The position numbers and the translations under genes are program-made. Positions 1-41,231 of a DNA stretch of 41,231 bases are shown piece by piece. The notes below the pieces were generated by a model. It searched no databases and was not told the DNA's origin. It was given only the letters and a program-made list of their open reading frames with translations. Within the stretch, counting starts at the first letter, position 1; each line of letters begins with the position of its first letter. The stretch comes from Armatimonadia bacterium (GTDB lineage Bacteria; Armatimonadota; Zipacnadia; Zipacnadales; UBA11051): the NCBI GenBank assembly GCA_039683575.1, contig JBDKRC010000003.1, positions 1-41,231 of the forward strand, in the 5' to 3' direction.

Positions 1-15
1 TCCTACCGGCGAGGC

Positions 16-1926
16 TTACGCCCCCTCCGGTCCGATCACCCGCGCAAACTGCTGGTGGTAGAGCGTCGCGTACAGCCCTCCTGCCGCCAGTAGCTCCGCA
101 TGGGTGCCGCTTTGCACCACCCGCCCCTTATCCAGCACGATGATCTTGTCCGCGTTCAGGATCGTGGACAGCCTGTGGGCGATGATCAGCGACGTCCGGC
201 CCTGCAGCAGCTTCTCCAGCGCCTCCTGGATCAGGTACTCGCTGGTCGCGTCCAGGCTGCTGGTGGCCTCATCGAGCAGCAGCAGCCTGGGGTTCTTCAG
301 GAGCGCCCGCGCAATCGCCAGACGCTGCTTCTCGCCGCCCGACAGTCGGAAGCCACGCTCGCCCACAATAGTCTCATACCCGTCCGGCAGTTCGCTGATG
401 AAGGCGTGGATGTTGGCCGCGACGGCCGCCGCGACGACCTCATCCTTCGTCGCCTCGGGGCGCGCGTACAGCAGGTTGTCACGAATGCTGGCATGGAACA
501 GGAACGTGTCCTGCGTAACCGCCGCAATATGCTCGCGCAGGCTGTCCTGGCTCACCTCCCGCAGGTCACGGCCATCAATGGTGATCCGCCCCTCGGTCGG
601 GTCATAGAAGCGTGGCAAGAGGTACGTGATCGTGGTCTTCCCCGCCCCGCTTGGCCCCACCAGCGCCACCCGCTGACCCGGCATGATCTCACAGCTGACA
701 TCCTTCATCGCCCGCCGGTCCTCCGGCTCAGGCGCAGCCTCCTCTTCGTCCGCCTGCTTGGCCGGCCTGATGGCGCGGGGATACTCAAAGCTCACGTGCT
801 CAAAGCGGATATGCCCGCGCATGTCCCCCAGGTCCGACGCCGCCGGCGCATCCTCCACGTCTGGCGCACGGTCGAGATACTCATAGATGCGGTCAAACAC
901 CGCCAGCGCGCCCTGGATGTTCACATACACCTGCGCGAGCTGACCGATTGGCCGGTACAGGTTAGCCAGGTACGCCACAAACGCGATGATCGTGCCCACG
1001 CTAAGCACGCCCTGGATGGCTCGCAGGCCTCCATAGCAGTACACCGCCGCCGGGCCGATCACGCTGAACACTGCCAGACACAGAAACAGCCACCGCCCCG
1101 CCATGGCCTGCTTGACGCTGAGGTCCATGACCTCGCGGTTGCGCTCCGCGAAGATATCGGCATCCGCCGACGTCTGCCCAAACAGCTTCGTCAGCAGGAT
1201 CCCGCCGATATTCAGCCGCTCCTCCATGAAGGCCACCAGTTCCGCCTGGTGCTCCTGGGTGAGCTGCGACAATCGCCGCCGGATGCGGCCCACATACCGT
1301 GTCGGGAGATAGAACGTCGGCACCACGATAATGGACAGCAGCGCCAGATAGGGGTCCATCCTGAAGATGAAGAACAAGGTCACAGCCAGCGTGATGATGT
1401 TGCTGGCGATGGACACGACCGTCCCGGTCGCCACCTCCTGCACCGCCGCCACGTCGTTGTTCAGCCGCGAGACGATCTCTCCGGCGCGCGTGACCGTATA
1501 GAACCCCAGCGACTGCCGCTGCAGGTGCTGATAGAGCGAATTGCGCAGGTCATACATGATCCGCTGGCCAACCCGCATCGCCAGATAGTTCTGCAGCAGC
1601 CCGATGAGGTTGGTGGTTACTGCCAGACCCACGATGGCTCCTGCGAGCCAGTACAGCAGCGGCACGTCCTTGTGGGGGATTGCCTGGTCCAGGATCGCCC
1701 GCACCACCTGCGGGGAGAGCGCCGTCAGGTATGCCGACGCGGCAATACAGACAAAAATGACGGCCCACTGCCACTTGTACGGCTTGAAATGCTGCAGCAC
1801 CCGCTTGACCAGCGCCCGCGTGATCTGCACGGTCGGCCTCTCGGCAACGCCGAACTCCCGCTGCAGCCCGAAGGTGCGGTTCATTCCCCCCAATGACTTG
1901 AAGCCCCCTACTCCGAAACCTCGCAT
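16..1926 (-). CDS. ABC transporter, fused permease/ATP-binding (MsbA/MdlB-like exporter)
   Basis: N-terminal TM domain; Walker A GPSGAGKT, signature LSGGEKQR, Walker B LLLLDEAT, IAHRLST. Start trimmed to MRGFG (alternative ATG at 1884) because the upstream extension runs through a REP. Confidence 0.93.
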   Translation of the reverse strand: MRGFGVGGFKSLGGMNRTFGLQREFGVAERPTVQITRALVKRVLQHFKPYKWQWAVIFVCIAASAYLTALSPQVVRAILDQAIPHKDVPLLYWLAGAIVGLAVTTNLIGLLQNYLAMRVGQRIMYDLRNSLYQHLQRQSLGFYTVTRAGEIVSRLNNDVAAVQEVATGTVVSIASNIITLAVTLFFIFRMDPYLALLSIIVVPTFYLPTRYVGRIRRRLSQLTQEHQAELVAFMEERLNIGGILLTKLFGQTSADADIFAERNREVMDLSVKQAMAGRWLFLCLAVFSVIGPAAVYCYGGLRAIQGVLSVGTIIAFVAYLANLYRPIGQLAQVYVNIQGALAVFDRIYEYLDRAPDVEDAPAASDLGDMRGHIRFEHVSFEYPRAIRPAKQADEEEAAPEPEDRRAMKDVSCEIMPGQRVALVGPSGAGKTTITYLLPRFYDPTEGRITIDGRDLREVSQDSLREHIAAVTQDTFLFHASIRDNLLYARPEATKDEVVAAAVAANIHAFISELPDGYETIVGERGFRLSGGEKQRLAIARALLKNPRLLLLDEATSSLDATSEYLIQEALEKLLQGRTSLIIAHRLSTILNADKIIVLDKGRVVQSGTHAELLAAGGLYATLYHQQFARVIGPEGA

Positions 1927-1958
1927 AAATGTCTGCTTCCTTACATCCCAATCTTCTT

Positions 1959-2028
1959 CGCGTGGTAGGCACACTCCGTGTGCCGGAACTCCTGTGCTAG
2001 GTGGATCCGGCACCCGGAATGTGCCTAC
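1959..2028. repeat. GTAG-type REP pair (inverted)
   Basis: gtaggcacactccgtgtgccgga ... tccggcacccggaatgtgcctac; 1959-1987 is the exact reverse complement of 4630-4658. Confidence 0.8.
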
Positions 2029-2038
2029 GACGCGTTTC

Positions 2039-3511
2039 TCAGTTCCCCGTTCCCTTCCGCAAACTCTCGTGCGGCCCCACCGGAACCAACCCTACCGGGG
2101 GATACGCGTTGTCGATCGTGTCCTCTGTATCGTGGACATATTCCCACAGCCGCGCCAGCAACTGCCGCCTGACCTTCTCCAGCTTGGGCTCATCAATGAT
2201 ATTATGCATCTCCCACGGGTCTTCTTCCAGGTCATAGAGCTCATCGAAGTCGAAGCCGTTGAAGATGTACTTATACCGCCCCATCCGCATGATCCGCTGG
2301 CTGTAGTACAACTCCACGCCGTTCATCTGCGTGAACAGCTCCTGCCGCTGGCCATCAGCCTCCTGCCCCGTCAGCAACGGTAGCAGGCTCGTGGCATCAG
2401 TCTCGGGCAAGGCCTCAGCCCCGCCCATCTCCAGAATCGTCGGGCACAGGTCCAGAATCCGCGCTATCGACCCGATCTCCCGCCCCGGCTCCGCAATCCC
2501 TTGCGGCCATCGCATCAGAAGCGGTATGTGGTACGATCCCTCGTAAGGCGCCACGCCCTTGAGGAAGAGCCCGTGCTCGCCCAGCAGGTCCCCGTGGTCG
2601 CTCGTGCGGATGACCAGCGTGTTATCCGCCTGCCCGGTTTCCTCAAGCGCCTGCAGCACCATCCCCATGAACTCGTCCATCATGGCGCACAGGGCCCAGA
2701 AGCGGCTGATCGAGAGCCTGATCTGGTCCTCGTCAAGCTGGTCCCACAGCATCCGGCGCTGGCGCGTGTACACCCGCGGCCTGTCGCTCATGTCATCGCG
2801 GAAGTTCGGCGGCAGCGGCACTGTCGCCGGGTCTATCAGGTCTGCATAGTCCTCCGGCACCACGTACGGGTCATGCGGCGTCACCCAGCCCAGGTACGTG
2901 CACCACGGCCGCCCCTCTTCGGCCAGGCGGTGGATCATGTCCACCGTATCCTTCGTCTGGCGGTACTCCAGCGTCTCACGGGAAGTCCTGGGCGCGACCC
3001 CCGACAGCAGCGAATCCGGCCACCCATCACGCGGCACCCAGACACAGTCGTGCAATCCGCCCTTGGTCTCTGCGTCCCGCGGCCCCGGCGGCGGCCCCTC
3101 CCAAGTCACCCGCCCATGCGTACCCGTCGCGGTGACCTGCCCAAACTCCTCCCAGCCCCGGTCCTTCGGGTCCTCCTCGGCGCTGACGTGCCACTTGCCG
3201 GTATATCGCATGACATATCCGGCCTCCGCCAGGTTCTCTGACCACGTCCGCACACCCGGATAGAGCCCCCGGTGCAGAGCGGTCGGATTGCTGACATTGT
3301 TGAAGACGCCATGGCGGCTAGGGTACATTCCCGTCATGAAGCTGGCCCGCGAGGGGCAGCAGTGCGTACAGACCGTATAGGCGCCTGTGAAGCGCACTCC
3401 CTCCTCCGCCAGCCGCGTGGCATTCGGCGTAGGACAAGGATGCGCCGGATCAAGCACCTCCGCCCGCTCGTGATCAGACATGATGATGAGGATGTTCGGT
3501 CTATCGGGCAT
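2039..3511 (-). CDS. Sulfatase (formylglycine-dependent, choline-sulfatase-like)
   Basis: PNILIIMSD, CxPxR motif (CCPSRAS), GKWH, PHDP, TSDHGD, ELYDLEEDPWE. Confidence 0.92.
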   Translation of the reverse strand: MPDRPNILIIMSDHERAEVLDPAHPCPTPNATRLAEEGVRFTGAYTVCTHCCPSRASFMTGMYPSRHGVFNNVSNPTALHRGLYPGVRTWSENLAEAGYVMRYTGKWHVSAEEDPKDRGWEEFGQVTATGTHGRVTWEGPPPGPRDAETKGGLHDCVWVPRDGWPDSLLSGVAPRTSRETLEYRQTKDTVDMIHRLAEEGRPWCTYLGWVTPHDPYVVPEDYADLIDPATVPLPPNFRDDMSDRPRVYTRQRRMLWDQLDEDQIRLSISRFWALCAMMDEFMGMVLQALEETGQADNTLVIRTSDHGDLLGEHGLFLKGVAPYEGSYHIPLLMRWPQGIAEPGREIGSIARILDLCPTILEMGGAEALPETDATSLLPLLTGQEADGQRQELFTQMNGVELYYSQRIMRMGRYKYIFNGFDFDELYDLEEDPWEMHNIIDEPKLEKVRRQLLARLWEYVHDTEDTIDNAYPPVGLVPVGPHESLRKGTGN

Positions 3512-3552
3512 CGGTGTACCTCAGTAATCCGCAAGCGCTCTGGCCGTTTCCG

Positions 3553-3631
3553 CTGTAGGGCGGGGGCTTGTACCCCGCCGCTCGGGCTATCACAGATAAC
3601 GGCCGGCGGGGTACAAGCCCCCGCCCTACAG
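3553..3631. repeat. GTAG-type REP doublet, perfect 28-bp inverted repeat
   Basis: ctgtagggcgggggcttgtaccccgccg (3553-3580) and its exact reverse complement (3604-3631). Confidence 0.85.
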
Positions 3632-3734
3632 ACACCTCACCGCCCAAAGAAGGAACTCTATCACCGCACAGCGAACCTTCTCGCCGCCCCTTCTGAGGGC
3701 AGCAAGCGAACTAGACAGGTGGTGCGGCGTCTCC

Positions 3735-4433
3735 ATGTCCATGAATACTTACGGCAAAACGTGGCTCTGCAGCGTGATGCTGCTGTTGGCGGCCTTTGCG
3801 CTTGGCGGCTGTCCGAAGCCGCAGCCCCCGCCGCCGGTCGTGGACCAGGCCTCGCCCGCGCCGCCACCCCCTGCCGCGCCGGCAGACACGACTGCGCGCG
3901 AGAACGCGCGCGAGGAGAGCAAACCAGTGCAAGGTGACAAGACGGTACTCGTGATCAAGACGGACAAGGGCGACATCACTGCCGAACTCTTCGACAAACA
4001 GACCCCCATCACAGCCGGCAACTTCCTGCTGCTGGCCGAGGAAGGCTTCTACAACGGCCTGACCTTCCACCGGGTAGTCCCCGGCTTCGTGATCCAGGGC
4101 GGCGACCCCGAGGGTACTGGCGCCGGCGGCCCCGGCTTCACCATCCCGGATGAGACCGGCAAGGGCTTCAAGCACGAGCGCGGCATCCTGTCCATGGCCA
4201 AGACCGCCGCCCCCGACAGCGCCGGCAGCCAGTTCTTCGTCATCATTGGCCCGCGCGAAGCCGTCAGCCACCTCGACCGTGACTTCTCGCCCTTCGGCAA
4301 GGTAACCGAGGGCATGGACGTAGCCGACAAGATCAGGCAGGGCGACAAGATCAACGAGATCGAGGTCAAGAGCGTCTCCCCCGACGCCGAGGCCGCCCGC
4401 AAAGCCGCCAAGGCCGCTCGCAAGACGAAGTGA
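3735..4433 (+). CDS. Cyclophilin-type peptidyl-prolyl cis-trans isomerase, lipoprotein
   Basis: Lipobox LGGC, Pro-rich linker, FYNGLTFHRVVPGFVIQGGDP, SMA...SAGSQFF. Confidence 0.93.
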   Translation: MSMNTYGKTWLCSVMLLLAAFALGGCPKPQPPPPVVDQASPAPPPPAAPADTTARENAREESKPVQGDKTVLVIKTDKGDITAELFDKQTPITAGNFLLLAEEGFYNGLTFHRVVPGFVIQGGDPEGTGAGGPGFTIPDETGKGFKHERGILSMAKTAAPDSAGSQFFVIIGPREAVSHLDRDFSPFGKVTEGMDVADKIRQGDKINEIEVKSVSPDAEAARKAAKAARKTK

Positions 4434-4470
4434 GCTCGTCATGCTGAGGAGCGGCGGTGAGCCCGCCTCT

Positions 4471-4591
4471 TGTCATGCTGAGGAGCGCCGTTTGCGACGA
4501 AGCATCTCCGCCGCTTACGCTACATCGAAAGCCCATACGAAGCATCTCGCGTCATTCCGGCGCGAGATGCTTCGCTTCGCTCAGCATGACA
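4471..4591. repeat. TGTCAT-family REP-like inverted repeat
   Basis: tgtcatgctgag...gaagcatctc / gagatgcttcgcttcgctcagcatgaca; a partial extra left arm lies near 4437. Confidence 0.85.
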
Positions 4592-4629
4592 GGGTTTCAG
4601 TCGCAACCGGAACATGTCTCGCAGTTGAG

Positions 4630-4658
4630 TCCGGCACACGGAGTGTGCCTACCACGCG
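4630..4658. repeat. GTAG-type REP single copy
   Basis: Exact 29-nt reverse complement of 1959-1987. Confidence 0.75.
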
Positions 4659-4662
4659 GCGA

Positions 4663-5994
4663 CTATCCGCACCCCTCCGCATGGCCCTCCAGCGCCTTAT
4701 ACGTCGAGTACGGGCACCCCTGCGTCATCGTCAGCTTCCCTCCGGGGGGCGCCACCGGGCTGCAGCCGCACAAGAACGCCCGCGGGTCCTGCCCTAGTTC
4801 ATCCTTCAACTCATCCCACATCTCCCGCGACTCGGTGCTGAGGAAGAGCTTCACATCCTGGTTCCACCGCCGCGCCTCGCGGATCAGGTGCTGGTAGATC
4901 TCCTTGCGCACGTGGTGCGGGAAGGGCGCAACCACATTCCCCTCCATCTCCTCCGCCGCGTCCTGCGCCGCCTTCACAAACTCAGGATCAAGCATCTCGA
5001 GCCCATCCAGCCGCTGCCCCACTGCCTCCAGCGACATCCACATGATCACACCAAACCCCAGCGACTCGGGCTGTGAGACCTGCAGCGCGTACTCGATGGC
5101 CCTCGCATACTCCTCCCGCCAATTCCGGATCGGGATGGTCGGCTTGAACTTGTACCGCACCGACACTCCCATGTCGTTGAGCTTCTTACCCGCGTCAAAC
5201 CGGTCAAAGGCGTGCCCGGTTCCCTTCTCGATGTCCCGCGCGATGGTCTCGGTTGTTATGCTGAAGATGCCGATGAGCCGCTCGCGGTTGGGCAGGTCCG
5301 CGATCCAGTCCACATTTGCCCCCGCCGAGTGGAAGTACCCGTAGCGGTCATGCTCCGCCAGCTTTTTCAGGAACAGTTCGAAGGTGCCGTGCTCTGGCTC
5401 CAGCGTGATCTCATCGCCGCTCCAGCCGATCATGCGGAAGCACTTCTGCCAGGGGAACTGCGCGATGGTCCGGGGTACGACGACATCCATGTATTCCTCG
5501 AGATTCGTCGCGACGGTGATGTAGGCACCGCGCTTGCCGAACCCACAGTACCGGCACCCATGCGGGCAGCCGACCATCGTGCCGAAGTCCCACGTCGGCC
5601 AGCACACCCGGTTCTGCTGGTAGTCATTGGCGTACCTGTGGTACTCCTGGATCGGCTTGAAGTTGCCGAGGATGTGGTTGATGACCCCCTCCGGCACTCC
5701 CTCGCCAAGCCGCGCCATCACGTCATCTATCGGCTGCGGCTCCTCAGCCACCGACAGCTTGGTGAACAGCAGCGGCCGGAGATACCCCGCCGGAACGTCG
5801 TCCGGCTTCTCCGCCTCCGCCCAAAGCGTCACCAGCTCTCGCGCCACATCCCCCATGTTCCCGTCATTGATCCAGACTATCTTACCATCCGCCGGCGTAA
5901 CGGCCGCCAGCATCCGCTCCATCCGCCGCACCTGCCGTGGGTCATCCTGAACCGACTCGTGCGCATAGACCTTCAGCGGCCGCAGTGGGTACAT
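4663..5994 (-). CDS. Radical SAM protein, spore photoproduct lyase-like family
   Basis: CxxxCxxC (GCPHGCRYC); SplB-like elements (IEKGT..DRFDAGKKL, PTIPIRNW) and C-terminal CGC. The SplB-like subfamily call is inference. Confidence 0.75.
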   Translation of the reverse strand: MYPLRPLKVYAHESVQDDPRQVRRMERMLAAVTPADGKIVWINDGNMGDVARELVTLWAEAEKPDDVPAGYLRPLLFTKLSVAEEPQPIDDVMARLGEGVPEGVINHILGNFKPIQEYHRYANDYQQNRVCWPTWDFGTMVGCPHGCRYCGFGKRGAYITVATNLEEYMDVVVPRTIAQFPWQKCFRMIGWSGDEITLEPEHGTFELFLKKLAEHDRYGYFHSAGANVDWIADLPNRERLIGIFSITTETIARDIEKGTGHAFDRFDAGKKLNDMGVSVRYKFKPTIPIRNWREEYARAIEYALQVSQPESLGFGVIMWMSLEAVGQRLDGLEMLDPEFVKAAQDAAEEMEGNVVAPFPHHVRKEIYQHLIREARRWNQDVKLFLSTESREMWDELKDELGQDPRAFLCGCSPVAPPGGKLTMTQGCPYSTYKALEGHAEGCG

Positions 5995-6068
5995 AGAAAC
6001 CTCTTTCCTCGTGCTTTACGCTTCACGCTGTGCGTCATGCCTGACGGCACCCATAGCCACCCACATAT

Positions 6069-6145
6069 TGTCATTCTGAGCGAAGCGAAGAATCTCTCCC
6101 GCTTCCGCACGCACGCGGAGATTCTTCGCTTCGCTCAGAATGACA
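6069..6145. repeat. TGTCAT-family REP-like perfect inverted repeat
   Basis: tgtcattctgagcgaagcgaagaatctc / gagattcttcgcttcgctcagaatgaca. Confidence 0.88.
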
Positions 6146-6174
6146 GTCCTTTACCGCCATACCCGTTCCCGCCG

Positions 6175-7116
6175 TCAAAAATGTATCTTCCCAATCTTCA
6201 GCCGCCCGCCTCTGAACAGGTTCACCATCAACACCGCCGTCGCGATCGAGTATAGCTTCGCCTCGGCGCTGTCTGCCCGTGAGGTCAACACCACCGGCGC
6301 CGCCGCCCCGACCAGCACTCCCGCGCTCTTTCCGCCGCACAGGAATGCGAAGGACTTGCTGAGGATGTTCCCCGACTCGATGTCCGGGCACACCAGAATG
6401 TCGCAGTCGCCCGCCACCTCGCCACTGATCTTCTTCACTTTCGCCGCATGCGGGTCTATGGCATTGTCCAGCGCGAAGGGCCCATCCACGATACAGTTCG
6501 GGAACTGTCCCCGACGCGCCATGGCCCCCAGCGCCCCTGCCTCCAGCGTCACCGGCATCTTCGGATCAACAAGCTCCACCGCCGCCAGCACGCCCACTTT
6601 TGGGCACTCGATCCCGAAGCAGTTCGCCAGGAACACCGCGTTCATGATGATGTCGGCCTTGGTCACGAGGTCGGGCGCGATATTCATTGCCCCATCGGTG
6701 ACGAAGGTGAACTTGCCGCGAAAGCCAGTCTCCAGGATGAAGACATGGCTCATGATGCTGCCGGTCCGCAGGCCCTGCTCCTTATTCAGAAGCGCGCGCA
6801 GGAAGTCGTCGGTATGGATCTGCCCCTTCATCAGGATATCCGCGCGTCCCTCTCGCACCGCCAGCACCGCCTGCGCCGCCGCCGCGAGGTCATTGGGCTG
6901 GTCCACGACGTCCGCCTGTGACAGGTCCAGCCCCACCTCCGCCGCCTGCGCCTCAATCTCCCGCGCCTTGCCAAAGAGCAGCGGCCGGGCGATATCCGCT
7001 GCCAGCGCATCCCTGACCGACTCCAGCACGCTCGCCTGCTCGGCCACAGCGACCGCAAGGGTCCGCACGGGGTGCTCTTTGGTGTGTTCCAGTACCTGCT
7101 CAAAGGTCGTGATCAT
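6175..7116 (-). CDS. ptb: Phosphate butyryl/acetyltransferase (PTA_PTB family)
   Basis: ADILMKG, TDGAMNIAP, VDGPFALDNAI, PDIESGNIL, PVVLTSRADS; ATG overlaps the upstream stop (TGATG). Confidence 0.88.
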   Translation of the reverse strand: MITTFEQVLEHTKEHPVRTLAVAVAEQASVLESVRDALAADIARPLLFGKAREIEAQAAEVGLDLSQADVVDQPNDLAAAAQAVLAVREGRADILMKGQIHTDDFLRALLNKEQGLRTGSIMSHVFILETGFRGKFTFVTDGAMNIAPDLVTKADIIMNAVFLANCFGIECPKVGVLAAVELVDPKMPVTLEAGALGAMARRGQFPNCIVDGPFALDNAIDPHAAKVKKISGEVAGDCDILVCPDIESGNILSKSFAFLCGGKSAGVLVGAAAPVVLTSRADSAEAKLYSIATAVLMVNLFRGGRLKIGKIHF

Positions 7117-7916
7117 CAACGCCTCCCTGCGTATTCGCCCTCCGCCAGCGGCGGCCCGTCACCCATCTTCACCCGCACCTGCCACGGCCACCTCTCACCT
7201 CGGACCCCAAACCACTTCACAACGTCCCCCACATACTTCTGCGCCTGTGCCTTGCTGAGGTCCTTGCCTGGTATCAGGTGCATCGTCCGCAGCGGCACAC
7301 ACGGCGGCGTCTCGCTGAAGATCGTGCCCTCAAAGCTGGTGCTCAGGTCCGCCCTCAGCGCCTCTACCACCACCTGCGCCCGCAAGCGCATCGCCAGCAC
7401 CCGGTCAACCGTCACGTAGCCATACACGCCCATCACTACAAGCAGCGCCATCAGCGCGGCCATGGCCCACTTCAAAAGCCCCAGCCTCTGCCGTCGCGCC
7501 TTTAGCAGCCTGTACCGCGCCACCCACCGCTCCGGATCAGCCGCCTGCCGCCGGAGTCTCGCCCGCAGCACCTCCACCGCCGCAGACGGCGCATCAAGCG
7601 CCGCTGGATTGGCGTAGGCCATCAACAGGATGGGCAGCAGCAGCACGAACGCTCCCAGAACCACACCACTCAGGGGCGCCAGTGCATACACGATCATCGC
7701 ATACATCAATGCCAGCGACGCCAGCGGCGCCCAGATGAACCACCGGTTTCGCGCCCCCTGCAGTAACTCCGCCTTCTCCGGCACGTCATCCGGGAGGGTC
7801 GCGATGAAGCGTTCAGAAACCCACGCCGCCAGCCACACTATCGCCACAAACTCGACCAGTACCGGGATGACCTGCAGAAAAGTCCTATTGATCTCGTTCA
7901 GAAATGCTGACGGCAT
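7116..7916 (-). CDS. Hypothetical membrane protein (~4 TM segments plus C-terminal soluble domain)
   Basis: 266-aa ORF with hydrophobic segments, translationally coupled at both ends. Confidence 0.75.
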   Translation of the reverse strand: MPSAFLNEINRTFLQVIPVLVEFVAIVWLAAWVSERFIATLPDDVPEKAELLQGARNRWFIWAPLASLALMYAMIVYALAPLSGVVLGAFVLLLPILLMAYANPAALDAPSAAVEVLRARLRRQAADPERWVARYRLLKARRQRLGLLKWAMAALMALLVVMGVYGYVTVDRVLAMRLRAQVVVEALRADLSTSFEGTIFSETPPCVPLRTMHLIPGKDLSKAQAQKYVGDVVKWFGVRGERWPWQVRVKMGDGPPLAEGEYAGRR

Positions 7917-8075
7917 CTACGCTCTCTTGAACAGTCGAATGATGGCCCCAACCAGCTTCCCAATTCCGGTCACGATCCACGTGACCGCCATAGCAAAGGG
8001 TCAGCCATACTCAGCATGGTCAAGGCTGCACGACGGCCCCTCGGACTGTTGCTCTTTCTCTTCATGTTCGTCCAT
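7917..8075 (-). CDS. Small protein with in-frame UGA, candidate selenoprotein: MDEHEEKEQQSEGPSCSLDHAEYG(U)PFAMAVTWIVTGIGKLVGAIIRLFKRA
   Basis: RBS GGAG(TGGT) before the ATG at 8075; TGA at codon 25 (8001-8003); the frame stays open to a TAG abutting the next ATG; SECIS-like hairpin downstream of the TGA. Confidence 0.5.
7967..7987 (-). promoter_or_regulatory. Putative bacterial SECIS hairpin
   Basis: mRNA CGGUCACG-UGGAU-CGUGACCG: an 8-bp perfect stem starting 13 nt after the UGA, with a G-containing loop. Confidence 0.45.
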
Positions 8076-8141
8076 CGCTACCACTCCGCCACTTCTTATT
8101 CGGTTTCACGCAGCAGCGTGGGCGGCTCGCCCACGCCGGCT

Positions 8142-8981
8142 CTACCTCGCCCTCTTCCGCAGCCGCTCCACCACTTCTTCAATCACCCAGTCCGGTGTCG
8201 AAGCCCCCGCCGTCACCCCCACTTTCCCAACTCCCGCAAACCACTCCGCCTGCAACTCCTTCGCCGTCTCGATATGGTACGTCGCCGTCCCAGTCTCCGC
8301 GCAGATTTGCGCCAGCCGCGTCGTATTCGCGCTGTGCTTGCCGCCGATGACCAGCATCAGGTCCACCTCGCGCGCCACGGTCAGAGACGCCTCCTGCCGC
8401 TTAGTGGTTGCATCACAGATCGTGTTCGCGACGCACAACTCCGTCACCAGCGGCAGCAGGTCATGCACCAGCGCCTGCAGGCTGTCGAGCCGCTGCGTCG
8501 TCTGGCACACCACTGCAATCTTCTTCTGGAGCGTCAGGTTGGCCAGGTCAGCCGCCGACTCGACGATAATGGCTTCCTCGCCGGTATGCTCGGCGATCCC
8601 CCGCGCCTCCGGGTGATCCGGCTCCCCCAGGACCAGCACCTGGTAGCCCTCAGCCTGGTACCGCGCCGCCTCTCGCTGCGCCCGCGCCACAAACGGGCAC
8701 GTCGCATCCACCACCGTCACTCCCCGCTCCCGAAGCTCGCAGATGGTCGCCGGCCCCGTCCCATGCGTCCGCAGCATCACTACCTCGCCCTCGCGTACGT
8801 CCTCCACATTCTGCGCCGCCCGCAACCCCTCGCTCTCCAGCCGCGCCACGACTTCCTTGTTATGGATCAGCGGCCCAAGGGTCGCCCCGTTGCCATGCTG
8901 CGCAATCGTCTCCTCGGCCATCTTCATGGCCCGGCGCACCCCAAAGCAAAACCCGCCCTCGCTAACCAGCACTATTTCCAT
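8142..8981 (-). CDS. ispH: 4-hydroxy-3-methylbut-2-enyl diphosphate reductase
   Basis: GFCFGVRRA, LIHN, DATCPFV, CQTT, NTICDATTKRQ, SANT, TAGASTP. Confidence 0.96.
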   Translation of the reverse strand: MEIVLVSEGGFCFGVRRAMKMAEETIAQHGNGATLGPLIHNKEVVARLESEGLRAAQNVEDVREGEVVMLRTHGTGPATICELRERGVTVVDATCPFVARAQREAARYQAEGYQVLVLGEPDHPEARGIAEHTGEEAIIVESAADLANLTLQKKIAVVCQTTQRLDSLQALVHDLLPLVTELCVANTICDATTKRQEASLTVAREVDLMLVIGGKHSANTTRLAQICAETGTATYHIETAKELQAEWFAGVGKVGVTAGASTPDWVIEEVVERLRKRAR

Positions 8982-9018
8982 TATCTGCCTGTCCTTCTCG
9001 CGAATGTGTCCCCACCCA

Positions 9019-9090
9019 GTAGCGCGGGCGGCTCGCCCGCAGCCGTCCACCGTTGCCGTTGCCGTGTGGAGCGCGGGCATCCTTGCCCGC
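9019..9090. repeat. Two REP-like palindromes
   Basis: gtagcgcgggcggctcgcccgc and ggagcgcgggcatccttgcccgc; related copies at about 8116-8136, 10673-10785 and 23899-23924. Confidence 0.65.
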
Positions 9091-9119
9091 AGCCGTTATC
9101 ACCGAGCAACCATCATCCC

Positions 9120-10646
9120 TCAGAAACTCGGATCATGCGGCGGCACCACCGGCCTTACTGGCTCCGCCTCATAAGGGACGAACTGGAACGCATATAGGTC
9201 GGCATCTTGCATCCGGAACCGCAGCCTCACCGGCCTGCCCGCCAGCCCCCGCAAGTCCCCGCCATTGCCGTTCCAGCGCACGATATGCCGCAGCGTGTCC
9301 CCGCGGATCACCGGACAGTCCTCCAACGCGTACCCCTCAATCACCGTCCCGTCGGCCTCCTGCACCTCCACCTGCACCCCCGCCGCGCCGCCGGTCTCCA
9401 CGTTCAGCGCCAGACACCCGCCCTCAAACACCAGTGGCTTGGTGACAGACTCCCCGCCGCCAAAGTCCGCATGAGCCGACACAAACCCATCGAGCCGCAG
9501 CGTATAGCGCCGTACCGCCGTCCCGATCCCCTCCCAATAGTCCTCGGTTGCATACAGCGACAGCTCAGGCGGGCAATCCGCCGTCTCCGAGGGCGTCTCC
9601 AGCATCCCCCAGAACACGAAGTTGTCGCCATAGACCCAGCTTCCACGGCTGCGCGGCCCCGGCCGGATGAACGCCTCCGACCACCTCTGGAAGCTCACTC
9701 CGTCGCGGCTGCTCATGAAGACAGCATCAGTCACGACCGTACCGTAGCGCGGGTGTACCGCCGCCCGGGCCATCCGCTCGTCCGTCCCCGGCAGGTCCAG
9801 CGTCGCGTTCGACCACCCGAGGTCATTGTAGCGCATCGGAAAGCCCATGAAGATGTGCGGCGCGCGGTAGTATGGTTGAACCTGGTTGGTGTAAAGCTGC
9901 TGGCGTGGCGCGCCGGGGTAGCTCAGCCACTCAAAGTCGGAGAAATGCAGGGGATCACGTGAGGTCGAGGTGCGAATGTCGCGGCAGCCGTCGCGGAAGT
10001 CCCGGTGGTACTCCCGGTACTCCGCGCGTACCGGGTCCCAGAACAGCAAGTTCTGCGAGTCCAGCGCCCCGTCGGTGAAGATCGGCTCGGTGCTCAGCAG
10101 TCGGAAGTTCACCCCATCCCCTGATCCCATCAAGTACATCCCATGGGGCTTGCTGCCCACCACTGCCATCTTGTACCGCTCATCCGCCGGGCAATCGGGG
10201 TTCGCATCAAGCAGCACCACGGCATGGGCCGGATCTGCCCCGACTTCCTCCGCGGTCTGCTGGGTCATGATTATGTTGTTGGCCCGCGAACCGTTGAACT
10301 CGTGCAGCCCGAGCTCCGGCCGCCGCCAGTTCAGGCCATCCTCGCTCTCGGCATAGCACATTACCTGCGGATGGTCCTCCCGCGCCTGCGCCGGGGGGCC
10401 GCTGTGGCGGTAGTGCAGCCCGTGGTAGTACATCCGGTAGATCGGCCCGTCCTTGAAGATGGACTGGTATGCCGACGCGTTCCCCTCCCACGGCGCATCC
10501 GTCCGGAACACGACCTCCCGCCGCACCGGATGATGCAGCCGCAACGCCAGATCCCCGGACTTGGCCTCCATCAGCGACTCGTCCACCAGCAGTTCCAGCC
10601 GCGACCCGATCTGCACCGGCTCCTGCGTCGTCACTGCTACCACCAT
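9120..10646 (-). CDS. Hypothetical protein, glycoside hydrolase-like beta-propeller (GH32/43/130-like)
   Basis: Asp-box-like repeats (YAESEDGLNW, SGDGVNF, SSRDGVSF), YRMYY, DSQN, LRLDGFVS, DADLYAF. Start trimmed to MVVAV because the upstream extension is REP DNA. Confidence 0.75.
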   Translation of the reverse strand: MVVAVTTQEPVQIGSRLELLVDESLMEAKSGDLALRLHHPVRREVVFRTDAPWEGNASAYQSIFKDGPIYRMYYHGLHYRHSGPPAQAREDHPQVMCYAESEDGLNWRRPELGLHEFNGSRANNIIMTQQTAEEVGADPAHAVVLLDANPDCPADERYKMAVVGSKPHGMYLMGSGDGVNFRLLSTEPIFTDGALDSQNLLFWDPVRAEYREYHRDFRDGCRDIRTSTSRDPLHFSDFEWLSYPGAPRQQLYTNQVQPYYRAPHIFMGFPMRYNDLGWSNATLDLPGTDERMARAAVHPRYGTVVTDAVFMSSRDGVSFQRWSEAFIRPGPRSRGSWVYGDNFVFWGMLETPSETADCPPELSLYATEDYWEGIGTAVRRYTLRLDGFVSAHADFGGGESVTKPLVFEGGCLALNVETGGAAGVQVEVQEADGTVIEGYALEDCPVIRGDTLRHIVRWNGNGGDLRGLAGRPVRLRFRMQDADLYAFQFVPYEAEPVRPVVPPHDPSF

Positions 10647-10672
10647 CCCTGTTGCGTTTGGCGCACCAGTTG

Positions 10673-10906
10673 CCGCGTAGTGCGGGCGTCTCGCCCGCCG
10701 CCGTTCAACGGGAGCGCGAATCGACGTCTGCGTTGCAGGGCATCCTGCCTGCTCCGGCCGTAGGTGCGCGGGCATCCTGCCCGCTCCGGCTGCCTCCGGC
10801 ACCGCCCACCTGTCGCCCAAAATGGGGACGGAGCCTTCGCGCCGGTATTCACTTGGTCAGCACCGCCAGGCTAACGTCGGCGCGAAGGCTCCGTCCCCCA
10901 TTTTGG
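10673..10906. repeat. Cluster of REP-like palindromes plus a long inverted repeat
   Basis: gtagtgcgggcgtctcgcccgc (reverse complement at 23899-23924) and gcgcgggcatcctgcccgc; ~28-bp IR ccaaaatggggacggagccttcgcgccg (10817-10844) pairing with 10878-10906. Confidence 0.75.
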
Positions 10907-10927
10907 CCACCACGCGTTGCCTGACGC

Positions 10928-11818
10928 CTACTTCCGCCGCTTTACAATGAACTCCGCGAAGCTCGTCCACACCTCGGCCCGTGGCAGCCTCTCCGCCGCC
11001 CTCATCGCCCGCTCACCCACTTCCTCCGCCCGCCGCTGCGCCGCTTCCAGCCCCAGCAGGTCCGGATACGTCGCCTTCCCCGCCTCCGCGTCCGCCCCCA
11101 CCGGCTTGCCCATCTCCTCCGCGGTGCTCGTCACATCCAGCAGGTCGTCGGTGATCTGGAACAGCAGCCCCAACGCCTCGGCATACTCGGTGATCGTCGC
11201 CAGCCCCTCGGCGGGCGCCCCGGCCAGTATCGCCCCCGACCGCGCTGAGAACATGATCAGCTTCGCCGTCTTGTTGAGATGGATGAACTCCAGTTCCTGC
11301 TCGGTGTAGGGTCGGTGCTCGGTCTCGATATCCAGCGCTTCGCCCACGATCAGCCCTCGCGGGCCGGTGAACTCCGCGAACTCCCGCACACACTGCACTA
11401 CGCGCTCCGGCGGGGTCTCCGCCCGCTCGGCTTGCCGCGCCACCCACTCAAACCCGTGAATGATCAGCGCATCGGCCGCCAGCACCGCCGTCGCCTCATC
11501 GAAGGCCACATGGCACGAAGGCCGCCCGTGCCGCAGGTCCGCGTTATCAATGCAGGGCAGATCGTCATGCACCAGCGTCGCGCAGTGCATCATCTCGATG
11601 CCGCACGCCGTCGGCAGCACCAGTTGCGGGTCAAGCCCAAAGGCCTCTGCCGCCTGCATCGCCAGGAACGGCCTCACCCGTTTGCCGCCCCCCACGGCAT
11701 GCCGCATCGCCGCGGCGATCTGCGTCGGCACCTCGTCCACACGCGGCAAATACTGATCGAGAGCCGCGTCTACCAGCTCCCGCGTTGCCCCCAGGGCAGT
11801 CTTAACATCCACAGGCAT
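10928..11818 (-). CDS. ispA: Polyprenyl synthetase / geranyltranstransferase (FPP synthase)
   Basis: GGKRVRP, LVHDDLPCID..LRHG, KTA, FQITDDLLD, GKATYP; RBS GAAGGA. Confidence 0.93.
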   Translation of the reverse strand: MPVDVKTALGATRELVDAALDQYLPRVDEVPTQIAAAMRHAVGGGKRVRPFLAMQAAEAFGLDPQLVLPTACGIEMMHCATLVHDDLPCIDNADLRHGRPSCHVAFDEATAVLAADALIIHGFEWVARQAERAETPPERVVQCVREFAEFTGPRGLIVGEALDIETEHRPYTEQELEFIHLNKTAKLIMFSARSGAILAGAPAEGLATITEYAEALGLLFQITDDLLDVTSTAEEMGKPVGADAEAGKATYPDLLGLEAAQRRAEEVGERAMRAAERLPRAEVWTSFAEFIVKRRK

Positions 11819-11867
11819 CGTTCCTTCGTTTGGGGTACTCAAAAGCCGGAGTATCATCTTGAATGGT

Positions 11868-12069
11868 GGGAGGGGTCTCCAGACCCCGACGGAGCGAACA
11901 GAGACCTGCGTCACGGTTCGTAGAATACACACCTCAGTGCGCGTAGGTCGCTTCATCCCTGAACCGACGCGGGGTGGGAGCGGGTTCGAGGACGAACCCG
12001 CCTACGCGGTGTGTGGTTTGTGGTCCGTAACCTGTGTCACAAAATCGGGGTCTGGAGACCCGTCCCGCA
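11868..12069. repeat. Cluster of mixed REP-like palindromes
   Basis: ggggtctccagaccccga / tcggggtctggagacccg inverted pair enclosing gtaggtcg...cgac and gcgggttcgaggacgaacccgccctac. Confidence 0.6.
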
Positions 12070-12081
12070 GTAGTAACTGCC

Positions 12082-13092
12082 TCACGGGGTATCGCCGCCG
12101 GAGCCGATCAGGATCTCCTGCGGCTCCGCCTCGGCCACTGTCTCTTCGCTCAGGCTCCGCCGCCGCGCTTCCCGGTCGTTGTACATGGTAATCTCCCACC
12201 GCACGCGCTTGCGCCCCGGCTTCCCCGGCGACACGGTCTTCTTCGCGCCCTTGGGCAGAGTCTTGCTCGCCGAGCGCTTCACCGGCGGTGGAACCTGCTC
12301 GGTGGTCACGCACTGCTTGACCGTAACCACCACCAGCCCCGGCGTCCTGAACAGCACGTTCACCTTCTGGCCCACCCGCAGGTCTTTGCCCTCAAGTTCA
12401 GGGTTAAGCTGCCGGAACTCCGAGAGCGTCAGCCCATGCTGCGCCGCAATCTTGTCAGGATACTCGCCCTCGCGCACCTGATGTATCTCCGGCTGCGTCC
12501 GCGCCGAATTCAGCCGCGCAGCCGCCTCGGCCTCATCGGTCAGTATCTGACTCGGTACCGCCGTGCAGGGCCTAATCGTCGGCTCCGGTCGCAGTCTCGT
12601 CGCCGTTACCACGGCGTCCGTCGGCGCCCTATAGCGCAACTTCAGCCGGTCCAGCACGTTCAGCGCCGTCTCTTTGGTCGGGACGATGACCAACTGCACG
12701 CCGGCATTCTCGATCGAGCACGCCTCCTTGACCACCGTAACCTTTGGCTTCAGCACCTCCACAGCCTCGCCAACCGACAGCAGCCGCCCGTTTTCCACCG
12801 GCCGCGTGACGTCCTCCCACTTCTCGCGGAAGGTCGCCTGGCCTGGCCCGCCATCATTGGCCTGCGCCAGTAGCCGCTCGCGCACCGCCATCGCCGCCTT
12901 TTCGCTACGCACCATGGCGGCCACCTGATCATTGATCAGGATCGCGCGCCCAAGCTGCGGAGCCTTGGCGAAAAACAGCAGCATCGTCAGCATTCCGATC
13001 ACCAAAAGCGCGGTAATCAGGCACCAACGATACAGGCGCACCAGCCCCTGCGCCCTGTAGAGCTTACGTTCTAGTAGTTGAGGATCGTGCAT
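12082..13092 (-). CDS. Membrane-anchored LysM + G5 domain protein
   Basis: N-terminal TM; LysM HQVREGEYPDKIAAQHGLTLSEFRQLNP; G5 (LPKG..KTVSPGKPG...EILIG). Confidence 0.85.
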   Translation of the reverse strand: MHDPQLLERKLYRAQGLVRLYRWCLITALLVIGMLTMLLFFAKAPQLGRAILINDQVAAMVRSEKAAMAVRERLLAQANDGGPGQATFREKWEDVTRPVENGRLLSVGEAVEVLKPKVTVVKEACSIENAGVQLVIVPTKETALNVLDRLKLRYRAPTDAVVTATRLRPEPTIRPCTAVPSQILTDEAEAAARLNSARTQPEIHQVREGEYPDKIAAQHGLTLSEFRQLNPELEGKDLRVGQKVNVLFRTPGLVVVTVKQCVTTEQVPPPVKRSASKTLPKGAKKTVSPGKPGRKRVRWEITMYNDREARRRSLSEETVAEAEPQEILIGSGGDTP

Positions 13093-13234
13093 GTCGGTTC
13101 AGTCGCCGAGCACGGCGTGGTTGCCGGCCCTGCCCCTACCTATTCAACAAAATCGGCCCAGATGCCTCCTTGGGCACCTGGGCCGATCCTCATCAGTGTC
13201 TCATCTGCCCCTGCCGGCCAGTGCCGGTTCGGGC

Positions 13235-14545
13235 TTACTTCGCCAGCAGCTTGAGCAGCTCCGCCTTCGCGAGGTCCACCTGCTCATCATGCCACTTGTC
13301 GAACTTCAGGTCGGTCTTGGTCGGGTCGGGCTCGGGGAAGTACACGTCCGGCTTGATGCCGCGCTTGCCCTTCTCGTCCTTGATGCTGATGTCGCGCATC
13401 TTCGGGGTCAGGTACAGCGCCGTGGACAGGAACATCGCCGAGTCATCCTGCAGTTCGCAGATCGTCTGCACCTTGGCCTTGCCAAAGCTGTTCTGACCCA
13501 CGATCAGCGACCGCTTGGTGTCCTGCAGCGCGCCTGCCACGATCTCCGAGGCGCTCGCGCTCCCACCGTCTACCAGCGTCACCATCTTGATGTTCTTGTT
13601 GATGGCATTGCCGGGGATGGCGTTGAGCGACTTGGCCTCTGCCCCGCGCTCCTTGGTCCACACAATCGGCCCGTTATCGATGAACATGCTGCCGACTTCC
13701 ACCGCGACATCCAGGATGCCGCCCGGGTCCATGGACATGTCGAACACGAGCGACTTCATGCCCTTCTTGGTGAGGTCCGCGATCGCGTTGTTCATCTCTT
13801 GCGTCGCGTTCTGGTTGAACGACCGCAGCCAGATGTAGCCGATCTTCTTCTCGTCGTCGAGCATCTTGTACTCAACAACCTTGACCTCGATGTTCGCGCG
13901 GACCACCTTGATCTCGATGGGCTTCTCACTGCCCTTGCGGACCACCAGGAGCTTCACCTCGGTGCCCCGTGGCCCACGAATCAGGCCCACGACCGCGTTC
14001 AGCGTCATGCCGTCCACGATCTTGTCATCAACCTTGACAATGACATCCAGCGGCCGCAGGTTGGTCTTGGCCGCGGGACCCTCGGGCAGGATGGACGAGA
14101 TTACTACCTCGTCCCGCCCCTTCTCGTCCGCCTTGGCCTCCAGTACCGCGCCAATGCCGTCAAAATGCCCGGAAGTGTCAGTCCGGAAGTCTTTGAACTC
14201 CTCGGGATCCAGGAACCGGGTATAAGGATCGTCCAGCGAAGCCAGCATGCCGCGAATCGCGCCATACGTCAGCTTCTTCTCGTCCTTAACCGGGTATACG
14301 AACTGCTGCTTGACCTTCTCCCGCACTTCCCAGATGACCTCAAGGGCGTTGAGATTGGTCGCTGCGGGGATGTCATAGTCCCGCTTGTGCTCAAAGGCGC
14401 CTGACGTGATCTGCGCCACGCGCGTCGCTGCGTTCAGGAAGATCCCCTTGCCCAAACCCAGCCCTGTCACCGTGCCCGCACCAAAGGCCATGACGACCAA
14501 TACGAGCGCCAGCGCGATGAAAACCCGCTGCTGATTCTGATTCAA
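13235..14545 (-). CDS. ctpA: Carboxyl-terminal processing protease, S41A family
   Basis: LDDPYT, PDZ GIGA, DPGG, SASASEI, SFGK; TTG start with GGAGGA RBS. Confidence 0.92.
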   Translation of the reverse strand: MNQNQQRVFIALALVLVVMAFGAGTVTGLGLGKGIFLNAATRVAQITSGAFEHKRDYDIPAATNLNALEVIWEVREKVKQQFVYPVKDEKKLTYGAIRGMLASLDDPYTRFLDPEEFKDFRTDTSGHFDGIGAVLEAKADEKGRDEVVISSILPEGPAAKTNLRPLDVIVKVDDKIVDGMTLNAVVGLIRGPRGTEVKLLVVRKGSEKPIEIKVVRANIEVKVVEYKMLDDEKKIGYIWLRSFNQNATQEMNNAIADLTKKGMKSLVFDMSMDPGGILDVAVEVGSMFIDNGPIVWTKERGAEAKSLNAIPGNAINKNIKMVTLVDGGSASASEIVAGALQDTKRSLIVGQNSFGKAKVQTICELQDDSAMFLSTALYLTPKMRDISIKDEKGKRGIKPDVYFPEPDPTKTDLKFDKWHDEQVDLAKAELLKLLAK

Positions 14546-14692
14546 ATTCGTCCTCCAATCCGCCAGAAGGCGGTATCAGTGCTGAAATCCGTCCATCTCG
14601 CGGGGGGCCGGCACTCCGTGGCGGCCCACCCAAAGCCCTCTTCATAAGACGGGCGTCTCGCCCATCTTCCCCCGTCACTACCGCTCTCCCCT

Positions 14693-14730
14693 TGTCATGC
14701 TGAGGAGCGCCGTTTGCGACGAAGCATCTC
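14693..14730. repeat. Solo arm of TGTCAT-family repeat
   Basis: tgtcatgctgaggagcgccgtttgcgacgaagcatctc, identical to 4471-4508. Confidence 0.8.
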
Positions 14731-14755
14731 TCTTGCCACCCCCGCCGCGCCTTGC

Positions 14756-15901
14756 CTAGAACGGCGACACCGGCCTCCCAAACCTCCGCACTCCGAAGTG
14801 CAGATGGTTGCCCGTCGACCACCCCGTGCTGTCCACGCTGGCTATCGCCTGGCCGCGGCTCACGACCTGCCCGGTGCTCACCCGCAAGCTACCCCTCATG
14901 CAATGCCCGTACAGCGTTGACACGCCGCTGCCGTGATCGATCAAAATCGCCAGCCCATAGGGCCCCCACCAGCCCGCGTGCACTATCCGGCCCTTATCCG
15001 CCGCGCGAATACACGTTCCACCGGAACAGGCCAGGTCCACGCCGTCGTGGAACCGTCGCGTGTGGGTGAGCGGGTGAATCCGCCACCCAAACTGGCTCGT
15101 CAGCCGCCCCGGCACCGGCCGCAGGAAGCTTCCCCCCCACTTGCCGGAGTACGCTCCTGCGCTGCTCCCACCCCGCTGCACCCGCGCCAACATTGATTCG
15201 ATGTCCCTCGAGGCCTCTTCCATCGCCGCCAACTGCCGCTCGGCCTCCAGGCGATCCTGGTTCGCGGCCTTGAGCCTCGTCTCGGCGACCTCAGCCTTCA
15301 CCGCCACATTGTTCCGTTCCCGCTGCACTGCCAGCTTGGCCTCCGCTTCCTCGCGCTCCTTATCCTCCAGCCGGGCCTTCTGCGTCGCCAGCGCCTGCCG
15401 CGTCGCCAGAAGCTCTCGCAGGAGCGACTGGTCGCGGTTGGCGATGGACTGCGTTATCTCCGCCCGCTCGGTGAAATCCGCGAAGGTGGTAGCATCCAGA
15501 ACGACTTCCAGGTACGAGGGGTTCCCGGCCTCATACTGGGCCAGAATCCGCGCCTCCATCCGCTTGCGTTGCGCCTGGTGCCGAACCTTGGCCTGCTTGT
15601 GCTCCTGGCGCACCACGGTGAGCGTCGAACGCGTGTTGCTGAGCCTCGCCGCCGCCTGCCGGAGCGAGTGCTGCGCCTCGTCCAGGTCCACTTGCGCCTT
15701 CACCAGTTTGTTCTTCTGCGTTGCCTGCTCAGCTTTGATGTTCCGGATCTCCTTGCGGATCTGCCGGATCTTGCTGCGCACGACGGTATGCTTCTTCCGC
15801 AATGACGAATGCCGGCTCTGGGCGTTCGCATCAAACGTTTCAGTAGTCATCAGCAGACAGAGTGCGATGAGTAATCCGGCCATCCCGAATCGTTGTTTCA
15901 A
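14756..15901 (-). CDS. Coiled-coil M23 peptidase (EnvC/CwlO-like murein hydrolase or activator)
   Basis: Signal peptide, long coiled coil, M23 HDGVD, LYGH, STGNHLHF; lies downstream of ftsEX. Confidence 0.9.
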   Translation of the reverse strand: MKQRFGMAGLLIALCLLMTTETFDANAQSRHSSLRKKHTVVRSKIRQIRKEIRNIKAEQATQKNKLVKAQVDLDEAQHSLRQAAARLSNTRSTLTVVRQEHKQAKVRHQAQRKRMEARILAQYEAGNPSYLEVVLDATTFADFTERAEITQSIANRDQSLLRELLATRQALATQKARLEDKEREEAEAKLAVQRERNNVAVKAEVAETRLKAANQDRLEAERQLAAMEEASRDIESMLARVQRGGSSAGAYSGKWGGSFLRPVPGRLTSQFGWRIHPLTHTRRFHDGVDLACSGGTCIRAADKGRIVHAGWWGPYGLAILIDHGSGVSTLYGHCMRGSLRVSTGQVVSRGQAIASVDSTGWSTGNHLHFGVRRFGRPVSPF

Positions 15902-15952
15902 GTGTCCGCTGACCTCCCTTCACCGTCGGTACTCTAGTTCACGTCGCTCCGC

Positions 15953-16008
15953 GTACGCCGGGTATCTCGCCCGGCTCTGGCCCGCGTAGGCCGGGCGTCT
16001 CGCCCGGC
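15953..16008. repeat. Two direct REP-like palindromes
   Basis: gtacgccgggtatctcgcccggc and gtaggccgggcgtctcgcccggc. Confidence 0.65.
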
Positions 16009-16018
16009 TTCCACTACC

Positions 16019-16897
16019 TTAGATCAACCTCAGGTAGTGCCTTGTTCCCACCAGACTCCCCACCACTCCAAACACCACACCCAGCACGACCATCCCCGCC
16101 GCGCACATCGCCATGAACTGTGTGTTATATACCAGCTCCAAAAACGCCAGGCTCTGCGCGATGCTGCTATGGAGGTACGAGTACCCCACCAGCAGCAGCA
16201 CCGCCGCCAGGATGCCGCCCAGCAGCCCCTGCACCGCTCCCTCAATCAGAAATGGCGCCCTGATGAAGTTGTTGGTCGCCCCCACAAGCTGCATGATGCG
16301 GATCTCGCGCCGCCGCGAGTGTACCCCAAGCTGGATCGTGGTGCTCACCAGCATCAACGCCGCCAGCACCATGACCCCACCCAACACCATCCCCATCAGC
16401 CTGATCCCATCGGCCACGTGCAGCAGCTTCTCCGCCACGTCCTTTTGGTACCGCACCTTTGACACGCCGGCGATGCTCTTGGCCTGCTGCGCCACCGCCG
16501 TCAGGTACTGCGGCTCGGTCACCGTCACCCGGATCATGTCCGGCAGCGGGTTGGTGATGGAGTTCTTGAGGTCCTTGTACGGCAGGTTGACCGACTTGGC
16601 GTACTCTTCCAACGCCTGGTCCTTGGAGACAAACGTCGTCTGCTTCACCCGGGTGTCGCTGTAGAGCTTGGTCTCTACCTTCTTGGGGTCAACCTTGTCC
16701 TTAAGCTGCACGCTGATTGTCGCCTCACGCGCCAGCCCGCTCGCGATATGCTCGACGTTGTAGGCTGCCACAAAGAACCCGCCCACGATGGCCAGCGAGA
16801 TCGCGATATTGGCCACCGCTCCCAGCGCCACCAGCGGATGGCGCCTCAGCGCGTTCCAGGCCTGGATCAGCACCAGCTCAGCCGAATTAGGTCCCAT
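16019..16897 (-). CDS. ftsX: Cell division permease FtsX
   Basis: 4 TM segments, NPLPD, RRREIRIMQLVGAT..FIRAPFLIEG; follows ftsE. Confidence 0.93.
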   Translation of the reverse strand: MGPNSAELVLIQAWNALRRHPLVALGAVANIAISLAIVGGFFVAAYNVEHIASGLAREATISVQLKDKVDPKKVETKLYSDTRVKQTTFVSKDQALEEYAKSVNLPYKDLKNSITNPLPDMIRVTVTEPQYLTAVAQQAKSIAGVSKVRYQKDVAEKLLHVADGIRLMGMVLGGVMVLAALMLVSTTIQLGVHSRRREIRIMQLVGATNNFIRAPFLIEGAVQGLLGGILAAVLLLVGYSYLHSSIAQSLAFLELVYNTQFMAMCAAGMVVLGVVFGVVGSLVGTRHYLRLI

Positions 16898-17573
16898 CGT
16901 ACGTGCCTCCTTCTTTGGCATCCCGCACGATAGTCCCCTGCACCAGGCTGATGACCCGGCGCCCCAGCTTATCCACTATGTACTTGTCATGGGTCGCCAC
17001 AACCACTGTAGTGCCGTTATCGGCAATCTGCGACAAGAGCTGCACGATATCCCAGGAGGTGTCCGGGTCGAGGTTTCCCGTCGGCTCGTCAGCGATCAGC
17101 ACCGGCGGGGTGTTGATCAGCGCCCGCGCAATGCAGATGCGCTGCTGCTCGCCGCCTGATAGCTGATGCGGGAAAGACTGCGCCTTGTCCCCCAGCCCCA
17201 CCAGTTCCAGCGCAATCGGCACTCGCCGGTACTTCTCCGCCCGGCTGACCCCCACTACATCCAGCGCAAAGCCCACATTCTCAAAGGCAGTCTTGTCGGG
17301 CAGCAGCCGGTAATCCTGGAAGATCACGCCGACCCGCCGCCGCAGCGCCGGAACCCGCTTCGGGGGCAACTGCGCCACATCCTGCCCGCCCACGATCACG
17401 CGCCCCTCAGTGGCGACATGCTCGCGGTAGATCAGCCGCACGAGTGACGACTTGCCGCTACCCGACGCCCCCACCACAAACGCAAACTCGCCGCGTTCGA
17501 TGTGCAGGTCAATCCCGCGCAGCGCCCGCGTCCCGTCGGGGTAGAGTAGTCCTACCCCCTGCATATGTATCAT
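16887..17573 (-). CDS. ftsE: Cell division ATP-binding protein FtsE
   Basis: GASGSGKS, FQDYRLL, LSGGEQQR, ADEPTGNLDP, ATHD. Confidence 0.95.
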   Translation of the reverse strand: MIHMQGVGLLYPDGTRALRGIDLHIERGEFAFVVGASGSGKSSLVRLIYREHVATEGRVIVGGQDVAQLPPKRVPALRRRVGVIFQDYRLLPDKTAFENVGFALDVVGVSRAEKYRRVPIALELVGLGDKAQSFPHQLSGGEQQRICIARALINTPPVLIADEPTGNLDPDTSWDIVQLLSQIADNGTTVVVATHDKYIVDKLGRRVISLVQGTIVRDAKEGGTYDGT

Positions 17574-17633
17574 AAGAAACGTCTCCGTTACGTGCTATGA
17601 CCCAGTTCTGCGACCCTTGCTCCAAACCTCAAA

Positions 17634-17662
17634 ATTATACCAAACCAGCGACCCAGGCGCAA
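17634..17662 (-). promoter_or_regulatory. Sigma70-type promoter for the ftsEX operon
   Basis: Minus strand TTGCGC-17 nt-TATAAT with an extended -10 TG. Confidence 0.65.
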
Positions 17663-17793
17663 ACAGCCCCCGCCCGCTACTCATACCTGCTGCCTGTAGG
17701 AGCGGTCACCAGACCGCGACAGTCCCCGACCAACCTCCGCCTCTCCCACCAACCCCTTCTAGTCACAAACATCCCCCATCCTTCCGATGTTCC

Positions 17794-20739
17794 TCACTTC
17801 ACCAGCATATAGTACGCAGTCCCGCCCGCCTCCAGCACCGTCTCAAACCGCGTCCGCCCCTTCTCCACCTTGCTCGGCACCAGCAGCGGCGTCGCCTGAT
17901 CCAGGTCCACAACCTCCCGGAACACCCCCTGCACCGATACCATGCCCTGCGTCGCCTTGTCCGGATCGGCATTCAGCACACAGAGCACCTCCCGCCCATC
18001 CGGCAGCCGCCGCAGCAATAGCTCCAGCGAAGTCCCCGGAGCCTCCGCAGGCTTCTCCGCCGCCTTCTCCACCACGCTCCGGGCAAATCCCTGCTCCGAC
18101 TTGCTCAGCCTCTCCAGCGGCGCGGTCAGTACCGCTAACCTGTTGCTCTCCACCACTCCCGGCGATGCATCCTTCACGGCCCACGTCGCGCCCTCCGCCG
18201 TCATCTGGGAAGTGGGGAAATCGGCCGCCTTCAAAAGCTCGCCATTCGGCTTCCCCAACTCATCCCATACCCCCGGCAGCCCCGACGAGATCACGGTCCC
18301 GCCTTTGCCCATGAACTCCACCAGCTGCTTCGTAAACGCCGCGCTCAAATGCGGCGCAAAGGGCAGTATGACCACCTTGAAGTCGCTCAGCTTCGCCCGT
18401 CCCTCTTCAAACCACGTGTCCGGCAAGGCCTCATACTTCACGTCAGCCGGATATAAGACGTTATGCCACGCCACCCATTCCCTCCAAGTCGCCCCATTGC
18501 GCCCCTGCGCCAGCATGGACGCATACGGCTGCACCAGCACCACCTTCGACGGCACAATCTCGCTGTCGAGCAGCAGCGACTCGAACCGGTCCACCTTCGC
18601 CTTCTCCACCGGGTACCCGGCCGCGCAATACCTGAACGTGGTCAGGTCGTACACGGGGTTGAACCAGTTGCCGTTGTAGCTCAGCAAGTATGGCGCCGAC
18701 GTATAGGCATACCACCAGACCTGAATGGCCCGGCCCCACACCGCGTGCCGGAACAGGTACCGCCGCATCTGCGCCCGCATCACCTTCTCCTCGGCCATGC
18801 GTTTCGGATGGTCTTCCTGGCAGCCCCAGAAGTTCTCAAACAGCGACGTCGGCTGCTTGGTGTACCGCTGCGTGGACGCCAGCCACACCATCATCGGCAT
18901 CGTCGTCCGGGCCCGGTTATGATAGCCCAAAATGTCCACGCCCTCCCACACCCTTGGGCTCAGCACCCTGTCCATCAGCCCGCTCTGCTGCCCCACCACC
19001 GGCTTGGTCGGGTCCTGCGCTGCCACCGCGTCCCGGATCGTCCCCAGGTAATCGACATAGCTCTCCTGCGCCCACCGCTGGCTCTCAATGGCCTGCGGAG
19101 TGCTTGCCTCTCCCGGCTTCGGGCTGCCCTCGGGCACCGGCAGTAGCTCCGCAAAGTCCTTGTGCGCCGTCCCCCAACGCTTGTTCAGCGCCTCAATCGT
19201 CCCGTAGCGCTTCTTCAGATACTCCTGAAACAGGGCCGCATGGCTCGGATTGGCCCCCACGCGCACTCCGCCCGCATACGGGCCCGCCGACTCCCATGCC
19301 GTCACATAGAACTTGAACTCCGGCTTGTCTGCGAAGAATGCCGCCATCTGCCCCAGCACGTCCACCATGTGCCCCCGCACCCGCGCGTCGAGCCAGTTGA
19401 AGTTCGTCACCCCGCTCGGCGTTCCCAGCGGCTTGCCATCCTCGCCAAACAGCCGCAACTCCGGGTCATTCTTCTGCTGCTCGGCAAACTCCGGCGCCAG
19501 GTACCCCTTGTCATGCAGCGCATAGTGAGTGATCAGCGATGACTCCGTCGCCCCCGCCGCCCGCTTCTTCTCCCACTCGGTCATATAGTTGGACCAGTCC
19601 GCCTTGCCATTGGTGAAGCTTGCCGGATACCCGGCCGTCAGCGTGTGCCCCGGCCCCAGGTCCAACGGCTTCTCCAGATCCCAGAACTCCGGCGTGCTCC
19701 ACCGGCTCCACAGCAGGTACCGGTTCGTCTTCTTTTGAGGGTCCCACCACGGCTGCGTCTTGTCGACTGTCCGCCACGTCAACGGCCGCAAGAGCTTTCC
19801 TACGCGCGCCACCTGGCTCTGCCAGTCTGACAGCGCGGTCTCCGTCTGCTTCACCTGCTCCTCCAGCTTCGCGATAGCAGGGTCGAAGTCGGTCTCCAGC
19901 GCTTCCGCATTCTTCGCCGCATACAGCCGCCCGTAGGTCTGCTGCAGGACGTCCAGATCGGCCAGAATGCCTTCCACGGCCTGCTCGTGCCGCACCATCT
20001 GCTCCGCCGGCCGCCCGGCATAGAGCGCCGTCCGCCGCGCGCGCGCCAGGTCCTCCTGCAAAAACCCCACCCGCACCAGCAGCCGGTTCCACCGGTCCGC
20101 CCGCGGCAGGAACGGTGACTGGGTCTCCCGCAGCTTCATGAACCCATTCAACGGCGCATTCCCAAGCTCCACCTGCATGGGGTCATAGAGATACATGGAG
20201 TCAAACGTCCGCACCCCCGGCGGCGCCAACTCGAGCTTGAGCCCCGACACCCGCACCGTCGCCTCAGTGTTGCGGACCCAGATGCCGACACTCGCGGCCG
20301 CCGTCCCCTTCGGCACCGGCACGCGATACACCGCATGTGTCCAGCCCTCCTCCTGCGTCTCCTTCAGGGGCAGGTAGTCATCCCCGCTGATCCACTTGCC
20401 GGCCGCATCGCGGAAGATAATGCGGAAATCCACCTCGGGATTGGGCGTCCGAGCCTCGATCTTCCACCACGCCTCCGCCCGGTACCGCTCCCCGGCCTTG
20501 AACTTGTCAGTGGAGGTCATGACCATGACGTCATGCGCGGCGTTGGCGGCGTCAATCCGCAGTGCGGGCCGCCCCTGAAAGCCCCCGGCAGGCTCAACCT
20601 CCCACCTATGGGCCACCGTCCCCGACCACTCGGTCCAACCTTCTTTGCCCTTGCTGAAATCCAGGTTAGGCACCTCCAGCGCCTGTCCGAACACACTGGC
20701 AGCCACCATCAGCATCAGCAAAACGCCCATAAGTCGCAT
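17794..20739 (-). CDS. Secreted GH42 beta-galactosidase-like protein with N-terminal CBM-like domain
   Basis: Signal peptide; YLKKRYGTIEALNKRWGT GH42-like motif; candidate catalytic Glu in WES and FEN; C-terminal trimerisation-like domain; RBS GGAGGT. Confidence 0.7.
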   Translation of the reverse strand: MRLMGVLLMLMVAASVFGQALEVPNLDFSKGKEGWTEWSGTVAHRWEVEPAGGFQGRPALRIDAANAAHDVMVMTSTDKFKAGERYRAEAWWKIEARTPNPEVDFRIIFRDAAGKWISGDDYLPLKETQEEGWTHAVYRVPVPKGTAAASVGIWVRNTEATVRVSGLKLELAPPGVRTFDSMYLYDPMQVELGNAPLNGFMKLRETQSPFLPRADRWNRLLVRVGFLQEDLARARRTALYAGRPAEQMVRHEQAVEGILADLDVLQQTYGRLYAAKNAEALETDFDPAIAKLEEQVKQTETALSDWQSQVARVGKLLRPLTWRTVDKTQPWWDPQKKTNRYLLWSRWSTPEFWDLEKPLDLGPGHTLTAGYPASFTNGKADWSNYMTEWEKKRAAGATESSLITHYALHDKGYLAPEFAEQQKNDPELRLFGEDGKPLGTPSGVTNFNWLDARVRGHMVDVLGQMAAFFADKPEFKFYVTAWESAGPYAGGVRVGANPSHAALFQEYLKKRYGTIEALNKRWGTAHKDFAELLPVPEGSPKPGEASTPQAIESQRWAQESYVDYLGTIRDAVAAQDPTKPVVGQQSGLMDRVLSPRVWEGVDILGYHNRARTTMPMMVWLASTQRYTKQPTSLFENFWGCQEDHPKRMAEEKVMRAQMRRYLFRHAVWGRAIQVWWYAYTSAPYLLSYNGNWFNPVYDLTTFRYCAAGYPVEKAKVDRFESLLLDSEIVPSKVVLVQPYASMLAQGRNGATWREWVAWHNVLYPADVKYEALPDTWFEEGRAKLSDFKVVILPFAPHLSAAFTKQLVEFMGKGGTVISSGLPGVWDELGKPNGELLKAADFPTSQMTAEGATWAVKDASPGVVESNRLAVLTAPLERLSKSEQGFARSVVEKAAEKPAEAPGTSLELLLRRLPDGREVLCVLNADPDKATQGMVSVQGVFREVVDLDQATPLLVPSKVEKGRTRFETVLEAGGTAYYMLVK

Positions 20740-20784
20740 GGCTCTACCTCCGGTACGCCAAATGTGGGAGGGGTCAACGACCCC

Positions 20785-21257
20785 TGCCATTTCGGGGGCA
20801 CTGACCTCGACGCCCCCCAACACGCGTGTCATTCTGAGGAGCGTCGTTTGCGACGAAGAATCTCCGGCACCCAACAAGCCCCGAGATCCTTCACTTCGTT
20901 CAGGATGACAACCTCGTGCGCCAGCCGTTCCTCACCGCTGATCGCTGCCGTTTGGGGGGACACTGCCCTCGACGCCCCCCCAACACGCGTGTCATTCTGA
21001 GGAGCGTCGTTTGCGACGAAGAATCCCCGCCCACCACCAAGCCCCGAGATCCTTCACTTCGTTCAGGATGACAACCTCGTGCGCCAGCCGTTCCTCACCG
21101 CTGATCGCTGCCGTTGGGGGGGCATTGCCCTCGACGGCCCCCAACACGCGTGTCATTCTGAGGAGCGTCGTTTGCGACGAGGAATCTCCGGCACCCACCA
21201 AGCCCCGAGATCCTTCACTTCGTTCAGGATGACAACCTCGTGCGCCCGCCGTTCCTG
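20785..21257. repeat. Tandem array, three ~161-163-bp units each containing a TGTCAT-family REP doublet
   Basis: tgtcattctgaggagc...caggatgaca at 20827-20910, 20990-21073 and 21151-21234; the linkers are also nearly identical. Confidence 0.92.
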
Positions 21258-21285
21258 ACCCCTGATTCCTGAAACCTGATCCCTG
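21252..21285. repeat. Heptamer tandem repeat (NNCCTGA)x5
   Basis: ttcctga cccctga ttcctga aacctga tccctg. Confidence 0.7.
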
Positions 21286-21288
21286 CCT

Positions 21289-22782
21289 CTATATCTGTAT
21301 TCTCTTCCACTTCCCCATCTGGAAGATTCCTCCCGTCACCATCGCCTGCGCCACCATCGAGACTGCCAGGCCGATCCACGCTCCGATCGGCCCCATGCCG
21401 AGCTTCAGCGCTAGCAGCCATGCCAGCGACGGACCTATTACCAGTGTGCAGATGAGCGTCGCCCACAGCGGGCTCATGGTGTCCCCAGCCCCGCGCAGGC
21501 CGCCGGAGAAGGCCATGGAGACGGTTGCAAACGGCAGCGACGCAGACAGGAACAACAGCGCCCACCAGCCCCAGTACATGGCCTGCGGGTCATCAGTGAA
21601 GAACCGTACCAGGGGATGGCCGAATACGATGCATAGCCCGCCGAGGATGGTTGAGCTGATCGCGGAGATATAGACCACATGCCAGCAGCTCTTCTCGGCC
21701 CGGTGGTCATTGTTCGCTCCCATGTTCTGTCCGACTGCCGTCATCGCCGCCGTCATCATCGCCAGGCCGATGAAGATGCCCAGCGCCCCCCACTGCCCCG
21801 CCACCGTGTGTCCGGAGATTGCGAAGGTTCCCGCCACAGTGTGGTTCAGGATCGCCGCCAGCATCAGGTAGGCCACGTTACGCGTCAGGCCCTGCAGCGA
21901 GGAGGGCATGCCGATGTAGAACATCTTGCCCCAGATGGGCCAGTGTATCCGCCACGAGTGCTTCAGCGGCACGGTAATGGCATAGCGCCCGCTGGTTACC
22001 ACCCAGATCATGTAGATCGCCGCGACACCCCGGGACAGCACAACCGCCCACGCTGCCCCGGCCACCCCCATCGCGGGGACCGGGCCCACCCCGAAGATCA
22101 TCACATACCCGCTCGCAATATGCAGCACGTTCATCCACATTAGGGTGTAAAGCGGCGTGAGAGTGTCCCCGGCTCCCTGGAGCGCCGCCGGGAGCATGAA
22201 GTTAATGATCAGGCCGATAGAGCCCCAGAAGAAGGCCTGCATGTACGCGGTGCCAAAGTGCAGCACTTGCCCATCCACGCCCAGGAGCGCCAGCGAGGGC
22301 CGGGCCAGCACCAGGCCCAGCGGGACCATCAGGATGCCCACGATGATTGAGATAATGATCGTCTGGCGGGTCACCTCGGCCACCCGGTCCGGCCGCTTGG
22401 CCCCCGTGTACCGCGCCACGAGCACCTGCGTGCCCGTCCCGATCGCGAAGATGATCGCCATGATGGTGAAGATGATGCCCTGGGACTGGCCGACCGCCGC
22501 AATGGCCTCCGGGCCGAGGCTGCTGACCATTTTGGTGTCGGCCCCGCCCATGATCCAGTTCAGCACCGCGCCGGTCACAATCGGCCACGACAGTAACGCG
22601 ATGCCCTTCAGCAGGTGGCCCTCCGTCAGGTCCACACCCCCGCGTTTTGTGGTCTCCGGCGTGACCATACCGCTTACCGGAGTGTGGATCGCTTCAGAAT
22701 CCTCAGTGATGGTATAGCCGTTGGACCGCTGGCCAAGGTTGTTATTGTTATTGTCATTGTCTGTGTTCGGGTCTTTAGTCAT
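21289..22782 (-). CDS. MATE family efflux transporter
   Basis: DLTEG, two halves with LQGAGDT / LRGAGDT, GVAGAAWA, GQNMGA; 12 TM segments. Confidence 0.93.
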   Translation of the reverse strand: MTKDPNTDNDNNNNNLGQRSNGYTITEDSEAIHTPVSGMVTPETTKRGGVDLTEGHLLKGIALLSWPIVTGAVLNWIMGGADTKMVSSLGPEAIAAVGQSQGIIFTIMAIIFAIGTGTQVLVARYTGAKRPDRVAEVTRQTIIISIIVGILMVPLGLVLARPSLALLGVDGQVLHFGTAYMQAFFWGSIGLIINFMLPAALQGAGDTLTPLYTLMWMNVLHIASGYVMIFGVGPVPAMGVAGAAWAVVLSRGVAAIYMIWVVTSGRYAITVPLKHSWRIHWPIWGKMFYIGMPSSLQGLTRNVAYLMLAAILNHTVAGTFAISGHTVAGQWGALGIFIGLAMMTAAMTAVGQNMGANNDHRAEKSCWHVVYISAISSTILGGLCIVFGHPLVRFFTDDPQAMYWGWWALLFLSASLPFATVSMAFSGGLRGAGDTMSPLWATLICTLVIGPSLAWLLALKLGMGPIGAWIGLAVSMVAQAMVTGGIFQMGKWKRIQI

Positions 22783-22987
22783 GAACGAACTCGCTGATCA
22801 ATACCATGATAATGAGAAGCGCGACTGCGCCAGAGGCGTTAGGCCGCGCAAAAGGACATGGTTCATTGACGAAATAGGGGGCCCAACGCGTCAGCAAAAG
22901 TTAACCAATGTAACGATTCAGGGCCAAAAATCAAGCAAACAGTTTGCTCTCGAAACAGTTCCCTGAAGCCCAATACGTAACGTTTTT

Positions 22988-23869
22988 CTATCGGAAATAG
23001 ATAATCAAGCCCGCCGCCAGTGCATAGAGGAGGATGTTGATCATGAGCGGCCAGTCCCGCAAGAGCGCGCGGTCCGGGTGTCCGCCCATGTCCTTTTCGT
23101 GTACCAGATACAGGTACCGGAAAATCCCATAGATCACGAAGGGGATGGTATACAAAAGCCGGGTACTGCCCACCATCGCCACCGTCCGGTCGCTGATGGT
23201 ATATAACGCATAAGACATGAGCGTCGAGGCGGTCATTACTGAGATCATCTGGTCGAGAAGCTCGGTCGAATACTCGCCCAGCGTGGCGCGGTGGCTGGCG
23301 GCCTCTTCGCCGAGGGTCATGATCTCGCCGCGCCGCTTCGCCAGCGCCAGGAACAGGGAGAGGAGCAGGGTGCAGATGATCAGCCAGGGGGAAATCTCGG
23401 CCCGGATCGCCGCCGCGCCGGCCACGGCGCGCAGGACGAAGCCAGAGGCGACGCAGAACACGTCCACGATGAGGACATGCTTCAGAAACAGGCTGTAGGA
23501 CAGCGTGATGGCTACATACGAGGCGCAGATGGCCAGCAGCAGCCATCCTCCGGACCACAGGGACGCATAGAGCCCGGCCACCGTCAGCACCGACGCGGCG
23601 CTGACGGCCGTACCGACGGAGACCCGACCGGAAGCAAGTGGCCGGTGCCGCTTGACCGGGTCGAGGCGGTCGCGCTCCACGTCCAGGCAGTCGTTGATCA
23701 GGTACATGGCCCCGGCCAGGACGCAGAAGATGACGAAGGCCTCCACGGCCTCAGCCACCGCCCTGGGGTCGAACGCCTTCTGGGCGAACAAGAGGGCCGC
23801 AAACACCAGCAGGTTCTTGGTCCACTGGCGCGGCCGCATTGACTTGAGTAAGTCAACCAGGAGGCGCAT
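22988..23869 (-). CDS. UbiA-family prenyltransferase (decaprenyl-phosphate phosphoribosyltransferase-like)
   Basis: MRPRQWTKN, YLINDCLDVERDRLDPVKRHRPLASG, KRRGE, YGIFRY. Confidence 0.9.
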   Translation of the reverse strand: MRLLVDLLKSMRPRQWTKNLLVFAALLFAQKAFDPRAVAEAVEAFVIFCVLAGAMYLINDCLDVERDRLDPVKRHRPLASGRVSVGTAVSAASVLTVAGLYASLWSGGWLLLAICASYVAITLSYSLFLKHVLIVDVFCVASGFVLRAVAGAAAIRAEISPWLIICTLLLSLFLALAKRRGEIMTLGEEAASHRATLGEYSTELLDQMISVMTASTLMSYALYTISDRTVAMVGSTRLLYTIPFVIYGIFRYLYLVHEKDMGGHPDRALLRDWPLMINILLYALAAGLIIYFR

Positions 23870-23898
23870 ACCGGGTCCTTGTTACGATGAATGTGGCA

Positions 23899-23990
23899 GC
23901 GGGCGAGACGCCCGCACTACGCGGTGGTCGTTGATGGCGACCGGACGGACCACGGTCCGCCCGTACAGACGGAGCGGTTGGAAGCCGGCG

Positions 23991-23995
<5 letters not shown>
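23899..23995. repeat. REP-like palindromes (reverse orientation)
   Basis: gcgggcgagacgcccgcactacgcgg is the reverse complement of 10673-10698; also ggacggaccacggtccgcccgtaca. Confidence 0.65.
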
Positions 23996-25526
<1,531 letters not shown>

Positions 25527-25569
25527 CAATACTGCCTCAACATTTTCCCTGAAATTGTCGCGATTTCGT

Positions 25570-25597
25570 TTGACTTCAACGCTGGCTGGGGTATAAT
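25570..25597 (+). promoter_or_regulatory. Sigma70-type promoter driving a small RNA
   Basis: TTGACT-16 nt-TATAAT, with no plus-strand gene downstream. Confidence 0.7.
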
Positions 25598-25603
25598 CAG
25601 CCC

Positions 25604-25670
25604 AATCCAGATGTTCTTGGAGGTGGAAGGCTAGTCCTTCGGAGAGCTCACTTTGGTGGGCTCTTTTTCT
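25604..25670 (+). ncRNA. Putative DUF3800-associated small structured RNA
   Basis: Lies between a consensus promoter and an intrinsic terminator; hairpins UCCAG/UUGGA and GAAGG-CUAGU-CCUUC; convergent with DUF3800. The 5' end is estimated. Confidence 0.6.
25643..25670 (+). terminator. Intrinsic terminator
   Basis: AGAGCUCAC-UUUG-GUGGGCUCU 9-bp stem followed by a U tract on the + strand. Confidence 0.75.
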
Positions 25671-26453
25671 TTACGGCAGCCACTTCGTACCCCACCCCTC
25701 AATCTTCTGCGCCCTATTTCTCAGATACTTGCTACGGTGAAGAATCTCCAGCACCTGTGCTCCGAAGTCCGGGGCGGCAGGGAGGTTGTTACGGGCCTGG
25801 AGAAGCCCTTTGCGGCTCGGGTACGCGATGAGATCGGCGAGTTGCAGGCCAGCGATGTTGTTGGCTTTGGGCTTCACCTTGAGTTGCTTGCTACTCAGGG
25901 CGACTCGAAATTGCTCGTGCCTCACGTACTCGGTGCCTGCAGTCCACACGCCCTCGAAGGACGCTTTCAGCCTCTGATCTTCTCTTCCCCCACGAGACTC
26001 GGCCAATACATCGCCGGTAAATCCATGCAACTCCAACCATGTCACGTACCGCTCCAACAGCACCTGCATGGCATAGTGGTATGGATCATGGCGCCAGACT
26101 CTGTACCGCTCCAGTTGCTCCTGTTTGTCTATTATGACGGTGACTACTTGATACTCCCAATCATTCAGCAACTGCAGTAGTTCACGATCAAACTCCAGGC
26201 ATGTCTCCGGATCGTGTAGACATTGAAAGGGCGGGTTCTTACGCACGATATCCTGCCGGTGCAAGATGACAGGATCGTCTGGATGCGTGTCGAAGAAACG
26301 AGCCTTCATCCCTTCCAGGGCCGGGACCACGACATCCTTCACATAGCCAAGCTCAAGGATGACCCCTGTCAGACTGAGGTAGCGATACAACTCATCCCGA
26401 CATGACTTATGTGAGGCATGACCAACCTCGTCAACGTACATGCGGTACTTCAT
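25671..26453 (-). CDS. DUF3800 domain protein
   Basis: N-terminal MYVDEVG, GLQLADLIAYP, C-terminal GWGTKWLP; lower GC than flanking genes. Confidence 0.85.
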   Translation of the reverse strand: MKYRMYVDEVGHASHKSCRDELYRYLSLTGVILELGYVKDVVVPALEGMKARFFDTHPDDPVILHRQDIVRKNPPFQCLHDPETCLEFDRELLQLLNDWEYQVVTVIIDKQEQLERYRVWRHDPYHYAMQVLLERYVTWLELHGFTGDVLAESRGGREDQRLKASFEGVWTAGTEYVRHEQFRVALSSKQLKVKPKANNIAGLQLADLIAYPSRKGLLQARNNLPAAPDFGAQVLEILHRSKYLRNRAQKIEGWGTKWLP

Positions 26454-26471
26454 GTACTTCCCCCCGGCATG

Positions 26472-27539
26472 TTACCGTCTGTCCTGCGCCCGCTGCCTCA
26501 CTGCTTCTATATCCTCATCGCTGAGCTGCCGCTCGAAGCTGCGGAAGCCGCCTAGCTTGAAGCCATGCTTTTTGCCGAGGGCCGCCGTCTCTTCGACCTG
26601 CTCGATCTTGAGGTCCGCGCCGAGGGAATAGTCGCCCGTGTGGCCCTCCAGCGCCAGAATCATGGTCTCGGCCATACAGGCGTAGGCCATGCCGGGCGGG
26701 AAGCCGAAGTTGAACTCGATGTTGGGCGGCCCGGGCACTGCCACGGCTCCGCCCTCAATCACCAGCACGTCGTCGCGCTCCTCGGCTACACGCCGTGACA
26801 CGTCGCGGGGGCGGGCGATGTCGCAGACTACCGCACCGGGCTTGAGATGCTCGGGCTCGACTATGGCCTCCACCGAGGCCGTGACCGCGATGACCATGTC
26901 GGCCTCGCGCAGGGCCGCTTTGAGGTCCGTCTCCGCCTTGACGTTCTCCGGATTGCCCAACTCCTCGATCAAGGCTTGTAGCTTCTCGGGCTTGCGCCCC
27001 ACCAGCGTTAGCGACCCCACCTGTGGGGCCATGATCTTGGCGCAGATCTTGCCGATTGAGCCGGTCGCGCCGAGAATGGTCGCCCGCGCGTCCTTGGCCA
27101 CGATGCCCATCTTCTCGGCAGCAAGCAGTGTGCCTTCGATGCCGGTGGCAGTAGTGTAGCTGTTGCCGGTGGTGACGCCGATGTCGAGGCGCTCGGCGAT
27201 AGTGAAACCCTTGTCGCCGACGACCGAGGTAAAGGCACCGAGGCCGACGATTTCGGCCCCGAGGTCAGCGGCCTGCTTGCAGGCGTCCACGATCTTGCGA
27301 GTGCACTTTTCCGGGTCACCGTTCAGAAGCTGGCGGGCGGTCAGCGGGCAGCCGACGAACCAGCCTTCGGTTTCGGCGCCGGTCGGGGACTTGACGCCAG
27401 TGATGCGCCCGCAGTCCTGGGGCGGCATTACCCCCAGCATCGCCTCTACCCACGAGTTCGGCACGGCCCGCAAGAAAGGGTACTTCCTGCCGATGTCGCT
27501 AACGTGCAGGGGATGGATAATGAAAGCAAATTTCGTCAA
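26472..27539 (-). CDS. NAD(P)-dependent reductase, long-chain acyl-ACP reductase / COG5322-like
   Basis: FAFIIHP, GLGAFTS, TTGNSYT, GATGSIG, CDIARPRD, AYACMAETMILALEG. Confidence 0.8.
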   Translation of the reverse strand: MTKFAFIIHPLHVSDIGRKYPFLRAVPNSWVEAMLGVMPPQDCGRITGVKSPTGAETEGWFVGCPLTARQLLNGDPEKCTRKIVDACKQAADLGAEIVGLGAFTSVVGDKGFTIAERLDIGVTTGNSYTTATGIEGTLLAAEKMGIVAKDARATILGATGSIGKICAKIMAPQVGSLTLVGRKPEKLQALIEELGNPENVKAETDLKAALREADMVIAVTASVEAIVEPEHLKPGAVVCDIARPRDVSRRVAEERDDVLVIEGGAVAVPGPPNIEFNFGFPPGMAYACMAETMILALEGHTGDYSLGADLKIEQVEETAALGKKHGFKLGGFRSFERQLSDEDIEAVRQRAQDRR

Positions 27540-27574
27540 AAGGGTATGTCCTTGTCGTCAGGCGTCGATACCTG

Positions 27575-28609
27575 TTATCTGGCTCCGTCGGGGTCAGTGA
27601 CCCGTCCCACAGTAGGCTCTTCCATAGAGCAAGGCGTCCGCTCCAGGTACTCCCACACCACGTCGGCCAACTCACCTACCGACCGCACCCCCTGGAACCT
27701 CTGCCGCAGCCTTCCGGCCTCCGGCAGCCCCCTCACGTAGAAGCTCATCTGGCTGCGCATCTGGCGCGCGGCCGAGATGTCCCCAAACTGCAGCGCGAGC
27801 ATCTGGGCCTGCCAGAGCGCGACCGCGAGGCGTTCGGGGCCGGTGGGCTCCCAGGCGTCAGTGCGTCCGGCGAGGGCCTCGCGGGCCTCGTGGAACACCC
27901 AGGGCCGCCCGAGGGCCCCGCGGGCGATCATGATGCCCGCGCAGCCAGTCTCCCGCAGCCTGCGCACAGCGTCTTGCCCCGTGGTGACGTCACCGTTGCC
28001 GATGACGGGTATGTCCACCGTCTCCACGAGCCGGGCCACGTGCGTCCAATCCGCGTGACCGCGGAAGTAGGCGCTGGCGGGCCGGGCGTGCAGCGATAGC
28101 GCCGCGACGCCCACATCCTGCAGGCGCTTGCCCAGTTCGAGGTAGCTGTCATCGCCGACCACCATACCGGCACGGAACTTGACCATGACCGGGGCGGCGA
28201 TGGCCTGCACTACGGCGGCGGCGACGGCGACGGCGCGGTCCGGGTCGCACATGAGCCCGACGCCCGATTGCGAACGCCGGACCTTCGGGACTGTGCACCC
28301 CATATTTATGTCAACAACATTGGCGCCCATTTCGACGCACAATCGGGCGGCGTCGGCCATACTTTCCGGCTCACCGCCGAAAATCTGCAGGGCGACGGGA
28401 CGCTCCTGGGGGCAGGTCTCCATCAGGGGCGGCGTCTTGGTGCTGCCGTACTGCAGGGCTTTGGCCGAGATCATCTCGGACACGACGAGGCCGGCGCCTG
28501 CATTGTGACACAGAAGCCGGAACGCAAGAGTAGTATAACCCGCCATCGGTCCCAAGACCAGAGGCGGGTCGATCTTGACGGCGCCAATGTGGAGGGAAGC
28601 GCGGCTCAT
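27575..28609 (-). CDS. dusB: tRNA-dihydrouridine synthase B
   Basis: PMAG, SEMIS, QIFG, DINMGC, IPVIGNGD, MIARGALGRPW. Confidence 0.92.
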   Translation of the reverse strand: MSRASLHIGAVKIDPPLVLGPMAGYTTLAFRLLCHNAGAGLVVSEMISAKALQYGSTKTPPLMETCPQERPVALQIFGGEPESMADAARLCVEMGANVVDINMGCTVPKVRRSQSGVGLMCDPDRAVAVAAAVVQAIAAPVMVKFRAGMVVGDDSYLELGKRLQDVGVAALSLHARPASAYFRGHADWTHVARLVETVDIPVIGNGDVTTGQDAVRRLRETGCAGIMIARGALGRPWVFHEAREALAGRTDAWEPTGPERLAVALWQAQMLALQFGDISAARQMRSQMSFYVRGLPEAGRLRQRFQGVRSVGELADVVWEYLERTPCSMEEPTVGRVTDPDGAR

Positions 28610-29412
28610 TGTGGGGGATTCGCAGCCTCGTCGATGAGACGTAGGCCCTTGAGGGTTAGCATGGTGTCGACCACGACCGCCTCGTCTTGCGTGCTCTCCG
28701 CCATGCTCTCGGCGTCTCCTCCGGTCATCACCACGAGGGCGCCTTCGTCATCCAGTGCTTGGCGGCAGGCCGCGATCAGCAGGTCCAGCGTCGCACCAAG
28801 TTGCAGGTGCACGCCCATCTTGAGTGCCATCGAGGTGCTGGTGCCAAGCGGCAGACTGGCCTCCTGGGGATCCTCTTCGGCAGCCGCCTCAAGCTGCGGC
28901 GCGATCTGAAAGATACCCTCATACAGCGCGGACAGCCCCGCCGCGATGTGGCCGCCCAGGAAGACTCCCTCGGCCGAGATGACTTCGGTTGTGATGCAGC
29001 TTCCAAGATCAATAGCGATCACCGGGCCGCCGTATTCGGCGTACGCGGCGACGGCGTTGGCTACGCGGTCACCGCCCAAGGCCTCCGGCGGGTTGTAGCG
29101 GCTCTCCAGCTTGGCCTGCAGATCACGCCCGAGAATCCGCAGCGGCGCCTGAAGGGCGTTCCGCAGCGTGTCCAGGATGTCGTCGGCCTCGGTAGTGCTC
29201 GTGCAGGCCACGAGGGCGTCACATTCGCTCTTGGCCAGATTCTGTTTGTCCAGTTGCTTCATTACGTGCTTGAGAAGGTACTGCTCGGGATCGGGGGGGC
29301 CCTCGCAGGCTTCTTCCCAGGAGACAGTGATCAGCGGCAGCCAGCGGCCCTTGGTGACCGCAGCGAGTTTGAGGCGTGAATTGCCGATGTCTGCGTACAG
29401 GCGATAGCTCAC
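28606..29412 (-). CDS. coaX: Type III pantothenate kinase
   Basis: DIGNS, LGGDR, IDLGSCIT, FLGGHI..G, TGGDA, LTLKGL. Confidence 0.92.
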   Translation of the reverse strand: MSYRLYADIGNSRLKLAAVTKGRWLPLITVSWEEACEGPPDPEQYLLKHVMKQLDKQNLAKSECDALVACTSTTEADDILDTLRNALQAPLRILGRDLQAKLESRYNPPEALGGDRVANAVAAYAEYGGPVIAIDLGSCITTEVISAEGVFLGGHIAAGLSALYEGIFQIAPQLEAAAEEDPQEASLPLGTSTSMALKMGVHLQLGATLDLLIAACRQALDDEGALVVMTGGDAESMAESTQDEAVVVDTMLTLKGLRLIDEAANPPQ

Positions 29413-30119
29413 AGTTGTTCCACTTCCTGGGTCCAGTTCGTTCCGTCAAAGGTAAGTATAGCCGCACCGCGGGCGTGGGCGAAGGTGCGCGAGATTGCGG
29501 TGTGGCCGGCCAGCTCCAGGCTCGGCTGCTGCATATGCCAGTGGCCGGCGAGGATGGCGGAGAGTTCCGGGCAGGCGGCGGCGAGGTCGTGTTCCGGCTT
29601 CTCGCCATAGTGGGTCAGGGCCACCAGCAGGTCGGTCTCAGGCTGCAGGGCGTGGATGGCCTCGCGGGCAGCGGTGAGGGCGTCGGTGTGGCGCACCGCC
29701 GCGGCCCGCTCCCAGAGACTGCGACCGCGCAGGAGGGGCTGGCTGAGGCCGAAGACGCCGACGCGTAGGCCGTTGGTGTCGAGAATCGTCCACCGCTGCA
29801 GTTGCGGGTACCGGCCACGCTGCACCTGAACGTTGGCGGCGAGGACAGGGAAGCGCATCCGGCCCAGCTTGCCGCGCATCGCCGCGGAGAGGAGGCCGAA
29901 CTCGCGATTGCCCATGCACAGGGCGTCGTATCCCGCCTCGTTCATCGCGCTGACGACTGCTTCGTCCCAGGGGTATGAAAAGAGGTTGGGAGAGCCCAGG
30001 GCGTCGCCGCTGTCGAGCAGCAGGGCCTGGCGGTCCTGTTTGAGTTGTCGCAGGCGCCGGGCTTGGGACACGGTCAACCGCCCGTGGTGGTCCGAGGTGT
30101 GGATCAGGCACAGCCGCAT
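29409..30119 (-). CDS. Metallophosphoesterase (5'-nucleotidase N-terminal domain only)
   Basis: HTSDHHG, DSGD, GNRE, LTH.G, AGHWH. Confidence 0.85.
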   Translation of the reverse strand: MRLCLIHTSDHHGRLTVSQARRLRQLKQDRQALLLDSGDALGSPNLFSYPWDEAVVSAMNEAGYDALCMGNREFGLLSAAMRGKLGRMRFPVLAANVQVQRGRYPQLQRWTILDTNGLRVGVFGLSQPLLRGRSLWERAAAVRHTDALTAAREAIHALQPETDLLVALTHYGEKPEHDLAAACPELSAILAGHWHMQQPSLELAGHTAISRTFAHARGAAILTFDGTNWTQEVEQL

Positions 30120-30122
30120 GGT

Positions 30123-31109
30123 CTAGATGACCCTCAGCTTCATCAAGTCCTGGATGTCCACCATGCCCACCGCGCGGCCCTCGTCGTCCACCACCGGGAC
30201 GTTGTCGAATTCGCGCTCTTCCATGAGGCGTAGGGCCTCGACGGCGAGGAGGTCGGCCTTGACGACGGTGGGCTTCCTGGTCATGACGTCGCCGATGGCG
30301 CTGTTCATGATTCTGGCATGGTCGGCGGACTGCCGCATGAGTTGGCGGAAATCGCCGTCGGTGAAGAGGCCAATCAGCTTGCCGTGTTCGTCGATGATGG
30401 TCACGACGCCGCGCACGGGGGCGACGCTCATGTTGAGCAGGGCCTCCATGACCGTGCCGTCCGGGCCCATGGTCGGGTTGTCCTCGCCGCTGTGCATGAC
30501 GTCACTGACGCGGAGGAGGAGACGGCGACCCAATGCCCCGCCGGGATGGCTTTCGGCATAGTCTTCGGCGGTGAAGCCGCGGGCGGCCATGAGAGCCATG
30601 GCGAGGGCGTCGCCCAGGGCGAGGGCCACCACCGCGGAGGCCGTGGGAGCGAGGCCGAGCGGACAGGCTTCGCGCTCGCAATGAGCGTTGAGGAAGGCGT
30701 CGGAGGCCCTGCCGAGGGTCGAGTTCTCATCGCCGCAGATGGAGATGAGCTTCACCTGCCGGCGCTTGACGGCCGGGAGGATATCAAGGATCTCGTTGGT
30801 CTCGCCCGAGTTGGAGAGCATGATCACGACATCACCGTCGCAGATCATGCCCAGGTCGCCATGCATGGCCTCGGCGGGGTGCACGAAGAGGGCAGGGGTT
30901 CCAGTGCTGGCGAGGGTCGAGGCGATCTTGCGGCCGATGGCCCCGGACTTGCCGATGCCGCAGACGATGACGCGGCCGGAGGTGTCGAGGAGGAGTTGGG
31001 CGGCCTGGACGAAGTCTTCGCCGAGGCGGTCGGAGACGCGGGTGATGGCGTCGCACTCGATCTGGAGAGTTTGCCGGGCTTGTTTGATGATGATTTCGTT
31101 GCTTGTCAT
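30123..31109 (-). CDS. kdsD: Arabinose-5-phosphate isomerase, KpsF/GutQ family
   Basis: SIS domain GIGKSG..STGT, HGDLG, HPGGALG; two CBS domains. Confidence 0.94.
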   Translation of the reverse strand: MTSNEIIIKQARQTLQIECDAITRVSDRLGEDFVQAAQLLLDTSGRVIVCGIGKSGAIGRKIASTLASTGTPALFVHPAEAMHGDLGMICDGDVVIMLSNSGETNEILDILPAVKRRQVKLISICGDENSTLGRASDAFLNAHCEREACPLGLAPTASAVVALALGDALAMALMAARGFTAEDYAESHPGGALGRRLLLRVSDVMHSGEDNPTMGPDGTVMEALLNMSVAPVRGVVTIIDEHGKLIGLFTDGDFRQLMRQSADHARIMNSAIGDVMTRKPTVVKADLLAVEALRLMEEREFDNVPVVDDEGRAVGMVDIQDLMKLRVI

Positions 31110-31114
31110 AGTGC

Positions 31115-31714
31115 CTAGAGCATGGACATTTGTTCTGGTTTTGCAGCCTGTCTGGCCTGTGATGCAGCTGATTTCCGGATTCGCCTAAGTTGCTCCGGTG
31201 AGATCGGCGGGTTCCTGCGGTGCATCATGTTATGGCAGTTGGGACACACAGGAACCATATCTACTACTGGGTTGACTTGGTAGCCCTCCTTCACCTGCGA
31301 AAGCGGCGTCAGGTGATGCACTTCAATGAAGCCTTCACCCAATTCCCCGTACTCAGAGCCGAAGTCGACACCGCATACGCAGCACACACAACCGTGCCTG
31401 TTCAGACAGGCTATTCTGTTTCTGTTGTCGCGCTCGAAGCGATTCACCTTAACGGTAGTCTTCGCGCCCTCGGGCCAACCTATCACGTCAGGGCTTTCAT
31501 AGCACCTAAGGCCCCAAACGTCTGTCCGAAGCAGCTCAATATCTGTGATTTTGAGCCTAACATAGCGGGCGAGGAGCCTTGCCATCTTTGCTTCAGCATC
31601 GGCCAAATCAGTTGGAACTAACCCTTGCTTGTTAGCAATCTCGAGTATTTCGCGCGTGTTGAGCGGATGCCCCGCTTGCTGTAGTACTTTTCGGGCAACG
31701 TGCGTTAGCCTCAA
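31115..31714 (-). CDS. HNH endonuclease (McrA-like) with N-terminal winged HTH (HARE-HTH-like)
   Basis: EG...ERD..C...G..CCVC, IEVHH..PL, CPNCHNMMH; N-terminal VLQQAGHPLNTREILE; TTG start with GGAGGG RBS; lower GC. Confidence 0.85.
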   Translation of the reverse strand: MRLTHVARKVLQQAGHPLNTREILEIANKQGLVPTDLADAEAKMARLLARYVRLKITDIELLRTDVWGLRCYESPDVIGWPEGAKTTVKVNRFERDNRNRIACLNRHGCVCCVCGVDFGSEYGELGEGFIEVHHLTPLSQVKEGYQVNPVVDMVPVCPNCHNMMHRRNPPISPEQLRRIRKSAASQARQAAKPEQMSML

Positions 31715-31796
31715 CGTGGTCGACCCTCCAATCTACTGCGGCATCTCAGGTATCGAGACTGCTGATCACACGCATGCGCGGCAGGTGTTGGGCAGG

Positions 31797-32141
31797 TCAG
31801 ACATTGATCCGCACCCCATACTGGTCGGCCTGCCAGCCCACAAAGCTCGGCATTCGCCGCACCCGCGCCCAGTCCTGTCGTGGGATCACTATCACGTCGA
31901 AGGAGGCTAGTCCTTCAACAGCCTCCAAGATCGGGATAAGCTCCATCATCAGTTGATAACGGTCGGCGGTATCGGCGATTACGAGGAAGTCAAAGTCGCT
32001 GTCCGGTCTCGCCGTCCCGCCGGCCCTGGAGCCGAAGAGAATCACCTCAGCGTCGGGAGCGTGGCGCTTGATTGCTCCAGCAGCCCTCTCGGCGAGTTCC
32101 CGATCCCTGGATGAGAGCCGGGAGGGGGACAGTGTGGTCAT
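31797..32141 (-). CDS. Minimal nucleotidyltransferase (MNT, pol-beta family)
   Basis: ILFGSRAGG.ARPDSDFDFLVI, FDVIV; 114 aa. Confidence 0.88.
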   Translation of the reverse strand: MTTLSPSRLSSRDRELAERAAGAIKRHAPDAEVILFGSRAGGTARPDSDFDFLVIADTADRYQLMMELIPILEAVEGLASFDVIVIPRQDWARVRRMPSFVGWQADQYGVRINV

Positions 32142-32956
32142 GCCTGTCTCACCACCTCATGCACCGCTTTGACCGAGCGCAGTAGCTCCGGCAGGTCGGC
32201 GAAGGGGATCATGTTGGGGCCGTCGCAGGGCGCGTTGTCGGGATCTGGATGGACTTCGAGGAAGAGGCCGTCGATGCCCATCGCCGCCGCTGCCCGGGCC
32301 AGACCTGCGGCGAACTGGCGCTGGCCGCCGGAGGCGCCGCCTGCGCCGCCGGGTAGCTGAACGCTATGGGTGGCGTCGAAGACCACCGGGGCGAGTTCGC
32401 GCATGATCGCGAGGCCGCGCATGTCTACCACGAGGTTGTTGTAGCCAAAAGTTGTGCCCCGCTCGGTCAGAATCACCCGCTCGTTACCCGTAGACTTGAC
32501 CTTGGCGACGGAATGGGCCATGTCGCCGGGGGCGAGGAATTGACCCTTCTTGATGTTTACGGGCAGGCCGGTCTCGCCGCAGGCGACCAGGAGGTCGGTC
32601 TGGCGGGAGAGGAAGGCCGGGACCTGCAGGACATCGAGGACCTGGGCGGCGGCGGCGATCTGTGTGGTCTCGTGGACATCGGAGACGAGCAGGACGCCGG
32701 CGCGCTCTTTGACCTCGGCGAGGAGGTCCAGACCGGCTTGCCAGCCGGGGCCGCGCTGGGAGGTCACGGAGGTGCGGTTGGCCTTGTCGTAGGAGGCCTT
32801 GAAGATGTAGGGCAGACCGGCTTCGGCGGCCATGTCACGGACGCGGCAGGCCATGTCGTAGGTGGCCATGAGGTCCTCGATGAGGCAGGGGCCGGCCATC
32901 AGGACGAGGTCGGCGGCGCCGAAGGTGAGGTTCTTTAGTTGGACTGAGTGGCTCAA
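32138..32956 (-). CDS. kdsA: KDO 8-phosphate synthase
   Basis: AGPC, KASYDKANRTS, PAFLSRQTDL, KKGQFL, ERG, DATHSVQ. Confidence 0.97.
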   Translation of the reverse strand: MSHSVQLKNLTFGAADLVLMAGPCLIEDLMATYDMACRVRDMAAEAGLPYIFKASYDKANRTSVTSQRGPGWQAGLDLLAEVKERAGVLLVSDVHETTQIAAAAQVLDVLQVPAFLSRQTDLLVACGETGLPVNIKKGQFLAPGDMAHSVAKVKSTGNERVILTERGTTFGYNNLVVDMRGLAIMRELAPVVFDATHSVQLPGGAGGASGGQRQFAAGLARAAAAMGIDGLFLEVHPDPDNAPCDGPNMIPFADLPELLRSVKAVHEVVRQA

Positions 32957-32983
32957 AGCGATCGCTCCATACTGATAGGCATG

Positions 32984-33742
32984 TTAGGAAAGCAGTTCCC
33001 GAACCCGCTCCAGGTCCTCGGGCGTGTCCACGCCTATTGGTGAGTAGTCTACCGTTACCACTCGGATTGGGCAGCCGTTTTCGAGGGCGCGAAGCTGTTC
33101 TAGGCTCTCGGTGATTTCCAGCGGCGTGCGCTCCAGTGACGCCATCCAGAGCAGCGTTTCCTTGGTGTACACGTACAGGCCGATGTGTTTCAGCGGTTGC
33201 AGGCCCGATTTTGGATGAGTGCGACTGTCTCCTGCTTCCTGGCCAGCGTCGAGGCGGAAGTATGGGATCGGGCAACGCGAGAAATAGAGCGCGAAGCCGC
33301 GCTGGTCTACTACTACTTTGACCGCCGAGGGTTCGACGTGTTCCTCCAGCGTAGTGATCGGCGTGGCGACGGTACCCAGGCGCAGGCCCTGTTCTTGCAG
33401 GAAGGGCGCGACCGCCGCGTCTATGACCTCAGGCCTGAGCAGGGGCTCATCGCCCTGCAGATTGACGATCAGGTCGCATTCCATGTTGCGGGCGACTTCG
33501 GCGAGGCGGTCGGTGCCGGAGGCGTGGTCGGGCGAAGTCATGGCGACCTTGCCGCCAAAGGCCTCGACGGCGGCGAAGACCTCGGCGTTGTCGGTGGCCA
33601 CGACTACCTCGGAGAGGTGCTGTGACTGGCAGGCGCGCTCGTAGACGTGCTGCACCATGGGCTTGCCCGCGATGTCCAGCAGGACTTTGCGCGGGAGGCG
33701 CGTGGAGGCGAGACGGGCCGGGATCATTCCGATGATGCGCAT
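32984..33742 (-). CDS. kdsB: CMP-KDO synthetase
   Basis: IPARLASTRLPRK, SGTDR, NLQGDEP, YFSR, HIGLY, LEQLRALENG. Confidence 0.97.
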   Translation of the reverse strand: MRIIGMIPARLASTRLPRKVLLDIAGKPMVQHVYERACQSQHLSEVVVATDNAEVFAAVEAFGGKVAMTSPDHASGTDRLAEVARNMECDLIVNLQGDEPLLRPEVIDAAVAPFLQEQGLRLGTVATPITTLEEHVEPSAVKVVVDQRGFALYFSRCPIPYFRLDAGQEAGDSRTHPKSGLQPLKHIGLYVYTKETLLWMASLERTPLEITESLEQLRALENGCPIRVVTVDYSPIGVDTPEDLERVRELLS

Positions 33743-33762
33743 ATGGCTCTACCTGGGCGAAG

Positions 33763-33847
33763 CGAAAACGTGGACAGACACCATTTTCGCATGAAGTTCG
33801 TGTAGGGCATCGGGAAGGCTGCGAGAATGGTGTCAGTCCCATTTTCG
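33763..33847. repeat. Imperfect inverted repeat (GGACAGACACC-type REP-like)
   Basis: cgaaaacgtggacagacaccattttcgca / tgcgagaatggtgtcagtcccattttcg. Confidence 0.65.
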
Positions 33848-33862
33848 TCACTTTCCAAGTGG

Positions 33863-34390
33863 TTACAGATCCTGTGGGTCCGGATAGTGCCTTGCCAGCA
33901 CTCGCATCAAGCCATAGAGCGGAATGGTCATGATGCCGCTGTAGATTGCCTTGGCCAGGACCGCTATCACCCATGACTGGGGGCTTGGCGGCGGGGCCAG
34001 GAGGAGGTTGATGACCGAAGCGACCACTACGCCAGCCGCCACCAGAATCACTGCAAGCGAGAGGCGGTCTGAGAACATCTTGCCCCGCATCGCGCCGGAC
34101 AGGAACCCGAGGCCCATGTGGCTGATGAACAGATTGCCCATCGCCACCCCGGCTACCGAGGCCCACAGGTACGCCCCCAGGAACCCCGAGAAGAGGCCGG
34201 ACATGGCCCCGGTGGTGAGGCCAATGCTTAGGACCGCCGCCAGCGTCAGGTCAGGCGGCTGGCCGCGCAATCGCAACCACGGCGGCCAGACGGCCTGCGC
34301 GGCGACGCAGATCAGCAGGACCAGTACCGTGAAGATATAGCCCTTCAGGGCCGAGCGCTCGGGACCGCTGGAGACATAGCTACTTTCCAT
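33863..34390 (-). CDS. mreD: Rod shape-determining protein MreD
   Basis: Hydrophobic 175 aa, PDL motif, directly downstream of mreC. Confidence 0.82.
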   Translation of the reverse strand: MESSYVSSGPERSALKGYIFTVLVLLICVAAQAVWPPWLRLRGQPPDLTLAAVLSIGLTTGAMSGLFSGFLGAYLWASVAGVAMGNLFISHMGLGFLSGAMRGKMFSDRLSLAVILVAAGVVVASVINLLLAPPPSPQSWVIAVLAKAIYSGIMTIPLYGLMRVLARHYPDPQDL

Positions 34391-35237
34391 GGCGCTCTAC
34401 CAACACGTAAGAGAGGTGGTCGAAATCCACGAAGGGCCTGATGATCGCAGTGAGGTCCATGCTGCCGGAGCTCGAACGGCGCGTACCGACCACGGTACCG
34501 ATAGGTATGCCCGCAGGGTAGACCTCGCCCATCCCTGAGGTGAGAATCACATCTCCCACCCGGATGTCGGCGCGGCCCATGAGCTTATCCATGACGAGCA
34601 TGTCCGGCAGGTACTCCGGCTGGGCGGCCACGCGCACCATTCCCTGGTCGCGCGAGCGCTGGACGACTCCGGCCACGGCATGTTCGGCGTCAATCAGCGG
34701 GAACACGTAGCCGCGCTTGGGGGGCGTGTCGCTGATTCTCCCGACCAGGCCGGCCTCGGTGCGCACGATGTTGCCAACCTCCAACTTCCGTCCGGGCGGG
34801 GCCTTGATGGTCAGACGCTTGCGGCTGAGGCCGTAGTTGATCGAGACGACCTCGGCCACAATGGGGTTGCCGCTGGCACGCTCGGTGTAGCCGAGCAGCT
34901 TCTTGAGGTGCTGGTTTTCGAAGTAGGCCTCGGTGAGGCGCAGCTTTTGCGCCGTCAGTTCTTCCTTCTCCGCGCGGAGGCGCTTGTTCTCGTCGGCCAG
35001 CCGCCGGTATTGCCCGAGGCCGGTGCCGATGCCTTCGAGGACGCGCGAGCCAGAGGCAAAGAGGTTCTGGACGGGCCAGACGACCGCGGCGGCGAGACGC
35101 TCAGGGGCGCTCATGTTACTGCTGCCGGCAGTCGTGGAGCCGCGCGCCCGGTGCTGCCATATGGTCAGCACGAGCGCCAGCAGTACCAGCGCCACTATGG
35201 GGCGAGTGTCAAAGCCGCTCCGGGGTCTTCTTAGCAT
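34380..35237 (-). CDS. mreC: Rod shape-determining protein MreC
   Basis: TM + coiled coil, ENxxLxxLL, GLVGRI, TSGMGEVYPAGIPIG. Confidence 0.92.
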   Translation of the reverse strand: MLRRPRSGFDTRPIVALVLLALVLTIWQHRARGSTTAGSSNMSAPERLAAAVVWPVQNLFASGSRVLEGIGTGLGQYRRLADENKRLRAEKEELTAQKLRLTEAYFENQHLKKLLGYTERASGNPIVAEVVSINYGLSRKRLTIKAPPGRKLEVGNIVRTEAGLVGRISDTPPKRGYVFPLIDAEHAVAGVVQRSRDQGMVRVAAQPEYLPDMLVMDKLMGRADIRVGDVILTSGMGEVYPAGIPIGTVVGTRRSSSGSMDLTAIIRPFVDFDHLSYVLVERHGK

Positions 35238-35285
35238 GAGAGGTTATTCTGTGGAATCGAGTCTACTACGCCATCGTGAGTGCCG

Positions 35286-35313
35286 GAGATCCTTCACTGC
35301 GCTCAGGATGACA
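35286..35313. repeat. Solo right arm of TGTCAT-family repeat
   Basis: gagatccttcactgcgctcaggatgaca. Confidence 0.75.
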
Positions 35314-35411
35314 AGGTGTGTCGCACGCCAGCGCCAGTTGCTCCCCGGCTACCCGGCTGAGGTGCCAATCTGGTCGCGCTCCCTTGAGCGCTCCTGCAGG
35401 CACAATAGCGG

Positions 35412-36425
35412 CTAACGGTACGGATTGGTCAGGCCCTGGAGCTCTTCCAGGTACTTAGCCGCTCCCACCGCGACGCAAGTCAGCGGGTCCTCGGCCACAT
35501 AGACGGGAATGTCGGTTTCGGCACTGATCAACTGGTCGAGCCCCTGCAGCAGCGCTCCGCCGCCAGCCAGGACTATGCCGCGGTTCATCACGTCTGCTGC
35601 AAGCTCTGGGGCGGTGGCGTCGAGGGTCTCTTTGACCATCTCCACGATGGCATTGACCGTGCTTTGGATAGCCTCGCGAATTTCGCCCGAGCTGATGACG
35701 ATGCTCCGCGGCAGGCCGCTGAGCAGGTCCTTGCCACGGACTTCCATCTCTTCCTCTTCCTGGCGCGGGAAGGCCGAACCGATGCGGATCTTGATCTGCT
35801 CGGAGGTGGTTTCGCCGATATAGAGGTTGAACTCGCGCCGGATGTACGTCCCGATCGCCTCGTCAATCTCTTCGCCGGCAATGCGCATCGAGCGCTGGGT
35901 ACAGATGCCGCCGAGCGAGATAACGGCGATCTCAGTGGTGCCACCGCCGATGTCCACGATCATGTTGCCAACGGGATCGGCGACCGGCAGCCCCGCACCG
36001 ATAGCCGCTGCCATCGGCTCGTCGATGATCTCACACTCAAAGGCTCCGGCAGCCCGTGCGGCGTCTTCTACGGCGCGGCGCTCCACCTCGGTGATGCCGG
36101 AGGGTACGCCAACGACCATGCGGGGATGTACGAACCAGCGCTGGGGCTGCACTTTGCGCAGGAAGTGCCGCAGCATGGCCTCGGTGATGTCGAAGTCGGC
36201 GATTACGCCGTTGCGCAGGGGCCGTACGGCGGCGATGCGGGCGGGTGTACGCCCCACCATCCGCTTGGCATCCTCACCCACGGCCAGGACAGCGTTGGTG
36301 ACGGTATCGATGGCCACTACGGAGGGCTCGCGGAGCAGAATGCCGCGGCCACTGACGTGCACAAGCGTGTTGGCAGTCCCCAAGTCGATCCCCATATCGG
36401 GGGAGAACTTGGAGAACCAGCCCAT
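35412..36425 (-). CDS. mreB: Rod shape-determining protein MreB
   Basis: GIDLGTANT, EPSVVA, EPMAAAIGAG, DIGGGTTE, AGGGALL. Start uncertain; the ORF is open to 36503. Confidence 0.97.
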   Translation of the reverse strand: MGWFSKFSPDMGIDLGTANTLVHVSGRGILLREPSVVAIDTVTNAVLAVGEDAKRMVGRTPARIAAVRPLRNGVIADFDITEAMLRHFLRKVQPQRWFVHPRMVVGVPSGITEVERRAVEDAARAAGAFECEIIDEPMAAAIGAGLPVADPVGNMIVDIGGGTTEIAVISLGGICTQRSMRIAGEEIDEAIGTYIRREFNLYIGETTSEQIKIRIGSAFPRQEEEEMEVRGKDLLSGLPRSIVISSGEIREAIQSTVNAIVEMVKETLDATAPELAADVMNRGIVLAGGGALLQGLDQLISAETDIPVYVAEDPLTCVAVGAAKYLEELQGLTNPYR

Positions 36426-36492
36426 CACGCCGCGCACGCCGCGCTCAAATATGTTCTTTTTGAAGTCGGCTCCACGCATTCCGACCAGTTGC

Positions 36493-37113
36493 TTAGTCTT
36501 CATCAGCTCTCTCAGAAGGTCCCGCCCAGCCTATCGCGGACAGGGCAAGGCGCAGTCTTGCCAGTGGCAAGCCCACTACATTTAGATATGATCCCCAAAC
36601 CTCGGCTACAAGTTCCCCGCCACCTGATTGTATGCCATAAGCGCCTGCCTTGTCGAGCGGGTCGCCAGTGGCGACATAGGCGTCAATCTCAGCCTCCGCT
36701 AGCCGCCGGAAGCTGACCAGGGAGGTTGCACACTCTTCGTACAGCAATTCAGCACCCCCGGATTCGCCCACAGCCAGCACGATTACGGTGAATACCTCGT
36801 GCCGCCGTCCCGACAGCTCGCGCAGCATCCGGCGCGCGTCTGCTTCGTCCCGGGGCTTCTCCAGGAGCCTGTTCCCCAGCGCCACCACCGTGTCCGCCCC
36901 CACGACAACCCGTCCAGGGTGGCGCCGGGCGACATCCTCGGCCTTGGCCCGCGCTCCGGCCTCGGCCTGACAGCGTGGAGAGGCTGCTCTGCCCAGATGC
37001 GCCTCGGCGGCGCTCACTTCCACCTCGAACTCAATTCCCGCCAGCCGCAGTATCTCCTGTCGGCGGGGTGAGGCTGAGGCCAGAATAAGGGGAGCGGTCA
37101 GCAAAGGTGGCAA
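36493..37113 (-). CDS. maf: Maf family nucleoside triphosphate pyrophosphatase
   Basis: LILASASPRR, GADTVV, LSGRRH, DKAGAYGIQ, NVVGLP; TTG start with AAGGAG RBS. Confidence 0.93.
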   Translation of the reverse strand: MPPLLTAPLILASASPRRQEILRLAGIEFEVEVSAAEAHLGRAASPRCQAEAGARAKAEDVARRHPGRVVVGADTVVALGNRLLEKPRDEADARRMLRELSGRRHEVFTVIVLAVGESGGAELLYEECATSLVSFRRLAEAEIDAYVATGDPLDKAGAYGIQSGGGELVAEVWGSYLNVVGLPLARLRLALSAIGWAGPSERADED

Positions 37114-37375
37114 ACCGGGCTCCTTGGTGGCTGAAGGAAGGCCGTACGAGCGGCTCAGCCGCGAGGGTACTGGCAAGAGAGAGTGGGGCTTGCAGCCCCA
37201 CGGAGACGGTATCCAGCTCCAGGAAAGAGGCAAAGAAGCAAGTCGGCTGACGTGTTTCCGCCCGGCTGGAAGCCAGGCTCCGGTGGCGTCATCTCGCGCG
37301 GCGACCGCAGCGGTCGCAAGGATGCCGCTCGTACGACCTCGTCGAGACGCCCTCAGCTTCGATGCCCCCCCGGCG

Positions 37376-39034
37376 TCAGAACCGGCCTGAGCGCAGGATC
37401 GAGAAGAGGAGCCAGCCGCCGAGGATAAGACCCACAAAGAGATAGATGACGGTCAGCCAGTCCGCGAGCGGTCCCCGCGCCCGCTCGCTGGTTACCAGGT
37501 TGGTCGAGGACATGATGACCGCCGCCACCACGAGGGCGAACGCTATCCGGTTGACCATCAGGTCCAGCCGGTGAAGCGGCCGATCAATGTTCTCATGCCA
37601 GATGCGCATCCTGATGCCGCCGCCCTGCATCCGCTGCAAGACCTGGTTCACCTGCCGGGGCAGGCTCTGGGCGTAACGGCTGGTCGAGCGTGCCATCCGG
37701 AAGATCTCTTCGCCGATGCGCTTGGGCTTGAGGCGCTCGGCGACCAGGACCTTCAGTTCCTGGCGGAGCACTTCCTGCGCGTCGAATTGCGGGTCCAGTC
37801 CGAGGCAGATGCCCTCGGTCACGATCAAGGACTTGGCAATGGCGGCCAGGCTTGGCTGCATTCGCACGCCATGCCGCACCACCAGTTCCAGGAGCTGGTT
37901 CAGAAGCTGCCCGAGGCCGATCTGGGCGCTGCTTTTGAACCCGGAATAGTACGAGATCATCCGCCCAATGTCGGTGGTTAGTTGCTCCAGGTCCGTGCGC
38001 TCGCTCGTGGCCCCCAGCGCCAGCACATAGTCCGTGACCTCCTGCGCATCGTCACTCATCACCGCCACAATCAGCGATACCAGGTGCTCGCGCACCGAGC
38101 GGTCGATGGACACCGCGTTGCCGCAGTCAATGAACGCCACCGTCTCGCCGCCGGGAAACAGCACGTTTCCGGCATGGGGGTCGCCGTGGAAGAATCCGTC
38201 CCGCAGAATCTGCCGCAGCATCAGCGCCAGCATGTTGCTGGCCGCGCCCTGCGCGTCCACGTCGAACGTTGCGAGGTCCTCCGGCTGCCCGACCTTGGCC
38301 CCCTCCACCCACTCCACCACCAGCACCCGCCGTGTCGTCAGGTTCCAGTAAATCGCCGGGACGTACGCGATGGACTCCTCGGCCAGGTTGTCCTTTAGCC
38401 GCCGGGTGTTGTGCGCCTCAATCAGGAAGTTCAGTTCCTGCCGGATCGTGTCGGCAGAGGTCTGCGCTACCTGCAGAATTCGATTCTCGGCGGCCCAGGC
38501 GACGGACTTTTCCGCCCGCCGTGCCGCCCAGAGCATGAGGTCCAAGTCCAGTTCCACCGACTCCGCCACACCCAGCCGCTGCACCTTCACCGCCACCGGA
38601 GTGCCGTCCGCCAGCCGCGCGAAATGCACCTGCCCGATGGACGCCGAGGCCCGCGGCTCCCGCTCGAACTGGTCAAAAAGCTCGTCTACCTCTCCCCCCA
38701 GTTCCTCGCGAATAACCTGCTGCACGTCCTCGAACGACTGCGGCGGCACGTTATCCTGCAATTCCCGAAGCTGGGCGACGTACGCCGCCGGCACGAGATC
38801 AGGCCGGCTGGCGAGGAGTTGGCCGAGCTTGATGGCGGTCCCACCCAACTCGAGCAGCGCGCGCCGCAGCCGCTCGGGCATCTCCAGCCCGGCGACTTCG
38901 GCTTCCATCCGCCGGTGCCGCACCCGCGGCAGATCGGCCTCGTGCAGCACCCACGAGAAGCCGAAGCGCCCCAGCACGCTCATGACCTGACTGGCGCGGC
39001 GGAAGCGCGCGCGGGCCTTCCCGCCCCAGCTCAT
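37376..39034 (-). CDS. ABC1/UbiB atypical kinase
   Basis: IKLGQLLASRPD, ASASIGQVH, VAVKVQR, GFFHGDPHAGN, IDCG; C-terminal TMs. Confidence 0.92.
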   Translation of the reverse strand: MSWGGKARARFRRASQVMSVLGRFGFSWVLHEADLPRVRHRRMEAEVAGLEMPERLRRALLELGGTAIKLGQLLASRPDLVPAAYVAQLRELQDNVPPQSFEDVQQVIREELGGEVDELFDQFEREPRASASIGQVHFARLADGTPVAVKVQRLGVAESVELDLDLMLWAARRAEKSVAWAAENRILQVAQTSADTIRQELNFLIEAHNTRRLKDNLAEESIAYVPAIYWNLTTRRVLVVEWVEGAKVGQPEDLATFDVDAQGAASNMLALMLRQILRDGFFHGDPHAGNVLFPGGETVAFIDCGNAVSIDRSVREHLVSLIVAVMSDDAQEVTDYVLALGATSERTDLEQLTTDIGRMISYYSGFKSSAQIGLGQLLNQLLELVVRHGVRMQPSLAAIAKSLIVTEGICLGLDPQFDAQEVLRQELKVLVAERLKPKRIGEEIFRMARSTSRYAQSLPRQVNQVLQRMQGGGIRMRIWHENIDRPLHRLDLMVNRIAFALVVAAVIMSSTNLVTSERARGPLADWLTVIYLFVGLILGGWLLFSILRSGRF

Positions 39035-39050
39035 TTGGTTCGGCTGTCGC

Positions 39051-40049
39051 CTATAGCCTGATATTGGGGTCCCATCCACAGCCAGCGCACCTGCCCTCGT
39101 TATTCAAACCCACGACCCTGCCCGCATAGCCGGCCCGCGACACCAAAAGCCGCCCGCATTGGGCGCATTCGGTATCGCGTGCGCCCTCAAGCTGAATGTT
39201 GCCGACATACACGTGCTTCAGCTTCGCCCTGGCGAGTTCGTACGCCAGCTTCAGAGTTGCCGGCGGCGTCGGCGGCGTTTCGAACTTGTAGTCCGGATGA
39301 TATGCCGAGAAGTGCACCGGCATATCCACCGAGACGCCTGCCGCCCAGTCCACCAGCGCCTGCAGTTCCTCTTCGGAGTCATTCTGGCCGGGGATGATCA
39401 GGTTGGTGATCTCCACATGCACCCGGCCAATGGCTCGCTCCACTGTCTGCCGCGCCGGCAACGCCTGGCCCTTGCAGTGCTCCAGATAGAAACGCTCGCT
39501 CATGGACTTGATGTCCACGTTCATCGCGTCGATGTATGGCAGGAGCTCTTCCAGCGGCTCACGCTCGACGATTCCATTCGTGACGAGCACATTGTACATC
39601 CCGGCCTGCTTCACGAGCGGCGCCGTGTCGCGGATGTACTCATACCATATGAAGGGTTCGTTATAGGTAAAGGCCAGCCCAATATTGCCTTCGCGCACAT
39701 ATTCCTGCGCCATCCGCACTGCGTCCTCGGGCTCAACCTCGCGCGTCGCGGGCCGGGTCTGGGAGATCTGCCAATTCTGGCAGAACCCGCAGCTCAGGTT
39801 GCAGCCGAAGGTCCCCAGGGACAGGATGGAGCCGCCAGGATGGAAATGGTAGAGCGGTTTCTTCTCGATGGGATCCAGGCCCATCGAGGTTACTTCCGCA
39901 TAGTTGAGGGTCTGCAGCACCCCATGCACATTTTTGCGCACGCTGCAGCGCCCGACGGCGTCGGGACGGATGTGACAGTGCCAGGGACAGAGCACACAAT
40001 CCGCCCGCTCTCCCTCCGCGCTCCAGAACATCGCTTCACGTTCCGGCAT
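39051..40049 (-). CDS. amrS: AmmeMemoRadiSam system radical SAM enzyme
   Basis: CVLCPWHC..G.C..R, DPIEKKPLYHFHPG, GCNLSCGFCQNWQISQ, TYNEP, HVYVGN. Confidence 0.92.
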   Translation of the reverse strand: MPEREAMFWSAEGERADCVLCPWHCHIRPDAVGRCSVRKNVHGVLQTLNYAEVTSMGLDPIEKKPLYHFHPGGSILSLGTFGCNLSCGFCQNWQISQTRPATREVEPEDAVRMAQEYVREGNIGLAFTYNEPFIWYEYIRDTAPLVKQAGMYNVLVTNGIVEREPLEELLPYIDAMNVDIKSMSERFYLEHCKGQALPARQTVERAIGRVHVEITNLIIPGQNDSEEELQALVDWAAGVSVDMPVHFSAYHPDYKFETPPTPPATLKLAYELARAKLKHVYVGNIQLEGARDTECAQCGRLLVSRAGYAGRVVGLNNEGRCAGCGWDPNIRL

Positions 40050-40076
40050 CTCTCACCACCCCTGTCGTGTGTGTGC

Positions 40077-40161
40077 TGTCATCCTGAGCGCGGACGTCTT
40101 CGTCTGCCAAGCGAAGGATCTCTGCGACACCGGGGGATCCTTCGCTTTGCTCAGGATGACA
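40077..40161. repeat. TGTCAT-family REP-like inverted repeat
   Basis: tgtcatcctgagcg...gcgaaggatctc / gggatccttcgctttgctcaggatgaca. Confidence 0.85.
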
Positions 40162-40195
40162 ACGTTAGCGGAACTCAATGCCCGTTGTTGTCGCT

Positions 40196-40960
40196 CTACG
40201 CCTCGCTGAAGCTGGGCTCGCCCTGTATCTGGTCCACCAGGGCCTTCACTGCCGCGATTTGCTCGGCGCTGCCCCAGGCTGCCAGCCAGATGCCGCCTTC
40301 GGCTCCGCAGACGCCGCCGGCTCCGATCTGGTGGACTTCCGCGCCGGTCAGCAGTTCCAGAGCCTCAATCTCGGTCACGATCTCGCCCTGCATCGGCCAC
40401 AGCGCCGGCATTCCCTCGCGACTAAGCTCCGGCTCACCAGTGATCGTCTCGGCGAGGTCCAGGATGTCGCCTACGATCTCCTTCTCCAGGCCCACCGGGA
40501 TGACCAGGTGCAGGCCCTTTCCGTAGAAGGGGCCGATGATGGTTCCGAGGGTCCCACCCTCAGGATGCCCCACCAGCAGGCCGGCGATGCCGCTTTCGTA
40601 GTTCAGGGCATTCGCGCCCTTGATGACTACATCTCCGCGGCCCATCTGCGCTACGGCCTCCTTCATCGGGAGGTCGCTCTTTTGGCCCTTGACGAGGACG
40701 ACCTCGGAGAGGTTGCCGCCAAATACGCCGCTTACGTCGGCTTTGGCCGGCAGCGTCCGCCCGAGGACGTAGGCGCCTTTTTGGATCTTCTCGCCCAGGA
40801 GTTCCTCGGCGACGTAGGAGTTCGTGGTGCCCTTGGTGACCAGTACGATGCCCTGCTCGAGGGCTTTGCGCACCACCGGCAGCGCCGCTACGCCCTTGGC
40901 GATCAGCCGCTTGCCCTCCGAGACGGTCAACACCAAGCTACACGTTTGCAGGTCAGACAT
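40196..40960 (-). CDS. Conserved hypothetical protein
   Basis: 254 aa from MSDLQ with AAAGGA RBS; globular, with motifs KRLIAKG, GTTN, KGANAL, GGT, PVGLEK, GAGG..GAEG. Confidence 0.8.
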   Translation of the reverse strand: MSDLQTCSLVLTVSEGKRLIAKGVAALPVVRKALEQGIVLVTKGTTNSYVAEELLGEKIQKGAYVLGRTLPAKADVSGVFGGNLSEVVLVKGQKSDLPMKEAVAQMGRGDVVIKGANALNYESGIAGLLVGHPEGGTLGTIIGPFYGKGLHLVIPVGLEKEIVGDILDLAETITGEPELSREGMPALWPMQGEIVTEIEALELLTGAEVHQIGAGGVCGAEGGIWLAAWGSAEQIAAVKALVDQIQGEPSFSEA

Positions 40961-41036
40961 GCCAGTGCCACATCCTTTGGGGGTCCCCAGGTCGCCTGAT
41001 AACCAGATCTGCTGCCAGGCAGGTATGCTTATGTCA

Positions 41037-41066
41037 AGTATATCAACCCCCCCTCCGCTTTGGCAA
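41037..41066 (-). promoter_or_regulatory. Sigma70-type promoter for the leftward operon
   Basis: Minus strand TTGCCA-18 nt-TATACT with an extended -10 TG. Confidence 0.55.
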
Positions 41067-41231
41067 GTTATCCGCGCCATCGTCGGGCCGGCATGTCGTC
41101 TGGCAGGGGTGCGACTCGCCTTTGTAGGTAGAATAACGTCCCATCATTGTCGGGAGTTGTACAACTTTGTCAGGCCGCTTTGGCCGCTTGTGCGATTTGC
41201 TCGTGCTGTGCACTCAGTAGGCGCGTTCGGA

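Follow-up and report, generated by a model that had tools for sequence, protein, structure and literature searches.

On the minus strand of a 41,231-nt stretch of Armatimonadota DNA (the window), a short reading frame runs through a TGA triplet, and the question that this locus raises is whether the triplet ends translation or is decoded as selenocysteine (Sec). The window is contig C3 of the source genome, G000 (6.23 Mb in 352 contigs, 96% complete, 63% G+C). A candidate selenoprotein ORF of 52 codons, including the in-frame TGA, was first described there at minus strand 7917–8090, and every feature claimed for it is indeed present where it had been placed. The comparisons described here suggest that an unannotated gene probably lies at this locus, that it encodes a selenoprotein of 52 residues decoded by the standard SelB/SECIS route, and that the product represents a family not described before, most likely retained by a small number of uncultured Armatimonadota bacteria. 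This core reading is supported by conservation of the TGA, signs of coding sequence to either side of it, an invariant hairpin of the bacterial SECIS (bSECIS) type, Sec machinery in the carrier genomes and the lack of any Pfam or NCBIfam match. The ORF escapes annotation because its length falls below what gene callers accept and the UGA splits it.

Layout of the interrupted frame and its predicted product

As read from the sequence, the whole ORF (7917–8075, minus strand) comprises 52 codons, including the TGA, and a TAG stop. The start ATG (8075–8073) is preceded, at a distance of 8 nt, by a GGAG (8084–8087) that may act as a Shine-Dalgarno sequence; the homologue in G004 carries GGGAG 9 nt before its ATG, and G003 and G002 have poorer matches. 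The ATG opens 24 codons, MDEHEEKEQQSEGPSCSLDHAEYG, which encode an acidic, probably disordered N-terminal segment (codons 1–24, 8004–8075) ending in G-P-x-C-x-L-D-x3-Y-G. Within this segment the Cys16 codon, a TGC (8028–8030) placed eight residues before the Sec codon, is invariant in 6/6 aligned sequences and is also found in a truncated database protein, P0004. The in-frame TGA (8001–8003), which would be read as selenocysteine at residue 25, is conserved in 7 DNA versions. It is followed by 27 same-frame codons, PFAMAVTWIVTGIGKLVGAIIRLFKRA, and then by the TAG at 7919–7917. Codons 26–46 (7938–8000) encode a hydrophobic helix that hydropathy and AlphaFold2 point to as a transmembrane segment, and codons 47–52 (7920–7937) encode the basic C-terminal tail RLFKRA. 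A bSECIS-like hairpin (7967–7987), with a stem of 8 bp and a loop of 5 nt, lies 13 nt 3' of the UGA.

Immediately downstream, the ATG of a 266-aa ORF (7916–7116) abuts the TAG at position 7916 and is in the same frame as the small ORF. This 266-codon ORF itself terminates in TGA, indicating that TGA serves as an ordinary stop in the G000 genome. A consensus scan of 7000–9200 for promoters and terminators returned 0 of each. Coverage from X20, the sole RNA run among the four that were mapped, is limited to 8367–8498, outside the ORF, and that from runs X4 and X6 is confined to part of ispH.

The initial annotation had proposed an acidic N-terminus with a Cys-x8-Sec pair and an amphipathic or transmembrane tail, and the charge distribution, the invariant Cys16 and the hydropathy and helix predictions bear out the acidic, Cys/Sec-bearing, transmembrane form of that proposal. 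The net charge before Sec is −7 in the G000 protein and −3 to −4 in the homologues. Over 19-residue windows, the highest Kyte-Doolittle score is 1.81 for the G000 protein and 1.83–2.30 for the homologues, and the hydrophobic window is followed in all homologues by 3–6 Lys/Arg; the length of the tail and the position of the stop vary. AlphaFold2, run with a 6-row alignment, gave a model of mean pLDDT 67 with a single helix over residues 25–51, the pLDDT being 87–88 over residues 31–50 and 47–50 over residues 1–20; the model contains the helix only and nothing on the Cys/Sec loop. Taken together, sequence and model predict a product with an acidic disordered N-tail, a Cys-x8-Sec pair, one transmembrane helix that begins at Sec, and a basic tail. 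By the positive-inside rule, basic segments stay cytoplasmic, so that the C-tail would lie in the cytoplasm and the acidic N-tail, with Cys16 and Sec25, at the outer face of the cytoplasmic membrane. In this position the Cys16-Sec25 pair might, we tentatively suggest, form a membrane-interface selenenylsulfide redox site or a soft-metal binding site.

Conservation of the TGA, the coding frame and the hairpin

A DNA search of 40 relatives gave a match only at 8039–7963, the stretch that holds the TGA and the hairpin, with 82% identity in G004 and 79% in G003. DNA similarity to the relatives is detectable only inside the ORF; the flanks are unrelated genes in three genomic contexts, across which conservation begins at the ATG and stops at the stop codon. 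A profile search of the order yielded strong matches in 4/67 genomes (G000, G002, G003 and G004; E 2e-27 to 4e-34), each of which contains one TGA, and in a sample of the phylum the same four of 401 genomes were recovered with no other credible match. Weak profile matches in the phylum sample came from 27 genomes (E 0.0017–0.05). Ten loci inspected among them had neither the motif nor the helix, and a match in G042 (E 0.0065) was rejected as lying inside a 552-codon frame. Exact-pattern scans of genome and metagenome collections, in which the degenerate pattern accepted TGC or TGT as well as TGA at the Sec column, returned two genome loci, in Armatimonadia and Armatimonadota MAGs, and four metagenome loci. 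All six carry TGA, and two new variants, L026 and L027, were found among them. Homologues of 54–59 codons with the same layout are thus available from G002, G003, G004, L026 and L027.

The aligned column holds TGA in 7/7 distinct DNA versions, namely four genomes from two genera (G000 and G002–G004), the metagenome loci L026 and L027, and a strain variant, X1. A different residue at the UGA codon of homologues, which the initial annotation had named as the mark of a nonsense mutation, was found in none of the seven. The strain variant, which comes from a wastewater DNA run and is 96% identical, has 12 substitutions in 7920–7959 and none in 7960–8021, the interval that spans the TGA, the spacer and the hairpin. 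Its 12 changed ORF codons comprise 5 synonymous and 7 conservative changes, with no indel and with both stops kept.

At the protein level, a HMMER profile matched three proteins among 1,835,955,588 protein cluster representatives (E≤0.001). P0002, of 26 aa, is the C-terminal half as called from an internal ATG. P0004, of 49 residues on an 833-nt contig, is a further member of the family and ends at the Y-G where the others have TGA. The third, P0003 (2191 aa), is spurious, with a hhalign probability of 6.9% and no Cys. No homologue with Cys in place of Sec was found among the same representatives (E≤0.001), in a word-indexed search, in the TGC/TGT-tolerant pattern scans or in the 401 phylum genomes. 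Nearly all selenoproteins have Cys homologues according to PMC13188914, and the failure to find one counts against the candidate by the customary Sec/Cys comparison, which is a supporting and not a strictly defining criterion.

The evidence that the TGA lies within a gene comes from the pattern of substitution on its two sides. Six aligned sequences share an initial M followed by G-P-x-C-x-L-D-x3-Y-G-[TGA]-P-F-x2-x-V-T-W-I-V-T, after which come a hydrophobic stretch and a basic tail, and the codons that flank the TGA change synonymously (TAT/TAC, GGC/GGG, CCC/CCG and TTT/TTC). When pN/pS was pooled over nine pairs of five sequences, with the near-identical pair G002/L027 left out, the 23 codons upstream of the TGA gave 0.43 in the ORF frame versus 1.17 and 1.64 in the other frames, and the 27 codons downstream gave 0.54 versus 1.00 and 1.03. 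The ORF frame is free of stops in 5 sequences, across the 27 downstream codons too, whereas the other frames contain them. Third codon positions vary in 22/24 upstream and 19/27 downstream columns. The aligned sequences indicate that both halves evolve as coding sequence in one frame; codon usage is a weak point, with log-odds that are just positive, at 0.05 upstream and 0.14 downstream of the TGA. The internal ATG found 9 nt after the TGA in G000, G003 and G004 is GCC in G002 and ACC in L027; this, together with the synonymous change in the Pro-Phe codons upstream of it, argues against a separate downstream ORF that starts at that ATG. The downstream frame and the hairpin, whose conservation had been left as a point to be checked, are both conserved.

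The hairpin is formed by CGGUCACG (7987–7980) pairing with CGUGACCG (7974–7967) around the loop UGGAU (7979–7975), and its codons also encode A-V-T-W-I-V-T-G, the start of the helix. The earlier description, an 8-bp perfect stem 13 nt after the UGA with this loop, proved exact, and the hairpin fits the bSECIS model. The values used for comparison were taken from the legend to Fig. 2 of PMC13188914, which gives an apical loop of 3–9 nt, an upper stem of 4–16 bp, a G in the first two loop positions, a spacing from UGA to loop of 16–37 nt and a free energy of −7.5 kcal/mol or lower. The hairpin falls inside each of these bounds, with a loop of 5 nt (UGGAU), a stem of 8 bp, a G at loop position 2, a spacing from UGA to apical loop of 21 nt and an energy of −12.9 kcal/mol. 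The 55 nt from the UGA onward fold at −22.1 kcal/mol (z −3.33), as good a value being reached by 0/200 shuffles, and a 71-nt piece gave a z of −2.98 with 1/200 shuffles as good.

Such hairpins are not rare. Within a 1.56-Mb sample of the G000 genome, which contains 44,749 TGA triplets, a contiguous stem of at least 6 bp in bSECIS geometry follows 8,932 TGAs (20%), and a hairpin of this geometry at −12.9 kcal/mol or lower follows 498 (1.1%). A hairpin as good is therefore found after about 1% of TGAs and the features of the single sequence are not beyond chance, so that the signal rests on conservation. Seven stem pairs are identical in 5/5 homologues, and the eighth is C-G in G000 and U-G in the other four; because the hairpin is invariant, there is no compensatory covariation beyond this single alternating pair. 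Degenerate third positions vary at 0/5 sites in the hairpin codons versus 38/41 elsewhere in the ORF (Fisher p 4e-5), a distribution that places RNA-level constraint, as read from the alignment, exactly on the hairpin. Apart from the hairpin, predicted RNA structure is not conserved in a consensus fold of 5 homologues. A lower CCC/GGG stem had also been proposed; it does form in the single-sequence fold but is absent from the consensus fold, and it was rejected as not conserved, one of its G residues being changed in the strain variant (position 7959). An Rfam search at E≤10 over 7850–8150 gave chance matches only and no SECIS family.

Selenocysteine machinery, genomic context and rival explanations

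Whether the carriers could decode UGA as Sec was addressed through their gene content. NCBIfam models detect selA (543 bits, cut-off 268), selD (387, cut-off 125) and selB (373, cut-off 242) in G000, all three together on contig C331 (2902–7923), and the only tRNA-SeC(tca) of the genome directly follows selB at C331 8036–8131. The complete set of selA, selB, selD and tRNA-Sec, on which the initial annotation had made its reading depend, is present. In G002, G003 and G004, selB and selA both score above their cut-offs. Across the order, selB is above cut-off in 23/67 genomes. Within the taxonomic family it is found in 4/16 genomes, which are exactly the four ORF carriers, and in 0/12 non-carriers; as the carriers belong to two related genera, this co-occurrence may reflect no more than one or two independent events, and the known members amount to about seven distinct sequences from two sister genera. 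G001, which belongs to the same genus (90% complete, 4.0 Mb), and G005 are without selA, selB and the ORF. The remaining 19 selB-positive genomes of the order do not carry the ORF.

Other possible users of the Sec machinery were also surveyed. A protein of about 448 aa that adjoins the sel operon shows a Sec/Cys pair, and is likely to be another client of Sec decoding in these genomes. The G000 members of PF00384, PF00578, PF00085, PF08534 and PF02627 include none with an internal stop, and PF10262 had no match in this genome. Genome scans for other TGA-interrupted genes recovered the small ORF among 44 candidates in the first scan; such scans are not usable as a census because their output is mostly adjacent same-frame genes or antisense frames.

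The genes around the ORF differ from lineage to lineage. In G000 it has ispH (LYTB, E 2e-92) on one side and the 266-codon ORF on the other, and a PTA_PTB gene comes next after that longer ORF. In both G002 and L027 the small ORF comes after a DegT-type aminotransferase gene, a 122-codon ORF and a PIN-domain gene, and a DUF1559/N-methyl prepilin-like gene is next after it. A PIN-domain gene also adjoins the ORF in G003, where a heparinase-II/III-like gene follows. In G004 the genes on either side of the ORF are both on the opposite strand, one for a metallophosphoesterase and the other for a Memo-AMMECR1 fusion. At E≤1e-5, none of G002, G003 and G004 encodes a homologue of the 266-aa protein, and weak matches to it (30% identity) occur in two genomes that lack the small ORF. 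The proposal of a membrane partner that is translated together with the ORF in the ispH-ptb region does not hold up against these differences, and the 266-aa membrane ORF was rejected as an operon partner since it is not conserved beside the small ORF. Neighbours that differ in every lineage mark the small gene as free-standing, at different loci even within one genus. A selenobacteriocin or RiPP precursor (TIGR04081-type) was likewise considered and rejected for want of an NCBIfam match and of a conserved maturase neighbour; a radical SAM ORF at 4663–5994 lies 2 kb away and is found in the G000 genome only.

Three other explanations of the locus were weighed against Sec insertion. Were the TGA a true stop, the locus would consist of two tiny ORFs, the first for an acidic leader of 24–26 residues and the second for a hydrophobic peptide of roughly 24 residues with the internal ATG as its start, and the hairpin would regulate translation in the manner of leader-peptide coupling or of type I toxin loci. 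The position of the ATG 9 nt after the TGA in G000, G003 and G004, with the hairpin just 3' of it, speaks for such an arrangement, and gene callers have indeed produced the C-half from the ATG (P0002, 26 aa) and the N-half up to the stop (P0004); the PIN-domain gene that adjoins the ORF in G002, G003 and L027 also agrees with a toxin-like locus. However, with GCC or ACC in place of this ATG, G002 and L027 have no later in-frame start except a GTG within the hairpin, the Pro-Phe codons that precede the ATG change only synonymously, and nothing in a two-ORF arrangement predicts that the element should be confined to genomes with selA and selB. We judge this explanation unlikely.

The same conservation of frame on both sides of the TGA would be expected if the UGA were read through by near-cognate decoding as Trp, Cys or Arg, stimulated by the hairpin, to give a membrane peptide free of selenium. 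Against this stand the SelB-type geometry of the hairpin, the distribution of selA and selB within the family (4/4 carriers versus 0/12 non-carriers) and the fact that the simpler solution, a sense codon, never occupies the column in 7 DNA versions, and we regard such read-through as very improbable. That the locus is not protein-coding at all, but a structured RNA or a decaying gene fragment whose frame is a by-product of high G+C, is scarcely credible: although open frames are common at 63% G+C and the composition-based coding score is weak, substitutions are frame-specific (pN/pS 0.43–0.54 in one frame only), conservation is bounded by the ATG and the stop in three genomic contexts, and a structured RNA is at odds with the lack of both an Rfam match and conserved structure outside the hairpin.

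We therefore return to decoding of the UGA as selenocysteine and propose the following model, in which the insertion step is modelled on the known bacterial mechanism. The ribosome would start at the ATG at 8075. At the UGA (8003–8001), the intra-coding hairpin (7987–7967) would recruit SelB-GTP-Sec-tRNA(Sec), selenocysteine would be inserted instead of termination, and translation would continue to the TAG at 7919–7917. A wider proposal, which we consider doubtful but worth stating, is that the microprotein family is Sec-obligate, has at no time had a Cys form and holds its selenol precisely where lipid meets water on the outer side of the cytoplasmic membrane, with the RNA signal for Sec insertion and the sequence coding for the membrane anchor being one and the same. 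Such a protein could be a minimal membrane-tethered selenium redox or metal site, encoded by a locus-mobile, free-standing gene, and might be one reason why this Armatimonadota lineage keeps its Sec machinery. If confirmed, the selenoprotein would enlarge the bacterial selenoproteome by a microprotein that crosses the membrane once, provide a case in which a SECIS and a transmembrane helix share codons, and document the use of selenoproteins in Armatimonadota, a phylum that has been little studied. A protein this small would also lend itself to the study of Sec insertion and of selenol chemistry at the membrane surface.

Comparison with known selenoproteins and membrane proteins

The initial annotation had recognised no family for the product, in agreement with searches of NCBIfam release 20 and Pfam-A with 3 members at E≤1, which returned chance-level matches only (CcmD at 0.087 and FANCI_HD1 at 0.16). 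The 2026 review PMC13188914 catalogues over 110 families of prokaryotic selenoproteins, and the passages of it that were searched contain neither a motif like Y-G-U-P-F nor a single-pass membrane microprotein. A published description of such a protein was not found in the literature searched. The authors of deep-Sep note that it may miss selenoproteins that have no Cys homologues (PMC12013277). Most catalogued families were found through Sec/Cys pairs, for which an ORF with no known Cys form falls in a blind spot.

The formate dehydrogenase genes of E. coli are the studied examples of an in-frame UGA with a SECIS in the coding region. The small ORF resembles bacterial UGA/SECIS genes in having a stem-loop within the reading frame, with a G among the first positions of the apical loop and the geometry of the model, in a genome that encodes selA, selB, selD and tRNA-Sec. 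Unlike known bacterial selenoprotein genes, it is without a Pfam, NCBIfam or Rfam match, encodes only 52 residues, has no Cys form among the sequences searched, and appears to use its SECIS codons a second time as the start of a transmembrane helix.

Among the membrane transporters with Sec, PF02411, PF04143 and NF033936 are listed in PMC13188914, and the small ORF would have in common with them that Sec is part of a bacterial membrane protein and may serve as a ligand for a soft metal or a chalcogen. Family models exist for these transporters, and none of them matches here (E≤1). These transporters are multi-pass proteins, whereas the product of the small ORF is predicted to be single-pass, with a Cys-x8-Sec pair.

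In the 'star' families, to go by the name, Sec adjoins the C-terminus; in the small ORF, by contrast, it would stand mid-chain, at the start of the transmembrane helix. The small selenoproteins given in PMC13188914 include KCU-star/DUF466 (NF033934), UXX-star, a dual-CXXC family (NF041197) and a CC/Se-motif family (NF041239), and several of the very small families listed there are soluble. As described in that source, these families are like the small ORF in being very short, in having no assigned function and in having been found by comparative genomics; they differ from it in their motifs (CU, UxxT, RxU and CxxU versus Y-G-U-P-F), and none of their models matches it.

The likeness of the small ORF to SELENOK and SELENOS lies in the single membrane pass and the disordered Sec-bearing segment, with no sequence relation detected or expected. 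SELENOK and SELENOS are small single-pass membrane selenoproteins in which the Sec-bearing segment is disordered and cytosolic, with Sec near the C-terminus, the helix N-terminal and the SECIS in the 3' UTR. A parallel in topology is offered by N-out/C-in proteins of the Pf3-coat type, which consist of an acidic N-tail, one hydrophobic helix and a basic C-tail and have no signal peptide. The small ORF shares this charge pattern as a topological analogue and not a homologue, and the likeness suggests that its product would insert into the membrane with the N-terminus out.

Surroundings of the small ORF

The start codon of a 266-codon ORF (window 7116–7916, minus strand) immediately follows the TAG of the 52-codon candidate selenoprotein gene; at the other end of this ORF, its TGA stop and the beginning of the PTA_PTB gene overlap. 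Its product belongs to no Pfam family, and searches against NCBIfam returned sub-threshold matches only (anti-sigma factor, E 0.006). Homologues within the taxonomic family are confined to two of the 15 other genomes and are weak (30% identity). A spore-photoproduct-lyase-type radical SAM protein (443 residues; window 4663–5994, minus strand; PF04055, PF20903) is encoded 2 kb from the small ORF, a linkage not found in other genomes.

A G+C-rich palindrome with an 11-bp stem and a 3-nt loop, lacking a T-run, lies directly past the ispH stop (window 8113–8138, minus strand). Since similar stretches of 30–35 nt are present on a second contig of the same genome (locus L017) and in the related genome G002 (locus L016), this element may be a dispersed palindromic repeat.

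A 96%-identical strain variant, present in the wastewater DNA run X1, was compared over window 7920–8021. Its 12 substitutions fall within 7920–7959, where they cluster in the helix's C-terminal half; the adjoining 62 nt, comprising the hairpin, spacer and TGA, carry none.

The SelD-AhpD-like fusion

The selD frame of the selA-selD-selB-selC cluster encodes a SelD-AhpD-like fusion (locus L009, about 1365–2907; contig C331, 4340–5882). This single open frame specifies a Cys-type SelD with a Cys-rich N-extension; an acidic linker, likewise rich in Cys, leads on to a CMD/AhpD-like domain at the C-terminus, in which a CxxC motif is present.

A candidate selenoprotein gene near the sel operon

Downstream of the sel operon, at a distance of 2.7 kb on contig C331, lies a plus-strand gene (10787–12133; locus L050, 2788–4134) for a protein of ~448 residues whose N-terminus is signal-like and which matches no Pfam family. 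An in-frame TGA, located 44 codons ahead of the C-terminal end, stands in the context M-G-F-G-U-G-G-G-C. Homologues were identified at three loci (L052, L053 and L054). The gene in the window's own genome (G000) shows no clear-cut SECIS. In the G003 homologue a hairpin with a 6-bp stem and a 5-nt loop begins 14 nt past the UGA, and the hairpin sequence in G002 is identical. This protein is a second likely selenoprotein: the G002 and G003 homologues also have TGA at the aligned column, whereas Cys occupies it in the homologue from G006, which lacks selB, so that the two forms make up a classical Sec/Cys pair.
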